A DNA stretch of 33,405 nt, from IMG/VR virus record IMGVR_UViG_3300017727_001923, positions 1 through 33,405 of that record. One strand, 5' to 3'. Shown piece after piece: positions 1 to 33,405 of the stretch (the stretch's first letter is position 1; every line of letters starts with the position of its first letter). The notes beneath the pieces were generated by a model. That model searched no databases, had not been told where the DNA came from, and saw only the letters and a list, made by a program, of their open reading frames with translations. The position numbers and the translations under genes were made by a program. The DNA comes from a virus.

Positions 1-1
1 C

Positions 2-949
2 AAAGACTTTGAAGATTATGGTTATGATGTACAGAATAATGTACATCGTATCTACAGTGGTAAGGACAAGACTACCGACAAACCAGTTATTATCTCTACA
101 TGGCAATCAATCCATAGATTTTCTAAGGATTGGTTTGAGAATATGGGTTGTGTGTTTGGAGATGAAGTCCATTTATTCAAGGCAAAGTCTTTATCTGGTA
201 TCATGAATAAGTGTGTCAATGCGGAATATAGATTCGGTACTACAGGTACATTAGATGGTACAGAAACAAATAAACTTGTATTAGAAGGACTCTTTGGCCC
301 TACTCATAGAGTGACAATGACCAAGGACTTACAAGAACAGGGTAAACTTGCAAAGATAGATATCTCTGTTTTACTACTTCGTTATCATAATGATATATGT
401 CATAGGTTAAAGGAAGCGACCTATCAAGAAGAAATAGATTATATTGTTACAAATGAGAAAAGAAATAAACTTATAACTAATCTTGCCTTAGACCAGAAGG
501 GTAATTCTCTGGTGTTATTCCAATTCGTAGAGAAACATGGTAAACCTTTATTTGATATGATTAAGGATAAAGCGGGTGACCGACCAGTATATTATGTAAG
601 TGGTGAGGTAGAGGCAAAAGACCGAGAACAGATACGTGGTATCGTAGAGGGACAAAAGAATGCAATTATTGTTGCTAGTTTGGGGACTTTCAGTACTGGT
701 ATTAATATTAGGAATCTTCATAATATAGTATTCGCATCACCTAGTAAGAGTCAAGTTAAGGTACTGCAATCGATTGGGCGTGGACTGAGGAAGTCTGACG
801 ATGGTTCTGTGACCAAATTATACGATATAGCGGATGACTTACATATAAAATCACACAAGAACTTTACGTTGAGACACTCAGCAGAACGTATTAAAATATA
901 CACCAAGGAACAATTCCCATATAAGATTTATAAACTTGACTTGAAATGA
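2..949 (+). CDS. uvsW: UvsW-like SF2 DNA/RNA helicase, 5'-truncated by the window edge
   Basis: Frame is open from base 2 (KDFEDYGY...STWQSI). Motifs DEVH, GTTGT, TFSTGINI and QSIGRGLR. Typical position upstream of gp55. Confidence 0.93.
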   Translation, partial: KDFEDYGYDVQNNVHRIYSGKDKTTDKPVIISTWQSIHRFSKDWFENMGCVFGDEVHLFKAKSLSGIMNKCVNAEYRFGTTGTLDGTETNKLVLEGLFGPTHRVTMTKDLQEQGKLAKIDISVLLLRYHNDICHRLKEATYQEEIDYIVTNEKRNKLITNLALDQKGNSLVLFQFVEKHGKPLFDMIKDKAGDRPVYYVSGEVEAKDREQIRGIVEGQKNAIIVASLGTFSTGINIRNLHNIVFASPSKSQVKVLQSIGRGLRKSDDGSVTKLYDIADDLHIKSHKNFTLRHSAERIKIYTKEQFPYKIYKLDLK

Positions 950-2592
950 ACCAAATACCTATAGTAGAGAGAAGACCTCGTGGATTATTATTTGGTGGGT
1001 TTACCTCTCCCGATGAAAGACATGAAGAATATGCAAAGGAGATTCACACTGACTCAGAAATGGTGGTGCAAGGAATCTTTAATGGTATAGAAGCATTTCG
1101 TAGTTTTGGTAATCACAGAATCGCAACCCATATTAGAAAACATGGATGGGATGTAGAATGTATCGATTACAGTATATTCTTTACTAATGATGAACTATCT
1201 GAAATACTACGTACCAGAGTAACCAAGGATACTTTGTTTATTGGTTTCAGTATGATGTTCCATACGATGGCAACCGAACGACTTGTATGGTTTACCAATC
1301 ACATAAGAGAAAACTATCCGTGGGTAACACTCGTTGCGGGTGGACAAAAGACTTGGACAGTTACATGTGTTGAAGCAGATTATTATATCACTGGTAATGG
1401 TGAGTATGCAATGAGTGCTTTGTGCAAATATCTCACAGGTGAAGGAGAAGACCTAAAGGTACACAAGACATTGAAGAATGGTGGTAAGTTGATTACCGCA
1501 CAACACAGTTATCCGTGTTTCCCTAAGAGAGATGCAAACATATCATTCGAAGAACGTGACCATATCAAACCTAGTGAGACAATAAATATTGAGTTTGCAC
1601 GGGGGTGTATCTTTGAGTGTAAATATTGTTCGTTCCCTCTGTTGGGTATGAAACAAGATACGACCCGTAACGAAGAGAGTGTTTATCAAGAGTTACTAGA
1701 GAACTACGAGAAGTGGGGAACAACCAACTACTATATTACAGATGATACAGTAAACGACTCGAAGGACAAGATTGCACTTATCGCTCGTGCAGTAAGAAGA
1801 CTACCATTCCAACCACATTTCAGTGGGTATGTCAGAGCAGACCTATTGATTACACATGGAAAAGATACTTGGGATGATATGATTGATATGGGATTTACCT
1901 CGCATAGTTATGGGGTAGAAACCTTTAATCATAAGTCTGGTAAGACAGTAGGTAAAGGAATGAAACCAGAAAAACTCAAGAAGGGTCTATTAGAGATTCA
2001 AGAGTATTTTCGTGAGAGGTCACCCAACTACTATTGTGGTACATTTACAATGATTGCGGGTCTTCCTCATGAAACGTTTGAATCACTAGAAGAAACCAAG
2101 AATTGGGTCAACGAACATTGGGGTGGACATGTCGTATCTTTTCTACCGTTGATGTTATCAGAACCCGATGACGAACAAGCAGATGCGATTGACTGGAAGG
2201 TCTACAATAACTTTATGGAATATGGGTATACATACTCATATGATGAACCACATATAACAAATCCCGAAATAAGAAAAAAGGTTGACGGGATGCGGAAGAT
2301 GAAACGAAACAATAAGAACCGTGAAAAGAATCTATGGAACTACTGGGTGCATCCAAGTGGAGATTATGACTTTATAGATATGATTGAATGGGTACACGAG
2401 TTCACCAAAGAACGAGTTGAGTCAAAAATGAATCCCGCTGGCGTATGGCAAACTTGTTTTGTCCATGCAGAAGTATGGGAGAATCCCAAGGAAGGATATA
2501 AATATTATAAACAGGGACACGAAAATTTACCAGTTAAAGGTCTGATAAATATAATCAGAAACTATAAACTAAACAAAATGGAATTACAATGA
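946..2592 (+). CDS. Radical SAM protein with probable N-terminal cobalamin-binding-like domain
   Basis: CxxxCxxC motif in ARGCIFECKYCSF. N-terminal IGFS...VAGG...DYYITGNGE pattern typical of B12-binding radical SAM enzymes. DDTVN, YGVET and MIAGLPHET barrel motifs. Confidence 0.85.
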   Translation: MNQIPIVERRPRGLLFGGFTSPDERHEEYAKEIHTDSEMVVQGIFNGIEAFRSFGNHRIATHIRKHGWDVECIDYSIFFTNDELSEILRTRVTKDTLFIGFSMMFHTMATERLVWFTNHIRENYPWVTLVAGGQKTWTVTCVEADYYITGNGEYAMSALCKYLTGEGEDLKVHKTLKNGGKLITAQHSYPCFPKRDANISFEERDHIKPSETINIEFARGCIFECKYCSFPLLGMKQDTTRNEESVYQELLENYEKWGTTNYYITDDTVNDSKDKIALIARAVRRLPFQPHFSGYVRADLLITHGKDTWDDMIDMGFTSHSYGVETFNHKSGKTVGKGMKPEKLKKGLLEIQEYFRERSPNYYCGTFTMIAGLPHETFESLEETKNWVNEHWGGHVVSFLPLMLSEPDDEQADAIDWKVYNNFMEYGYTYSYDEPHITNPEIRKKVDGMRKMKRNNKNREKNLWNYWVHPSGDYDFIDMIEWVHEFTKERVESKMNPAGVWQTCFVHAEVWENPKEGYKYYKQGHENLPVKGLINIIRNYKLNKMELQ

Positions 2593-3080
2593 GTTACAGA
2601 GAAGAGTTCGAATTAAGACAATTTAAATTAACCTCTGGGGAAGAGATTGTTGCGGAGATTCTCCAGTGGAATGAAGAGGTTCATGGTAGTCTTGAGATTG
2701 TGATTAGAAAAGCAATGAGACTAAAATTAGTTGAGACCGAAGAAGGTATCAAGTATTACTCGTTTCGACCTTGGATGGTTTACCAAGAACATCCCGAAGA
2801 TATTCTTATCTTGAATGGGAACAATGTTATTGGTATAGCATTTCCACCCGATACGTTGGTCTTGCAATACGATACCGCAGTCAAAGAAATGACTGTTATG
2901 AACGAAGAAAGAGAACAAGAATTCACTCAACAACTTGCTGATAAAGTTCATAAAGGAAGATTTGCACAAAGAAAACCACGTGCATCAAATGAAGATGGAT
3001 TGAAAGAATTCTTACAACAGGATAGTGGGAGTAATGTTATCAGTATGTTTGGTGACATAGACCCGACAAAAATACACTAA
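2589..3080 (+). CDS. Conserved T4-like phage protein, possible Sm/Hfq-like fold
   Basis: N-terminal FKLTSGEEIVAEI beta-rich motif seen in the gene following uvsW in marine T4-like phages. ATGA overlap with the upstream gene. Confidence 0.55.
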   Translation: MSYREEFELRQFKLTSGEEIVAEILQWNEEVHGSLEIVIRKAMRLKLVETEEGIKYYSFRPWMVYQEHPEDILILNGNNVIGIAFPPDTLVLQYDTAVKEMTVMNEEREQEFTQQLADKVHKGRFAQRKPRASNEDGLKEFLQQDSGSNVISMFGDIDPTKIH

Positions 3081-3652
3081 TGCTTAAACTTCGTAATGTA
3101 CATGATGATTATATCTTTATCAAGATGCTTGATGATGAAGATATGAATATGAGGATAGTTGACCGACTTAATTCATTGGATGAACGCATTCTAGATACTA
3201 ATGTAGAGTCGGGAATTATTCCCGCAGTAAAACAGTTTCCTGAATTTCAAAAACTACAAACAATCGTAGAAAACTTTTGTAAAGAATCTTCAGAAAAGAT
3301 ACAGTTAGATTGGTGGGGACATCATTCACGAAACGAACCAAACAAATTTTGGAATAAATCATATATACAATCACAGTATTGTAATGTTATGTGGGGAGTA
3401 CGTCAAGTCAGTGGACAAATCACGACACCGCACGACCATTGGCCAACCACGTGGTCATTTGTTTATTACATCGACCCACCCGAAGGATGTTCTAATTTAT
3501 TTTTTCCAACCCTAGATTATGGGTTAGAAATTGAACATGGGAAATTAGTTATCTTTAGAAGTCATTTGATACATGAAACTGTATCATTACCATTCGAAGA
3601 TTACCGATATTGTGTTGCTGGAACTGTAGTATTCAGCCTCCCCGAACGCTAA
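3080..3652 (+). CDS. 2OG-Fe(II) oxygenase-like protein
   Basis: PHDH...WSFVYYI...LVIFRSHLIH...RYCVAG: HxH...H...R DSBH pattern. Confidence 0.75.
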   Translation: MLKLRNVHDDYIFIKMLDDEDMNMRIVDRLNSLDERILDTNVESGIIPAVKQFPEFQKLQTIVENFCKESSEKIQLDWWGHHSRNEPNKFWNKSYIQSQYCNVMWGVRQVSGQITTPHDHWPTTWSFVYYIDPPEGCSNLFFPTLDYGLEIEHGKLVIFRSHLIHETVSLPFEDYRYCVAGTVVFSLPER

Positions 3653-3656
3653 GCTT

Positions 3657-3685
3657 ATTATACACTGAGAAACAACTTTTGTCAA
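3657..3685 (-). promoter_or_regulatory. Consensus sigma70 promoter, antisense orientation
   Basis: Minus strand reads TTGACA-aaagttgtttctcagtg(17)-TATAAT, with TG immediately before the -10. Confidence 0.75.
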
Positions 3686-4125
3686 GCCCTAATTTAAAAA
3701 AAATCGGTATTACTTTTTCATGCTTTGACCTGTTCCATGCGGGACATGTTCAGATGTTAAGAGAAGCAAAGACTGTCTGTGATTATCTTATTATAGGATT
3801 ACAGGTAGACCCTAGTATCGACAGACCCGAAAAGAACTCCCCACTTCAATCTATAACTGAAAGATATATACAGGTAGATGCATGTAAATACGTAGATGAA
3901 ATTATTCCCTACAGTACTGAATCGGATTTACTAGACCTATTAGAACTGGTTCACTATGATATCAGAATAATTGGAGAGGAGTACAGAGATAAAGACTTCA
4001 CTGGTAAGCAACTAGCACTTGACAATTGCAGAGAGATATACTATAATAGTAGACATCACAGATTCAGCAGCAGTCAATTACGACATATAATGGAAAATGA
4101 AAATGGCAAAGACGGAAAAGATTAA
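3679..4125 (+). CDS. Glycerol-3-phosphate cytidylyltransferase-like (TagD family) nucleotidyltransferase
   Basis: FSCFDLFHAGH (HxGH motif), YVDEIIPY, R..SSS C-terminal motif. Start uncertain (TTG at 3679 chosen). Confidence 0.85.
   Translation: MSSPNLKKIGITFSCFDLFHAGHVQMLREAKTVCDYLIIGLQVDPSIDRPEKNSPLQSITERYIQVDACKYVDEIIPYSTESDLLDLLELVHYDIRIIGEEYRDKDFTGKQLALDNCREIYYNSRHHRFSSSQLRHIMENENGKDGKD
4019..4047 (+). promoter_or_regulatory. sigma70 promoter for gp55
   Basis: TTGACA-17 nt-TATAAT embedded in the 3' end of the cytidylyltransferase gene. Confidence 0.8.
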
Positions 4126-4708
4126 ACCAAAAGATAAACCGCATTACGTTAATAATGCACAGTTCTCGCAATCAGTTGTAGACTACTGTACACTTGTAAA
4201 AGAAGCAAAAGAGTCTGGTGGAAAACAACCCATCATTCCTGATTATATTGCAACGTGTTTTTTAAAGATTTGTGAAGGATTATCACATAAGGCAAACTTC
4301 GTTCGATATACATATCGTGAAGAGATGGTAATGGATGCAGTAGAGAACTGTCTAAAAGCAATTCAGAACTATAATATTGAAGCTGCAACACGTACAGGTA
4401 AACCAAATGCGTTTGCATACTTTACACAGATTTCATGGTTTGCATTCCTACGTAGGATTGAGAAAGAAAAGAAACAACAAGATATTAAGATGAAGTATAT
4501 GGAACAATCTGGTATCGAAAACTTCCTTGACCAAGAGTTAGGTGACGCACAATCAAATCAAGTTGCTGCCGCATTTGTTGACCAACTTAGATTCCGTATT
4601 GATGAAATCAAAGACAGAGATAGGGAATGGAAAGAAATTGTTAAGAAGGAACGTAAGAGGAGAACTGTAAAAGTAGACTCTGACTTGGGTGACTTCATAG
4701 AAGATTAA
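4097..4708 (+). CDS. gp55: Late-transcription sigma factor gp55
   Basis: HYVNN...FVRYTYREEMVMDAVENC...NAFAYFTQI.WFAFLRRI.KEKKQ. Located before gp47/gp46. Confidence 0.95.
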   Translation: MKMAKTEKIKPKDKPHYVNNAQFSQSVVDYCTLVKEAKESGGKQPIIPDYIATCFLKICEGLSHKANFVRYTYREEMVMDAVENCLKAIQNYNIEAATRTGKPNAFAYFTQISWFAFLRRIEKEKKQQDIKMKYMEQSGIENFLDQELGDAQSNQVAAAFVDQLRFRIDEIKDRDREWKEIVKKERKRRTVKVDSDLGDFIED

Positions 4709-5136
4709 TGAAAGTAGGATTTATATTATTGGGTGCGTTAGTAGTCAGTCGATTACTACCGTTACCCCCTAATAGTGAACCTCTATTGGGACTTGCTGTA
4801 CTATCACCATATTTGTCTAAAAACATGTGGGTTTGGTTTGCACCGTTACTGGTCATGTTAATATCAGATATCATTATCGGGTTTCATGGTCACATGATGT
4901 TTACATATACTGCTCTTGCAGTCTCACCGTTTATAAGTAAACACATACACTACAAATATCAATCACTTATGTGGAGTTGGTTGTTGTGGCATGTAATGGC
5001 AAACTTTGGTCAATCATATCCCGCATTCTCACCAGAGGCACTTGTTTTCGATATAAGATTCTTACTAAGTGGGTTATGTGTATTAGTCGTATATGACTTG
5101 ACATTTTATGTTAGACGGAGTATAATGACCAAATGA
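4708..5136 (+). CDS. Multi-pass membrane protein, DUF6580/ECF S-component-like (candidate vitamin transporter)
   Basis: SRLLPLPPNxxP...MLISDIIIGFH motif and about 5 hydrophobic helices. Confidence 0.6.
   Translation: MKVGFILLGALVVSRLLPLPPNSEPLLGLAVLSPYLSKNMWVWFAPLLVMLISDIIIGFHGHMMFTYTALAVSPFISKHIHYKYQSLMWSWLLWHVMANFGQSYPAFSPEALVFDIRFLLSGLCVLVVYDLTFYVRRSIMTK
5098..5126 (+). promoter_or_regulatory. sigma70 promoter upstream of gp47
   Basis: TTGACA-17 nt-TATAAT. Confidence 0.8.
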
Positions 5137-5267
5137 ATTACAAAGAACTAAAGAAAGACCGTAAAAAGTTACGTAAAAAAGCAATCAAATTGCAGAACAA
5201 TTCTGCGGGTAAACTACCCATGGCAGACGCAATAAGAATTGCACAGAAAGATACTGCAACCAAGTAA
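5133..5267 (+). CDS. Small basic hypothetical protein (44 aa)
   Basis: MNYKELKKDRKKLRKKAIKLQNN...; ATGA overlap with upstream gene, GGAG upstream. Not in the ORF track. Confidence 0.6.
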   Translation: MNYKELKKDRKKLRKKAIKLQNNSAGKLPMADAIRIAQKDTATK

Positions 5268-5279
5268 AGGTACACCACT

Positions 5280-6338
5280 TTGAAAATCGCTATATTAAAC
5301 GATACCCATGCGGGTTGTCGGAATTCATCTGATATCTTTATGGATTATCAAGAACGTTTCTATGCAGAAGTGTTTTTTCCATACTTGATTGAGAATGATA
5401 TCAAACATATCTTGCACTTAGGTGATTACTACGATAACCGTAAGACAATCAACTTTAAGGCACTACAACATAACCGTAAGATATTCCTAGAACCTATGCG
5501 TGAACTTGGTATTACCATGGATATAATTCCTGGCAATCATGACGTATACTATAAGAATACTAATGAGTTGAATGCATTGAAAGAACTACAGGGTCACTAT
5601 ATGAATGAAGTGAATCTTGTTATGAAACCAACAGTAATAGATTATGATGGAACAGGTATCGCACTTGTCCCTTGGATTAATCCTGAGAACGAAAAAGATT
5701 CACTAGAATTCCTTGCAAACTGTAAGGCAGATATCGTGGGCGCTCACTTGGAACTACAAGGTTTCGAGATGTCCAAAGGTATGCCTTGTATGGAAGGTAT
5801 GGATAGGAAACACTTTGACCGATTTGATATGGTATTGACTGGTCACTTCCATGCTAAATCAACTCAAAACAATATCTATTACTTGGGTAGTCAGATGGAG
5901 TTCTTCTGGAACGATTGTAATGACCCTAAACACTTTCATGTACTTGATACTGAAACAAGAGAGTTAACACCTATTGTTAATCCTATTACCATATATGAGA
6001 AGATATATTACGACCATGAGAACATGCGTAAGTTTCAAGACCTCAAGTATCTTGACAATAAGTTCGTCAAAGTCATTGTTACTAACAAGGGTGACCCATA
6101 TGAGTTCGAACGATTTATTGACCGTGTCCAAGCACAGAAGATTCACGAACTAAAGATTGCAGAAGATTTTAAGGAATTTGTAGGTTCTAATGTGGACGAT
6201 GGTAATATATCTGTTGACGATACAGAGACACTCGTATACGATTATATTGACAATGTTAATACTGACCTAGATAAAGGACGCATTAAGAAAGAGGTATCTC
6301 ACTTAATGAAGGAAGCTCAATCAATGGAGATAGTTTAG
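5280..6338 (+). CDS. gp47: Recombination endonuclease subunit gp47 (Mre11/SbcD-like)
   Basis: Metallophosphoesterase motifs DTH, GDYYD, GNHD and GHFH. Confidence 0.95.
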   Translation: MKIAILNDTHAGCRNSSDIFMDYQERFYAEVFFPYLIENDIKHILHLGDYYDNRKTINFKALQHNRKIFLEPMRELGITMDIIPGNHDVYYKNTNELNALKELQGHYMNEVNLVMKPTVIDYDGTGIALVPWINPENEKDSLEFLANCKADIVGAHLELQGFEMSKGMPCMEGMDRKHFDRFDMVLTGHFHAKSTQNNIYYLGSQMEFFWNDCNDPKHFHVLDTETRELTPIVNPITIYEKIYYDHENMRKFQDLKYLDNKFVKVIVTNKGDPYEFERFIDRVQAQKIHELKIAEDFKEFVGSNVDDGNISVDDTETLVYDYIDNVNTDLDKGRIKKEVSHLMKEAQSMEIV

Positions 6339-6631
6339 TGGCAACTAAGAATGATATCACTGGAGACAGTATTCAGACTAAACCCGATGGTGGTACTGAA
6401 TACGGTGATGGATGGGACAGGATTTTTGGTAACAAGAATCAGAAACACAAACAACAAGACTTGACTGAATTAAATGGTGACGGTAATCGTGACCGTGGAC
6501 GTTATGGTGAAGACTTGGAAAAAGAACATCCATTCCCTTACTGGGAACACTACTGTACAGTAGAATCTTCCTTAATGGGTGTTGCAATAGGCGAACCTTG
6601 TAACTGGTGCGGTCTGACCGAAAAAGATTAG
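6338..6631 (+). CDS. Hypothetical phage protein with C-terminal putative Zn-binding motif
   Basis: NDITGDSIQTK...WDRIFG N-terminus; H-x-C...C-x2-C C-terminus. Confidence 0.6.
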   Translation: MATKNDITGDSIQTKPDGGTEYGDGWDRIFGNKNQKHKQQDLTELNGDGNRDRGRYGEDLEKEHPFPYWEHYCTVESSLMGVAIGEPCNWCGLTEKD

Positions 6632-6633
6632 AC

Positions 6634-6662
6634 TTGACTTTATATGATGAAGGTGGTATACT
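6634..6662 (+). promoter_or_regulatory. sigma70 promoter for gp46
   Basis: TTGACT-17 nt-TATACT with extended -10 TG. Confidence 0.7.
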
Positions 6663-6668
6663 ACCCCA

Positions 6669-8384
6669 ATGATAAATTTTAAAAAACTAAGATTTAAAAA
6701 TTTCCTGTCTACAGGAAATAACTTTACTGATATAAGTTTTGATGACACACCGACTACGTTAGTGGTTGGTCACAACGGTGCGGGTAAGTCCACAATGTTG
6801 GATGCACTGTCGTTTGGACTATTTGGTAAACCCCATCGAAAGATTTCTAAGGGACAACTCGTAAATACTATTAACCAAAAAGGTACAATAGTTGAAGTTG
6901 AGTTCTCTATTGGTAAACAGAACTATAAGATTGTCCGTGGTATCAAACCTAATAAGTTTGAGATATGGGTCAATGGTAATATGGTTAACCAAGACTCCCA
7001 TGCAAAAGAATATCAATCGATGCTTGAGAAGAACATTCTTATGTTATCTCATAAATCATTCCACCAGATTGTGGTGTTGGGTTCGTCATCCTTTGTACCC
7101 TTTATGCAATTAGCTGGCGGTTCAAGACGTGAGGTCATAGAAGACCTACTTGATATCAATATGTTCTCTAAGATGAACGGACTTCTTAAAGAGAAGATGT
7201 CTATTCTTAAAGACCAAATACACAACAACTCACATCAAATCAATCTAGTTGATACCAAAATCAATGCACAAAAGAAGTATCTACGTGACCTGAGTGCGAT
7301 ATCTAGTCACCAGAAGAAACAGAAATTAGATACTATTAAACAGTTACAAGAAGACATTCGTGTACTCAATGAGTCAAATGCGGAGGTCACTGAAGAAGTC
7401 ACTGCATCTAAAGAAGTCACTACCGAAATTGTTAGTGTGGGTAAGGAACTACAATCTCTCAATGAGTTTGCAGCAGGATTTAAAACACAACAGAAGGATG
7501 TAGTCAAACAGGCAAAGTTCTTTGAAGAGAATGACAAATGTCCTACCTGTGACCAAGACATCGACCAGAAACTAAAAGAGTTTCATCTGAACAAGTGTAA
7601 GACTCGTGCGGGTACTATTAATGGTGCATTAGAAATGCACAGTCTACGTAAGTCAGACTTGGATGCAAAGTTAGAAGAACTCAATAAGATGCAAGACAAT
7701 ATCCGCAATTGGCAATCTAAGATTGATGCAAACACTCAAGAGATTATGAGTATCAATAGAAACATTGACACCTTGAATGGTGAGGTTTCTAAGATTGACG
7801 AAGGTACTGGTGACCTATCAGAAGCAAACACTGAGTTAGAATCCTTGCGTACTGATAAGGAAGACCTACAAGAGTCCAAGTATAAACTCAATGAACAACA
7901 CTCATACAATCAAGTGTATGCAGAGTTGTTAAAAGACACTGGTATTAAGACCAAGATTATTAAACAGTACTTACCAGTCATCAATCAGTTGACTAACAAG
8001 TACCTACAGATTCTAGACTTCTTTGTACACTTTGATTTGGACGAAAGTTTCGTTGAGACTATTCGTTCAAGACATCGTGATAACTTTTCGTATGACTCAT
8101 TCTCTGAGGGTGAGAAACAACGGATTGACTTGTCCCTACTATTTACGTGGAGACAGATTGCAAAGATGAAGAATAGTGTTGCGACCAATCTACTAGTCCT
8201 TGATGAAACTTTTGATTCATCTCTGGATGAAGAGGGTATTGAAAACCTCATGAAGATTATCTCTACACTAGGTGAAGATACAAACGTTTTTGTTATCTCA
8301 CATAAGAGTGAACTCGAAGATGCACATTTCCATCGTAAGATTGAGTTCGTAAAAGAAAAGAACTTTAGTAAAATAAAGGCTTGA
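6669..8384 (+). CDS. gp46: Recombination ATPase subunit gp46 (Rad50/SbcC-like)
   Basis: Walker A GHNGAGKS, Zn hook CPTC, signature FSEGE, Walker B LVLDE, coiled coils. Confidence 0.96.
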   Translation: MINFKKLRFKNFLSTGNNFTDISFDDTPTTLVVGHNGAGKSTMLDALSFGLFGKPHRKISKGQLVNTINQKGTIVEVEFSIGKQNYKIVRGIKPNKFEIWVNGNMVNQDSHAKEYQSMLEKNILMLSHKSFHQIVVLGSSSFVPFMQLAGGSRREVIEDLLDINMFSKMNGLLKEKMSILKDQIHNNSHQINLVDTKINAQKKYLRDLSAISSHQKKQKLDTIKQLQEDIRVLNESNAEVTEEVTASKEVTTEIVSVGKELQSLNEFAAGFKTQQKDVVKQAKFFEENDKCPTCDQDIDQKLKEFHLNKCKTRAGTINGALEMHSLRKSDLDAKLEELNKMQDNIRNWQSKIDANTQEIMSINRNIDTLNGEVSKIDEGTGDLSEANTELESLRTDKEDLQESKYKLNEQHSYNQVYAELLKDTGIKTKIIKQYLPVINQLTNKYLQILDFFVHFDLDESFVETIRSRHRDNFSYDSFSEGEKQRIDLSLLFTWRQIAKMKNSVATNLLVLDETFDSSLDEEGIENLMKIISTLGEDTNVFVISHKSELEDAHFHRKIEFVKEKNFSKIKA

Positions 8385-8409
8385 CTTTAAATGAAACGTA
8401 TGGTATCAT
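8381..8409 (+). promoter_or_regulatory. sigma70 promoter for gp45
   Basis: TTGACT-17 nt-TATCAT with extended -10 TG. Confidence 0.65.
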
Positions 8410-8445
8410 ACACTTTATAAATTACAAAACCGAGAGGAATATATT

Positions 8446-9123
8446 ATGGAATTATCCGATACTACGATGAGTGTTCTAAAGAACTACTCAACTATTAACC
8501 CGAACATTGTTGTCACAGAAGGCAGCACACTAAAGACTATTTCAGTCGCACGTAATGTTCTATCTACTGTTGAACTTACTGAAGAGTTTCCACAGTCATT
8601 TGGAATCTACGACCTGAATGAATTTCTAAATGTTCTATCCCTAGTGGATTCACCACGACTCAAGTTCGAGAAGGACTTTGTGACCGTGGGTGATTCAACT
8701 GGACGTTCATCAGTGAAGTACTTCTTCTCTGACCCTGAGATGTTAACCTCGCCTGGCAAGAATATTAATATGCCAGAAGCAGAAGTTAATTTTGTACTAG
8801 ATACAGATACATTGGGCAAAGTAAAACGTGCCGCTGCAGCTTTAGGTCACGATGAGATATCAATTACACCTGTGACGGGTGCGATTCGTTTATCAGTCAT
8901 TGACAGTAAAGACGCAACAAGTAATGTATTCTCTATTGATGTAGAGGGTACGTACCCAGATGATGTTGATTTCAACTTCATCATGAATGTTGGTAACATA
9001 AAAGTTGTCAACGAAGACTTTGATGTAAGTATCAGTTCGAAACTTATTTCAAAATTTGCAAGTAAACAATCCACGATTGAATACTTTATTGCACTAGAAA
9101 AAACATCTAACTACGGAGCATAA
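8446..9123 (+). CDS. gp45: Sliding clamp gp45
   Basis: LKNYSTINPN...FGIYDLNEFL...YFIALE. GAGAGG RBS. Confidence 0.95.
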   Translation: MELSDTTMSVLKNYSTINPNIVVTEGSTLKTISVARNVLSTVELTEEFPQSFGIYDLNEFLNVLSLVDSPRLKFEKDFVTVGDSTGRSSVKYFFSDPEMLTSPGKNINMPEAEVNFVLDTDTLGKVKRAAAALGHDEISITPVTGAIRLSVIDSKDATSNVFSIDVEGTYPDDVDFNFIMNVGNIKVVNEDFDVSISSKLISKFASKQSTIEYFIALEKTSNYGA

Positions 9124-9125
9124 AG

Positions 9126-9341
9126 ATGGCAAAAGCACAACAAGCAGAAAAAGACCACTCTTCAATCTATGAACTTGGTAACAGAGTTTCTCGTTCTACA
9201 GTAGCAGTAATTGATACTGTTGTACAACGAGGTGGATTCAAGGGTGAGGAATTATCAACCATTGGTCAACTAAGAGACCAAGCGGTTCAAATTATTCAAC
9301 TATGTGAGGAGTATCAATCCGAACAAGGAGTTGAAGAGTAA
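9126..9341 (+). CDS. Small conserved hypothetical protein (71 aa)
   Basis: Tightly coupled to gp45; helical VIDTVVQRGGFKGEELSTIGQLR motif. Confidence 0.7.
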   Translation: MAKAQQAEKDHSSIYELGNRVSRSTVAVIDTVVQRGGFKGEELSTIGQLRDQAVQIIQLCEEYQSEQGVEE

Positions 9342-9404
9342 ACGTTGCGTTCCTCGTGACGTGGGGGTGTGAGAGTTCCTTTCCTTTCCACCCCCGAATT
9401 TTTT
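9342..9404 (+). terminator. Twin hairpin element ending in a U-tract (terminator or small RNA)
   Basis: ACGTTGCG-TTCCT-CGTGACGT followed by GGGGGTG(T)GAGAG-TTCCTTTC-CTTTCCACCCCC and GAATTTTTT. Confidence 0.65.
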
Positions 9405-9405
9405 C

Positions 9406-9434
9406 TTGACTATTTGTTTCATATAGTGTACAAT
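9406..9434 (+). promoter_or_regulatory. sigma70 promoter for gp44
   Basis: TTGACT-17 nt-TACAAT. Confidence 0.7.
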
Positions 9435-9473
9435 GTATATTATTAGAAACACTTTTATTATTATGGAGACATT

Positions 9474-10412
9474 ATGTCTAAAGAATTCCTCTGGGTTGAG
9501 AAGTACAGACCCCGACTAATTGGAACTACCGTTCTACCCCAAGACCTGAAAGATACTTTCCAAAAGATTGTAGACTCGGGCGAAATCCCCAACATGTTAT
9601 TCACTGGTACTGCGGGTACTGGTAAAACTACAATCGCACGTGCGATATGTGACGAACTAGGACTTGACTATATTGTCATCAATGGTTCAGAAGAGGGTAA
9701 CATCGACACCCTACGTGGTAAAATTAAACAGTTCGCCTCATCCGTTTCTCTCTCAGGCGGTTACAAGGTTGTTATCCTTGATGAGGCGGACTACCTTAAT
9801 GCACAGTCAACCCAACCCGCACTGCGTGGTTTTATCGAAGAGTTCTCTCAGAACTGTCGATTCATTCTGACTTGCAACTTCAAGAACAAAGTAATCGAAC
9901 CTCTACACTCTCGTTGCAGTGTGTATGAGTTCAACACATCTAAAAAACAAATGGCACAACTTTGTGGTGAGTTCATGACTCGACTACAAATCATCCTTGA
10001 TGGTGAAGGTGTCACATATAATAATGATGTTATTGCGGGACTAATTGGTAGGTACGCACCAGACTGGAGACGTGTACTTAATGAAGCACAACGTCATTCT
10101 ATCTCTGGTAAGTTGGACACTGGTGTTCTCATTAACGAGAGTAATGCAAACTACGGTTTACTTTTCCAGTCATTGAAATCCAAAGACTTCAAGAAGATGC
10201 GTAGTTGGGTGGTCAACAATATGGACACCGAACCTGCCGCAATCTTCCGTGGTATCTATGACTCCATGGAGGGTAAAGTTGCACCAACATCTATACCTCA
10301 ACTGGTCTTGATACTCGCTGATTATCAATACAAGAATGCGTTTGTCGCTGACCACGAACTAAACCTTGTTGCATGTCTGACTGAATGCATGGCAAATGTG
10401 GAGTTTGTATAA
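9474..10412 (+). CDS. gp44: Clamp loader large subunit gp44
   Basis: LWVEKYRP, GTAGTGKTT, LDEAD and SRC motifs. Confidence 0.96.
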   Translation: MSKEFLWVEKYRPRLIGTTVLPQDLKDTFQKIVDSGEIPNMLFTGTAGTGKTTIARAICDELGLDYIVINGSEEGNIDTLRGKIKQFASSVSLSGGYKVVILDEADYLNAQSTQPALRGFIEEFSQNCRFILTCNFKNKVIEPLHSRCSVYEFNTSKKQMAQLCGEFMTRLQIILDGEGVTYNNDVIAGLIGRYAPDWRRVLNEAQRHSISGKLDTGVLINESNANYGLLFQSLKSKDFKKMRSWVVNNMDTEPAAIFRGIYDSMEGKVAPTSIPQLVLILADYQYKNAFVADHELNLVACLTECMANVEFV

Positions 10413-10415
10413 ATA
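10408..10415 (+). promoter_or_regulatory. T4-type late promoter
   Basis: TATAAATA 3 nt before ATG 10419. Confidence 0.6.
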
Positions 10416-10418
10416 ATC

Positions 10419-10589
10419 ATGAACAAATTTTGGACGATATGGAAACATGCACTCGGTTCTTTTGATGAAGAAGACGGGTATGATGTTGAGAATGAAAATA
10501 GAATCTCATACATCCGCACGTTTATAGTACTCTCCAATTTATTGTGTGCATACATCATAATGATTAACATTATAATAGGATGGTTTTAG
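10419..10589 (+). CDS. Small membrane protein (56 aa), paralog of the next gene
   Basis: MNKFWTIWKHALGSFDE...ISYIRTFIVLSNLLCAYIIMINIIIGWF. Not in the ORF track. Confidence 0.7.
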   Translation: MNKFWTIWKHALGSFDEEDGYDVENENRISYIRTFIVLSNLLCAYIIMINIIIGWF

Positions 10590-10762
10590 TGCAAAAATGG
10601 TGGAGGGTTTGGGCAAAAAGTCTTGGTGAGAAAGTCGGAGAGACTGACCAACAAGCAAACACCATAGCAGTCATTCGGACTGTTTGGTGGTTAACACACA
10701 TGGCAACATGTATTTTTATTATTTTAAATGCGATAGCAAATCACGGTTGGGATTTATTATGA
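10589..10762 (+). CDS. Small membrane protein common in marine T4-like phages
   Basis: WRVWAKSLGEK...AVIRT plus one TM helix. GTG start overlapping the upstream TAG. Confidence 0.7.
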   Translation: MQKWWRVWAKSLGEKVGETDQQANTIAVIRTVWWLTHMATCIFIILNAIANHGWDLL

Positions 10763-11121
10763 GTTATCAAGAACAAGTAGAACAGTTCATGATGCAAGGG
10801 GAACAGAAGTTTCCTCAAGATATCAAATCAGACATGGCAGACCTGTACATGTCTCTAATCACAGAAGAGTATAACGAAACATGGGAAGCATTCCATAAAC
10901 GAGACCTCGTAGAAGTTGCGGATGGTCTTGCAGATATGGTGTGGGTCATTATGGGTATGGCATCCGTATTGAATATTCCTTTTGATGCAGTATGGAATGA
11001 AGTCCGTGCATCCAATATGTCTAAGTTCGTTGACGGTAAAGTCGTTAAGAATGCAGACGGTAAGATTATGAAACCTGACGGATACTTCCGTCCAGACATT
11101 GCGAAGGTGTTAAATGATTAA
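10759..11121 (+). CDS. MazG-like all-alpha NTP pyrophosphohydrolase
   Basis: LITEEYNE...EVADGLADM...EVRASNMSK...GKIMKP. Confidence 0.85.
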   Translation: MSYQEQVEQFMMQGEQKFPQDIKSDMADLYMSLITEEYNETWEAFHKRDLVEVADGLADMVWVIMGMASVLNIPFDAVWNEVRASNMSKFVDGKVVKNADGKIMKPDGYFRPDIAKVLND

Positions 11122-11314
11122 GTATTTACGACAAGTATCCAACGTTCTCGACCAAGTAACAACAGACAAATTTGGTAATCGTATCCACAAAGATACAGGT
11201 GACTATGTTATTATTGTTGCAAAAAGTGAAGAGAAAGTAGAACATCAACCAGTAACCATGGTCAAAGTGAATAACGAGTGGTTACCTAAACAGATGGAAT
11301 TCGATTTTGGATAA
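11114..11314 (+). CDS. Hypothetical protein (66 aa)
   Basis: Fills the gap with overlaps on both sides; ends QMEFDFG. Confidence 0.55.
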   Translation: MIKYLRQVSNVLDQVTTDKFGNRIHKDTGDYVIIVAKSEEKVEHQPVTMVKVNNEWLPKQMEFDFG

Positions 11315-11765
11315 GTGGGATGTAGCACATATGAAGACCGCAAAAGTTTATGCGAGTCTATCTAGTGCCAGAAGATTACAGGTAGGTGCAGTTATCGTAA
11401 GAGATAATAGAATCATCTCTATTGGATACAATGGTATGCCTAGTGGATGGGACAATAACTGTGAACATACTACCGTTGTAAATAAAGCGTTGCCTGGCGA
11501 ACCAGATAACTTTGTAGAAACTTTAAAAACTAAACCAGAGGTAATACATGCGGAATCGAATGCAATCACGAAAGTTGCAGCTTCAACGGAACAGACGAAG
11601 GGTGCAGTTCTTTACACAACACACGCACCATGCGTTGACTGTGCCAAACTCATCCACCAGTCTGGAATCGAACGAGTTGTCTATGCAGAAGAGTACCCCA
11701 AAGGTGACCAAGGATTGACTTTCCTTGACAAGTGTGGTATAGTAGTTGATGTACAACCGCTCTAG
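11307..11765 (+). CDS. cd: dCMP deaminase
   Basis: VGAVIV...GYNG, HAE and PCxxC zinc motifs. Confidence 0.92.
   Translation: MDKWDVAHMKTAKVYASLSSARRLQVGAVIVRDNRIISIGYNGMPSGWDNNCEHTTVVNKALPGEPDNFVETLKTKPEVIHAESNAITKVAASTEQTKGAVLYTTHAPCVDCAKLIHQSGIERVVYAEEYPKGDQGLTFLDKCGIVVDVQPL
11715..11743 (+). promoter_or_regulatory. sigma70 promoter upstream of gp62
   Basis: TTGACT-17 nt-TATAGT with extended -10 TG. Confidence 0.6.
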
Positions 11766-11838
11766 GTATATTAAGAACAAATACGGATATCCTTCTACTA
11801 AGAAGGGTACTCTAATTGACATTTATGTGTGAGAAACA

Positions 11839-12216
11839 ATGAATCCCTTTAATTATGTAAACAGTATCAACCTATCCAAGAAGGACATTATGATTACTCC
11901 AGAAGATGAGAAATCATATAATTCCTTTATGGTTAACCGTAGTCTATCGTATTTCTCTGATACCGCTGTAATTGCGAATGAGATGAACCGATATCACCAT
12001 CTAGATTCCCGTCTACAATATTCATTTCTTATAAATATAATTAGGAAACGAAAACGTTTCTCTAAGTGGGTAAAACCTGAATTAGAACATGACCTTGAGT
12101 CGGTGAAAGAATACTATGGATACAGCAATGAAAAAGCTAAACAATGCCTACATCTCTTATCACCTTCTCAGTTAAAAGAAATAAAAGAAAAGGTGAATAA
12201 AGGTGGAAGAAAGTAA
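11839..12216 (+). CDS. gp62: Clamp loader small subunit gp62
   Basis: YNSFMVNRSLSYF.D...NEMN...RKRKRFSKW...VKEYYGYS. Confidence 0.93.
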   Translation: MNPFNYVNSINLSKKDIMITPEDEKSYNSFMVNRSLSYFSDTAVIANEMNRYHHLDSRLQYSFLINIIRKRKRFSKWVKPELEHDLESVKEYYGYSNEKAKQCLHLLSPSQLKEIKEKVNKGGRK

Positions 12217-12613
12217 TTTAGTAAAATGGGCTCCTGTGAACATGTTAGAGGTAACTCTAGCAGAACCAGATGACTTCCTTAAAGTTCGTGAGTCTCTGAC
12301 TCGTATCGGTGTCGCATCACGCAAAGAACAAAAACTATTTCAATCCTGTCATATCTTACATAAACAGGGACGATACTATATTGTCCATTTTAAAGAGTTG
12401 TTTATGTTGGACGGAAAGAAAGCAAATCTAGAAGAGAGTGACGTGCATCGTAGAAATACAATTGCAACATTGTTATCTGACTGGGGATTAGTTGAGATTC
12501 AAAACAAAGAAGTATGTCAAGAATGCGCCCCTCTACGACAAATCAAAATAATCGGTTTCAAAGATAAAGCAGAATGGGAGTTGTGTCCCAAGTATAATAT
12601 AGGTAACAAATAA
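12203..12613 (+). CDS. regA: Translational repressor RegA
   Basis: DDFLKVRESLTRIGVASRK...QSCHILHKQGRYYIVHFKELF. Confidence 0.96.
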   Translation: MEESNLVKWAPVNMLEVTLAEPDDFLKVRESLTRIGVASRKEQKLFQSCHILHKQGRYYIVHFKELFMLDGKKANLEESDVHRRNTIATLLSDWGLVEIQNKEVCQECAPLRQIKIIGFKDKAEWELCPKYNIGNK

Positions 12614-12778
12614 ATGACACAGTGGTTGTTTAATAAGTTATCACCTTATGCTATTCAATTTAGAGAATGGTCTAAGGGTAAAACATGGATACAAATACCG
12701 TTATGGATTCTTATCGCATGGATGTTAGGATTCGCTAATCCTTACTGGTGTGTATATCCTGTTTGTTGGATTCAATAG
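12614..12778 (+). CDS. Small Trp-rich membrane protein (54 aa)
   Basis: MTQWLFNKLSPYAIQFREW...LWILIAWMLGFANPYWCVYPVCWIQ. Directly after the regA stop; not in the ORF track. Confidence 0.65.
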   Translation: MTQWLFNKLSPYAIQFREWSKGKTWIQIPLWILIAWMLGFANPYWCVYPVCWIQ

Positions 12779-13335
12779 TGTTTGAAGAACATAGGGAAGA
12801 GATTCGCAGTAAGAAACACTGGTGGTCTAAGATACCTTTTCAGTGGGACTGGAACGACATGTTGCACCTTGTTGATACTCATCCACAAGAGTTATATGAC
12901 TGGAATCGTGAGAAACAAAGACTAGGATTAAACTCTTTTCATAGAAGACCTTCTGCACCTCAGTTTGCAAAAAACCTTGTTGCAGAAATGGAGAAGTTCT
13001 TTGTTGAACCCGCTCCAAAGAAAGACGAATATACGAAGGGAAGACCTCAAATAACAAACATTGCGTTTGTTGGATTTGGACAGTTTTCTGGTTCGTACCC
13101 AAGACATAAAGACAGTATGGATGTCTTCTTGGTTCAAGTAATCGGTGACTGTAAGATAACTATCGGTGAACAAGAAGAACCAAGGAATAGTGACGAAACA
13201 ACTGTAATGAAGCCTGGCGATTGTGTTTTCATACCAAGAGGTACATGGCATCATTTACAACCCTCAGTATCTAGAGTCACATTCTCATTTGGATTTGAGA
13301 GTGACCCAGACTGTGACCCAAAAACTTTTATATAA
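12778..13335 (+). CDS. JmjC/cupin 2OG-Fe(II) oxygenase (RoxA/YcfD-like catalytic domain)
   Basis: HKDSMDVFLVQVIG...PGDCVFIPRGTWH...SFG (HxD...H). Confidence 0.8.
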   Translation: MFEEHREEIRSKKHWWSKIPFQWDWNDMLHLVDTHPQELYDWNREKQRLGLNSFHRRPSAPQFAKNLVAEMEKFFVEPAPKKDEYTKGRPQITNIAFVGFGQFSGSYPRHKDSMDVFLVQVIGDCKITIGEQEEPRNSDETTVMKPGDCVFIPRGTWHHLQPSVSRVTFSFGFESDPDCDPKTFI

Positions 13336-13337
13336 GG

Positions 13338-13365
13338 CTTGAATTACAAAAATTAATCCTTATAT
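13338..13365 (+). promoter_or_regulatory. RpoH (sigma32)-type heat-shock promoter
   Basis: CTTG-N17-CTTATAT (CTTGAA...CCTTATAT) upstream of hsp20. Confidence 0.6.
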
Positions 13366-13371
13366 ATAGTA

Positions 13372-13459
13372 GTGTGAGAAATAATTCTCACATGCGTGAA
13401 TGCCGTTAATCGGGTTCACGTCCATCTTGCTAAATTAATATAGGAGATAAAGCAACATG
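13372..13459 (+). promoter_or_regulatory. ROSE-like RNA thermometer 5' UTR
   Basis: Three hairpins; the last pairs ATCTTGCTA with TAGGAGAT (SD) leaving a bulged G in UUGCU. Confidence 0.7.
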
Positions 13460-13873
13460 ACAAATCTAAAAGTAGGTAAACAACTTTTCCCACGTTCAGC
13501 ATTTATTGGTTTCGACCATTTATTTAACGAACTGGAATACGCAACCAAACACGCTAACGACCATTACCCACCTCACAACATTGTGAAGACTGGTGAAGAT
13601 GAGTTCGTCATTGAGGTAGCAGTTGCGGGATTCACACAGGACGAAATAAACGTTGAACAGAAAGAACGCTCATTGACCATTAGTGGTTCACATGAATCTA
13701 GAGACCGTGAAGTAATTCACAGAGGTATCTCTACAAAAGCGTTTAGGAGACAATTTAGACTTTCTGAGTATGTTCTAGTAACTGGTGCTTCACTAAAAGA
13801 CGGTATCCTTGCAGTTACATTGAAGACGGAAATCCCAAAAGAGAAGCAGCCTCGTTCAATTAAAATAAGTTAA
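13457..13873 (+). CDS. Small heat shock protein Hsp20 (IbpA-like)
   Basis: IGFDHLF...YPPHNI...AVAGF...HRGIS...A.LKDGIL. Confidence 0.95.
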   Translation: MTNLKVGKQLFPRSAFIGFDHLFNELEYATKHANDHYPPHNIVKTGEDEFVIEVAVAGFTQDEINVEQKERSLTISGSHESRDREVIHRGISTKAFRRQFRLSEYVLVTGASLKDGILAVTLKTEIPKEKQPRSIKIS

Positions 13874-13886
13874 TTGCGAGGAAAAA

Positions 13887-13973
13887 ATGAAATTAACCGA
13901 AGCTAAATTAGAGTTCGGTTTGTTTGTAGGAACTATGATGTTAATGGTTCTTGCACTACAACCCTTACTGTAA
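13887..13973 (+). CDS. Micro-protein with one TM helix (28 aa)
   Basis: GAGG RBS; MKLTEAKLEFGLFVGTMMLMVLALQPLL; followed by a terminator. Confidence 0.55.
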   Translation: MKLTEAKLEFGLFVGTMMLMVLALQPLL

Positions 13974-13979
13974 AAACGA

Positions 13980-14005
13980 GAAGGGGGCGGGAAACTGCCC
14001 CTTTC
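13980..14005 (+). terminator. Intrinsic terminator-like hairpin
   Basis: AAGGGGGCGG-GAAA-CTGCCCCTTT. Confidence 0.75.
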
Positions 14006-14013
14006 ATTATGTT

Positions 14014-14754
14014 ATGAAAGCATATATGATTGCAGACCTGAACAATCCAACTTCCGTGAGATATACGGAGATTGCATTAGAGTCATGGCATAATAAAACC
14101 CCCCTTGACATTGAAGTCATTCAGTGTTATACTCCCGACACAATATCAGAATTAGAACCTCTCTATAACTGGCAACCATTGTTACATCATGGTCAAAAGG
14201 AACAGAAACAGTATGCGTCATCCACTGAAAAGTCTGGAGACATTACACACTGGCAGTTAATAAAGAAACGTTCAGAGTCTAAATCAAGATTCTACGTATT
14301 GGAACATGACTCATATCTAGAAGATGCAGACGAATTTAAACGACAGTTTGATTTTACTATGGAACATGGATTGTCTTATGCAAACCATGGACTCTACATG
14401 TCTTGTTATTCTTTTTCTAGAGTTGCAGCAATACATATACATGACTTGTTAACACAACGAGCATTTCCTTTAAATGGAGGCCCGTTTGGATGTGTAGAAA
14501 GATTGGTAAAAACATATCTAAGTGAAAAACCTGACCGCAAGGCAAAGTATACATGGATGTTACATCATCCAAATACAGAGGCAGTAAGTGTGGGATGGTC
14601 TGCCGAAGAAATGTTTCAAGCATATAATTTTAAGAAAAATGATACTCCCTTCAAACGTGCATCAACCCAGATTATATCCAAGTCTATGGGAATCACCCAA
14701 AATCATATAGGGTTGGATTTGTCATTAAGAAAAGGTTTTAAAATAATTGAATAA
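14014..14754 (+). CDS. Glycosyltransferase family 25-like protein
   Basis: KAYMI...H..L.......VLEHD pattern resembling GT25 enzymes; divergent. Confidence 0.55.
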   Translation: MKAYMIADLNNPTSVRYTEIALESWHNKTPLDIEVIQCYTPDTISELEPLYNWQPLLHHGQKEQKQYASSTEKSGDITHWQLIKKRSESKSRFYVLEHDSYLEDADEFKRQFDFTMEHGLSYANHGLYMSCYSFSRVAAIHIHDLLTQRAFPLNGGPFGCVERLVKTYLSEKPDRKAKYTWMLHHPNTEAVSVGWSAEEMFQAYNFKKNDTPFKRASTQIISKSMGITQNHIGLDLSLRKGFKIIE

Positions 14755-14759
14755 AAAGC

Positions 14760-14788
14760 TTGACAAACCCCGTTGAGTTTAGTATAAT
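14760..14788 (+). promoter_or_regulatory. sigma70 promoter driving the intergenic RNA
   Basis: AAAAGC-TTGACA-17 nt-TATAAT. Confidence 0.8.
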
Positions 14789-14794
14789 AGATGT

Positions 14795-15069
14795 ATTGGT
14801 TGGGAATGACGTGACCACCCGCCTAGGGAAGTTTGTGACTTGACGGTGAGTAAGCGACTGACTCCATTAGACTGATTAACATATCAGTGATGGAATCGAC
14901 ATAAGGTGGAAAAGTTAAAAAAACAAAATCAATAGAATTCAAACTTACCGAGTTACAAATGCGTAACAGTACAGTAAGGAGTCTTCCCCCCTAGAGGGTT
15001 GAAGGAAAGAACACACTGATTAGGTGTCCCTCAAAGTAGCTTCAATCCTTGATGATGGGGGTTTTTTTT
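14795..15069 (+). ncRNA. Putative structured non-coding RNA (~270 nt), family unknown
   Basis: No ORF of 60 aa or more; own promoter; nested long-range helices; ends in GGGGG-T8. Confidence 0.6.
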
Positions 15070-15072
15070 ATC

Positions 15073-15101
15073 TTGACTTTTGTATTATCTTCCTGTATAA
15101 T
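15073..15101 (+). promoter_or_regulatory. sigma70 promoter for gp43
   Basis: TTGACT-17 nt-TATAAT. Confidence 0.75.
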
Positions 15102-15124
15102 ACAACATTAACTTAGGATTTTCT

Positions 15125-17596
15125 ATGGATTTTTATACATCAATTGACCGTTACGGCAGCACCCTTTTATATCGTGGGTACTCTGGTGGTCAACGAGTCA
15201 AGAAACGTATCCCGTTTAAACCAACACTGTTTGTAAACTCTCGTAATAAGAACAACGTATCTGGTTGGTCTTCATTAGAGGGTAGACCAGTTGAACCCAT
15301 TGAATTTGAGACTATGCGTGAAGCAACCGAATTCACCAAACGTTATCAACACGTGGACAACTTCAAGGTCTATGGACAAAACAATTTCATCTCACAATTT
15401 ATCGCACAGAAGTTTCCGAATGATATAAAGTTCGAACGTGAACTACCTGTAATCACCACCATTGATATTGAGGTCGCATCTGACCAAGGATTCCCTGAAC
15501 CTGATAAGGCAGACTATCCTGTTATCTCTATCTGTACCAAGTCCAGTAAAGAAGACTTCTTCCGTGTCTGGGGTCTAGGTGAATACACTCCCAAAGAAAA
15601 CTGTATCTACAATCAATGTGACAATGAGTTACAACTATTGGATACATTCCTTGACTACTGGCAGAATCATGGGTCACCTGATATCGTCACTGGTTGGAAC
15701 AGTAAGGGATTTGATATTCCCTATCTTGTTAACAGAACAAGAAAAGTTATTGGAGAAGAGTCCACCAAGAGATACTCACCTTGGGGTGTTGTATCCGCAC
15801 GTACTGTACGTGGTAAGATGGGACACAAAGATGTGGAGACCTATGACCTTATGGGTATTGCACAGTTAGATTACTATGACTTGTTTCGTAAGTTTACACT
15901 CAACACTCTAGGTCAACAAGAATCATATCGACTTGACCATATCGCACACGTGGTACTTGGTGAACGTAAACTCTCATATGAAGAACACGGTAACCTACAT
16001 ACATTATATAAAGAAGACCATCAAAAGTTTATTGACTACAATATCAAGGACGTTGAGTTGGTTGATATGTTGGAAGAGAAACTGGGATTGATTACTCTTG
16101 CAATGACTATGGCATATCGTGGTGGTACTAACTTCGAGGAAGTATTCGGTACGACTACTATTTGGGATACAATCATCTATCGTATTCTTAACCTACAGAA
16201 GATTGCAGTACCATCTAAAGAAGAGAAACCCAAGGGTGACTTTGCGGGTGGATATGTAAAAGAACCCCAAGTTGGTTCACATGATTGGGTAACATCCTTT
16301 GACTTGAACTCCCTGTATCCTATGATTATTGTACAATACAATATGTCACCTGAGACTGTGGTAGATGGTTTAGTTGATACTGACGTAGAACGTATGTTAC
16401 AAGGTATGACTAAGACCGATAGTAATTATGCAACTGCACCATCTGGTGTTCGTTTCCGTAAGGATAAGGAAGGTATTATTCCTAGTGTGATTCGACAGTA
16501 CTATGCAGAACGTAAACAAATCAAACGTGAGATGTTGGACGCAAAACAAGAATACGAACAGACCCCAACAAAGTCCCTTGCAAACAAAGTTGCAACTCTA
16601 GATAACCAACAGATGTCTATCAAGATTCTTATGAACAGTCTCTATGGTGCATTGGGTAATCGATGGTTCAGATACTTTGACCAACGTGTTGCAGAGTCTA
16701 TTACTCTTGCGGGTCAGTTATCAATTCTCTGGGCAGAACGTGCGGTCAATCATGAGATGAACAAACTTCTCAATACTGACGAAGACTATGTGATTGCAAT
16801 TGATACTGATTCAGTCTATATGCGTATGGGTGACCTAGTCAACAAGTTCAACCCCAAAGACCCTGTAAAGTTCTTGGATAAGATTTGTTCCGAACACTTT
16901 GAACCTGTACTGACTAAAGCTTATGAAGTTCTTGCAGACTATACCAATGCATATGTCAATCGTATGGAGATGGGACGTGAGGTTATTGCAGACAAAGGTA
17001 TTTGGGTTGCAAAGAAACGATACATTCTGAATGTACATAACAATGAGGGTGTCCAATACAAAGAACCAAAACTCAAGATTATGGGTATTGAAGCGGTCAA
17101 GTCATCAACCCCGATGGTTGTTCGTGATAAGATGAAAGAGATGTTCCACATACTTGTGAATGGTACTGAGTCTGAGACCCAACAGTATATCAGAAACTTC
17201 CGTAATGAGTTTTCCTCGTTACCACCTGAAGATGTATCGTTCCCTCGTGGTGTAAATGATGTCAAGAAATGGAAAGATACAAAATCTATTTACAAGAAGG
17301 GTACACCTATCCATGTGCGTGGTGCTTTGTTATATAACAAGCATACCAAAGGAATGCGTCATGAGGAAATCAAGAACGGTGAAAAGATTAAGTTCGTCTA
17401 TCTAAAAGTTCCGAACCCGATAAAAGAAAACATCATATCATATCCGCAGAACCTACCCCGTGAGTTGGGTCTTAATAATTATATTGACTATGACAAGATG
17501 TTTGACAAGACATTCCTTGACCCACTTGAACCTATTATGGATGCAGTCGGTTGGACTGCTGAACCTCAGTCATCATTAGAAGATTTCTTCGCTTGA
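15125..17596 (+). CDS. gp43: Family B DNA polymerase gp43
   Basis: Exo DIE motif, [24 protein letters not shown]-terminal SLEDFF clamp-binding motif. Confidence 0.98.
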
Positions 17597-17621
17597 CATT
17601 TTAAGGAGACTATGGTATTAT
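17593..17621 (+). promoter_or_regulatory. sigma70 promoter
   Basis: TTGACA-17 nt-TATTAT with extended -10 TG. Confidence 0.65.
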
Positions 17622-17628
17622 ATACACA

Positions 17629-18585
17629 ATGAAATATTCACTTACAATCTTTCAAAATACTTTTGACAACAAGACCCACCGAACTATGACGTTCGATTCG
17701 TGGGAAAAGTTCGTTGTATTGTTAAGTGAACTATATGATAAAAAAGGAGAAAAAGGTGGTAGAAATTCTAGTCCTCTTATTAGTCCTGCTAATTATGTCA
17801 CCGATACTACACGGTCTAATAAGAATGTTAATCGCTGGTCTGGTTGGTGCTGTCTTGACGTTGATGATTATATGGTACATACTGATTCCAATCGCAGTCC
17901 TGTTGAGTGCCTAAAACAACAACTACAAGAAAAGTATGGTCGATTTGAGTATGTGTGTTATAACACTGCATCATCTAGTAAAGACCAACCCAAGTTCAGA
18001 TTAGTATTTCCCCTGACACGACAAGTTGATAGAAAAGACTTACCACACTTCTGGTTTGCTATGAACAAACGGTTTGAGGGTATGGGTGATGAACAAACAA
18101 AAGATTTATCACGGATGTACTATGTCCCCGCACAGTATCCAGACGCATATAGTTTTATGTTTACTAATGAAGGTGTGCATCTTGACCCTGATATGTTGAT
18201 GGACAAGTATTCGTTTGTTGAACCACAAGGTAATACTTTCATGGATAGATTGCCACCTGAACTACAGAAAGCAGTCTTAGAACATCGTAAGAATTCACTA
18301 GATAACACAGATTACACTTGGACATCATATCGTGATTGTCCGTTCTTCCCTAGAAAGTTAGAACAAGAATATAGAAGTATTACTAATACTGGTTGGTATC
18401 ATAAAATGTATCAGATTATGATTGCAGTAGCTGGTAATGCAGTTAGTAAAGGGTATCCTATTTCCGCATCTCAGATTGCAGAAATGTGTACTCAGTTAGA
18501 CATGGAGACTGGTAACTGGTATGAGAACCGACCATTAAACAAAGAAGCAGACCGAGCATTGGAGTACATATATCGTAATGGATAA
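17629..18585 (+). CDS. AEP-superfamily primase/primase-polymerase-like protein
   Basis: LDVDD (DxD), YNTASS...PKFRLVFPL, D..TKD.SR.YYVP; helical PriCT-like C-terminus. Confidence 0.65.
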   Translation: MKYSLTIFQNTFDNKTHRTMTFDSWEKFVVLLSELYDKKGEKGGRNSSPLISPANYVTDTTRSNKNVNRWSGWCCLDVDDYMVHTDSNRSPVECLKQQLQEKYGRFEYVCYNTASSSKDQPKFRLVFPLTRQVDRKDLPHFWFAMNKRFEGMGDEQTKDLSRMYYVPAQYPDAYSFMFTNEGVHLDPDMLMDKYSFVEPQGNTFMDRLPPELQKAVLEHRKNSLDNTDYTWTSYRDCPFFPRKLEQEYRSITNTGWYHKMYQIMIAVAGNAVSKGYPISASQIAEMCTQLDMETGNWYENRPLNKEADRALEYIYRNG

Positions 18586-18841
18586 GTGGCAAGTAATACA
18601 AGGACGTAAGTCCGAGAAAGATAAAATACTATTGTACCAAGGAAAAGCCGTTTCTTTTCGTGACGTTGCAATGATGTGTATATTCTTCATGGAGAATGAA
18701 GACATACTATATCCACCATCCCGTGGTCTAAAAGGTGCGGAGATGTTTAAAGACTATATAAAAGAAGTGTTAGAAAACAGAAAAGTTCCTACGGATAGTA
18801 AATATGCGATTAGGAAAAACCACGGAGTTGTAAAAGTATGA
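18578..18841 (+). CDS. Hypothetical protein
   Basis: ORF overlapping both neighbours. Confidence 0.6.
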   Translation: MDKWQVIQGRKSEKDKILLYQGKAVSFRDVAMMCIFFMENEDILYPPSRGLKGAEMFKDYIKEVLENRKVPTDSKYAIRKNHGVVKV

Positions 18842-19776
18842 GAATATTGATTACTGGTGCAGCGGGTTTCATTGGTTCACATCTTGCAGATAGTTTATTA
18901 GAAGATGGATTTGATGTTGTTGGATTAGACAACTATAACAACTACTATGACCCCGCACTTAAAAAAGACAGAGTTGCATACTTTGGTCATCAAGTATATA
19001 AGGCAGATTTAAAAGAGTTTGACGAAGTAGACCGTGCATTTAATAAGTTAATGCCAGATGTAGTCATTCACCTTGCCGCACGTGCGGGTGTACGTGACTC
19101 TGTTGGTAATGAACAGTTATATCACCAAGACAATATCATTGGAACACAGAACCTTATTCAAGTATGCAAAATGTATAAGGTTAAGAAAGTTCTCTATGCA
19201 TCTACTAGTTCAGTCTATGGTGGAACACCTATCCCTAAAACAGGATGGGTTGAAGATGAGGTTACTGGTCACCAGTTGAATCCATATGCATATACAAAGT
19301 ATTGTAATGAATGTCAGTTTAAAATCTCTGGACTAAACAATATAGGACTAAGGTTCTTTACTGTATACGGCCCTTGGGGTAGACCTGACATGGCATTATA
19401 TCAGTTTGCAGATTCGATTGTTGCGGGTGATTCTATTGAAGCATATAACTATGGTAATATGAAAAGAGACTTCACCTATGTTGGTGACATTATCGAAGGT
19501 ATTAAATTAACACTATTTGCTGACCTACCGTCTGGAGAAATCTTCAACATAGGTAGAGGTAAACAAGTAGAACTTATGCATTTTATTGATTGTATAAGTA
19601 AAGAACTGGGTAGAGATGTTGATGTAGTTCTCGCACCTCGACACCCCGCAGATACTCTAGAGACTTGGAGTAATACTGCGAAACTAAGAGAACTAGGATA
19701 TAAACCCAGAGTAAACATTGAAGTAGGTGTTGAGGCATTTATTAGATGGTACAAAGATTATTACGGAGTAAATTAA
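18838..19776 (+). CDS. NAD-dependent epimerase (UDP-glucuronate 4-epimerase-like)
   Basis: TGAAGFIG, HLAARAGVR, YAYTK, LRFFTVYGPWGRPDMA. Confidence 0.92.
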   Translation: MRILITGAAGFIGSHLADSLLEDGFDVVGLDNYNNYYDPALKKDRVAYFGHQVYKADLKEFDEVDRAFNKLMPDVVIHLAARAGVRDSVGNEQLYHQDNIIGTQNLIQVCKMYKVKKVLYASTSSVYGGTPIPKTGWVEDEVTGHQLNPYAYTKYCNECQFKISGLNNIGLRFFTVYGPWGRPDMALYQFADSIVAGDSIEAYNYGNMKRDFTYVGDIIEGIKLTLFADLPSGEIFNIGRGKQVELMHFIDCISKELGRDVDVVLAPRHPADTLETWSNTAKLRELGYKPRVNIEVGVEAFIRWYKDYYGVN

Positions 19777-20723
19777 TGAAAGATGATGGTTTAAGAAATC
19801 TAAATCCTGACGGTTCACCTCAACAGGTGCAGACAAGACTAAAAATTGGTATTGTTGGTCATGGTTTTGTAGGGGGTGCAGTAGACTATGCGTTTACCCA
19901 TCCTGAAATTGATATGTATTATGTTGACCCAAAACACAATACAACGATTGATGACTTGGTTGATTGGCAACCACATGTGTCGTTTATTTGCGCTCCAACT
20001 CCAATGTCGGATGATGGGTTTGTTGATGCGTCCATTGTAGAAGACGCAGTATTAAAACTATTGGAACATACAGAAGGTGGTGTTGTTGTCAAATCAACAA
20101 TCACTCCAGATATTGTTGACCGTTTATATTCTTCAATCTTTGAAGATGACATCAAACGTTTGACTATCAACCCTGAGTTCCTGACAGAATCAAATGCAAA
20201 AGAACAGTTTGTAAATGCAGAGTATCATGTTATTGGTGGTCACCCTGACGCATGTCAAGGTCTTGCACAGTTGTATGATGTGTACAGTCTATGTACTGCA
20301 ACAGAATATTTGTTCTGTTCTGCACCAGAAGCTGCATTCATTAAGTATGGAGTGAACTCATTCCTTGCAACTAAAGTAACATTCTTTAATCAATTATATG
20401 ATTCTGCAATTGGATTTGGTTGTAATTTCCCTACTATTGCAAATGCAATCGGTAAGGACAAAAGGATTGGTGTTGGTCACACCCGTGTGCCTGGCTATGA
20501 TGGTAAACGTGGATTCGGTGGTGCGTGTTTCCCCAAGGATACAAAAGCATTTACTTTATTCGACCCTAGCTTGACTTTAATTGATAAGTGTGTTAGTATA
20601 AACAATGAATTTCGTAATGGTTACGAATTAGATAAACGTGAGGAAGAAAATAATGTCAAGTATGATGGACAAGCTGAAGAAGAACAGCAAGATAAAAACG
20701 ACAGCGATACTGTCGGAGAGTAA
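19776..20723 (+). CDS. UDP-glucose/GDP-mannose dehydrogenase family protein (lacks the C-terminal domain)
   Basis: GHGFVG, VKST, NPEFL, K...N.FLA.K..F.N, GFGGACFPKD. Confidence 0.88.
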   Translation: MKDDGLRNLNPDGSPQQVQTRLKIGIVGHGFVGGAVDYAFTHPEIDMYYVDPKHNTTIDDLVDWQPHVSFICAPTPMSDDGFVDASIVEDAVLKLLEHTEGGVVVKSTITPDIVDRLYSSIFEDDIKRLTINPEFLTESNAKEQFVNAEYHVIGGHPDACQGLAQLYDVYSLCTATEYLFCSAPEAAFIKYGVNSFLATKVTFFNQLYDSAIGFGCNFPTIANAIGKDKRIGVGHTRVPGYDGKRGFGGACFPKDTKAFTLFDPSLTLIDKCVSINNEFRNGYELDKREEENNVKYDGQAEEEQQDKNDSDTVGE

Positions 20724-21705
20724 ATTTTTTACAGAAACAGATATGGTGCCAACCGATGTTCCAATGGTGAACGTTGCGTTGAGTGGAAGTATTGACGGTG
20801 GTATCACGCCTGGCTTAACGGTACTAGCAGGCCCGAGTAAGCACTTCAAAACTTCATTTGCATTGCTAATGGCAAGTGCATATATGAAGGCAAAGAAGGA
20901 CGCAGTAATGCTCTTTTACGATAGTGAGTTTGGTAGTCCCCAATCTTACTTTGAGCAATTCGGAATTGATACCTCACGGGTGTTACATACACCCATCGCC
21001 AATGTCGAGGAACTCAAGTTTGACTTAATTGGTCAACTTGAATCAATCGATAGAAAAGATGACGTAATAATCGTTATCGATTCAATTGGTAATCTCGCAT
21101 CCAAAAAAGAGTTAGAGGATGCAATCAACGAGAAGTCGGTGGCAGATATGTCCCGTGCTAAAGCATTGAAGGGTCTCTTTAGGATGTGTACTCCATATCT
21201 GACCATGAAGAATATCCCTATGCTTGCCGTCAACCACACATATAAAGAAATTGGACTATTCCCTAAAGACATCGTAGGTGGTGGTACTGGTATATACTAC
21301 AGTGCAGATAACATCTGGATTCTGGGAAGACAACAAGATAAACAAGGAACTGAGATAAAAGGTTACAGGTTTATCATTAATGTGGAGAAATCACGTTATG
21401 TTAAAGAGAAATCTAAAATACCTATCACAGTATCTTGGGAAGGTGGTGTCCAACGTTTCAGCGGTCTTTTGGATGTCGCTCTCGTTGGTGGTTATGTCGC
21501 TAAGCCTTCTAATGGTTGGTACTGTCGTGTGGATAGGGATAGTGGTGAATTGGTTGACCCAAGAGTTCGAGAGAAGGACACCCTTCAAGAAGAATTCTGG
21601 AAACCAGTCTTCGCAGATACCGACTTCGCAGACTTCCTCAAGTCACAATACTCAATTGGACTCGCACAAAAAGTAGACATGGAAGAGATAGCAAATGTCG
21701 AATGA
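20653..21705 (+). CDS. uvsX: RecA-like recombinase UvsX
   Basis: AGPSKHFKT, FYDSEFG, IDSIGNLAS, GGGTGIYYSAD. Confidence 0.96.
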   Translation: MSSMMDKLKKNSKIKTTAILSESKFFTETDMVPTDVPMVNVALSGSIDGGITPGLTVLAGPSKHFKTSFALLMASAYMKAKKDAVMLFYDSEFGSPQSYFEQFGIDTSRVLHTPIANVEELKFDLIGQLESIDRKDDVIIVIDSIGNLASKKELEDAINEKSVADMSRAKALKGLFRMCTPYLTMKNIPMLAVNHTYKEIGLFPKDIVGGGTGIYYSADNIWILGRQQDKQGTEIKGYRFIINVEKSRYVKEKSKIPITVSWEGGVQRFSGLLDVALVGGYVAKPSNGWYCRVDRDSGELVDPRVREKDTLQEEFWKPVFADTDFADFLKSQYSIGLAQKVDMEEIANVE

Positions 21706-22117
21706 TATTGAGAATATGCTCAGTGAAAAGATTCACTATGAACTTGTTCCTTCGGATGACCCCCATGGATGGGATGTCCGAATACTAGAAGAGTATCCTG
21801 AAACGGTTATTACTTTTGGTGCAATCAAGTTTGTAGGAATCGATGATAGTGGAGACGATGGAGAGATTAGATTTGATTTCTCCATCAAATCCTCACCAGA
21901 CCCAGAATTAACAACAGAAGACTTGACTTTTCAAGCATATGTTGGTACAATACTTAATAGCGTAATAGGTACAGCTATCGCAGAGGGAACTATGGTTGCA
22001 CAGGATAGTGACTCTGGTCAAATTATGGCAACAGAAGAAACACATGAGGACTTAGAAGAATTATATAATGAATATCAATCTAGAACAGACAGTACTGCGG
22101 AATCTACTGACCAATGA
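21695..22117 (+). CDS. Acidic hypothetical protein in the gp40 position
   Basis: Syntenic between uvsX and gp41; sequence identity to gp40 not evident. Confidence 0.5.
   Translation: MSNDIENMLSEKIHYELVPSDDPHGWDVRILEEYPETVITFGAIKFVGIDDSGDDGEIRFDFSIKSSPDPELTTEDLTFQAYVGTILNSVIGTAIAEGTMVAQDSDSGQIMATEETHEDLEELYNEYQSRTDSTAESTDQ
21923..21951 (+). promoter_or_regulatory. sigma70 promoter for gp41
   Basis: TTGACT-17 nt-TACAAT with extended -10 TG. Confidence 0.65.
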
Positions 22118-23471
22118 TGACTACATGCGGAAGGTTCTTCCGTTCATATCACCTGATTACTTTGATGGAGTCTACAAAGGACTATTCAAAGAAGTCACTA
22201 AATTTGTAGCAAAATACAACAAACTACCAACTCTTGAATCATTCAAGATTGAAATCGATGAAGAGAACTCTCTTGCGGATGACCAATATCGTTCCGCAAT
22301 AGACCTTCTTCCTAATATTTTTACACCCGAATCTGAGAACCTTGAATGGTTAATTACACGAACTGAGAAGTGGTGTCAAGACCGTGCGGTCTATAATGCG
22401 GTAATGGAATCTATTTCTATTATCGATGGTAAACATGCAACAATGCAAAAGAATGCAATACCCGATGTATTGTCTAAAGCACTTGGTGTTACGTTTGATA
22501 CTAATATCGGTCACGATTATCTAGAGAATGTAGATGGTCGTTATGATTTCTACCATGAACAAGAAGAGAGGATACCTTTTGACCTTGATTACTTTAACCA
22601 GATTACTAAAGGCGGTTTACCGAATAAGACTCTCAACATTGCACTTGCTGGCACTGGTGTTGGTAAGTCTCTGTTTATGTGCCATGTCGCTTCCAGTGCA
22701 TTAAGTCAAGGACGCAATGCATTGTATATTACTATGGAAATGGCAGAAGAACGTATTGCAGAACGTATTGATGCAAACTTACTGAATGTTCCTATTGACC
22801 AACTAGAGAATCTATCCAAGACTATGTTCACAGATAAGGTTCAACAGATTGCCGCAAAGACTCAAGGTAAACTTATTATTAAAGAGTATCCTACTGGACA
22901 GGCAAACACGGCACACTTCCGTGCATTACTGAATGAGTTGAAACTCAAGAAGAACTTTGTCCCTGAGATTATCTTTATTGATTACCTAAACATATGTGCA
23001 TCATCTCGTATGAAAGGTATGGGTGGTGCAATCAACTCTTATTCTTATATCAAGTCTATTGCAGAAGAGTTACGTGGACTCGCAGTTGAGTTCAATGTAC
23101 CCATCATGTCTGCAACCCAGACTACACGTTCGGGTTATGGTAATGATGATGTTGGTCTAGAAGATACTGCTGAGTCATTCGGTCTACCCGCAACTGCTGA
23201 TTTAATGTTTGCATTGATATCTAATGAAGAACTAAATAACCTTGGTAAGATAATGGTTAAACAGTTGAAGAATCGTTACAATGACCCGACACGTCACAAT
23301 CGATTTACCATAAAGGTTGACCGTAGTAAGATGCGTCTGGAAGATGATACCGATGAAGAAATGATTCCGAATGACCCTGATAAAGGATATGATGACAAAC
23401 CTTTATTTGATAAGACTTCGTCTGGTAAGAGAATCAATCAAGAAAACTTTAAAAACTTTAGGATGGAATGA
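22068..23471 (+). CDS. gp41: Replicative helicase gp41 (DnaB-like)
   Basis: AGTGVGKS, ITMEMAEE, IDYLNI, ATQTTR, KQLKNRY. Confidence 0.96.
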   Translation: MNINLEQTVLRNLLTNDDYMRKVLPFISPDYFDGVYKGLFKEVTKFVAKYNKLPTLESFKIEIDEENSLADDQYRSAIDLLPNIFTPESENLEWLITRTEKWCQDRAVYNAVMESISIIDGKHATMQKNAIPDVLSKALGVTFDTNIGHDYLENVDGRYDFYHEQEERIPFDLDYFNQITKGGLPNKTLNIALAGTGVGKSLFMCHVASSALSQGRNALYITMEMAEERIAERIDANLLNVPIDQLENLSKTMFTDKVQQIAAKTQGKLIIKEYPTGQANTAHFRALLNELKLKKNFVPEIIFIDYLNICASSRMKGMGGAINSYSYIKSIAEELRGLAVEFNVPIMSATQTTRSGYGNDDVGLEDTAESFGLPATADLMFALISNEELNNLGKIMVKQLKNRYNDPTRHNRFTIKVDRSKMRLEDDTDEEMIPNDPDKGYDDKPLFDKTSSGKRINQENFKNFRME

Positions 23472-23746
23472 TGGAATCGTATGGATGGCCAATGCTAACC
23501 CTCGTATTAATGTATGGTTCATACTGGTTAGGAAAAATACATGGATTTATGGATGGAGAAGACGAAGGTTTTTTGATGGGTGTAGAACAAAGTCGAGCGC
23601 CTATCACACGTTCTATTCTCAAATGGATTCGTGCAGACAGAGATATCAATATCAGTGACCCTGAAATTGAAGCAATAATAAAACACCTAGAAGTAGATGT
23701 TGATTTACAAAATGGAAAACAAAGGAAAATTAACTATTATGAATAA
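23468..23746 (+). CDS. Hypothetical protein with N-terminal TM helix
   Basis: Hydrophobic N-terminus; overlaps both neighbours. Confidence 0.6.
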   Translation: MMESYGWPMLTLVLMYGSYWLGKIHGFMDGEDEGFLMGVEQSRAPITRSILKWIRADRDINISDPEIEAIIKHLEVDVDLQNGKQRKINYYE

Positions 23747-24389
23747 TGTAAATTTAATTGCGTTGAGTAAACCATCCGCAAGTACGGATTGTCACACTGC
23801 AAGTGAACTGGTTGCATATACAGCTAGAGTAAGTAACCCTACGAATCAAAGTAATAAGAAAACCGCACCTAAGTTACTGAAGTATCTTATGAAAGAAAAT
23901 CATTGGTCACCATTTGAAATGGTGCATATGACCATGGAAATTAAAACGACTCGTGATATCGCAAGACAGATTATTCGACATCGCTCATTCTCATACCAAG
24001 AATTCTCACAACGTTATGCTGAAGCAAAGGTCTTTGAAACACGTGAGGCACGTCTACAGGACGAAACCAATAGACAAAATTCTATTCCGACAGATGACAG
24101 TACACTAAAAGAATGGTGGAACATGTCACAACAAAGTATGATAAGATACTCTACAAAAGCATATGAAGAAGCGTTAGAGAAAGGTATTGCAAAAGAACAA
24201 GCACGTGCATTGTTACCTGAAGGTCTAACTGAATCTACATTGTATATGGCGGGTAGTCTACGTAGTTGGATTCATTATTGTGACCTAAGACGAGCAAACG
24301 GAACTCAGAAAGAACATATGGACATTGCTGAACAATGTTGGGATATCATCATGGTTCACTTTCCTGAATTAGGATTAAGGGATGAGTGA
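23739..24389 (+). CDS. thyX: Flavin-dependent thymidylate synthase
   Basis: HWSPFE, RHRSFSYQEFSQRY, EQARALLP. Confidence 0.95.
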   Translation: MNNVNLIALSKPSASTDCHTASELVAYTARVSNPTNQSNKKTAPKLLKYLMKENHWSPFEMVHMTMEIKTTRDIARQIIRHRSFSYQEFSQRYAEAKVFETREARLQDETNRQNSIPTDDSTLKEWWNMSQQSMIRYSTKAYEEALEKGIAKEQARALLPEGLTESTLYMAGSLRSWIHYCDLRRANGTQKEHMDIAEQCWDIIMVHFPELGLRDE

Positions 24390-25074
24390 GATAACAATCC
24401 GTAATAAGGGTTTACTCAAGACCCTTAACGAAACGTTGGATATGTTCTTAGAACATAAAGACCTTTGTACGGAATTGTCAGATAATTTACAGAAAGATAT
24501 GCCCGTTGAAAATTGGGAAAACTTCTGTAAAGAAGAATACATGCATGAAATGATTGCAAAGGGTGATGCTCATCAAGGATTCCCTGAAAGAGGATTTGGT
24601 TTTCAAGTAGCACAAGGTGCTAAACAAAGACCTGATATATTTGAACCATTGAAGAAATGGACTAAGACTGAACTCCCTATGAGATTTGGTGCAAGGTCAA
24701 ACTCCCTGACATCTTATTATCCACCCAATGGATTTGTAGGATGGCATACTAATTGGAATGCATCTGCATATCAATTGATTCTTTCATGGAGTGAGACTGG
24801 TGACGGATATTTTTCTTATTATGACAGAAAGTCTGATACGATTATTACTGAACCTGATAAGAAAGGATGGCAAGCTAGATGGTATAGGTTTGGTCGTCAA
24901 GACGAACCCCAACATCATTGTTGGCACGCTATGTGGACAAACTGTCCCAGATTTACACTTGCATTTAAATTCCCTTATTTGGTTTCGACTTCTGAGTCTC
25001 ACATCAAAATTGAGAAAGAAGACGGTGCTTTTGACCAATTGATGGATTTCGTAGAAGATTTAGAAAGTGCTTGA
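24382..25074 (+). CDS. Putative DSBH/2OG-Fe(II) oxygenase-like protein
   Basis: YYPPNGFVGWHTN...CWH...RFTLAF. Confidence 0.55.
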   Translation: MSEITIRNKGLLKTLNETLDMFLEHKDLCTELSDNLQKDMPVENWENFCKEEYMHEMIAKGDAHQGFPERGFGFQVAQGAKQRPDIFEPLKKWTKTELPMRFGARSNSLTSYYPPNGFVGWHTNWNASAYQLILSWSETGDGYFSYYDRKSDTIITEPDKKGWQARWYRFGRQDEPQHHCWHAMWTNCPRFTLAFKFPYLVSTSESHIKIEKEDGAFDQLMDFVEDLESA

Positions 25075-25099
25075 CTTTTCGCCATCATGGTGATATACT
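25071..25099 (+). promoter_or_regulatory. sigma70 promoter
   Basis: TTGACT-17 nt-TATACT with extended -10 TG. Confidence 0.65.
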
Positions 25100-25121
25100 G
25101 TAGAGATAAATTGAGGAAATT

Positions 25122-25394
25122 ATGGAAATAGATTACAAATATAATGAAGACAAGGCAATCAAAGAATTGTCTGATTACATTGACGGAACGTATGGACAAC
25201 ACTACTCGAAGAATAAGTTTCAAGCAACTGAGTTTATTATCGATGGTGGACATGGTGATGGTTTCTGTATAGGAAACATCATGAAGTACGCACAACGTTA
25301 TGGGAACAAAAATGGTTTCAATCGTGCAGACTTGATGAAGGTCTTACACTATGCAATCATTCAATTACATGTACATGACCATTACGAGAGGTAG
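25122..25394 (+). CDS. DUF3310-like (T7 gp1.7-related) protein
   Basis: HY....Q..EFI...GFCIGNIMKYAQRYG.K...DL.K..HY. Confidence 0.75.
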   Translation: MEIDYKYNEDKAIKELSDYIDGTYGQHYSKNKFQATEFIIDGGHGDGFCIGNIMKYAQRYGNKNGFNRADLMKVLHYAIIQLHVHDHYER

Positions 25395-25396
25395 TC

Positions 25397-25591
25397 ATGA
25401 GAAAGGAACGTATTCCTTTAAAGGGTGGTGCAGAATGGGATGCACTCACAAAGTCACGTAAGTACTACGTGTATCTAACGAATAGTGGTGTTGTAAAATC
25501 TATTAAGAAACAGTACAATAAACGACTTCGTAAACACCTCAAACAGTTTGATAAGAATGATGTCAAATATCGTGACGGTGATAATACCTAA
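25397..25591 (+). CDS. Small basic hypothetical protein
   Basis: GAGAGG RBS; LKGGAEWDAL...K.IKKQYNKR.R. Confidence 0.65.
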   Translation: MRKERIPLKGGAEWDALTKSRKYYVYLTNSGVVKSIKKQYNKRLRKHLKQFDKNDVKYRDGDNT

Positions 25592-25609
25592 AATAATTTC
25601 AGAAAAAGC

Positions 25610-25638
25610 TTGACAAACAGCGCCATTCTTGTTATAAT
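25610..25638 (+). promoter_or_regulatory. Strong early-type sigma70 promoter
   Basis: AAAAAGC-TTGACA-17 nt-TATAAT with TG; shares AAAAGCTTGACAAAC with the 14760 promoter. Confidence 0.8.
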
Positions 25639-25665
25639 AACAATATAATCAAGAAAGGAGAGATT

Positions 25666-25761
25666 ATGAAAACATTGAAAAAACACGGATTATTGGATTG
25701 GGACTTCATTCAACCAATATTGATGTTAACTGTTATGTTAGTTATTGGAGAATTAGTATGA
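25666..25761 (+). CDS. Micro-protein (31 aa) with hydrophobic C-terminus
   Basis: AAGGAG RBS; MKTLKKHGLLDWDFIQPILMLTVMLVIGELV; ATGA overlap with the next gene. Confidence 0.6.
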   Translation: MKTLKKHGLLDWDFIQPILMLTVMLVIGELV

Positions 25762-26120
25762 ATAATGTGATTGAATATGATGTCTATGAGTCATTCAATA
25801 AGAGTGGGTCATGTAGACAAGGTGAGATAACCACTACTTACGACACACTTCACAATCTTTTCGGTACACCGTCTTACACAGACGCAGACCCATATGAGAA
25901 GGTATCTTGTGAGTGGGTTCTGAATGTTAAGGTCAGAGATGAAGGTGACGGATACGATGATTGGTATTACGAACAAGTCTCTATCTACGCATGGAAGTAT
26001 GGTAGAATTCCTACTGAAGAATGTCAATGGAATATCGGTGGTTTCAATTGGGAAGCATCTGAAATCGTCCAGTCAATAATTGAATCGGGTGTTGAACCCG
26101 CATATAGTGAGGTAGCTTAA
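25758..26120 (+). CDS. Hypothetical early protein
   Basis: GGAG RBS; LFGTP...KVSCEW...QWNIGG. Confidence 0.65.
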   Translation: MNNVIEYDVYESFNKSGSCRQGEITTTYDTLHNLFGTPSYTDADPYEKVSCEWVLNVKVRDEGDGYDDWYYEQVSIYAWKYGRIPTEECQWNIGGFNWEASEIVQSIIESGVEPAYSEVA

Positions 26121-26314
26121 TGTCTAAGATGGGACAATTTGTTTTTGAATGTCAAGAGATTGCGGAAAGCAATTCTCATGAGTCAAAAGAATCGGTCATT
26201 GCAGAAGTCGAACAGACTTTTGTTGGTGAACGAAAGTATCTAGTACCTATGGCAGTTGATTCTGCGGTAGGATACTGGGAAGAAATTCAGTCAGATTTAC
26301 GGATGTATCTCTGA
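26120..26314 (+). CDS. Hypothetical protein
   Basis: GAGG RBS; MSKMGQFVFECQE. Confidence 0.65.
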   Translation: MSKMGQFVFECQEIAESNSHESKESVIAEVEQTFVGERKYLVPMAVDSAVGYWEEIQSDLRMYL

Positions 26315-26343
26315 CTGGTAATATTAACTCTAACTAAGGAATT

Positions 26344-26634
26344 ATGAGAAAGAGTAACTTTAATAGGAGACCACAACGTCCTAAACCAAAGGTGTGGCCA
26401 AAAGACGGTGCAAGAGAAGTCACTGTCAGAAACGGAGATGTAGAAACTGCATTAAAGATTTTCAAAAGGAAAGTCAAGAAGTCTAACATTCTCTTTGATT
26501 TGAAGAAGAAAGAATTCTTTGAAACTAGGAGAGAAACTAGACGTACTGCAAAACTGAAAGCAATCAGAAGAGTTCATAAGAAAAGGATTAAAGACCTAGA
26601 ACTCGAAGAGAGAATGAAGTTCCGTTACAGATAA
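26344..26634 (+). CDS. rpsU: Ribosomal protein bS21 homolog
   Basis: VTVRNGDVETALKIFKRKVKKSNILFDLKKKEFFET...RR..K..AIRR matches the bS21 pattern; basic N-terminal extension. Confidence 0.85.
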   Translation: MRKSNFNRRPQRPKPKVWPKDGAREVTVRNGDVETALKIFKRKVKKSNILFDLKKKEFFETRRETRRTAKLKAIRRVHKKRIKDLELEERMKFRYR

Positions 26635-26661
26635 GTCACTTTATTGTCACACAACTGTAAC
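26622..26661 (+). promoter_or_regulatory. Four direct repeats at 11-bp period (Pho-box-like)
   Basis: CCGTTAC-agat-AAGTCAC-ttta-TTGTCAC-acaa-CTGTAAC. Confidence 0.45.
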
Positions 26662-26667
26662 AATCCG

Positions 26668-26675
26668 TATAAATA
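26668..26675 (+). promoter_or_regulatory. T4-type late promoter
   Basis: TATAAATA; a second copy at 26748-26755. Confidence 0.6.
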
Positions 26676-26697
26676 AAAGTATATGGAGAAAAGAAAT

Positions 26698-26769
26698 ATG
26701 TGGAAGAAATTACACAAACTTATGAAGTCTGCAAGACTACACAAAGTTATAAATATGTCTATAGGTTAA
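26698..26769 (+). CDS. Micro-protein (23 aa)
   Basis: GGAG RBS; MWKKLHKLMKSARLHKVINMSIG. Confidence 0.45.
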   Translation: MWKKLHKLMKSARLHKVINMSIG

Positions 26770-26780
26770 AGGAGTGTACC

Positions 26781-26966
26781 ATGAAAAAGACGAAACGTAT
26801 AAAGTCTCGTCACGCACGGGTACTGTTCACAAAGGACAGTCCTTTTACCCACAAGGTTGTGCCTGACAAGACCAAGTATAACCGCAAAAAGAATCCCCGC
26901 AAAGTCGGGGATTTTTCTTATTGGTCTTTATTAAATTCTCTAAAAGGTCTAACCTTCCCATCGTAG
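26781..26966 (+). CDS. ArfA-like basic protein (candidate ribosome rescue factor) with a terminator inside the ORF
   Basis: AAGGAG RBS; ARVLFTKDSPFTHKVVPDKTKYNRKK resembles the ArfA core (A.L..D..F...V...K...Y.RK). Confidence 0.5.
   Translation: MKKTKRIKSRHARVLFTKDSPFTHKVVPDKTKYNRKKNPRKVGDFSYWSLLNSLKGLTFPS
26886..26919. terminator. Bidirectional intrinsic terminator
   Basis: AAAAAG-AATCCCCG-CAAAGT-CGGGGATT-TTTCTT between convergent genes. Confidence 0.8.
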
Positions 26967-27229
26967 AATAACATCTTATACCAAGGAGTATCTCTTTTCA
27001 TACGTGGGATTGTATACTCAAACTTCTTCCCTTCTTTGTTAATCCAAACCACGTGATATCCAATCCATCTTCTTGACGGATACCATTGTGCCTTACCACC
27101 ATTTACAATCAGATTCTCTAGTGTCCAGAAATAACAATTGTTCTTTTTAGTGAACAAACGTATTGGCCATGACCAGAAAAACACAATCATGAGTGCAAAT
27201 GTAATCCATTTTCTGTATAAATTATCCAT
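26918..27229 (-). CDS. Hypothetical protein with N-terminal TM helix; the only clear minus-strand gene
   Basis: Start MDNLYRKWITF; ends at the terminator; occupies a gap with no + strand gene. Confidence 0.65.
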   Translation of the reverse strand: MDNLYRKWITFALMIVFFWSWPIRLFTKKNNCYFWTLENLIVNGGKAQWYPSRRWIGYHVVWINKEGKKFEYTIPRMKRDTPWYKMLFYDGKVRPFREFNKDQ

Positions 27230-27256
27230 ATAATTATATATACAGACCCTTGTTTG

Positions 27257-27264
27257 TATAAATA
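27257..27264 (+). promoter_or_regulatory. T4-type late promoter heading the csg/FecR/cyclase operon
   Basis: TATAAATA 5 nt before ATG 27270. Confidence 0.7.
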
Positions 27265-27269
27265 AAGGC

Positions 27270-27551
27270 ATGGATGAGATGGTAATACTAGTCTCCGAAT
27301 TGGGTTTTCCAGTTGCTGCTGCATGTTTGGGTGGGTTCTTCATGTTCCTAACATTAAAATACATAATGAATGGTGTTATTGATAAGGTAAATTTTATCAG
27401 TAATATGGTCTCTGGTCTCGATAATCGGGTAAAAAATATGAATCACGATATGATTCGTATGGATACAACCATGTGTGTAGTATTAGGAATCAAACCAGAC
27501 TTGAATAGAATTAGTAGAGCGGATGGACAGAAAGATGCACGGAGGGATTAA
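27270..27551 (+). CDS. Small membrane protein with coiled coil (paralog 1)
   Basis: ELGFPVAAA TM helix followed by GLDNRVKNMNHDMIR.D. Confidence 0.75.
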   Translation: MDEMVILVSELGFPVAAACLGGFFMFLTLKYIMNGVIDKVNFISNMVSGLDNRVKNMNHDMIRMDTTMCVVLGIKPDLNRISRADGQKDARRD

Positions 27552-27562
27552 TTGTTGAAACA

Positions 27563-27811
27563 ATGGATGTAGTTACAGCAATAAAAGATTTCGGCTTTCC
27601 GATAGTTGCCGCATTGGGGATGCTTTACGTCATCTATTTTGTGTGGAAGACTATAACACAACAAGTAGAATCCAAGTTAGATGATGCACATATAGTCATT
27701 ATTGGTCTTATTGACCGAGTGAGAATGTTAGATAATGATATCATTCGATTGCAACAGAAATTAGATACTGCAATAGAAATGGGGAGAAAAGAAAAAGAAG
27801 ATGAAGAATAA
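27563..27811 (+). CDS. Small membrane protein with coiled coil (paralog 2)
   Basis: DFGFPIVAA TM helix followed by GLIDRVRMLDNDIIRL. Confidence 0.75.
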   Translation: MDVVTAIKDFGFPIVAALGMLYVIYFVWKTITQQVESKLDDAHIVIIGLIDRVRMLDNDIIRLQQKLDTAIEMGRKEKEDEE

Positions 27812-28283
27812 TTTTAGTTTAGTAGAAAAAATAGAATCAGCATGTTTGTTAATTGCTTTTGGTCTTATGTTGTTTGTTGTAGTTGAAGTACAAGCTGCAC
27901 CCAAAGAACACAAATTTAAATCACCATCATTTAGTGGAATAAATCAATCGTCACATTATTTGACAATTGAGAACCAAGAGACTTCAAGAAAAGAAGCTAT
28001 AAAACAGGAGATTAAAGACCTCAAAGAACAGATGGAGAGGGACGCAGAAAATACAACCCTCGCAAAATTTATTAGGAATGTCGAAAGCAGAATCTACTCG
28101 ACATTATCAAGACAAATAGTAGATGGTATGTTCGGAGAGAATCCTAGTGATACAGGTTCTTTTAATATCGAAGGTACTGGGATATCATACGTCAGAGACG
28201 GTGATTCAGTAATATTAACAATAACAGATGAGAACGGTAATGTCACGACTATTACTATTCCCCTTGGTGATTTTGGTATCTAG
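27801..28283 (+). CDS. csgF: Curli assembly protein CsgF-like
   Basis: Signal peptide (VQA|A), FKSPSFSG (cf. CsgF F.NP.FGG), C-terminal ITDENG..T.I.IP. Confidence 0.75.
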   Translation: MKNNFSLVEKIESACLLIAFGLMLFVVVEVQAAPKEHKFKSPSFSGINQSSHYLTIENQETSRKEAIKQEIKDLKEQMERDAENTTLAKFIRNVESRIYSTLSRQIVDGMFGENPSDTGSFNIEGTGISYVRDGDSVILTITDENGNVTTITIPLGDFGI

Positions 28284-29037
28284 TTGTTCAACTTTAGGGG
28301 ATAAAATAGAATTCCCCACCGAAGAACAACCAAAGGTTCAAGAAACATTACTTCAATCTGAATTAAGGAATGTTTCGAAACCAACAAGGAAACCAACTGT
28401 AGCTGTATATCAGTTTACAGACCAAACGGGACAAAAAAGACAGAACAGTAGTGGTGGAACAAGTTTTAGTTCTGCTGTTACACAAGCACCTTCAGTGTAT
28501 CTAATTAGAGCATTGAAACGTGCTAGTAAGGGAAATTTCTTCAGGGTGGTTGACCGTCAAATTATTGACCATGTGACGAGAGAACGTCAATTAATACGAC
28601 AAACTCGTCAATCATATGAAGGAAATGACTCTCAGAAGTTGCCAGCGCTTACTTTTGCTGGCATGATTATTGCTGGGGGTATAGTAGGATACGATTCTTC
28701 TATTGACACAGGAGGTAGTGGTGCCAGAACATTAGGCATTGGTGGTTCTCGTGAATTTAGTGTAGACACCGTTACGGTGAATATTAGATTGGTTTCGGTT
28801 GCTACGGGTGAAGTTTTACTTGATGTTATAACAAGTAAGACAATACTATCTACAGCGTACAGTGGAGATGTATTTAAATTTATAGAACAGGGTACTCAAC
28901 TTATAGAAATAGAAAGTGGAGTTACTCAAAACGAAAGTGTATCAATTGCTACTCAACGGGCAATTGAGCAAGGAGTCCTAGAACTTATTTTGAGGGGGTC
29001 TCAAAAAGGTTTCTGGACATTAACTGGAGAAAAATAA
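28228..29037 (+). CDS. csgG: Curli secretion channel CsgG/HfaB-like lipoprotein
   Basis: Lipobox LVSS|C; VAVYQFTDQTGQ, STAVTQ-like, F.VVDR...ERQLIR, GGIVGYD, D.VTV.IRLVSV.TGEVL. Confidence 0.9.
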   Translation: MRTVMSRLLLFPLVILVSSCSTLGDKIEFPTEEQPKVQETLLQSELRNVSKPTRKPTVAVYQFTDQTGQKRQNSSGGTSFSSAVTQAPSVYLIRALKRASKGNFFRVVDRQIIDHVTRERQLIRQTRQSYEGNDSQKLPALTFAGMIIAGGIVGYDSSIDTGGSGARTLGIGGSREFSVDTVTVNIRLVSVATGEVLLDVITSKTILSTAYSGDVFKFIEQGTQLIEIESGVTQNESVSIATQRAIEQGVLELILRGSQKGFWTLTGEK

Positions 29038-29765
29038 TGAACGTTAAGGCAAAATCATTTTATGCTGTGATGTTCGTAATTGGTGCTGCATATGCTTATG
29101 CAGACAATGAAGTCTATATAGACCAAGTAGGAAATGGTGGAGATATAGAAATTATACAAGACGGTAGTGGAAATAAACTAGGTGGTGGTCTATCAGATAC
29201 CAGTAAATTCCTCCTCGATGGGGCGGACATGGATTTCAAGGTCAATTTGACTGGTGGAAGTAATAACCTAATAGGTTCTATTATTGGTACTAGTACAGTT
29301 GATATTGATGTCAGTGGTTCTTCGAACGATTTACTTTTTGATATTGATAAAGACAACTCATTTGGTGCTGAAAATGGTGATTACGTAATTGATATAACTG
29401 GTGGTAATAATGACCTAGACTTTGACTTTGGTTCTTTAGATACTGCTAATGACCTAGACTTTGATTTCGTATTAGACGGTGATTTTAACACCGCTGATGT
29501 GAATATTGATGCAACAGGGGTCGTATTCAATATGGACGTAGTTTCAGACAACTCAAACTTGTTATATAATGCAAGTGGTTATGATGGACATAACTTTGTT
29601 CTGACTGGAACAGGTAACTATTGGGACATTGAAGTTCACCAAGAGTCTACTTTACAGGCAGATTCATTGGAGATAGAATATGAAGGTTCTGGTACAAGCA
29701 CGACAGACGCAACTATTTGTATTAGTCAGTCTGATGATGGGACTAACACTAACTGCGGAGGCTAA
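29037..29765 (+). CDS. Secreted curlin-like beta-solenoid protein
   Basis: Signal peptide AYA|D; NEVYIDQVGNG, IEIIQDGSGN, I.I.G..N repeats; C-terminal Cys pair. Confidence 0.65.
   Translation: MNVKAKSFYAVMFVIGAAYAYADNEVYIDQVGNGGDIEIIQDGSGNKLGGGLSDTSKFLLDGADMDFKVNLTGGSNNLIGSIIGTSTVDIDVSGSSNDLLFDIDKDNSFGAENGDYVIDITGGNNDLDFDFGSLDTANDLDFDFVLDGDFNTADVNIDATGVVFNMDVVSDNSNLLYNASGYDGHNFVLTGTGNYWDIEVHQESTLQADSLEIEYEGSGTSTTDATICISQSDDGTNTNCGG
29408..29464 (+). repeat. 18-nt direct repeat within the curlin-like gene
   Basis: TAATGACCTAGACTTTGA at 29408 and 29447 (NDLDFDF twice). Confidence 0.7.
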
Positions 29766-30801
29766 TGATACTGACGTAGGTGCAGTAGACAAGGCAGTTG
29801 GTTGGAGACAAATACTTAGAGACACAACTAAGATTGAACCCGCTATGGGTCAAGATGTAATCTCGAAGGATGACCTTCGCACAGGTGAAGGTCGCCTTCA
29901 GGTTCGTTTTTTAGATGATTCGAAATTAAGAATGACAGAACATACACGTATCGTAATTGATAACGTGGTATTTGACGATGACCCAAGTAAGTCTGACTTG
30001 GCGATGACGTTTGCCCAAGGAACTGCTAGATTCATATCTGGTGGTTTGGGTAAGGTTGACAAAGAAAATATCAGACTCAAAACCCCTACCGCATCAATCG
30101 GTATCAGGGGTACAGATTTTACGGTAACCGTTGACGAATTCGGGAAAACGCTCGTGGTACTTTTGCCAGACGTAAACGGTATTTCATCTGGTGAGATTAT
30201 TGTTTCAACAATGACAGGTGAGGTTGTACTCAACAAACCGTTCGAGTCCACAACAACAACAGTTGCAGAAACCGCTCCATCTGCACCCGCAATCCTAGAC
30301 TTGACTCTGGATATGTTAAACAATATCATGATTATCAATCCCCCCAAAGAAGTACAGACACAAGAAGAGTTCATGTCAAGTGTCACTGCATCTAAAAACA
30401 TCAATCCATTAGACATAGACTTCCTTGACGAAGATTTATTGCAAGATGAGTTTGAAGAAGATTTGTTGGAATTTACAGAACTTGATATCAATTATCTAGA
30501 CGTTGACCTACTCGAAGACATGTTAGATACTTTTGATAGTCTAGGAGAAGATATCCTACAAGAAAAACAAAGTACAGGTGAGTTAAATCTACAGGGAACA
30601 GAAGAAGGATTTGATACAGTCACACAGGTCGCAACAGTCATAGAAGGAGACAAAGTAACCTTTAACAGAACAGTAAACGATACCGCAGTAGTAACTGTAG
30701 ACAAAAATGCACTGACCAATTTATTAATAGAACAAGACGGAAAAGAACTTGACCCGATTCGTGTAAACGGTGTCGAAACAGAAATCATAATAAAACAATG
30801 A
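29680..30801 (+). CDS. FecR-domain periplasmic protein with acidic C-terminal region
   Basis: Signal peptide; D.LRTGEGR.Q.RFLDDS.L...EHT, G.ARF.SG, TPTASIGIRGTDF. Confidence 0.85.
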   Translation: MKVLVQARQTQLFVLVSLMMGLTLTAEANDTDVGAVDKAVGWRQILRDTTKIEPAMGQDVISKDDLRTGEGRLQVRFLDDSKLRMTEHTRIVIDNVVFDDDPSKSDLAMTFAQGTARFISGGLGKVDKENIRLKTPTASIGIRGTDFTVTVDEFGKTLVVLLPDVNGISSGEIIVSTMTGEVVLNKPFESTTTTVAETAPSAPAILDLTLDMLNNIMIINPPKEVQTQEEFMSSVTASKNINPLDIDFLDEDLLQDEFEEDLLEFTELDINYLDVDLLEDMLDTFDSLGEDILQEKQSTGELNLQGTEEGFDTVTQVATVIEGDKVTFNRTVNDTAVVTVDKNALTNLLIEQDGKELDPIRVNGVETEIIIKQ

Positions 30802-31211
30802 AGTACTGGATACCATTACTTGCATTTATACTGTTTACCGTTCCTTCGTGGGGACTAGACCTAACACTACCCGAACCCGAAGAACCCTATGATTACGAAG
30901 AGATAGAAATACCAGAAGTTTATATATTTAATTTTGGTGACTATAACGAACCCCCGACTAGAACACAACTGACTATATTCTGGACTCTCAATGCATTAGA
31001 TGTGTGGACAACACATAGAGCATTAAAAGATTGTCCTAATTGTAGAGAGATGAATCCATTGCTACCAGACAGACCAAAACTTGAAGACCTCTTATTACAG
31101 AAAGCAATCGTAGGTGGCATAATACATTGGCAATCAAGTAGTGACTATATGACGGGTATAAATATAGGTTTAACATACGCAGTCGTAAACAACTATAAAA
31201 TAGTGTACTAG
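30798..31211 (+). CDS. Exported/membrane protein, DUF5658-like
   Basis: Signal peptide; LD..TT..AL...E.NPLL motif. Confidence 0.55.
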   Translation: MKYWIPLLAFILFTVPSWGLDLTLPEPEEPYDYEEIEIPEVYIFNFGDYNEPPTRTQLTIFWTLNALDVWTTHRALKDCPNCREMNPLLPDRPKLEDLLLQKAIVGGIIHWQSSSDYMTGINIGLTYAVVNNYKIVY

Positions 31212-33032
31212 ATGAAAACATGGCATGTATTTGTCACCCTTATTGTCATGGTGACATTAAGATTATTAGACCCCTTCTTATTAGAGAGTGCAAGACTCTC
31301 ATTCTTTGATTCTATGCAGAGGACACAGGATGTGTCTATATCAGAACAAATTGTACTGGTAGATATAGATGAGAAGACTCTAGATAAGTTCGGACAGTAT
31401 CCCATTCCCCGTAAAGTAATGGCAGATGAGATTGATAAGATTGATGGTAGTATTATTGCATTCAATATCTTGTTTTCAGAAGAAGACAGAATGGGTGGAG
31501 ATGAATACTTTGCAGACATCTTATCATGGAAACAAGCAATTGTTGCAATCGCACCATCCAACAGAACCAACACAGACTATCGTCCACCTCGTATAGGTAC
31601 TGCGACATTTGGTGATAGGGACGCAGAAGACTTTAGACCAGAACTGCCAGGCATGTTGTTTGCACAACCAATCATCCACGACAATGCATTTGGTTATGGT
31701 ACAATATCATCTGCACAGGATGTTGATGGTATTGTCAGAAGACAACCCCTATTAGAGAACTTTGATAATAGACTGTATCCCGCATTCGCATTAGACGTAC
31801 TTAGAGTTGCGGCAGGGGATTCATCTTATCAGATATCCACGGATGACTATGGTATTCAGTTTGTTCGTATTCCCAAGTTCAAACCAATCACTACAGATGT
31901 AAACGGTAACGTTACAATCGCATACTGGAATGAGTTTAAAAGATATTCATTCACAGAACTAGACCAAATACCCGAAGGTTCAATTATTATTGTAGGTGCA
32001 ACTTTTGAAGGTTCTAATGTGGTATCTACACCAATGGGTGCAATGTACCCCCATGATATTCAAGCAAATCTAATCAAGACAATGATTGATGGTGTAGTTT
32101 TAAAACGACAGTCTGAATTCATGTTATATGAAATTATTGTAAGTGTCATACTAAGTGTCATACTTATTGCATTCATAACACTTGCACCAATATCTGTATC
32201 TGGTATGACGTTTGGTGTCATACTCATGGGAATATACTATTTTGTAACTGATACATTCTCAACATATTTCTATATGGTTGACCCAGTATTTCCTATATTA
32301 ACCATGGTGGTCATATTTGCACATGGTTCGTTTGTTCAGTTCTATACACAGTTCAAAGCTAAACAGATGATTAAGGGACAGTTTGGTACATACCTATCAC
32401 CCGACATGGTGGACATGTTGGCAAAAGACCCCAGTCTTATGAAGTTGGGTGGTGAGAGAAAAGAGATGACGTTCCTATTCATGGACATATGTGGATTCAC
32501 CCCCATAAGCGAGCATTATAAAAACAAGGATGATGCAGAGGGTTTGGTCACACTTATTAATAACTACTTAAATGAGATGACTAATATTATCCTAAATAAC
32601 GGTGGAACAATCGACAAGTATATGGGCGATTGTATTATGGCATTCTGGAACGCACCCTTACCGTGCGACAATCACGCAGAGATGGCAGTTAAATCTGCAA
32701 TAGAGATAGAAGAAAAGACTAATGAACTTAGACAAAAATATCAAGAACAAGGTCTCCCGCCTATTAATGTTGGAACTGGTATTAACACTGGTACTTGTAT
32801 TGTTGGTAATATGGGTAGTGAATCGAGATTTGATTATTCAGTCATTGGAGACTCCGTCAACCTTGCCGCAAGACTTGAAGCAACCGCAGCAAGAGGAGAC
32901 TACCTTGAATACAAGACCATCTACTCTAGTTTTACAATGGAAAAACTCACCACTATTAATTCGAGACCAATAGGTCAGATTAAAGTGAAGGGTAAGGAGG
33001 AGATGATTGATATCTACACAATGGACAGATAA
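31212..33032 (+). CDS. CHASE2-domain class III adenylate/guanylate cyclase
   Basis: IVLVDIDEKTL...FSEEDR...DVDGIVRR (CHASE2), 3 TM helices, FMDICGFT, IDKYMGDCIMAFW, GNMGS..RFDYSVIGDSVNLAARLE. Confidence 0.95.
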   Translation: MKTWHVFVTLIVMVTLRLLDPFLLESARLSFFDSMQRTQDVSISEQIVLVDIDEKTLDKFGQYPIPRKVMADEIDKIDGSIIAFNILFSEEDRMGGDEYFADILSWKQAIVAIAPSNRTNTDYRPPRIGTATFGDRDAEDFRPELPGMLFAQPIIHDNAFGYGTISSAQDVDGIVRRQPLLENFDNRLYPAFALDVLRVAAGDSSYQISTDDYGIQFVRIPKFKPITTDVNGNVTIAYWNEFKRYSFTELDQIPEGSIIIVGATFEGSNVVSTPMGAMYPHDIQANLIKTMIDGVVLKRQSEFMLYEIIVSVILSVILIAFITLAPISVSGMTFGVILMGIYYFVTDTFSTYFYMVDPVFPILTMVVIFAHGSFVQFYTQFKAKQMIKGQFGTYLSPDMVDMLAKDPSLMKLGGERKEMTFLFMDICGFTPISEHYKNKDDAEGLVTLINNYLNEMTNIILNNGGTIDKYMGDCIMAFWNAPLPCDNHAEMAVKSAIEIEEKTNELRQKYQEQGLPPINVGTGINTGTCIVGNMGSESRFDYSVIGDSVNLAARLEATAARGDYLEYKTIYSSFTMEKLTTINSRPIGQIKVKGKEEMIDIYTMDR

Positions 33033-33405
33033 CTTCCTTTCACCCGAAGAATACTCAGAAGTTCAAGAACTCTCAAACTCTATTCACTTCCATAGTGCAG
33101 AAGAGTATGCAGACAAATACGGTGATAGTACACATCCACACCCTATCAAGAATTTCAATTGGAAAGAATGGAAAGAGTGTAGACGCAGTGACAATCTGAT
33201 TGATTATCTAGATAATGTCACTGATAAGATAAACTCTATGTTTGAGTGTGAGGTTAGTAGACTGGAATACTTCCAACACCCTCTTGAAAACTTTCCAACG
33301 TATGACGATTCCCCCCCAAAACATATCGATGCAAAATTCGAATTCTCTGGTGTCTTGTATCTAGACCAAGGTAAGGAAGGACTAGGTACTACAGTTGGAG
33401 ACCAG
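33007..33405 (+). CDS. 2OG-Fe(II) oxygenase-like protein, 3'-truncated by the window edge
   Basis: TTG after AAGGAGG; DNFLSPEE...HIDAKFEFSGVLYL...GT. Frame open to the end; not in the ORF track. Confidence 0.7.
   Translation, partial: MISTQWTDNFLSPEEYSEVQELSNSIHFHSAEEYADKYGDSTHPHPIKNFNWKEWKECRRSDNLIDYLDNVTDKINSMFECEVSRLEYFQHPLENFPTYDDSPPKHIDAKFEFSGVLYLDQGKEGLGTTVGDQ

What the first reader, a model, noticed from the sequence alone, without database searches (positions are those of the whole stretch)
14760..15069. Unannotated ~270-nt structured RNA with its own promoter directly upstream of DNA polymerase
Seen: the largest non-coding gap (370 nt) in a densely packed genome, bracketed by a perfect TTGACA-17-TATAAT promoter and a GGGGG-T8 end, while gp43 has a separate promoter at 15073. 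Nested helices: CTAGGGAAG (14823-31) with CTTCCCCCCTAG (14983-94); TTTGTGACT (14832-40) with AGTTACAAA (14951-59); CGGTGAGT (14844-51) with ACTTACCG (14943-50); inner hairpin TCCAT..ACTGAT/ATCAGT..ATGGA (14863-94). There is an A-rich unpaired stretch (about 14909-42) and a 3' helix GAGGGTTGAAG/CTTCAATCCTT (14994-15050). G-U pairs favour the + strand RNA. I cannot match it to tRNA, tmRNA, RNase P or 6S. Inference: a novel phage ncRNA (protein decoy, antitoxin or anti-defence RNA, or leader of gp43), or a T4-style promoter/R-loop replication origin.
Basis: partly seen in the sequence, partly recalled or inferred. Interest (0 to 1): 0.8.

Follow-up and report, generated by a model that had tools for sequence, protein, structure and literature searches.

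The report
New folded RNA gene, marine phage
The 370-base gene-free gap in front of this marine T4-like phage's DNA polymerase holds a real, evolutionarily conserved folded RNA gene of an uncatalogued family that moves between phage genomes as a promoter-RNA-terminator cassette; what it does is still unknown.

Summary
The flagged stretch is real. It is the largest ORF-free gap of the window. It starts with a perfect sigma-70-type promoter, ends in a GC stem plus U8, and the polymerase has its own promoter behind it.

I found 12 distinct homologues in marine viral and metagenome contigs. They support a fold of 59 base pairs, 95.8% kept, with compensatory changes at 20 pairs against 0-4 in slid controls.

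The RNA has an invariant 5' core closed by a helix that begins at the predicted transcription start, a variable middle arm, and an ornate terminator-like 3' hairpin.

It matches no Rfam 15 family, tRNA or tmRNA. It occurs once per genome and is absent from most relatives. It sits in three settings: before the pol promoter, fused to a promoter-less tRNA-Glu, or as the leader of an unrelated 101-aa gene.

Best reading: a portable early non-coding RNA gene, probably acting in trans. A cis-acting read-through regulator is the main rival. A replication origin has no support.

Earlier notes of this scan report similar uncatalogued RNAs beside tRNA-Glu in other marine phages, on other DNA.

The parts
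13951..14754 (+). Upstream 267-aa ORF of unknown function. It is not part of the element. It is also present in relatives that lack the RNA.
   Evidence: no Pfam or PHROG family; its end is conserved in RNA-less relatives
14760..14788 (+). Early sigma-70-type promoter of the RNA (TTGACA-17-TATAAT). The -10 box ends 5 nt before the first base of P1 in every family member.
   Evidence: 12 of 12 matches; a promoter at fixed spacing in all homologues
14794..15069 (+). The structured non-coding RNA, about 275 nt. The start is predicted at A14795 and the end in the U8 run.
   Evidence: stops in all six frames; indels of 10, 14 and 30 nt in homologues; covariation; two metatranscriptome contigs lie wholly inside it
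14794..14934 (+). The 5' domain, closed by P1 (14794-14801 with 14927-14934). It contains P2 (CCACC 14815-19 with GGUGG 14905-09) and hairpin P3 (14862-68 with 14889-95, and 14871-74 with 14885-88).
   Evidence: helices 1-4. P1 has 2 compensatory pairs. P2 is C-G in the window and U-A in the other 11. P3 has 2 compensatory pairs.
14802..14861 (+). Nearly invariant core block. It holds the only CCTAGG of the whole genome (14822-27). Its internal structure is unresolved for lack of variation.
   Evidence: invariant columns; 87-93% identity to all homologues; CCTAGG once, about 18 expected
14910..14926 (+). A-rich linker of variable length. The L001-type homologues have a 10-nt deletion here.
14935..14986 (+). 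Variable middle arm: P4a (14935-38 with 14983-86), P4b (CUUAC 14944-48 with GUAAG 14974-78) and hairpin P5 (GUUAC 14952-56 with GUAAC 14963-67). Relatives carry 14- and 30-nt insertions here.
   Evidence: helices 5-7 (5 compensatory pairs); (L111 keeps P4b with yet another sequence)
14987..15069 (+). Ornate terminator-like 3' domain: P6 (CCCCC 14987-91 with GGGGG 15057-61), P7 (14994-15004 with 15040-50), P8 (15013-17 with 15023-27), then U8 (15062-69).
   Evidence: helices 8-10 (10 compensatory pairs); (folds of four homologues)
15073..15101 (+). The DNA polymerase's own promoter (TTGACT-17-TATAAT). It is also present in relatives without the RNA.
15125..17596 (+). Family B DNA polymerase (gp43-like). 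It is a neighbour of the element and not part of it.

Best explanation
This is a self-contained gene for a structured non-coding RNA of about 275 nt from an uncatalogued family.

How it is made and built:
- Host sigma-70 RNA polymerase transcribes it early in infection from its own consensus promoter.
- The transcript starts at the foot of helix P1.
- It folds into an almost invariant 5' core (P1-P3), a variable middle arm (P4-P5) and an ornate 3' hairpin (P6-P8) followed by a U run.
- The 3' hairpin plus U run ends the transcript, fully or partly, and probably stabilises it.

How it moves: promoter, RNA and hairpin travel together as a cassette between early-promoter sites of related marine T4-like (pelagimyophage-like) genomes.

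Inferred and not shown: the RNA acts in trans as a stable RNA. Its invariant 5' core would bind a conserved host or phage macromolecule. Where a downstream gene lacks a promoter (tRNA-Glu, or the 101-aa gene), leaky termination and processing would release the RNA from a longer transcript.
For: Structure:
- 12 distinct homologues give 59 pairs, 95.8% paired, with compensatory changes at 20 pairs. Slid controls give 0-4 and about 40% paired; 0 of 500 shuffles reach the observed values.
- Many conserved G-U pairs fix the strand.

Selection:
- The 5' domain is 85% identical between the window and L030, the central block 90% and the 3' domain 85.5%. Four-fold synonymous sites of the adjacent pol are 53% identical.
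- The only CCTAGG in a genome purged of 6-bp palindromes lies in the invariant core.

Not coding: stops in all six frames, and indels of 10, 14 and 30 nt.

Gene-like unit:
- Every member has a sigma-70-type promoter 5 nt upstream of P1.
- There is one copy per genome.
- It is absent from about 70 of 80 pol-linked relatives and from 18 larger related records, one of them 87% complete.
- It occurs in three unrelated settings.
- In the window it is flanked by early promoters on both sides, like the PeSL shuffling cassettes of T4-type phages (PMC2839356, PMC4122927).

Terminator strength follows need:
- In the window, where pol has its own promoter, the stem abuts U8.
- Before the promoter-less tRNA-Glu, the U run is U6 or has an A between stem and run.
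- Before the promoter-less 101-aa gene, UCCC separates the stem from the U run.

Two metatranscriptome contigs from two studies lie wholly inside the RNA, at 100% identity.
Against: - There is no direct evidence of a discrete, abundant transcript. The RNA-library contigs are shallow, flanking genes also appear in other runs, and DNA carry-over cannot be excluded.
- No partner is identified, and no protein gene was found to go with the RNA.
- In two of the three settings the downstream gene depends on read-through. That fits a cis-acting leader equally well.
- The family is small and has effectively three clades, with recombination between them (L096 is a mosaic). The covariation events are therefore fewer than the cell counts suggest.
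- The single-sequence folding energy is unremarkable.
Confidence: 0.55

Rival explanations
1. Cis-acting promoter-proximal regulator. The invariant 5' domain would sense a ligand or factor (a new riboswitch or attenuator), or modify RNA polymerase (put-like processive antitermination). It would thereby set how much transcription passes its own 3' hairpin and U run into whatever lies downstream: tRNA-Glu, the 101-aa gene or pol.
For: - The layout resembles a riboswitch: it sits directly behind a promoter, has a P1-closed invariant core, and then a terminator-like hairpin.
- tRNA-Glu and the 101-aa gene have no promoter of their own behind the RNA.
- The homologue of that 101-aa gene in this genome has a plain early promoter and a short leader.
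- The invariant CCUAGGG of the core could pair with CCCUAG(G) at the foot of the terminator. That would compete with P6 and act as a possible antiterminator (helices 1-2).
Against: - The downstream genes are functionally unrelated, which is unusual for a riboswitch.
- In the window the downstream pol has its own conserved promoter, and the terminator is at its strongest there.
- The 3' domain is far more elaborate and covarying than an expression platform needs.
- The proposed antiterminator pairing is invariant, so it has no covariation support, and one of its pairs is broken in 7 of 11 sequences.
- No Rfam riboswitch matches.
Confidence: 0.25
2. A tRNA-associated ornate phage RNA in the manner of GOLLD and ROOL. 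It would be co-transcribed with tRNA-Glu and work as an RNA-only assembly or scaffold, perhaps self-associating through the palindromic CCUAGG boxes.
For: - In 5 of the 12 distinct homologues (7 of 12 among the pol-linked ones is not the count; the five are L030, L031, L029, L083 and L096) the RNA abuts a promoter-less tRNA-Glu with an encoded CCA.
- GOLLD and ROOL are phage RNAs often found near tRNA islands, and they form homo-oligomeric cages (PMC12286853).
- CCUAGG is self-complementary. It is kept against genome-wide palindrome avoidance, and it is present twice in most members.
Against: - The RNA is kept without any tRNA in the window-type and L086-type genomes.
- It is two to three times smaller than ROOL or GOLLD and has no similarity to their Rfam models.
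- Self-association is pure inference.
Confidence: 0.1
3. A T4-style replication origin, that is, a promoter plus R-loop.
For: A strong promoter lies next to the replication genes, and an A-rich tract follows.
Against: - There is no change in GC skew or AT skew at the site, and no iterons or DNA-unwinding repeats.
- Substitutions preserve RNA base pairs, G-U pairs included, which a DNA element would not require.
- The element is missing from most relatives, which would still need an origin, and it sits elsewhere in L086-type genomes.
Confidence: 0.03
4. A diverged copy of a known RNA of this phage group: the two-piece tmRNA or the glutamine riboswitch reported for Melnitz and pelagimyophages.
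For: - Relatives of this phage group often carry a permuted tmRNA and a glnA-type riboswitch behind an early promoter near the curli genes (PMC9004378).
- In L089-type genomes the RNA lies about 2.3 kb upstream of CsgG.
- This genome has no detectable tmRNA.
Against: - ARAGORN finds no tmRNA.
- Rfam gives no hit to any tmRNA or glnA model, even at E <= 10, in three diverse members.
- There is no T-arm, no CCA end and no conserved tag frame; the A-rich stretch carries a 10-nt indel.
Confidence: 0.02

Closest known systems
Stable RNAs C and D (rnaC, rnaD; 'species 1 and 2') of the phage T4 tRNA gene cluster
   Same: These are small phage-encoded non-coding RNAs of a T4-type phage, made together with tRNAs, and their function is still unknown (PMC9697503). 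In five homologues the RNA studied here is fused to tRNA-Glu.
   Different: No homology could be tested, because no T4 sequence was compared. T4 RNA C and D are classed as late RNAs (PMC9697503), whereas this RNA has an early sigma-70-type promoter. This RNA is longer, and it also occurs without any tRNA.
GOLLD (RF01998) and ROOL (RF03087) ornate phage RNAs
   Same: They are structured non-coding RNAs carried by phages, often beside tRNA genes, with no known protein partner and unknown function (PMC12286853).
   Different: They are 500-800 nt or longer, against about 275 nt here. There is no match to their Rfam models. Multimer formation is not shown here.
PeSL (promoter-early stem-loop) shuffling cassettes of T4-type phages
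   Same: An accessory unit bounded by early promoters, with a stem-loop and U run at its end. It is present or absent between close relatives and sits at different sites (PMC2839356, PMC4122927).
   Different: The cargo of described PeSL cassettes is small ORFs. Here the cargo is a structured RNA.
Two-piece tmRNA and glutamine riboswitch of Melnitz and the pelagimyophages
   Same: These are RNA genes of the same phage group, placed directly behind an early promoter (PMC9004378).
   Different: There is no tRNA-like domain, tag frame, or Rfam or ARAGORN match.
Terminator-type riboswitches; HK022 put antitermination RNA
   Same: They are promoter-proximal folded RNAs followed by a terminator, with downstream genes that depend on read-through.
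   Different: There is no known ligand, no covariation-supported alternative pairing, and the downstream genes are unrelated. The RNA is much larger than put. The put comparison rests on my own knowledge.

Membership tests
Any Rfam 15 family | A covariance-model score at or above the family's gathering threshold | tested here: not met
   There were no hits at gathering score in the window and none over the RNA in 11 homologous loci. At E <= 10 only scattered, inconsistent weak hits appeared in three members (CRISPR-DR, NsiR1 over the terminator, a miRNA).
tmRNA (one-piece or permuted two-piece) | A tRNA-like domain with T-arm and 3' CCA, plus a tag reading frame with a resume codon and a stop codon | tested here: not met
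   ARAGORN finds no tmRNA in the window, the genome or the homologous loci. No Rfam tmRNA model hits. The A-rich stretch has a 10-nt indel and no conserved frame.
Glutamine riboswitch (glnA RNA) | A match to the glnA or Downstream-peptide consensus fold | tested here: not met
   There is no hit even at E <= 10.
6S RNA | A long, mostly double-stranded rod with a large central bubble that mimics an open promoter | tested here: not met
   The covariation-supported fold is a three-domain branched structure. There is no Rfam 6S hit.
GOLLD / ROOL | A match to the family model, with a size of 500 nt or more and multiple pseudoknots | tested here: not met
   There is no Rfam hit. The RNA is about 275 nt long. 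Only the setting (a phage, next to a tRNA) is shared.
Intrinsic (Rho-independent) terminator at the 3' end | A GC-rich stem directly followed by a U run | tested here: inconclusive
   In the window a 5-bp all-GC stem (P6) abuts U8. However, it closes a 65-nt structured insert, so the simple scan did not list it. In L086-type members UCCC separates the stem from the U run. Termination efficiency cannot be measured here.
Terminator-type riboswitch | A conserved aptamer plus mutually exclusive terminator and antiterminator pairings, with functionally coherent downstream genes | tested here: inconclusive
   An aptamer-like invariant core and a terminator are present. The candidate antiterminator (CCUAGGG with CCCUAG) is invariant, so covariation cannot test it. 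The downstream genes are unrelated.
PeSL-type mobile cassette of T4-type phages | An accessory unit bounded by early promoters and stem-loops, with presence or absence between close relatives | tested here: met
   Early promoters lie on both sides. The cassette is missing in relatives, whose pol promoter abuts the upstream ORF. It sits at another early-promoter site in L086-type genomes.
T4 rnaC / rnaD | Sequence or structural homology to the T4 species 1 and species 2 RNAs | not tested
   No T4 sequence was fetched. The 'distant' blastn search of the phage collection with the region gave no match at all, which argues against close similarity.

The most novel reading that the evidence does not exclude
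The invariant 141-nt 5' domain is a sensor: a new riboswitch or factor-binding aptamer class. It is carried on a portable promoter-proximal cassette and gates read-through of its own ornate terminator. A phage could then put any downstream gene (tRNA-Glu, an early ORF, extra polymerase transcription) under the same physiological signal. In this model the invariant CCUAGGG box switches between the core and the foot of the terminator.
Probability: 0.15. Interest if true: 0.85.

Novelty: new variant of a known kind. Interest (0 to 1): 0.6.

Why it matters
Phages of the most abundant ocean bacteria are known almost only from sequence, and their non-coding genes are essentially uncharted. This is a well-supported new RNA family with several notable properties:
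- Its core evolves far more slowly than neutral sites of the neighbouring genes.
- That core is kept even though it contains a palindrome the genome otherwise purges.
- It is swapped between genomes like an accessory gene.
- It repeatedly ends up beside tRNA-Glu.

Earlier notes of this scan report other uncatalogued RNAs beside tRNA-Glu or behind early promoters in marine T4-like phages. If those notes hold up, such RNAs may form a general, unexplored layer of phage early functions, such as host takeover, anti-defence or translation control. This family is small and compact enough (141-nt core) for probing, pull-downs or structure work.

Tried and rejected
- Rfam at gathering score and at E <= 10, on the window and on two diverse homologues: nothing consistent.
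- ARAGORN for tRNA and tmRNA: none in the element.
- blastn of the region against 50,697 phage records: no match.
- The exact 17-mer scan of 185,579 prokaryote genomes gave one chance hit in a rumen Lachnospiraceae MAG. No host copy was found this way, but an exact-word scan cannot find a diverged one.
SAR11 or other host genomes could therefore not be searched.
- The covariance model of the 5' domain found no extra or diverged copies in the genome, in 40 loci or in 18 related records.
- The loose pattern GGTGA-N0-1-TAAGCGACNG returned mostly chance hits.
- Target search inside the phage genome: the best antisense match (14843-63 against 4743-62, inside a small membrane-protein ORF) is at chance level, E about 0.5.
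- GGA-motif (CsrA-sponge) enrichment: six GGA against about five expected, by hand count. Rejected.
- K-turn, GNRA-receptor and RNase P CR-I look-alikes, examined by eye, are not conserved across the family.
- The 17-mer of the core also occurs in the pol genes of other phages but not in this phage's pol. I judged this a coincidence.
- Metatranscriptomes: only shallow Logan contigs could be laid. Parts without cover, and the many runs with a small share of words, say nothing either way.
- The internal fold of the invariant block: two candidate hairpins are each broken in one clade, so it remains unresolved.

Full report
**What is there**

The window is the left 33 kb of a complete 149-kb virus record with terminal repeats. 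The phage is a marine T4-like myovirus. It has a family B polymerase, hsp20, a JmjC/cupin gene and the curli-type block known from pelagimyophages. Its polymerase is 63% identical to Phage C48C1 and about 48% to cyanomyoviruses.

The stretch 14755-15124 has stop codons in all six frames. It is the largest ORF-free gap of the window and the second largest of the genome.

A 12-of-12 TTGACA-17-TATAAT promoter lies at 14760-14788. A second promoter at 15073-15101 serves the polymerase gene. A run of five G followed by eight T ends the element at 15057-15069.

**Is it more than chance?**

The single-sequence folding energy is not convincing. The z-score is -1.4 on the + strand and -2.3 on the - strand.

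Comparative evidence is convincing. Polymerase-linked loci from IMG/VR and pattern scans of viral and metagenome contigs gave 12 distinct homologues.

On their alignment a structure of 59 pairs is 95.8% paired. It has compensatory changes at 20 pairs. The same structure slid by 1-3 columns gives 37-46% paired and 0-4 such pairs, and none of 500 shuffles reaches the observed values.

Conserved G-U pairs fix the functional strand as +.

The RNA also evolves much more slowly than neutral sites. Between the window and L030, four-fold synonymous sites of the adjacent polymerase are 53% identical. The 5' domain is 85% identical, its central block 90% and the 3' domain 85.5%.

Indels of 10, 14 and 30 nt, and the lack of any conserved frame, exclude a coding region.

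Supported helices, in window coordinates:

| Helix | 5' strand | 3' strand | Note |
|---|---|---|---|
| P1 | 14794-14801 | 14927-14934 | Starts at the predicted transcription start |
| P2 | 14815-19 | 14905-09 | C-G in the window, U-A in the other 11 |
| P4a | 14935-38 | 14983-86 | |
| P4b | 14944-48 | 14974-78 | |
| P5 | 14952-56 | 14963-67 | |
| P6 | 14987-91 | 15057-61 | CCCCC with GGGGG |
| P8 | 15013-17 | 15023-27 | |

U8 follows P6.

They are broken in 4-9 sequences at the positions whose true partners covary in P4b and P5.

The block 14802-14861 is almost invariant, so its internal pairing cannot be judged. Two candidate hairpins are each disrupted in one clade.

This block carries the only CCTAGG of the whole genome, where about 18 are expected. 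The genome is otherwise purged of 6-bp palindromes. That points to strong constraint on the site.

**Distribution and settings**

The RNA is an accessory gene.
- About 70 of 80 polymerase-linked relatives have only a gap of about 50 nt, in which the pol promoter abuts the upstream ORF.
- A covariance model of the 5' domain finds exactly one copy in this genome. It finds none in 18 larger related records, including one 87% complete.

The element occurs in three settings.
1. In the window, L001, L094, L100 and L091, the order is promoter, RNA, U8, then the pol promoter.
2. In L030, L031, L029, L083 and L096, a tRNA-Glu (UUC) with an encoded CCA and no promoter of its own follows 0-6 nt after the U run, and the pol promoter comes after it.
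3. In L086, L089, L097, L109, L114 and L111, the genomes are also T4-like, with UvsX, a gp41-type helicase and the CsgG/FecR/CHASE2 block.
   - There the RNA lies between unrelated genes about 2.3 kb upstream of CsgG.
   - It is the only thing between an early promoter and a conserved 101-aa gene.
   - The homologue of that gene in this genome has a plain early promoter and a short leader.

Promoter and RNA keep a fixed 5-nt spacing in all members. Even the promoter spacer is shared between the window and the L086 type.

L096 is a mosaic of two types.

The unit therefore behaves like the promoter and stem-loop bounded shuffling cassettes (PeSLs) described for T4-type phages (PMC2839356, PMC4122927). 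The difference is that its cargo is an RNA.

**Expression**

Two shallow metatranscriptome contigs from two studies lie wholly within the RNA at 100% identity (14827-15051 and 14808-15030). Other runs hold only the flanking genes. This is a weak hint, and DNA carry-over is not excluded.

**What it is not**
- It matches no Rfam 15 family in three diverse members.
- It is not a tRNA or tmRNA.
- The whole genome holds only two tRNA-Arg genes as known RNAs.
- The permuted tmRNA and glutamine riboswitch reported for this phage group (PMC9004378) are absent here, and this RNA lacks their defining features.
- There is no skew change or repeat structure that would suggest an origin.
- The pelagimyophage survey does not mention it (PMC7029224).

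**How it most likely works**

Shown: it is a conserved, covarying, promoter-linked, portable RNA.

Inferred:
- It is made early by the host polymerase.
- P1 sequesters its 5' end.
- The ornate P6-P8 hairpin with its U run ends and stabilises it.
- The invariant core binds a conserved partner in trans.
- Terminator quality follows need. The stem abuts U8 where pol has its own promoter, and it is weakened where tRNA-Glu or the 101-aa gene needs read-through. This suggests leaky termination plus processing. RNase P cutting at the tRNA 5' end would release the RNA; that step rests on textbook knowledge.

I give this reading 0.55.

The main rival, at 0.25, is a cis-acting sensor or antitermination leader. 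It fits the two read-through settings and the possible CCUAGGG/CCCUAG competition with P6. It fits poorly with the unrelated downstream genes, the separate pol promoter and the elaborate 3' domain.

A GOLLD/ROOL-like self-assembling, tRNA-associated RNA (PMC12286853) gets 0.1. An origin or a diverged known RNA together get about 0.05.

**Novelty**

This is a new RNA family of the known but poorly understood kind 'structured phage non-coding RNAs, often beside tRNAs'. Earlier AI notes of this scan report other uncatalogued RNAs beside tRNA-Glu or behind early promoters in marine T4-like phages. None shares sequence with this one, and I could not check them.

Noticed in passing
L031:1188-1253 and L029:135-200 (relatives); window 13338-13456: Rfam ROSE_3 thermometer (RF02523) reaches its gathering score upstream of hsp20 in two relatives. 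The window's own hsp20 leader did not reach any gathering score.
   Followed up: partly
whole genome G000; window 14822-14827: The genome is strongly purged of 6-bp palindromes. At least 12 hexamers have 0 copies against 6.5-49 expected (for example AGATCT, 0 against 49). This is consistent with restriction avoidance. The single CCTAGG lies in the RNA core.
   Followed up: partly
L093:7036, L099, L103:1400 (other marine phages): The RNA's invariant 17-mer also occurs, on the sense strand, in the family B polymerase genes of other phages, just after the DTDS motif (…VYLRLGKFV…). The window's own pol differs there. I judged this a coincidence.
   Followed up: partly
L096:1649-1936: This homologue is a mosaic. 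Its 5' and 3' domains are of the L030 type, and its middle arm is 98% identical to the window type. This indicates recombination inside the RNA gene.
   Followed up: no
G000:148465-149135: The largest ORF-free stretch of the genome (671 nt) lies at the right end of the record, which has direct terminal repeats. I did not examine it.
   Followed up: no
G000:82689-82849: Two adjacent tRNA-Arg genes (TCT and ACG) are the only known RNA genes in the genome. There is no tmRNA and no glutamine riboswitch, unlike many relatives described in PMC9004378.
   Followed up: partly
L036-L038, L047-L049, L072, L073 (upstream of pol): Some relatives without this RNA have gaps of 180-260 nt, free of ORFs of 70 aa or more, in the same slot before pol. 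Their content (small ORFs or other RNAs) was not examined.
   Followed up: no
window 14912-14923 and 15063-15074: The A-rich linker is 92% complementary to the U run and the bases after it. This pairing is not conserved, because the L001 type lacks 10 nt of the linker.
   Followed up: partly

Follow-up and report, generated by a model that had tools for sequence, protein, structure and literature searches.

A short open reading frame (ORF) in the genome of a marine phage carries an intrinsic transcription terminator ahead of its stop codon, and the question it raises is what kind of gene would be expressed in this way. ArfA and BrfA are the textbook genes expressed from mRNAs that lack a stop codon, so that trans-translation controls them, and in both cases this mode of expression has been thought a narrow bacterial invention. 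An earlier note on the phage DNA had read the ORF as an ArfA-like factor of the same type, and it is this reading that we follow up here. The DNA analysed (the window, 33 405 nt) is the first 33.4 kb of a 149,135-bp virus record, which is complete, with terminal repeats. The source is a T4-like marine phage with a genomic G+C content of 38%, which has Pelagibacter phage HTVC008M and Methylophilales phage Melnitz as distant relatives.

A terminator inside the reading frame

The ORF has 61 codons and runs on the + strand from an ATG at 26781 to a TAG at 26964–26966; its features and those of its surroundings are listed in Table 1. The hairpin is formed by AATCCCCG, the loop CAAAGT and CGGGGATT, followed by UUUUUCUU up to 26919, and the terminator takes up codons 38–46, encoding N38-P-R-K-V-G-D-F-S. 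The 66-nt region folds with a predicted energy of −20.2 kcal/mol (z = −3.5 versus shuffles), and the terminator scan calls the hairpin on both strands. The first in-frame stop lies 45 nt past the terminator, and positions 26918–26966 overlap the 3′ end of a convergent ORF. The earlier note had placed the terminator in frame and the first stop (26966) within the convergent gene, and these positions were all borne out. The frame stays open from the ATG up to 26964, so that an mRNA whose 3′ end lies in the U-tract (∼26914–26920) would carry no stop codon. This agrees, at the level of the sequence, with what had been claimed for the terminated mRNA, and we consider it likely that the transcript lacks a stop codon.

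When all of the 149-kb genome was scanned under strict terminator criteria, three + strand sites were returned. This one alone is spanned by an ORF, the other two lying 24–39 nt after ORF stop codons. The presence of a single ORF-spanned terminator, together with its recurrence in related loci (see below), indicates that the layout is more than chance.

Table 1. Features of the small ORF and its surroundings (positions in the window)
Feature	Position	Strand	Basis and remarks
bS21 ribosomal protein gene	26344..26634	+	PF01165 1.6e-13, TIGR00030 1e-11; upstream neighbour of the small ORF
TATAAATA motif, T4 late-promoter type	26668..26675	+	Read from sequence; 113 nt 5′ of the ATG
Second TATAAATA motif, late-promoter type	26748..26755	+	33 nt 5′ of the ATG
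Ribosome-binding site AAGGAG	26769..26774	+	Read from sequence; 6 nt 5′ of the ATG
Conserved coding part, 45 codons, ArfA-like/DUF7230-like	26781..26915	+	Residues 1–45 kept in 22 database proteins and 48 loci
Intrinsic terminator in the reading frame	26889..26919	+	Stem 26892–26899/26906–26913, A-U extensions from 26889, loop CAAAGU, U-tract to 26919
Unconserved tail up to TAG 26964–26966	26916..26966	+	Predicted not to form part of the terminated mRNA
Convergent ORF, 148 aa as listed	26918..27364	−	Shares the hairpin; no match in Pfam/NCBIfam
TATAAATA late promoter for the next + strand gene (ATG 27270)	27257..27264	+	Read from sequence

The strong AAGGAG ribosome-binding site (RBS) described in the earlier note is in place before the ATG. 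The claim that the ORF stands behind late promoters and beside bS21 also held, through the two upstream TATAAATA motifs and the PF01165 match of the neighbouring gene. Of the 17 loci surveyed in the clade that carries the hairpin, 9 have the bS21 gene immediately 5′ of the small ORF, as does L217, a relative with a normal stop. Related loci with S21 have TATAAATA at −101 to −113. In relatives without S21 the motif lies at −16 to −28 from the ATG, so that promoter, RBS, ORF and terminator make up a self-contained cassette of ∼155 nt that lacks a stop codon. Further 5′, at 25610–25638 (+), a perfect TTGACA-17-TATAAT promoter extended by TG stands ahead of the series of genes that includes bS21 and ends with the small ORF, which could thus be transcribed early as well as late.

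The convergent ORF abuts the terminator only in L001–L003. It lies 0.8–0.9 kb downstream in L004, L010 and L214, and most other loci have merely short partial matches to it that overlap the next gene. From this patchy placement, the convergent ORF looks to have been inserted between the terminator and the late promoter that follows.

The small gene is under purifying selection

A word-indexed search gave 22 related proteins of 49–88 aa, and 48 loci were obtained from IMG/VR. The 22 relatives agree over residues 1–45, to N-P-R-K-x-G-D-F, and then diverge wholly in sequence and length. Over 30 core codons, pooled pN is 0.11 versus a pS of 0.75, and the median dN/dS is 0.08. The gene is genuine and under selection, and this selection is strongly purifying over the first ∼37 codons. 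The ORF might instead be an accident within a non-coding leader or small RNA that ends in the terminator, as could be argued from its very short length, the lack of a family for the single sequence and the disagreement of gene callers about the ends of the gene (49–88 aa). However, the pN, pS and dN/dS values contradict such a reading, as do the strong RBS with its ATG and a profile search that returned 120 clusters of 33–111 aa proteins (see below), and we regard it as extremely improbable.

The discordant gene ends can be seen in individual entries. P0001 (88 aa) has an upstream GTG extension and P0103 (111 aa) reads through into the next gene, so database entries of the family are unreliable at both termini. 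The 88-aa form, from a GTG start at 26700, was rejected because the extension is unconserved and relatives have a promoter there. P0103 was likewise discarded as a query: it was matched by its tail alone, and this tail belongs to the downstream gene, into which the gene caller had continued.

The hairpin is conserved and the tail is not

An in-frame hairpin followed by 5–9 T (8–9 in most) is found in 19 of 19 distinct hairpin-bearing loci, which comprise 18 distinct IMG/VR loci of the close clade and one metagenome locus. The distance from the end of the terminator to the first in-frame stop ranges from 11 to 50 nt in these loci, the position of the stop being variable. Pairing of the 7-bp core stem is kept in all 18 distinct sequences aligned (L024 is outside the alignment used for this count), with loops that vary and with G-U pairs in four sequences. 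L021, L023 and L024 share a compensatory C-G to U-A change in the stem, which alters the protein (R to C and G to R), so that selection there acts on the RNA structure.

The tails differ in sequence and length across all relatives. L013 and L016 have identical DNA past the T-tract in different frames, one having T8 and the other T9, and a frame that depends on one T marks the tail as non-coding. In most relatives the TATAAATA equivalent of the motif at 27257 lies within ∼10 nt of the nominal stop of the small ORF, so the tail is intergenic DNA. In most relatives, too, this promoter and the next + strand gene come within a few bases of the terminator and there is no convergent gene, so the terminator belongs to the + strand unit. 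The more distant L235, which shares 91% identity with P0029, likewise carries this hairpin and T8 in frame, then TATAAATA and the next gene. The in-ORF terminator is conserved and the tail is non-coding.

The earlier note had proposed that homologs be checked for a terminator ahead of the stop and for tails that are not conserved; in the hairpin clade both were found. It had also named homologs with a conserved stop ahead of the hairpin as evidence against its reading. None of the 19 hairpin-bearing loci has such a stop, whereas more distant relatives do have ordinary stops, which makes the non-stop layout specific to some lineages. Many phage members of the family have plain stops and short acidic tails, and L214 and L217, which are orthologs in the same genomic slot, have ordinary stops and no internal hairpin. 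Since most family members end in ordinary stops, non-stop expression is not essential to the family; its tree is too poorly resolved for gains and losses of the hairpin to be counted.

The two same-slot orthologs were inspected individually. In L217 (2615–2700) the small gene comes right after S21 and is followed by a tRNA-like sequence that ends in CCA and then by TATAAATA. In L214 (2590–2640) the normal-stop protein ends in H-P-R-D-S-W-D. Its coding DNA, ATCCCAGAGATAGTTGGGAT, resembles a decayed terminator hairpin without a T-run, which hints at conversion between non-stop and stop states.

Together with the ordinary stops of L214 and L217, the poorly resolved tree, which suggests repeated switching between the two states, leaves room for a layout of no regulatory consequence, in the gene of an ArfA-like or some other small basic protein. 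The end of the gene would have merged with its terminator in a compact genome, and expression would be independent of tmRNA, by read-through or self-release; at 38% G+C a chance open tail of 4–16 codons would not be unusual. Against this, there is no stop between core and hairpin in 19 diverged lineages, although one point mutation would suffice to make one, and the U-tract is strong throughout, at the lengths given above. The same layout has also arisen independently in bacterial ArfA, in bacterial DUF7230 genes and in BrfA (PMC8012679), so that the coincidence would be confined to rescue factors, and the other strict terminators of this genome sit past their stop codons. We therefore consider a merely incidental overlap rather unlikely and prefer a layout that serves non-stop expression.

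The protein as a peripheral relative of DUF7230

The window protein alone was assigned to no family in Pfam or NCBIfam scans, and the Pfam models for ArfA (PF03889, E ≤ 10) and DUF7230 (PF23876) gave no match against the whole phage genome and the window protein. A profile built from 28 relatives and run against 1.84 billion representative proteins, with E-values up to 0.001, gave 120 clusters of 33–111 aa, with the consensus K-x-R-x-H-x-x-L-F-x-x-D-x-P-F-K-x-K-V-V-x-x-K-x-K-Y-x-R-K-x-K-H. Among the 119 members scanned, 64 matched DUF7230, a family with no assigned function, and 14 matched ArfA, all of the latter below threshold (best 1.8e-4). Against the Pfam gathering cut-offs of 25.5 bits for PF03889 and 27 bits for PF23876, ten DUF7230-matching relatives were re-scored; three lay at 28–29 bits, just over 27, and seven fell below. 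The window protein misses the gathering thresholds of both models, and by these scores it is a peripheral relative of DUF7230 and not a scoring member. The family and DUF7230 have in common the motif FxxKV(V/E)xD(K/R)TKYxRKxKH, whose KH end is replaced in the window clade by the terminator-encoded NPRKxGDF.

Other searches were run alongside these. In an Atlas feature search, taken as a lead only, the DUF7230 cluster ranked first and the ArfA cluster was among the named neighbours. PHROGs gave just weak matches to three families of unknown function, and the family profile run against PDB sequences gave one chance match and did not find ArfA. A tblastn search of cultured phages with the window protein and L220 gave no match, probably owing to their length and the low-complexity filter. 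Two further families were considered and set aside: a resemblance to bS22/Sra, seen by eye, was without Pfam support, and ArfT, described as a charged helix of the KGG-repeat stress-protein type (PMC6514570), is a different family, for which there was no Pfam match.

Probable placement of the family in the ArfA lineage

The family was compared with ArfA at the profile level, as the earlier note had suggested. The E. coli ArfA sequence was taken from the K-12 record, and the ArfA alignment was shallow because the class-wide search found ArfA in only 4 of 300 genomes. With hhalign, the 119-sequence family matched ArfA with E = 4.4e-5, a score of 31.8 and a probability of 68–69%, window residues 16–43 aligning with ArfA 19–49. 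As both proteins are rich in lysine, the columns of the ArfA alignment were shuffled 150 times as a control for composition; the shuffles scored 9.3 on average (sd 2.1, maximum 17.3) and none of the 150 reached 31.8. Run on 2,197 stop-to-stop ORFs of the phage genome to which known ArfAs had been added, the family HMM placed the ArfA proteins of phage J2-1 and of E. coli next after the window's own protein, at 26.3 and 20.9 bits, whereas the best background ORF had 11 bits. In the reciprocal direction, the DUF7230 HMM matched a single place on the E. coli K-12 chromosome, within arfA. The two models are bridged by the Pseudoalteromonas phage J2-1 protein, which passes both cut-offs, at 41.3 bits for ArfA and 28.6 bits for DUF7230.

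Together, the hhalign match and its shuffles, the HMM ranking, the E. coli reciprocal and the J2-1 bridge place the family in the ArfA lineage, and it is very probably homologous to ArfA as a divergent branch. The resemblance of the core to ArfA, remarked on in the earlier note, thus stands as a profile link for the family, whereas the window protein itself has no Pfam ArfA score. The note was also right that KGKGS is missing: in the hhalign alignment this loop of ArfA falls on D29-K-T-K32, followed by Y33, and is three residues shorter. The gene appears, then, to be a divergent member of the ArfA lineage, in the branch that Pfam calls DUF7230, in which a shorter D-K/R-T-K stands in place of the KGKGS loop.

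The same alignment pairs the functional residues of ArfA with the best-conserved part of the family. F25 of ArfA, which contacts RF2, corresponds to F22, and the strand Q27–E30, which adds onto the RF2 β-sheet, to H24-K25-V26-V27; in ArfA, F25 and this strand add onto RF2 superdomain II/IV (PMC8012679). F22 and H24–V27 are the most conserved residues of the family, V26 and V27 being invariant among 28 close relatives. The basic-tail residues Y39, R41 and K42 of ArfA fall on Y33, R35 and K36, within the basic tail Y33-N-R-K-K-N-P-R-K41 of the window protein. The KH motif, which binds a pocket in the mRNA channel in both ArfA and BrfA (PMC8012679), is kept in most of the family, including its consensus and L235, and the window clade has K37-N38 there. 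ArfA shortened to 40 residues is inactive; the predicted terminated product reaches the equivalent of ArfA residue ∼51–53, where the E. coli hairpin sits too. The N-terminal part of ArfA, including A18, is outside the profile alignment.

Comparison with bacterial and phage rescue factors

ArfA and BrfA are known to be expressed from non-stop mRNA (PMC8012679), and for the terminator type of this layout in ArfA, PMC8012679 cites the description by Schaub et al. 2012. The window gene resembles ArfA of E. coli and other Proteobacteria in several respects: an active form of ∼45–55 aa with a basic C-terminus, a hairpin in the ORF that would leave the mRNA without a stop, and an unconserved, hydrophobic tail past the hairpin. 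The E. coli arfA hairpin begins about six codons past the KH motif. Unlike ArfA, the window family has a K/R-rich N-terminus followed by SRHxRVLF, the window clade lacks both KGKGS, which is nearly universal in ArfA, and the His at the KH position, and the window gene lies behind late promoters in a virulent-type T4-like phage. BrfA of Bacillus subtilis is an RF2-dependent factor with a C-terminal KH, a rho-independent terminator before its stop and repression by trans-translation (PMC8012679). It too is a small factor whose terminator precedes the stop, but it has ∼62 aa and is confined to Bacillus; the likeness is one of layout, and no sequence relationship is claimed. Both ArfA and BrfA are species-specific.

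Both states of the gene end are found in bacteria. Among bacterial ArfA genes, L134, from the class-wide search, has a GC hairpin and T8 in the ORF and then an unconserved tail, and L133 has a plain stop. DUF7230 was found in 6/300 and 2/401 sampled bacterial genomes; in the 300-genome class sample, which has PF03889 in four, no genome has both PF03889 and DUF7230. In four of the eight bacterial DUF7230 genes the stop is enclosed or preceded by a hairpin or terminator, three have plain stops and one is cut by the contig end. L254 (G033:C24) and L255 (G245:C16) carry a long conserved hairpin, which begins immediately past the K-H-(K/R)-G at the close of the conserved part and takes in the stop codon. 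It has an outer stem of ∼14–18 bp and an inner stem, differs between the two genomes by a compensatory G-C to U-A change, and is similar in appearance to the RNase III-type hairpin of E. coli arfA. L258 (G156:C12) and L260 (G465:C1) have terminator-like in-frame hairpins with T-runs ∼40 and ∼85 nt before the stop. Judged from these gene ends, the non-stop state is recurrent but optional, as it is in ArfA itself.

The closest comparison among phages is the J2-1 protein named 'alternative ribosome-rescue factor A' (ATN93434, MF988720), which shares the VERDKTKYxRKxKH core without KGKGS. After its N-terminal half, which is that of canonical ArfA and lets it pass PF03889, the core reads V-E-R-D-K-T-K-Y-R-R-K-K-K-H-K. 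In contrast to the window gene, the J2-1 gene has an ordinary stop and no internal terminator. The canonical phage ArfAs (Pseudomonas pf16, Salmonella Arash, Citromicrobium RXM, Erythrobacter XM05 and Roseobacter CRP-212) are also phage-borne factors of the ArfA type, but they keep KG(K/R)GS(Y/F) and pass PF03889; no experimental study of them was found in the searched literature. Since these GenBank genes pass PF03889, phage ArfA as such is not new.

Three of these genes have features of their own. RXM g10 (L231:383–565) has an 11-bp GC-rich hairpin and UUUCC in its ORF, past K-G-R-G-S-Y-T-R-K, and a tail of ∼20 residues, and may also be expressed from a truncated mRNA. The pf16 gene (L229:386–538) is an unannotated ORF that scores 72 bits with the ArfA model and lies partly under a hypothetical CDS annotated on the opposite strand. 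The Arash homolog (L234:317–541, 68 bits) is annotated as 'ribosomal protein L2'.

A model of tmRNA-gated expression and its alternative

The interpretation of the gene as an ArfA-like non-stop factor, put forward in the earlier note, is supported; that it acts in rescue, where its mRNA really ends and that tmRNA gates it are inferences. The full model, an ArfA-like rescue factor made from non-stop mRNA and gated by host trans-translation, we put at somewhat better than even. What weighs against it most is the loss of the KGKGS loop and, in the window clade, of the His of KH; the window protein's lack of any Pfam ArfA or DUF7230 match, the uncovered N-terminal part of ArfA and the ordinary stops of most family members count against it as well. 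Host RNA polymerase would start at a late promoter, or read in from upstream, and would stop at the terminator of codons 38–46, giving a main mRNA of ∼155 nt without a stop codon, on which ribosomes would run to the 3′ end and stall. By analogy with ArfA and BrfA (PMC8012679), free host tmRNA-SmpB would then tag the peptide for degradation, and the untagged peptide of ∼45–47 aa would build up when trans-translation is saturated, for instance by the many mRNAs broken in infection or by an RNA-cleaving defence. The same analogy suggests that the basic C-terminal part (Y33, R35-K36-K37, R40-K41) would enter the empty mRNA channel of stalled ribosomes, and that F22 and the K25-V26-V27 strand would recruit a class I release factor, taken from ArfA to be RF2, so that the stalled peptide would be freed untagged. 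Such a factor could also release itself. No tmRNA gene was found by ARAGORN in the whole phage genome or by Rfam in the window, which is neutral for the model.

An ArfA descendant might, on the other hand, bind the empty mRNA channel and recruit no release factor, so as to block tmRNA-SmpB or ArfA, or to park ribosomes, in takeover or anti-defence; the non-stop mRNA would still limit its dose. The KGKGS loop is lost, the His of KH is lost in the window clade and the RF2-activating residues 1–18 of ArfA are not aligned, all of which would suit a blocker, and ArfA(A18T) demonstrates that binding without activation is possible (PMC8012679). On the other hand, the elements that the family conserves best are those aligned with the RF2 contacts of ArfA (F25 and strand 27–30, on F22 and H24–V27), a rescue inhibitor encoded by a non-stop mRNA would prevent itself from being released, and chromosomal DUF7230 genes with arfA-like 3′ hairpins in bacteria suit a housekeeping rescue factor better than a weapon. 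We consider such a blocker unlikely, and retain the rescue factor as the preferred reading.

Implications for phage translation and the ArfA lineage

A literature search found no paper on DUF7230, and no description of its link to ArfA, of a widespread KGKGS-less form in T4-like marine phages or of conserved terminator-before-stop regulation in a phage. Phage ArfA appears there only as a passing annotation, RXM g10 being named ArfA in one sentence (PMC8953757).

A wider proposal, which we advance tentatively and at a little under an even chance, is that the whole of DUF7230 may be a second, KGKGS-less branch of ArfA, serving for alternative ribosome rescue in many marine phages, and also in some bacteria with small genomes for which the searches gave no canonical ArfA. 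The T4-like marine phages would sense, through the non-stop mRNA, how much trans-translation capacity remains in the host, and would turn to a rescue pathway of their own, without tagging, only once tmRNA is saturated by infection or by RNA-cleaving defences. If the gene is indeed an ArfA-like factor made from non-stop mRNA, DUF7230, with at least 120 sequence clusters, would gain a testable function, and the ArfA lineage would extend to a form without its hallmark KGKGS loop. Virulent phages would be seen to have taken over the factor together with the unusual way in which it is regulated. The finding is of interest to the fields of ribosome rescue and of phage translation takeover, and the compact cassette of ∼155 nt is directly testable. 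Ribosome rescue would then join bS21 and tRNAs among the host translation functions that marine phages supplement.

What the first reader, a model, noticed from the sequence alone, without database searches (positions are those of the whole stretch)
27257..33032. Late-expressed phage operon: CsgF/CsgG pore, curlin-like protein, FecR and CHASE2 cyclase as a candidate trans-envelope signalling system
Seen: one TATAAATA late promoter followed by eight tightly packed or overlapping genes (two membrane paralogs, csgF-like, csgG-like, curlin-like, FecR, DUF5658-like, CHASE2 cyclase), with no terminator I could find between them. Known: CsgG/CsgF form the outer-membrane curli channel, FecR domains relay signals across the periplasm, and CHASE2 class III cyclases are inner-membrane receptors often found next to FecR genes in bacteria. 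As I recall, csgF/csgG genes have been noted in SAR11-type myophages without a demonstrated function. Inference: the operon supplies one component per envelope layer (surface solenoid, OM pore, periplasmic FecR, IM cyclase). It may sense an outside event such as superinfecting phage adsorption or cell contact and convert it to cAMP late in infection, for example to control lysis timing, rather than building biofilm amyloid.
Basis: partly seen in the sequence, partly recalled or inferred. Interest (0 to 1): 0.85.

Follow-up and report, generated by a model that had tools for sequence, protein, structure and literature searches.

The report
Known phage curli-pore plus cyclase operon
This marine T4-like phage carries an intact copy of an already published "viral curli" gene block: an outer-membrane pore, a fibre-type secreted protein, an exported FecR-type protein and a membrane enzyme that makes cAMP. 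The block probably joins secretion to an envelope sensor, but nobody has tested what it does.

Summary
Eight overlapping or abutting + strand genes (27270-33032) follow TATAAATA (27257-27264) and a strong upstream terminator (26889-26916). They are two single-pass membrane paralogues, CsgF, CsgG, a CsgA-like acidic beta-solenoid, a signal-peptide FecR-domain protein, a DUF5658-like protein, and a CHASE2 class III adenylate cyclase with all catalytic residues.

The block is not new. It is the pelagiphage "viral T8SS" region of Wittmers et al. 2022 (PMC9599517), also present in HTVC008M and Melnitz. This scan has already noted it on many other genomes.

- In IMG/VR loci the genes travel together in both directions: from CsgG, FecR 43/43 and cyclase 42/43; from the cyclase, CsgG and FecR 42/42.
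- It is a phage-only fusion of two bacterial modules. Twenty bacterial CsgF-CsgG-curlin loci had no FecR or cyclase. Exported FecR followed by a CHASE2 cyclase is a pair in Sinorhizobium, Rhizobium, Ruegeria, Methylocystis and Methyloprofundus.
- The late promoter, often 5-8 nt before the ATG, is conserved in relatives.
- The published "histidine kinase" label for the small genes found no support.
- No cAMP receptor was found in the phage, and few in Pelagibacterales (3/61 genomes).

The trans-envelope sensor reading is plausible but untested. The claim that it is a sensor rather than a fibre system is not supported. This is a new member of a known kind, of moderate-to-low interest.

The parts
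26889..26916 (.). Strong bidirectional intrinsic terminator that insulates the block from upstream + strand transcription. It also ends the minus-strand gene 27229-26918.
   Evidence: 11-pair stem with 5 G-C pairs and a T run, found on both strands. Many relatives have the same layout: terminator, about 20-25 nt, TATAAATA, ATG.
27257..27264 (+). T4-type late promoter motif TATAAATA, 5 nt before the first ATG. This implies a leaderless or near-leaderless late mRNA.
   Evidence: TATAAATA lies within 100 nt upstream of the first gene in 36 of 52 distinct relatives, mostly 5-8 nt before the ATG. Six of the 30 genome-wide TATAAATA sites sit exactly 5 nt before the ATG of an ORF of 50 aa or more.
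27270..27551 (+). Small membrane protein 1 (93 aa): one N-terminal TM segment with a GFP motif, then a conserved amphipathic helix. Found only in viruses. Presumably one of the genes labelled 'HK' in the literature.
   Evidence: phrog_18771 at 7e-29. TM at 5-29. No Pfam or NCBIfam family, and no kinase domain even at E up to 10. The ESM Atlas gives only viral clusters; the nearest named is YvrJ at 0.89. Present in 71 of 72 relatives.
27563..27811 (+). Small membrane protein 2 (82 aa), a paralogue of the first.
   Evidence: phrog_18771 at 3e-25, and a weak hit to holin phrog_4898 at 0.0019. TM at 10-28. Among GenBank phages it hits only HTVC008M and Melnitz.
27801..28283 (+). CsgF homologue (160 aa) with a signal peptide and the N-terminal F-K-S-P-S-F-S-G motif.
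   Evidence: PF10614 at 1.9e-16 and phrog_35372 at 4e-43. The motif is read from the translation. No phmmer hit to the PDB.
28228..29037 (+). CsgG homologue (269 aa): outer-membrane lipoprotein pore with lipobox V-S-S-C20.
   Evidence: PF03783 at 6e-47. It aligns over its full length to E. coli CsgG 3x2r/6l7a at 3e-43, with the lipid Cys and the F56-equivalent of the constriction loop aligned. C20 and F80 are invariant in 10 viral homologues.
29037..29765 (+). CsgA-like curlin beta-solenoid (242 aa). It has a signal peptide, net charge about -37 and regularly spaced invariant G-x-x-N turns. It is the probable T8SS substrate.
   Evidence: AF2 pLDDT 81.7 and pTM 0.78, all-beta. VIA-align top hit is Pontibacter CsgA 8c50, Z 18.7, rmsd 9.0, 214 residues aligned, 21% identity. 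Invariant N/Q/G ladder. An HMM of the viral homologues hits proteins encoded downstream of CsgFG in bacteria. Pfam Curlin_rpt is only 0.041.
29680..30801 (+). Exported FecR-domain protein (373 aa): signal peptide, FecR beta-sandwich (about 60-205) with invariant R-G-T-D-F, a conserved acidic LDxDFL-type linker, and a small C-terminal beta domain. It has no anti-sigma domain.
   Evidence: PF04773 at 1.3e-11 and phrog_37870 at 1e-56. Alignment A1. The AF2 model is only partly confident: FecR domain pLDDT 64-88, linker below 50. Present in 43/43 and 42/42 relatives.
30798..31211 (+). DUF5658-like accessory protein (137 aa) with a signal peptide. A rare insert between FecR and the cyclase.
   Evidence: No Pfam hit of its own. 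Relatives: L064 hits DUF5658 at 2.5e-5 and L010 at 0.044. It occupies the same slot only in L010 and L018. It lies elsewhere in L064, L066 and L075. In most close relatives the FecR stop abuts the cyclase start.
31212..33032 (+). CHASE2 receptor adenylate cyclase (606 aa): TM1 at 6-24, periplasmic CHASE2, three TM segments at 308-377, and a cytosolic class III (IIIb-like, Lys/Ser) catalytic domain.
   Evidence: PF05226 at 1.3e-37 and PF00211 at 8e-20. The best solved relative is P. aeruginosa CyaB 3r5g at 9e-39. D425, K469, D473, S543, N550, R554 and K593 are conserved in 36-37 of 37 distinct viral homologues. Topology.

Best explanation
This is a copy of the published pelagiphage-type 'viral T8SS/curli' late operon. 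It is a variant with one curlin gene and an inserted DUF5658-like gene.

The block fuses two bacterial modules, and the fusion was seen here only in phage-type DNA:
1. A curli-type secretion set (CsgF, CsgG, CsgA-like subunit).
2. A sensor pair (exported FecR-domain protein plus CHASE2 adenylate cyclase).
Two virus-only single-pass membrane paralogues precede both.

Proposed working, with the basis of each step:
- Late in infection the operon is transcribed from TATAAATA as one nearly leaderless mRNA (inferred from sequence and conservation).
- Sec exports CsgG (lipoprotein, outer-membrane pore), CsgF (pore cap), the acidic CsgA-like solenoid (secreted through CsgG to the surface) and the FecR protein (periplasm). 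These placements are inferred from signal peptides, the lipobox and homology.
- The cyclase sits in the inner membrane with CHASE2 facing the periplasm, and its catalytic domain is active (inferred from complete, conserved catalytic residues).
- The FecR protein is the hinge. It goes with the T8SS genes in every viral locus examined, and with CHASE2 receptors in bacteria. It most likely binds the CHASE2 domain and sets cyclase activity according to the state of the secretion channel, its substrate or the envelope. A periplasmic or surface event thus becomes cytoplasmic cAMP (inference, untested).
- The cAMP target is unknown and probably not a CRP-type regulator.
For: - Composition and order.
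- Same order in HTVC008M and Melnitz. Published description: PMC9599517 and PMC7029224.
- Co-inheritance. From CsgG, curlin and FecR are present in 43/43 loci, the cyclase in 42/43, and the two membrane genes in 71/72. From the cyclase, CsgG, curlin and FecR are present in 42/42.
- Among 50,697 GenBank phage records, CsgG, FecR, membrane protein 2 and the full-length cyclase all hit HTVC008M and Melnitz. Apart from those, only one 1.5-kb Salmonella-phage CsgG record and three catalytic-domain-only cyclase hits turned up.
- Phage-only fusion. Twenty bacterial CsgF-CsgG-curlin loci had no FecR, cyclase or membrane-protein match within 10 kb.
- The best rhizobial homologues of the cyclase lie next to the best homologues of the FecR protein on eight replicons. 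FecR followed by a cyclase on the same strand is also seen in Ruegeria, Methylocystis and Methyloprofundus.
- Active cyclase. Topology and export signals. CsgA-like fold.
- Late promoter conserved in relatives.
- Precedent for outer-membrane-protein-dependent CHASE2 cyclase signalling: PMC7529298, PMC13001267.
- Precedent for an exported FecR-domain protein (LysM-FecR) encoded next to a CHASE2 kinase: PMC5192318.
Against: - No interaction was predicted or measured, because no multimer folding tool was available.
- The FecR model is poor outside the FecR domain.
- No cNMP-binding, GAF or Usp domain was found in the phage.
- cNMP_binding was found in only 3 of 61 Pelagibacterales genomes, and a class III cyclase in none of 60 others. 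The output therefore has no known receptor if the host is SAR11-like. The host of this phage is not established.
- According to PMC9599517 the cyclase is often missing from the podophage versions, so the T8SS plus FecR core works without it.
- In 6 of 35 relatives the cyclase has its own late promoter motif, which is compatible with a looser functional link.
Confidence: 0.45

Rival explanations
1. A plain curli fibre system, the reading of Wittmers 2022 and Zaragoza-Solas 2020. The block makes surface amyloid on infected cells. The fibres could cause aggregation ('sibling capture') or form a shield against superinfecting phages. FecR, the cyclase and the small genes only regulate the system or are accessory.
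For: - CsgF and CsgG are intact. The substrate is a confident CsgA-like solenoid whose best structural match is a solved CsgA.
- Both ends of the solenoid are the best conserved parts, as expected for head-to-tail stacking.
- Many relatives carry a second curlin gene that could act as nucleator.
- Proposed in PMC9599517 and PMC7029224.
Against: - This window and its close relatives have only one curlin gene and no CsgB-like or CsgE-like gene.
- The proposed regulators sit in the same late operon as the genes they would regulate, and no CRP-type receptor is in sight, so cAMP control of expression as in E. coli is unlikely.
- The Melnitz authors saw no clumping in culture (PMC9004378).
- The subunit is extremely acidic (net about -37), unlike what I recall of E. 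coli CsgA.
Confidence: 0.25
2. Two independent cargo modules that merely travel together. The T8SS part and the FecR-cyclase part each act on the host separately, and their linkage reflects joint transfer, not joint function. For example, cAMP could serve host takeover or counter-defence.
For: - The two modules are separate in bacteria.
- The cyclase is optional in podophage versions (PMC9599517).
- The cyclase sometimes has its own promoter motif or lies 1-7 kb away.
Against: - FecR is kept with the T8SS genes in every viral locus examined, even where the cyclase is displaced.
- The viral cyclase family was never seen without the T8SS genes (42/42).
- Order and translational overlaps are conserved from about 40% to 90% identity.
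Confidence: 0.12
3. A lysis-timing device, the Melnitz hypothesis and part of the first reader's idea. CsgG alone or CsgG/CsgF acts as a gated pore or pinholin analogue. The two small membrane proteins act like a holin-antiholin pair, and cAMP tunes the timing.
For: - Late promoter.
- No T4-type holin or SLT lysin was detected in the genome.
- Membrane protein 2 has a weak hit to a holin PHROG (0.0019).
- Proposed in PMC9004378.
Against: - CsgG has a lipobox and aligns end to end with outer-membrane CsgG, so it is not an inner-membrane pinholin.
- An outer-membrane pore of about 1 nm cannot depolarise the cell.
- The holin hit is weak, and the first membrane protein has none.
- This reading does not explain a conserved secreted solenoid and FecR protein.
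Confidence: 0.08
4. An import channel with a sensor. The ungated CsgG pore lets nutrients or cofactors into the periplasm, and FecR-CHASE2 senses them.
For: No CsgE gate gene was seen in the block. Import was suggested in PMC7029224 and PMC9599517. A TonB/ExbBD cluster lies next to the Ruegeria FecR-cyclase pair, which may be coincidence.
Against: It does not explain the universally kept CsgF and curlin-like substrate. The FecR protein lacks the anti-sigma part and any TonB-dependent partner in the block.
Confidence: 0.05

Closest known systems
Pelagiphage viral T8SS (curli) region with FecR and adenylate cyclase (Wittmers et al. 2022, PMC9599517; Zaragoza-Solas et al. 2020, PMC7029224). Cultured examples: Pelagibacter phage HTVC008M (KC465899, 6.9-13.8 kb) and Methylophilales phage Melnitz (MZ577097, 50.1-56.9 kb).
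   Same: Same genes in the same order: two small genes, CsgF, CsgG, curlin, FecR, cyclase. Same place in the genome, after the replication module of a T4-like marine phage. CsgG is 41% and 39% identical and the cyclase 44% and 35% identical to HTVC008M and Melnitz.
   Different: This window has only one curlin gene. A 137-aa DUF5658-like gene sits where HTVC008M and Melnitz have a second curlin. The papers do not mention the CHASE2 domain or the late promoter. They call the small genes 'histidine kinase', which no search here supports.
Bacterial curli system / type VIII secretion (E. coli CsgG-CsgF 6l7a; Pontibacter korlensis CsgA 8c50)
   Same: CsgG lipoprotein pore, CsgF with its N-terminal pore-binding motif, and a CsgA-like beta-solenoid substrate.
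   Different: No CsgB, CsgE, CsgC or CsgD in the window. The substrate is very acidic and falls below the Pfam Curlin_rpt cut-off. The block is encoded by a lytic phage under a late promoter. It is joined to FecR and a cyclase, which 20 bacterial CsgFG loci lacked.
Sinorhizobium meliloti CHASE2 adenylate cyclases CyaD1/CyaD2/CyaK, with outer-membrane NsrA and the neighbouring FecR-domain protein SMc02177 (PMC7529298, PMC5498481, PMC13001267)
   Same: Full-length homology of the cyclase, about 28-30% identity including CHASE2. A FecR-domain gene lies next to the cyclase. The signal reaches the inner-membrane cyclase through an outer-membrane beta-barrel protein, and the output is cAMP.
   Different: The outer-membrane partner there is NsrA, not CsgG. 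There is a Clr (CRP-type) receptor, but none was found for the phage. The role of the FecR-domain protein in perception was not shown there either.
Burkholderia 'BiofilmReg' operon: response regulator, LysM-FecR protein, CHASE2 histidine kinase (PMC5192318)
   Same: An exported FecR-domain protein is encoded directly before a CHASE2 receptor.
   Different: The output is a histidine kinase with a response regulator, not a cyclase. The FecR protein carries LysM. No secretion pore is present.
FecA-FecR-FecI cell-surface signalling
   Same: It contains a FecR domain. The logic of relaying an outer-membrane event across the periplasm is the same.
   Different: The phage protein has a cleavable-type signal peptide instead of the cytoplasmic anti-sigma domain plus TM. 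The block has no ECF sigma factor and no TonB-dependent transducer. It is not a member.

Membership tests
Pelagiphage viral T8SS/curli region (Wittmers 2022) | CsgF, CsgG and a curlin-repeat gene together in a marine phage genome | tested here: met
   The window carries T4-like replication genes. G000 is a complete 149-kb virus record.
Pelagiphage viral T8SS/curli region (Wittmers 2022) | One or two small genes ('HK') before the T8SS genes, and FecR, then often an adenylate cyclase, after them | tested here: met
   Gene order. It matches HTVC008M and Melnitz and the text of PMC9599517.
Pelagiphage viral T8SS/curli region (Wittmers 2022) | Homology of each gene to the viral family, not only the same domain | tested here: met
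   tblastn of all window proteins against HTVC008M, Melnitz and 77 IMG/VR loci.
Bacterial curli T8SS | CsgG outer-membrane lipoprotein with lipobox Cys and a CsgG fold-level alignment | tested here: met
   3e-43 to E. coli CsgG over residues 5-266, with Cys20 aligned. Cys invariant.
Bacterial curli T8SS | CsgF with the N-terminal pore-binding segment | tested here: met
   PF10614 at 1.9e-16, covering profile positions 7-132 of 132. F-K-S-P-S-F-S-G follows the signal peptide.
Bacterial curli T8SS | Major subunit with curlin repeats (CsgA) | tested here: inconclusive
   Pfam Curlin_rpt at 0.041 is below the cut-off. However, the confident AF2 solenoid has solved CsgA 8c50 as its top match (Z 18.7, rmsd 9.0, 214 residues aligned, 21% identity), and it has an invariant G-x-x-N/Q ladder.
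Bacterial curli T8SS | Nucleator CsgB (second curlin) and periplasmic gate CsgE | tested here: not met
   There is no second curlin in the window, although relatives have one. No gene of the block matches CsgE in Pfam or NCBIfam.
Bacterial curli T8SS | Formation of extracellular amyloid fibres | not testable with these tools
   This needs microscopy or dye binding on infected or expressing cells.
Class III adenylate cyclase (IIIb-like) with CHASE2 receptor domain | Two metal Asp, adenine-specifying Lys plus Thr/Ser, and transition-state Asn and Arg | tested here: met
   Alignment to CyaB 3r5g. D425, K469, D473, S543, N550 and R554 are conserved in 36-37 of 37 viral homologues.
Class III adenylate cyclase (IIIb-like) with CHASE2 receptor domain | TM, periplasmic CHASE2, three TM segments, cytosolic output domain | tested here: met
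   PF05226 at 1.3e-37 over residues 9-315. Hydrophobic segments at 6-24 and 308-377.
Bacterial FecR-domain protein + CHASE2 receptor pair | An exported FecR-domain protein encoded directly next to a CHASE2 receptor gene | tested here: met
   In the window, FecR and the cyclase are separated only by the 137-aa insert. In close relatives they abut. Bacterial pairs: and PMC5192318.
Bacterial FecR-domain protein + CHASE2 receptor pair | Physical or functional coupling of FecR to CHASE2 | not testable with these tools
   No multimer prediction or assay was available. As far as I found, it has not been shown in bacteria either.
FecR/FecI/FecA cell-surface signalling | FecR with an N-terminal cytoplasmic anti-sigma domain and one TM, plus an ECF sigma factor and a TonB-dependent transducer | tested here: not met
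   Only the FecR domain matches, at residues 64-159. The N-terminus is a signal peptide. The block has no sigma factor or transducer.
Histidine kinase (label used for the small upstream genes) | HisKA/DHp and HATPase_c domains | tested here: not met
   The proteins are 93 and 82 aa. There is no Pfam hit to any kinase family at E up to 10 and no NCBIfam hit. The ESM Atlas neighbours are all viral hypotheticals.
Holin / pinholin lysis proteins | A small inner-membrane protein matching a holin family; the pore lies in the inner membrane | tested here: inconclusive
   Membrane protein 2 hits holin phrog_4898 at 0.0019, and protein 1 does not. CsgG itself is an outer-membrane lipoprotein type.

The most novel reading that the evidence does not exclude
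The block is a phage-built, envelope-spanning sensor. The surface solenoid and the CsgG/CsgF channel pick up an outside event late in infection, such as adsorption of a second phage or cell contact. The FecR protein relays it to the CHASE2 cyclase. The resulting cAMP acts through a receptor of a new kind, since neither the phage nor most SAR11 genomes have a known one. The two small membrane paralogues are possible receptors. The outcome would be a change in lysis timing or superinfection exclusion.
Probability: 0.1. Interest if true: 0.8.

Novelty: new member of a known kind. Interest (0 to 1): 0.33.

Why it matters
The block is very common in ocean viruses. At least 585 IMG/VR stretches encode this cyclase family. 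PMC9599517 reports it at all 65 GOV2 stations and in metatranscriptomes. It gives streamlined hosts an outer-membrane secretion system and, apparently, cAMP synthesis, both of which they lack. Its function is still unknown.

This window adds no new system. It sharpens the question in five ways:
- The block is a phage-only fusion of a curli secretion set with a bacterial FecR-CHASE2 sensor pair.
- It is driven by a conserved late promoter.
- The cyclase is catalytically complete.
- The small 'kinase' genes are not kinases.
- The cAMP has no recognisable receptor.

If the sensor reading were shown, it would be a rare case of a virus installing its own envelope signalling pathway.

Tried and rejected
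- The C-terminus of the FecR protein ends in I-x-I-x-Q-x-N, like the last strand of the curlin-like protein. I tested whether it carries a curlin-type repeat. Profile-profile comparison of A1 and A3 gave nothing (probability 0.4%), so the idea was dropped.
- The AF2 model of the FecR protein was poor (mean pLDDT 54). Only the FecR domain is usable, and the linker and C-terminal domain stay unresolved.
- Foldseek against the PDB found no significant match for the curlin-like model. Only the wide VIA-align search found CsgA.
- The search for homologous proteins on the CHASE2 part listed only viral-type proteins of at least 64% identity among its best 120, so it gave no bacterial context.
- The profile search with FecR gave many representatives that match only the FecR domain.
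- The top 'bacterial' CsgG loci, L081-L088, carry the whole viral block on MAG contigs. I treated them as probable binned phage DNA and not as bacterial occurrences. I did not check their flanks for phage genes.
- No hit in the phage genome for cNMP_binding, GAF, Usp, T4 holin T or SLT.
- Another note of this scan says the FecR-CHASE2 pair comes from adhesin (two-partner) secretion loci. I did not see this in the five bacterial contexts I read, and I did not test it further.

Full report
**What is there.** The window is the left end (1-33405) of a complete 149,135-bp IMG/VR virus record with terminal repeats. Upstream of the finding lie T4-type replication genes: SbcCD-like nuclease, clamp loader, gp43-type polymerase, primase, UvsX and gp41-type helicase. 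From 27270 to 33032, eight + strand ORFs overlap or abut.

Pfam, PHROGs and NCBIfam give:
- Two paralogous small proteins, both phrog_18771.
- CsgF (PF10614, 1.9e-16).
- CsgG (PF03783, 6e-47).
- A 242-aa protein with only a weak Curlin_rpt hit (0.041).
- A FecR-domain protein (1.3e-11).
- A 137-aa protein without hits.
- A CHASE2 plus class III cyclase protein (1.3e-37 and 8e-20).

Its 'DUF5658-like' call holds indirectly. A relative of the 137-aa protein in locus L064, about 30% identical, reaches DUF5658 over the Pfam cut-off.

**Promoter and operon.**
- TATAAATA sits at 27257-27264, 5 nt before the first ATG.
- A strong bidirectional terminator at 26889-26916 closes the upstream units. Inside the block only weak hairpins are found.
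- A conserved minus-strand gene (26918-27229) leaves just 40 nt of intergenic DNA, so the promoter has to be there.
- In 36 of 52 distinct relatives, TATAAATA lies within 100 nt upstream of the first gene. In most it is 5-8 nt before the ATG, and a terminator often precedes it.
- Genome-wide, 6 of 30 TATAAATA sites lie exactly 5 nt before the ATG of an ORF of 50 aa or more. This fits late transcripts that start at or just before the start codon. That transcription starts about 6 nt after the motif is my recollection of T4, not a result here.
- The motif count in the window alone is only mildly above chance: 7 sites against 2.8 expected, and 3 of 100 shuffles reach 7. The case rests on conservation and phasing.

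**The proteins.**
- CsgG aligns end to end with E. coli CsgG (3e-43). The lipobox Cys and the Phe of the constriction loop align and are invariant among viral homologues.
- CsgF has a signal peptide followed by F-K-S-P-S-F-S-G, conserved in relatives.
- The 242-aa protein has a signal peptide, a net charge near -37 and invariant G-x-x-N and Q positions at regular spacing.
  - Its AF2 model is confident (pLDDT 82, pTM 0.78) and all-beta.
  - Foldseek found nothing significant.
  - The wide VIA-align search put solved Pontibacter korlensis CsgA (8c50) first: Z 18.7, rmsd 9.0, 214 residues aligned, 21% identity. Generic beta-helices ranked below it.
  - An HMM of the viral homologues also hits proteins encoded downstream of CsgF-CsgG in Hymenobacter and other bacteria.
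  - I take it as a diverged CsgA-type subunit.
- The FecR protein has a signal peptide and no anti-sigma domain. It has a FecR domain with invariant R-G-T-D-F, a conserved acidic linker with twin LDxDFL-type motifs, and a small C-terminal beta domain. Its model is poor outside the FecR domain.
- The cyclase has one TM segment, a periplasmic CHASE2 domain, three TM segments and a cytosolic catalytic domain.
  - Its closest solved relative is P. aeruginosa CyaB (9e-39).
  - Both metal aspartates, the adenine lysine, a Ser at the Thr/Asp position, and the Asn, Arg and phosphate Lys are present.
  - These residues are kept in 36-37 of 37 distinct viral homologues.
  - It should make cAMP.
- The two small proteins each have one N-terminal TM segment and a conserved amphipathic helix.
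  - They match no kinase family at any threshold.
  - Their only neighbours in the ESM Atlas are viral hypotheticals.
  - The 'histidine kinase' label in PMC9599517, which presumably refers to them, is not supported.

**Prior art.**
- HTVC008M and Melnitz carry the same block in the same order.
- Zaragoza-Solas et al. 2020 first described the operon and suggested uptake or 'sibling capture'.
- Buchholz et al. 2022 suggested a lysis-timing pore.
- Wittmers et al. 2022 described the full set: small 'HK' genes, CsgF, CsgG, CsgA/B, FecR, an optional second curlin and an adenylate cyclase. They covered both podo- and myo-type pelagiphages, with phylogenies, ocean-wide distribution and metatranscript evidence. 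They noted that FecR, HK and the cyclase are not part of bacterial curli operons.
- That paper does not mention CHASE2 or promoters.
- This scan has also noted the block many times on other genomes, and the follow-up verdicts agree with mine.

- Starting from CsgG, 77 IMG/VR loci were found, at 38-90% identity.
  - With at least 6.5 kb downstream: curlin 43/43, FecR 43/43, cyclase 42/43.
  - The one exception belongs to a type in which the cyclase lies 7.3 kb further on.
  - With at least 1.5 kb upstream: both small genes 71/72, CsgF 72/72.
- Starting from the cyclase, I took the best 80 of at least 585 viral stretches. With at least 7.5 kb upstream: CsgG, curlin and FecR 42/42, and the small genes and CsgF 41/42.
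- The two sets share some contigs.
- Among GenBank phages, CsgG, FecR, membrane protein 2 and the full-length cyclase all hit HTVC008M and Melnitz. The only other hits were a 1.5-kb Salmonella-phage CsgG record and three matches to the cyclase catalytic domain alone.
- The genes do not assort independently.
- The 137-aa gene is a rare, movable extra. In most close relatives the FecR stop abuts the cyclase start.

**Origin of the parts.**
- A scan of one genome per prokaryote species with a CsgG profile gave 28 loci.
  - Eight are MAG contigs that carry the whole viral block. I take them to be binned phage DNA, although I did not check their flanks.
  - The other twenty (Hymenobacter and others) have CsgF-CsgG and curlin-like genes. 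None has a FecR, cyclase or small-membrane-protein match within 10 kb.
- Conversely, the best plasmid or chromid homologues of the phage cyclase match over the full length, including CHASE2, at about 29% identity. They include S. meliloti CyaK and the CyaD1-type locus. On eight replicons they lie next to the best homologues of the phage FecR protein.
- FecR followed by a cyclase on the same strand is seen in Ruegeria, Methylocystis and Methyloprofundus. In Methyloprofundus a CRP gene sits beside the pair.
- A LysM-FecR gene before a CHASE2 kinase is the Burkholderia BiofilmReg layout.
- So the phage block joins a curli secretion set to a bacterial FecR-CHASE2 sensor pair, and the join was seen only in phage-type DNA. 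The bacterial sample is small and biased, so 'not found in those searched' is the right wording.

**How it may work.**
[quoted passage not shown] An outer-membrane-to-CHASE2 relay therefore has a precedent.
- The FecR protein is the shared element. It is kept with the T8SS genes in all viral loci and paired with CHASE2 receptors in bacteria.
- My best reading has three parts:
  - The T8SS exports the acidic solenoid.
  - The FecR protein couples the state of the channel, the substrate or the envelope to the cyclase.
  - The cyclase makes cAMP.
- This is inference. No interaction was tested.
- Against a simple 'cAMP regulates curli expression' model, the would-be regulators sit in the same late operon as the genes they would regulate.
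- The phage has no cNMP-binding, GAF or Usp domain.
- In a sample of Pelagibacterales genomes, cNMP_binding was found in 3 of 61. A class III cyclase was found in none of 60 others, the only hit being the phage-like contig itself.
- The host of this particular phage is unknown. HTVC008M, which infects SAR11, has the same block.
The contrast 'rather than amyloid' is not justified, because secretion and sensing can both be true.

**Verdict.** The thing is a new member of a published kind, in a single-curlin, DUF5658-insert variant. Interest is moderate to low for this window. The open question, what this abundant viral module does and what reads its cAMP, remains a good experimental target.

Noticed in passing
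G000 (window genome) coordinates 27257, 54814, 106304, 141289 (+ strand) and 85914, 96186 (- strand): Six TATAAATA sites lie exactly 5 nt before the ATG of an ORF of 50 aa or more. This recurring promoter-ATG phasing suggests leaderless or near-leaderless late mRNAs in this phage.
   Followed up: partly
window 26918-27229 (- strand): A conserved gene of about 103 aa with an N-terminal hydrophobic segment lies divergent from the block, 40 nt from its start. It is present at 64-94% identity in many relatives and has no Pfam family.
   Followed up: no
window 31157-31164: A second TATAAATA lies inside the 3' end of the DUF5658-like gene, 47 nt before the cyclase ATG. In 6 of 35 distinct relatives a [TC]ATAAATA lies 5-7 nt before the cyclase ATG, so the cyclase is sometimes its own late unit.
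   Followed up: partly
L081-L088 (genome contigs): Contigs of MAGs labelled Flavobacteriales, Rhodobacterales, Sphingobacteriales, Saprospirales and Pelagibacter carry the whole viral block. Two of them are 121 and 142 kb long. They look like phage genomes binned into bacterial MAGs and could be misread as bacterial occurrences.
   Followed up: partly
L115 (AP023241.1, Methyloprofundus plasmid) 230-4344: A compact bacterial three-gene unit: a CRP-family cAMP receptor gene divergent from a FecR-like gene followed by an adenylate cyclase gene. Here the receptor that the phage lacks sits next to the pair.
   Followed up: no
window 29680-30801, residues 143-147 and about 240-285: R-G-T-D-F is invariant in the FecR domain. 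From memory, the Gly-Thr self-cleavage site of cell-surface-signalling anti-sigma factors lies in this motif. There is also a conserved twin acidic LDxDFL / LDVDFL motif of unknown role.
   Followed up: no
L089-L108 (bacterial CsgG loci): In Hymenobacter and other bacteria the open frame holding CsgG is about 470 codons from stop to stop, much longer than the 269-aa phage CsgG. A C-terminal extension or a misjoined frame was not examined.
   Followed up: no
window 33007-33405 (continues to 33525 in G000): The next + strand ORF overlaps the cyclase stop and is conserved after the cyclase in many relatives at 35-82% identity. It has no family match, so it may belong to the same transcript.
   Followed up: no
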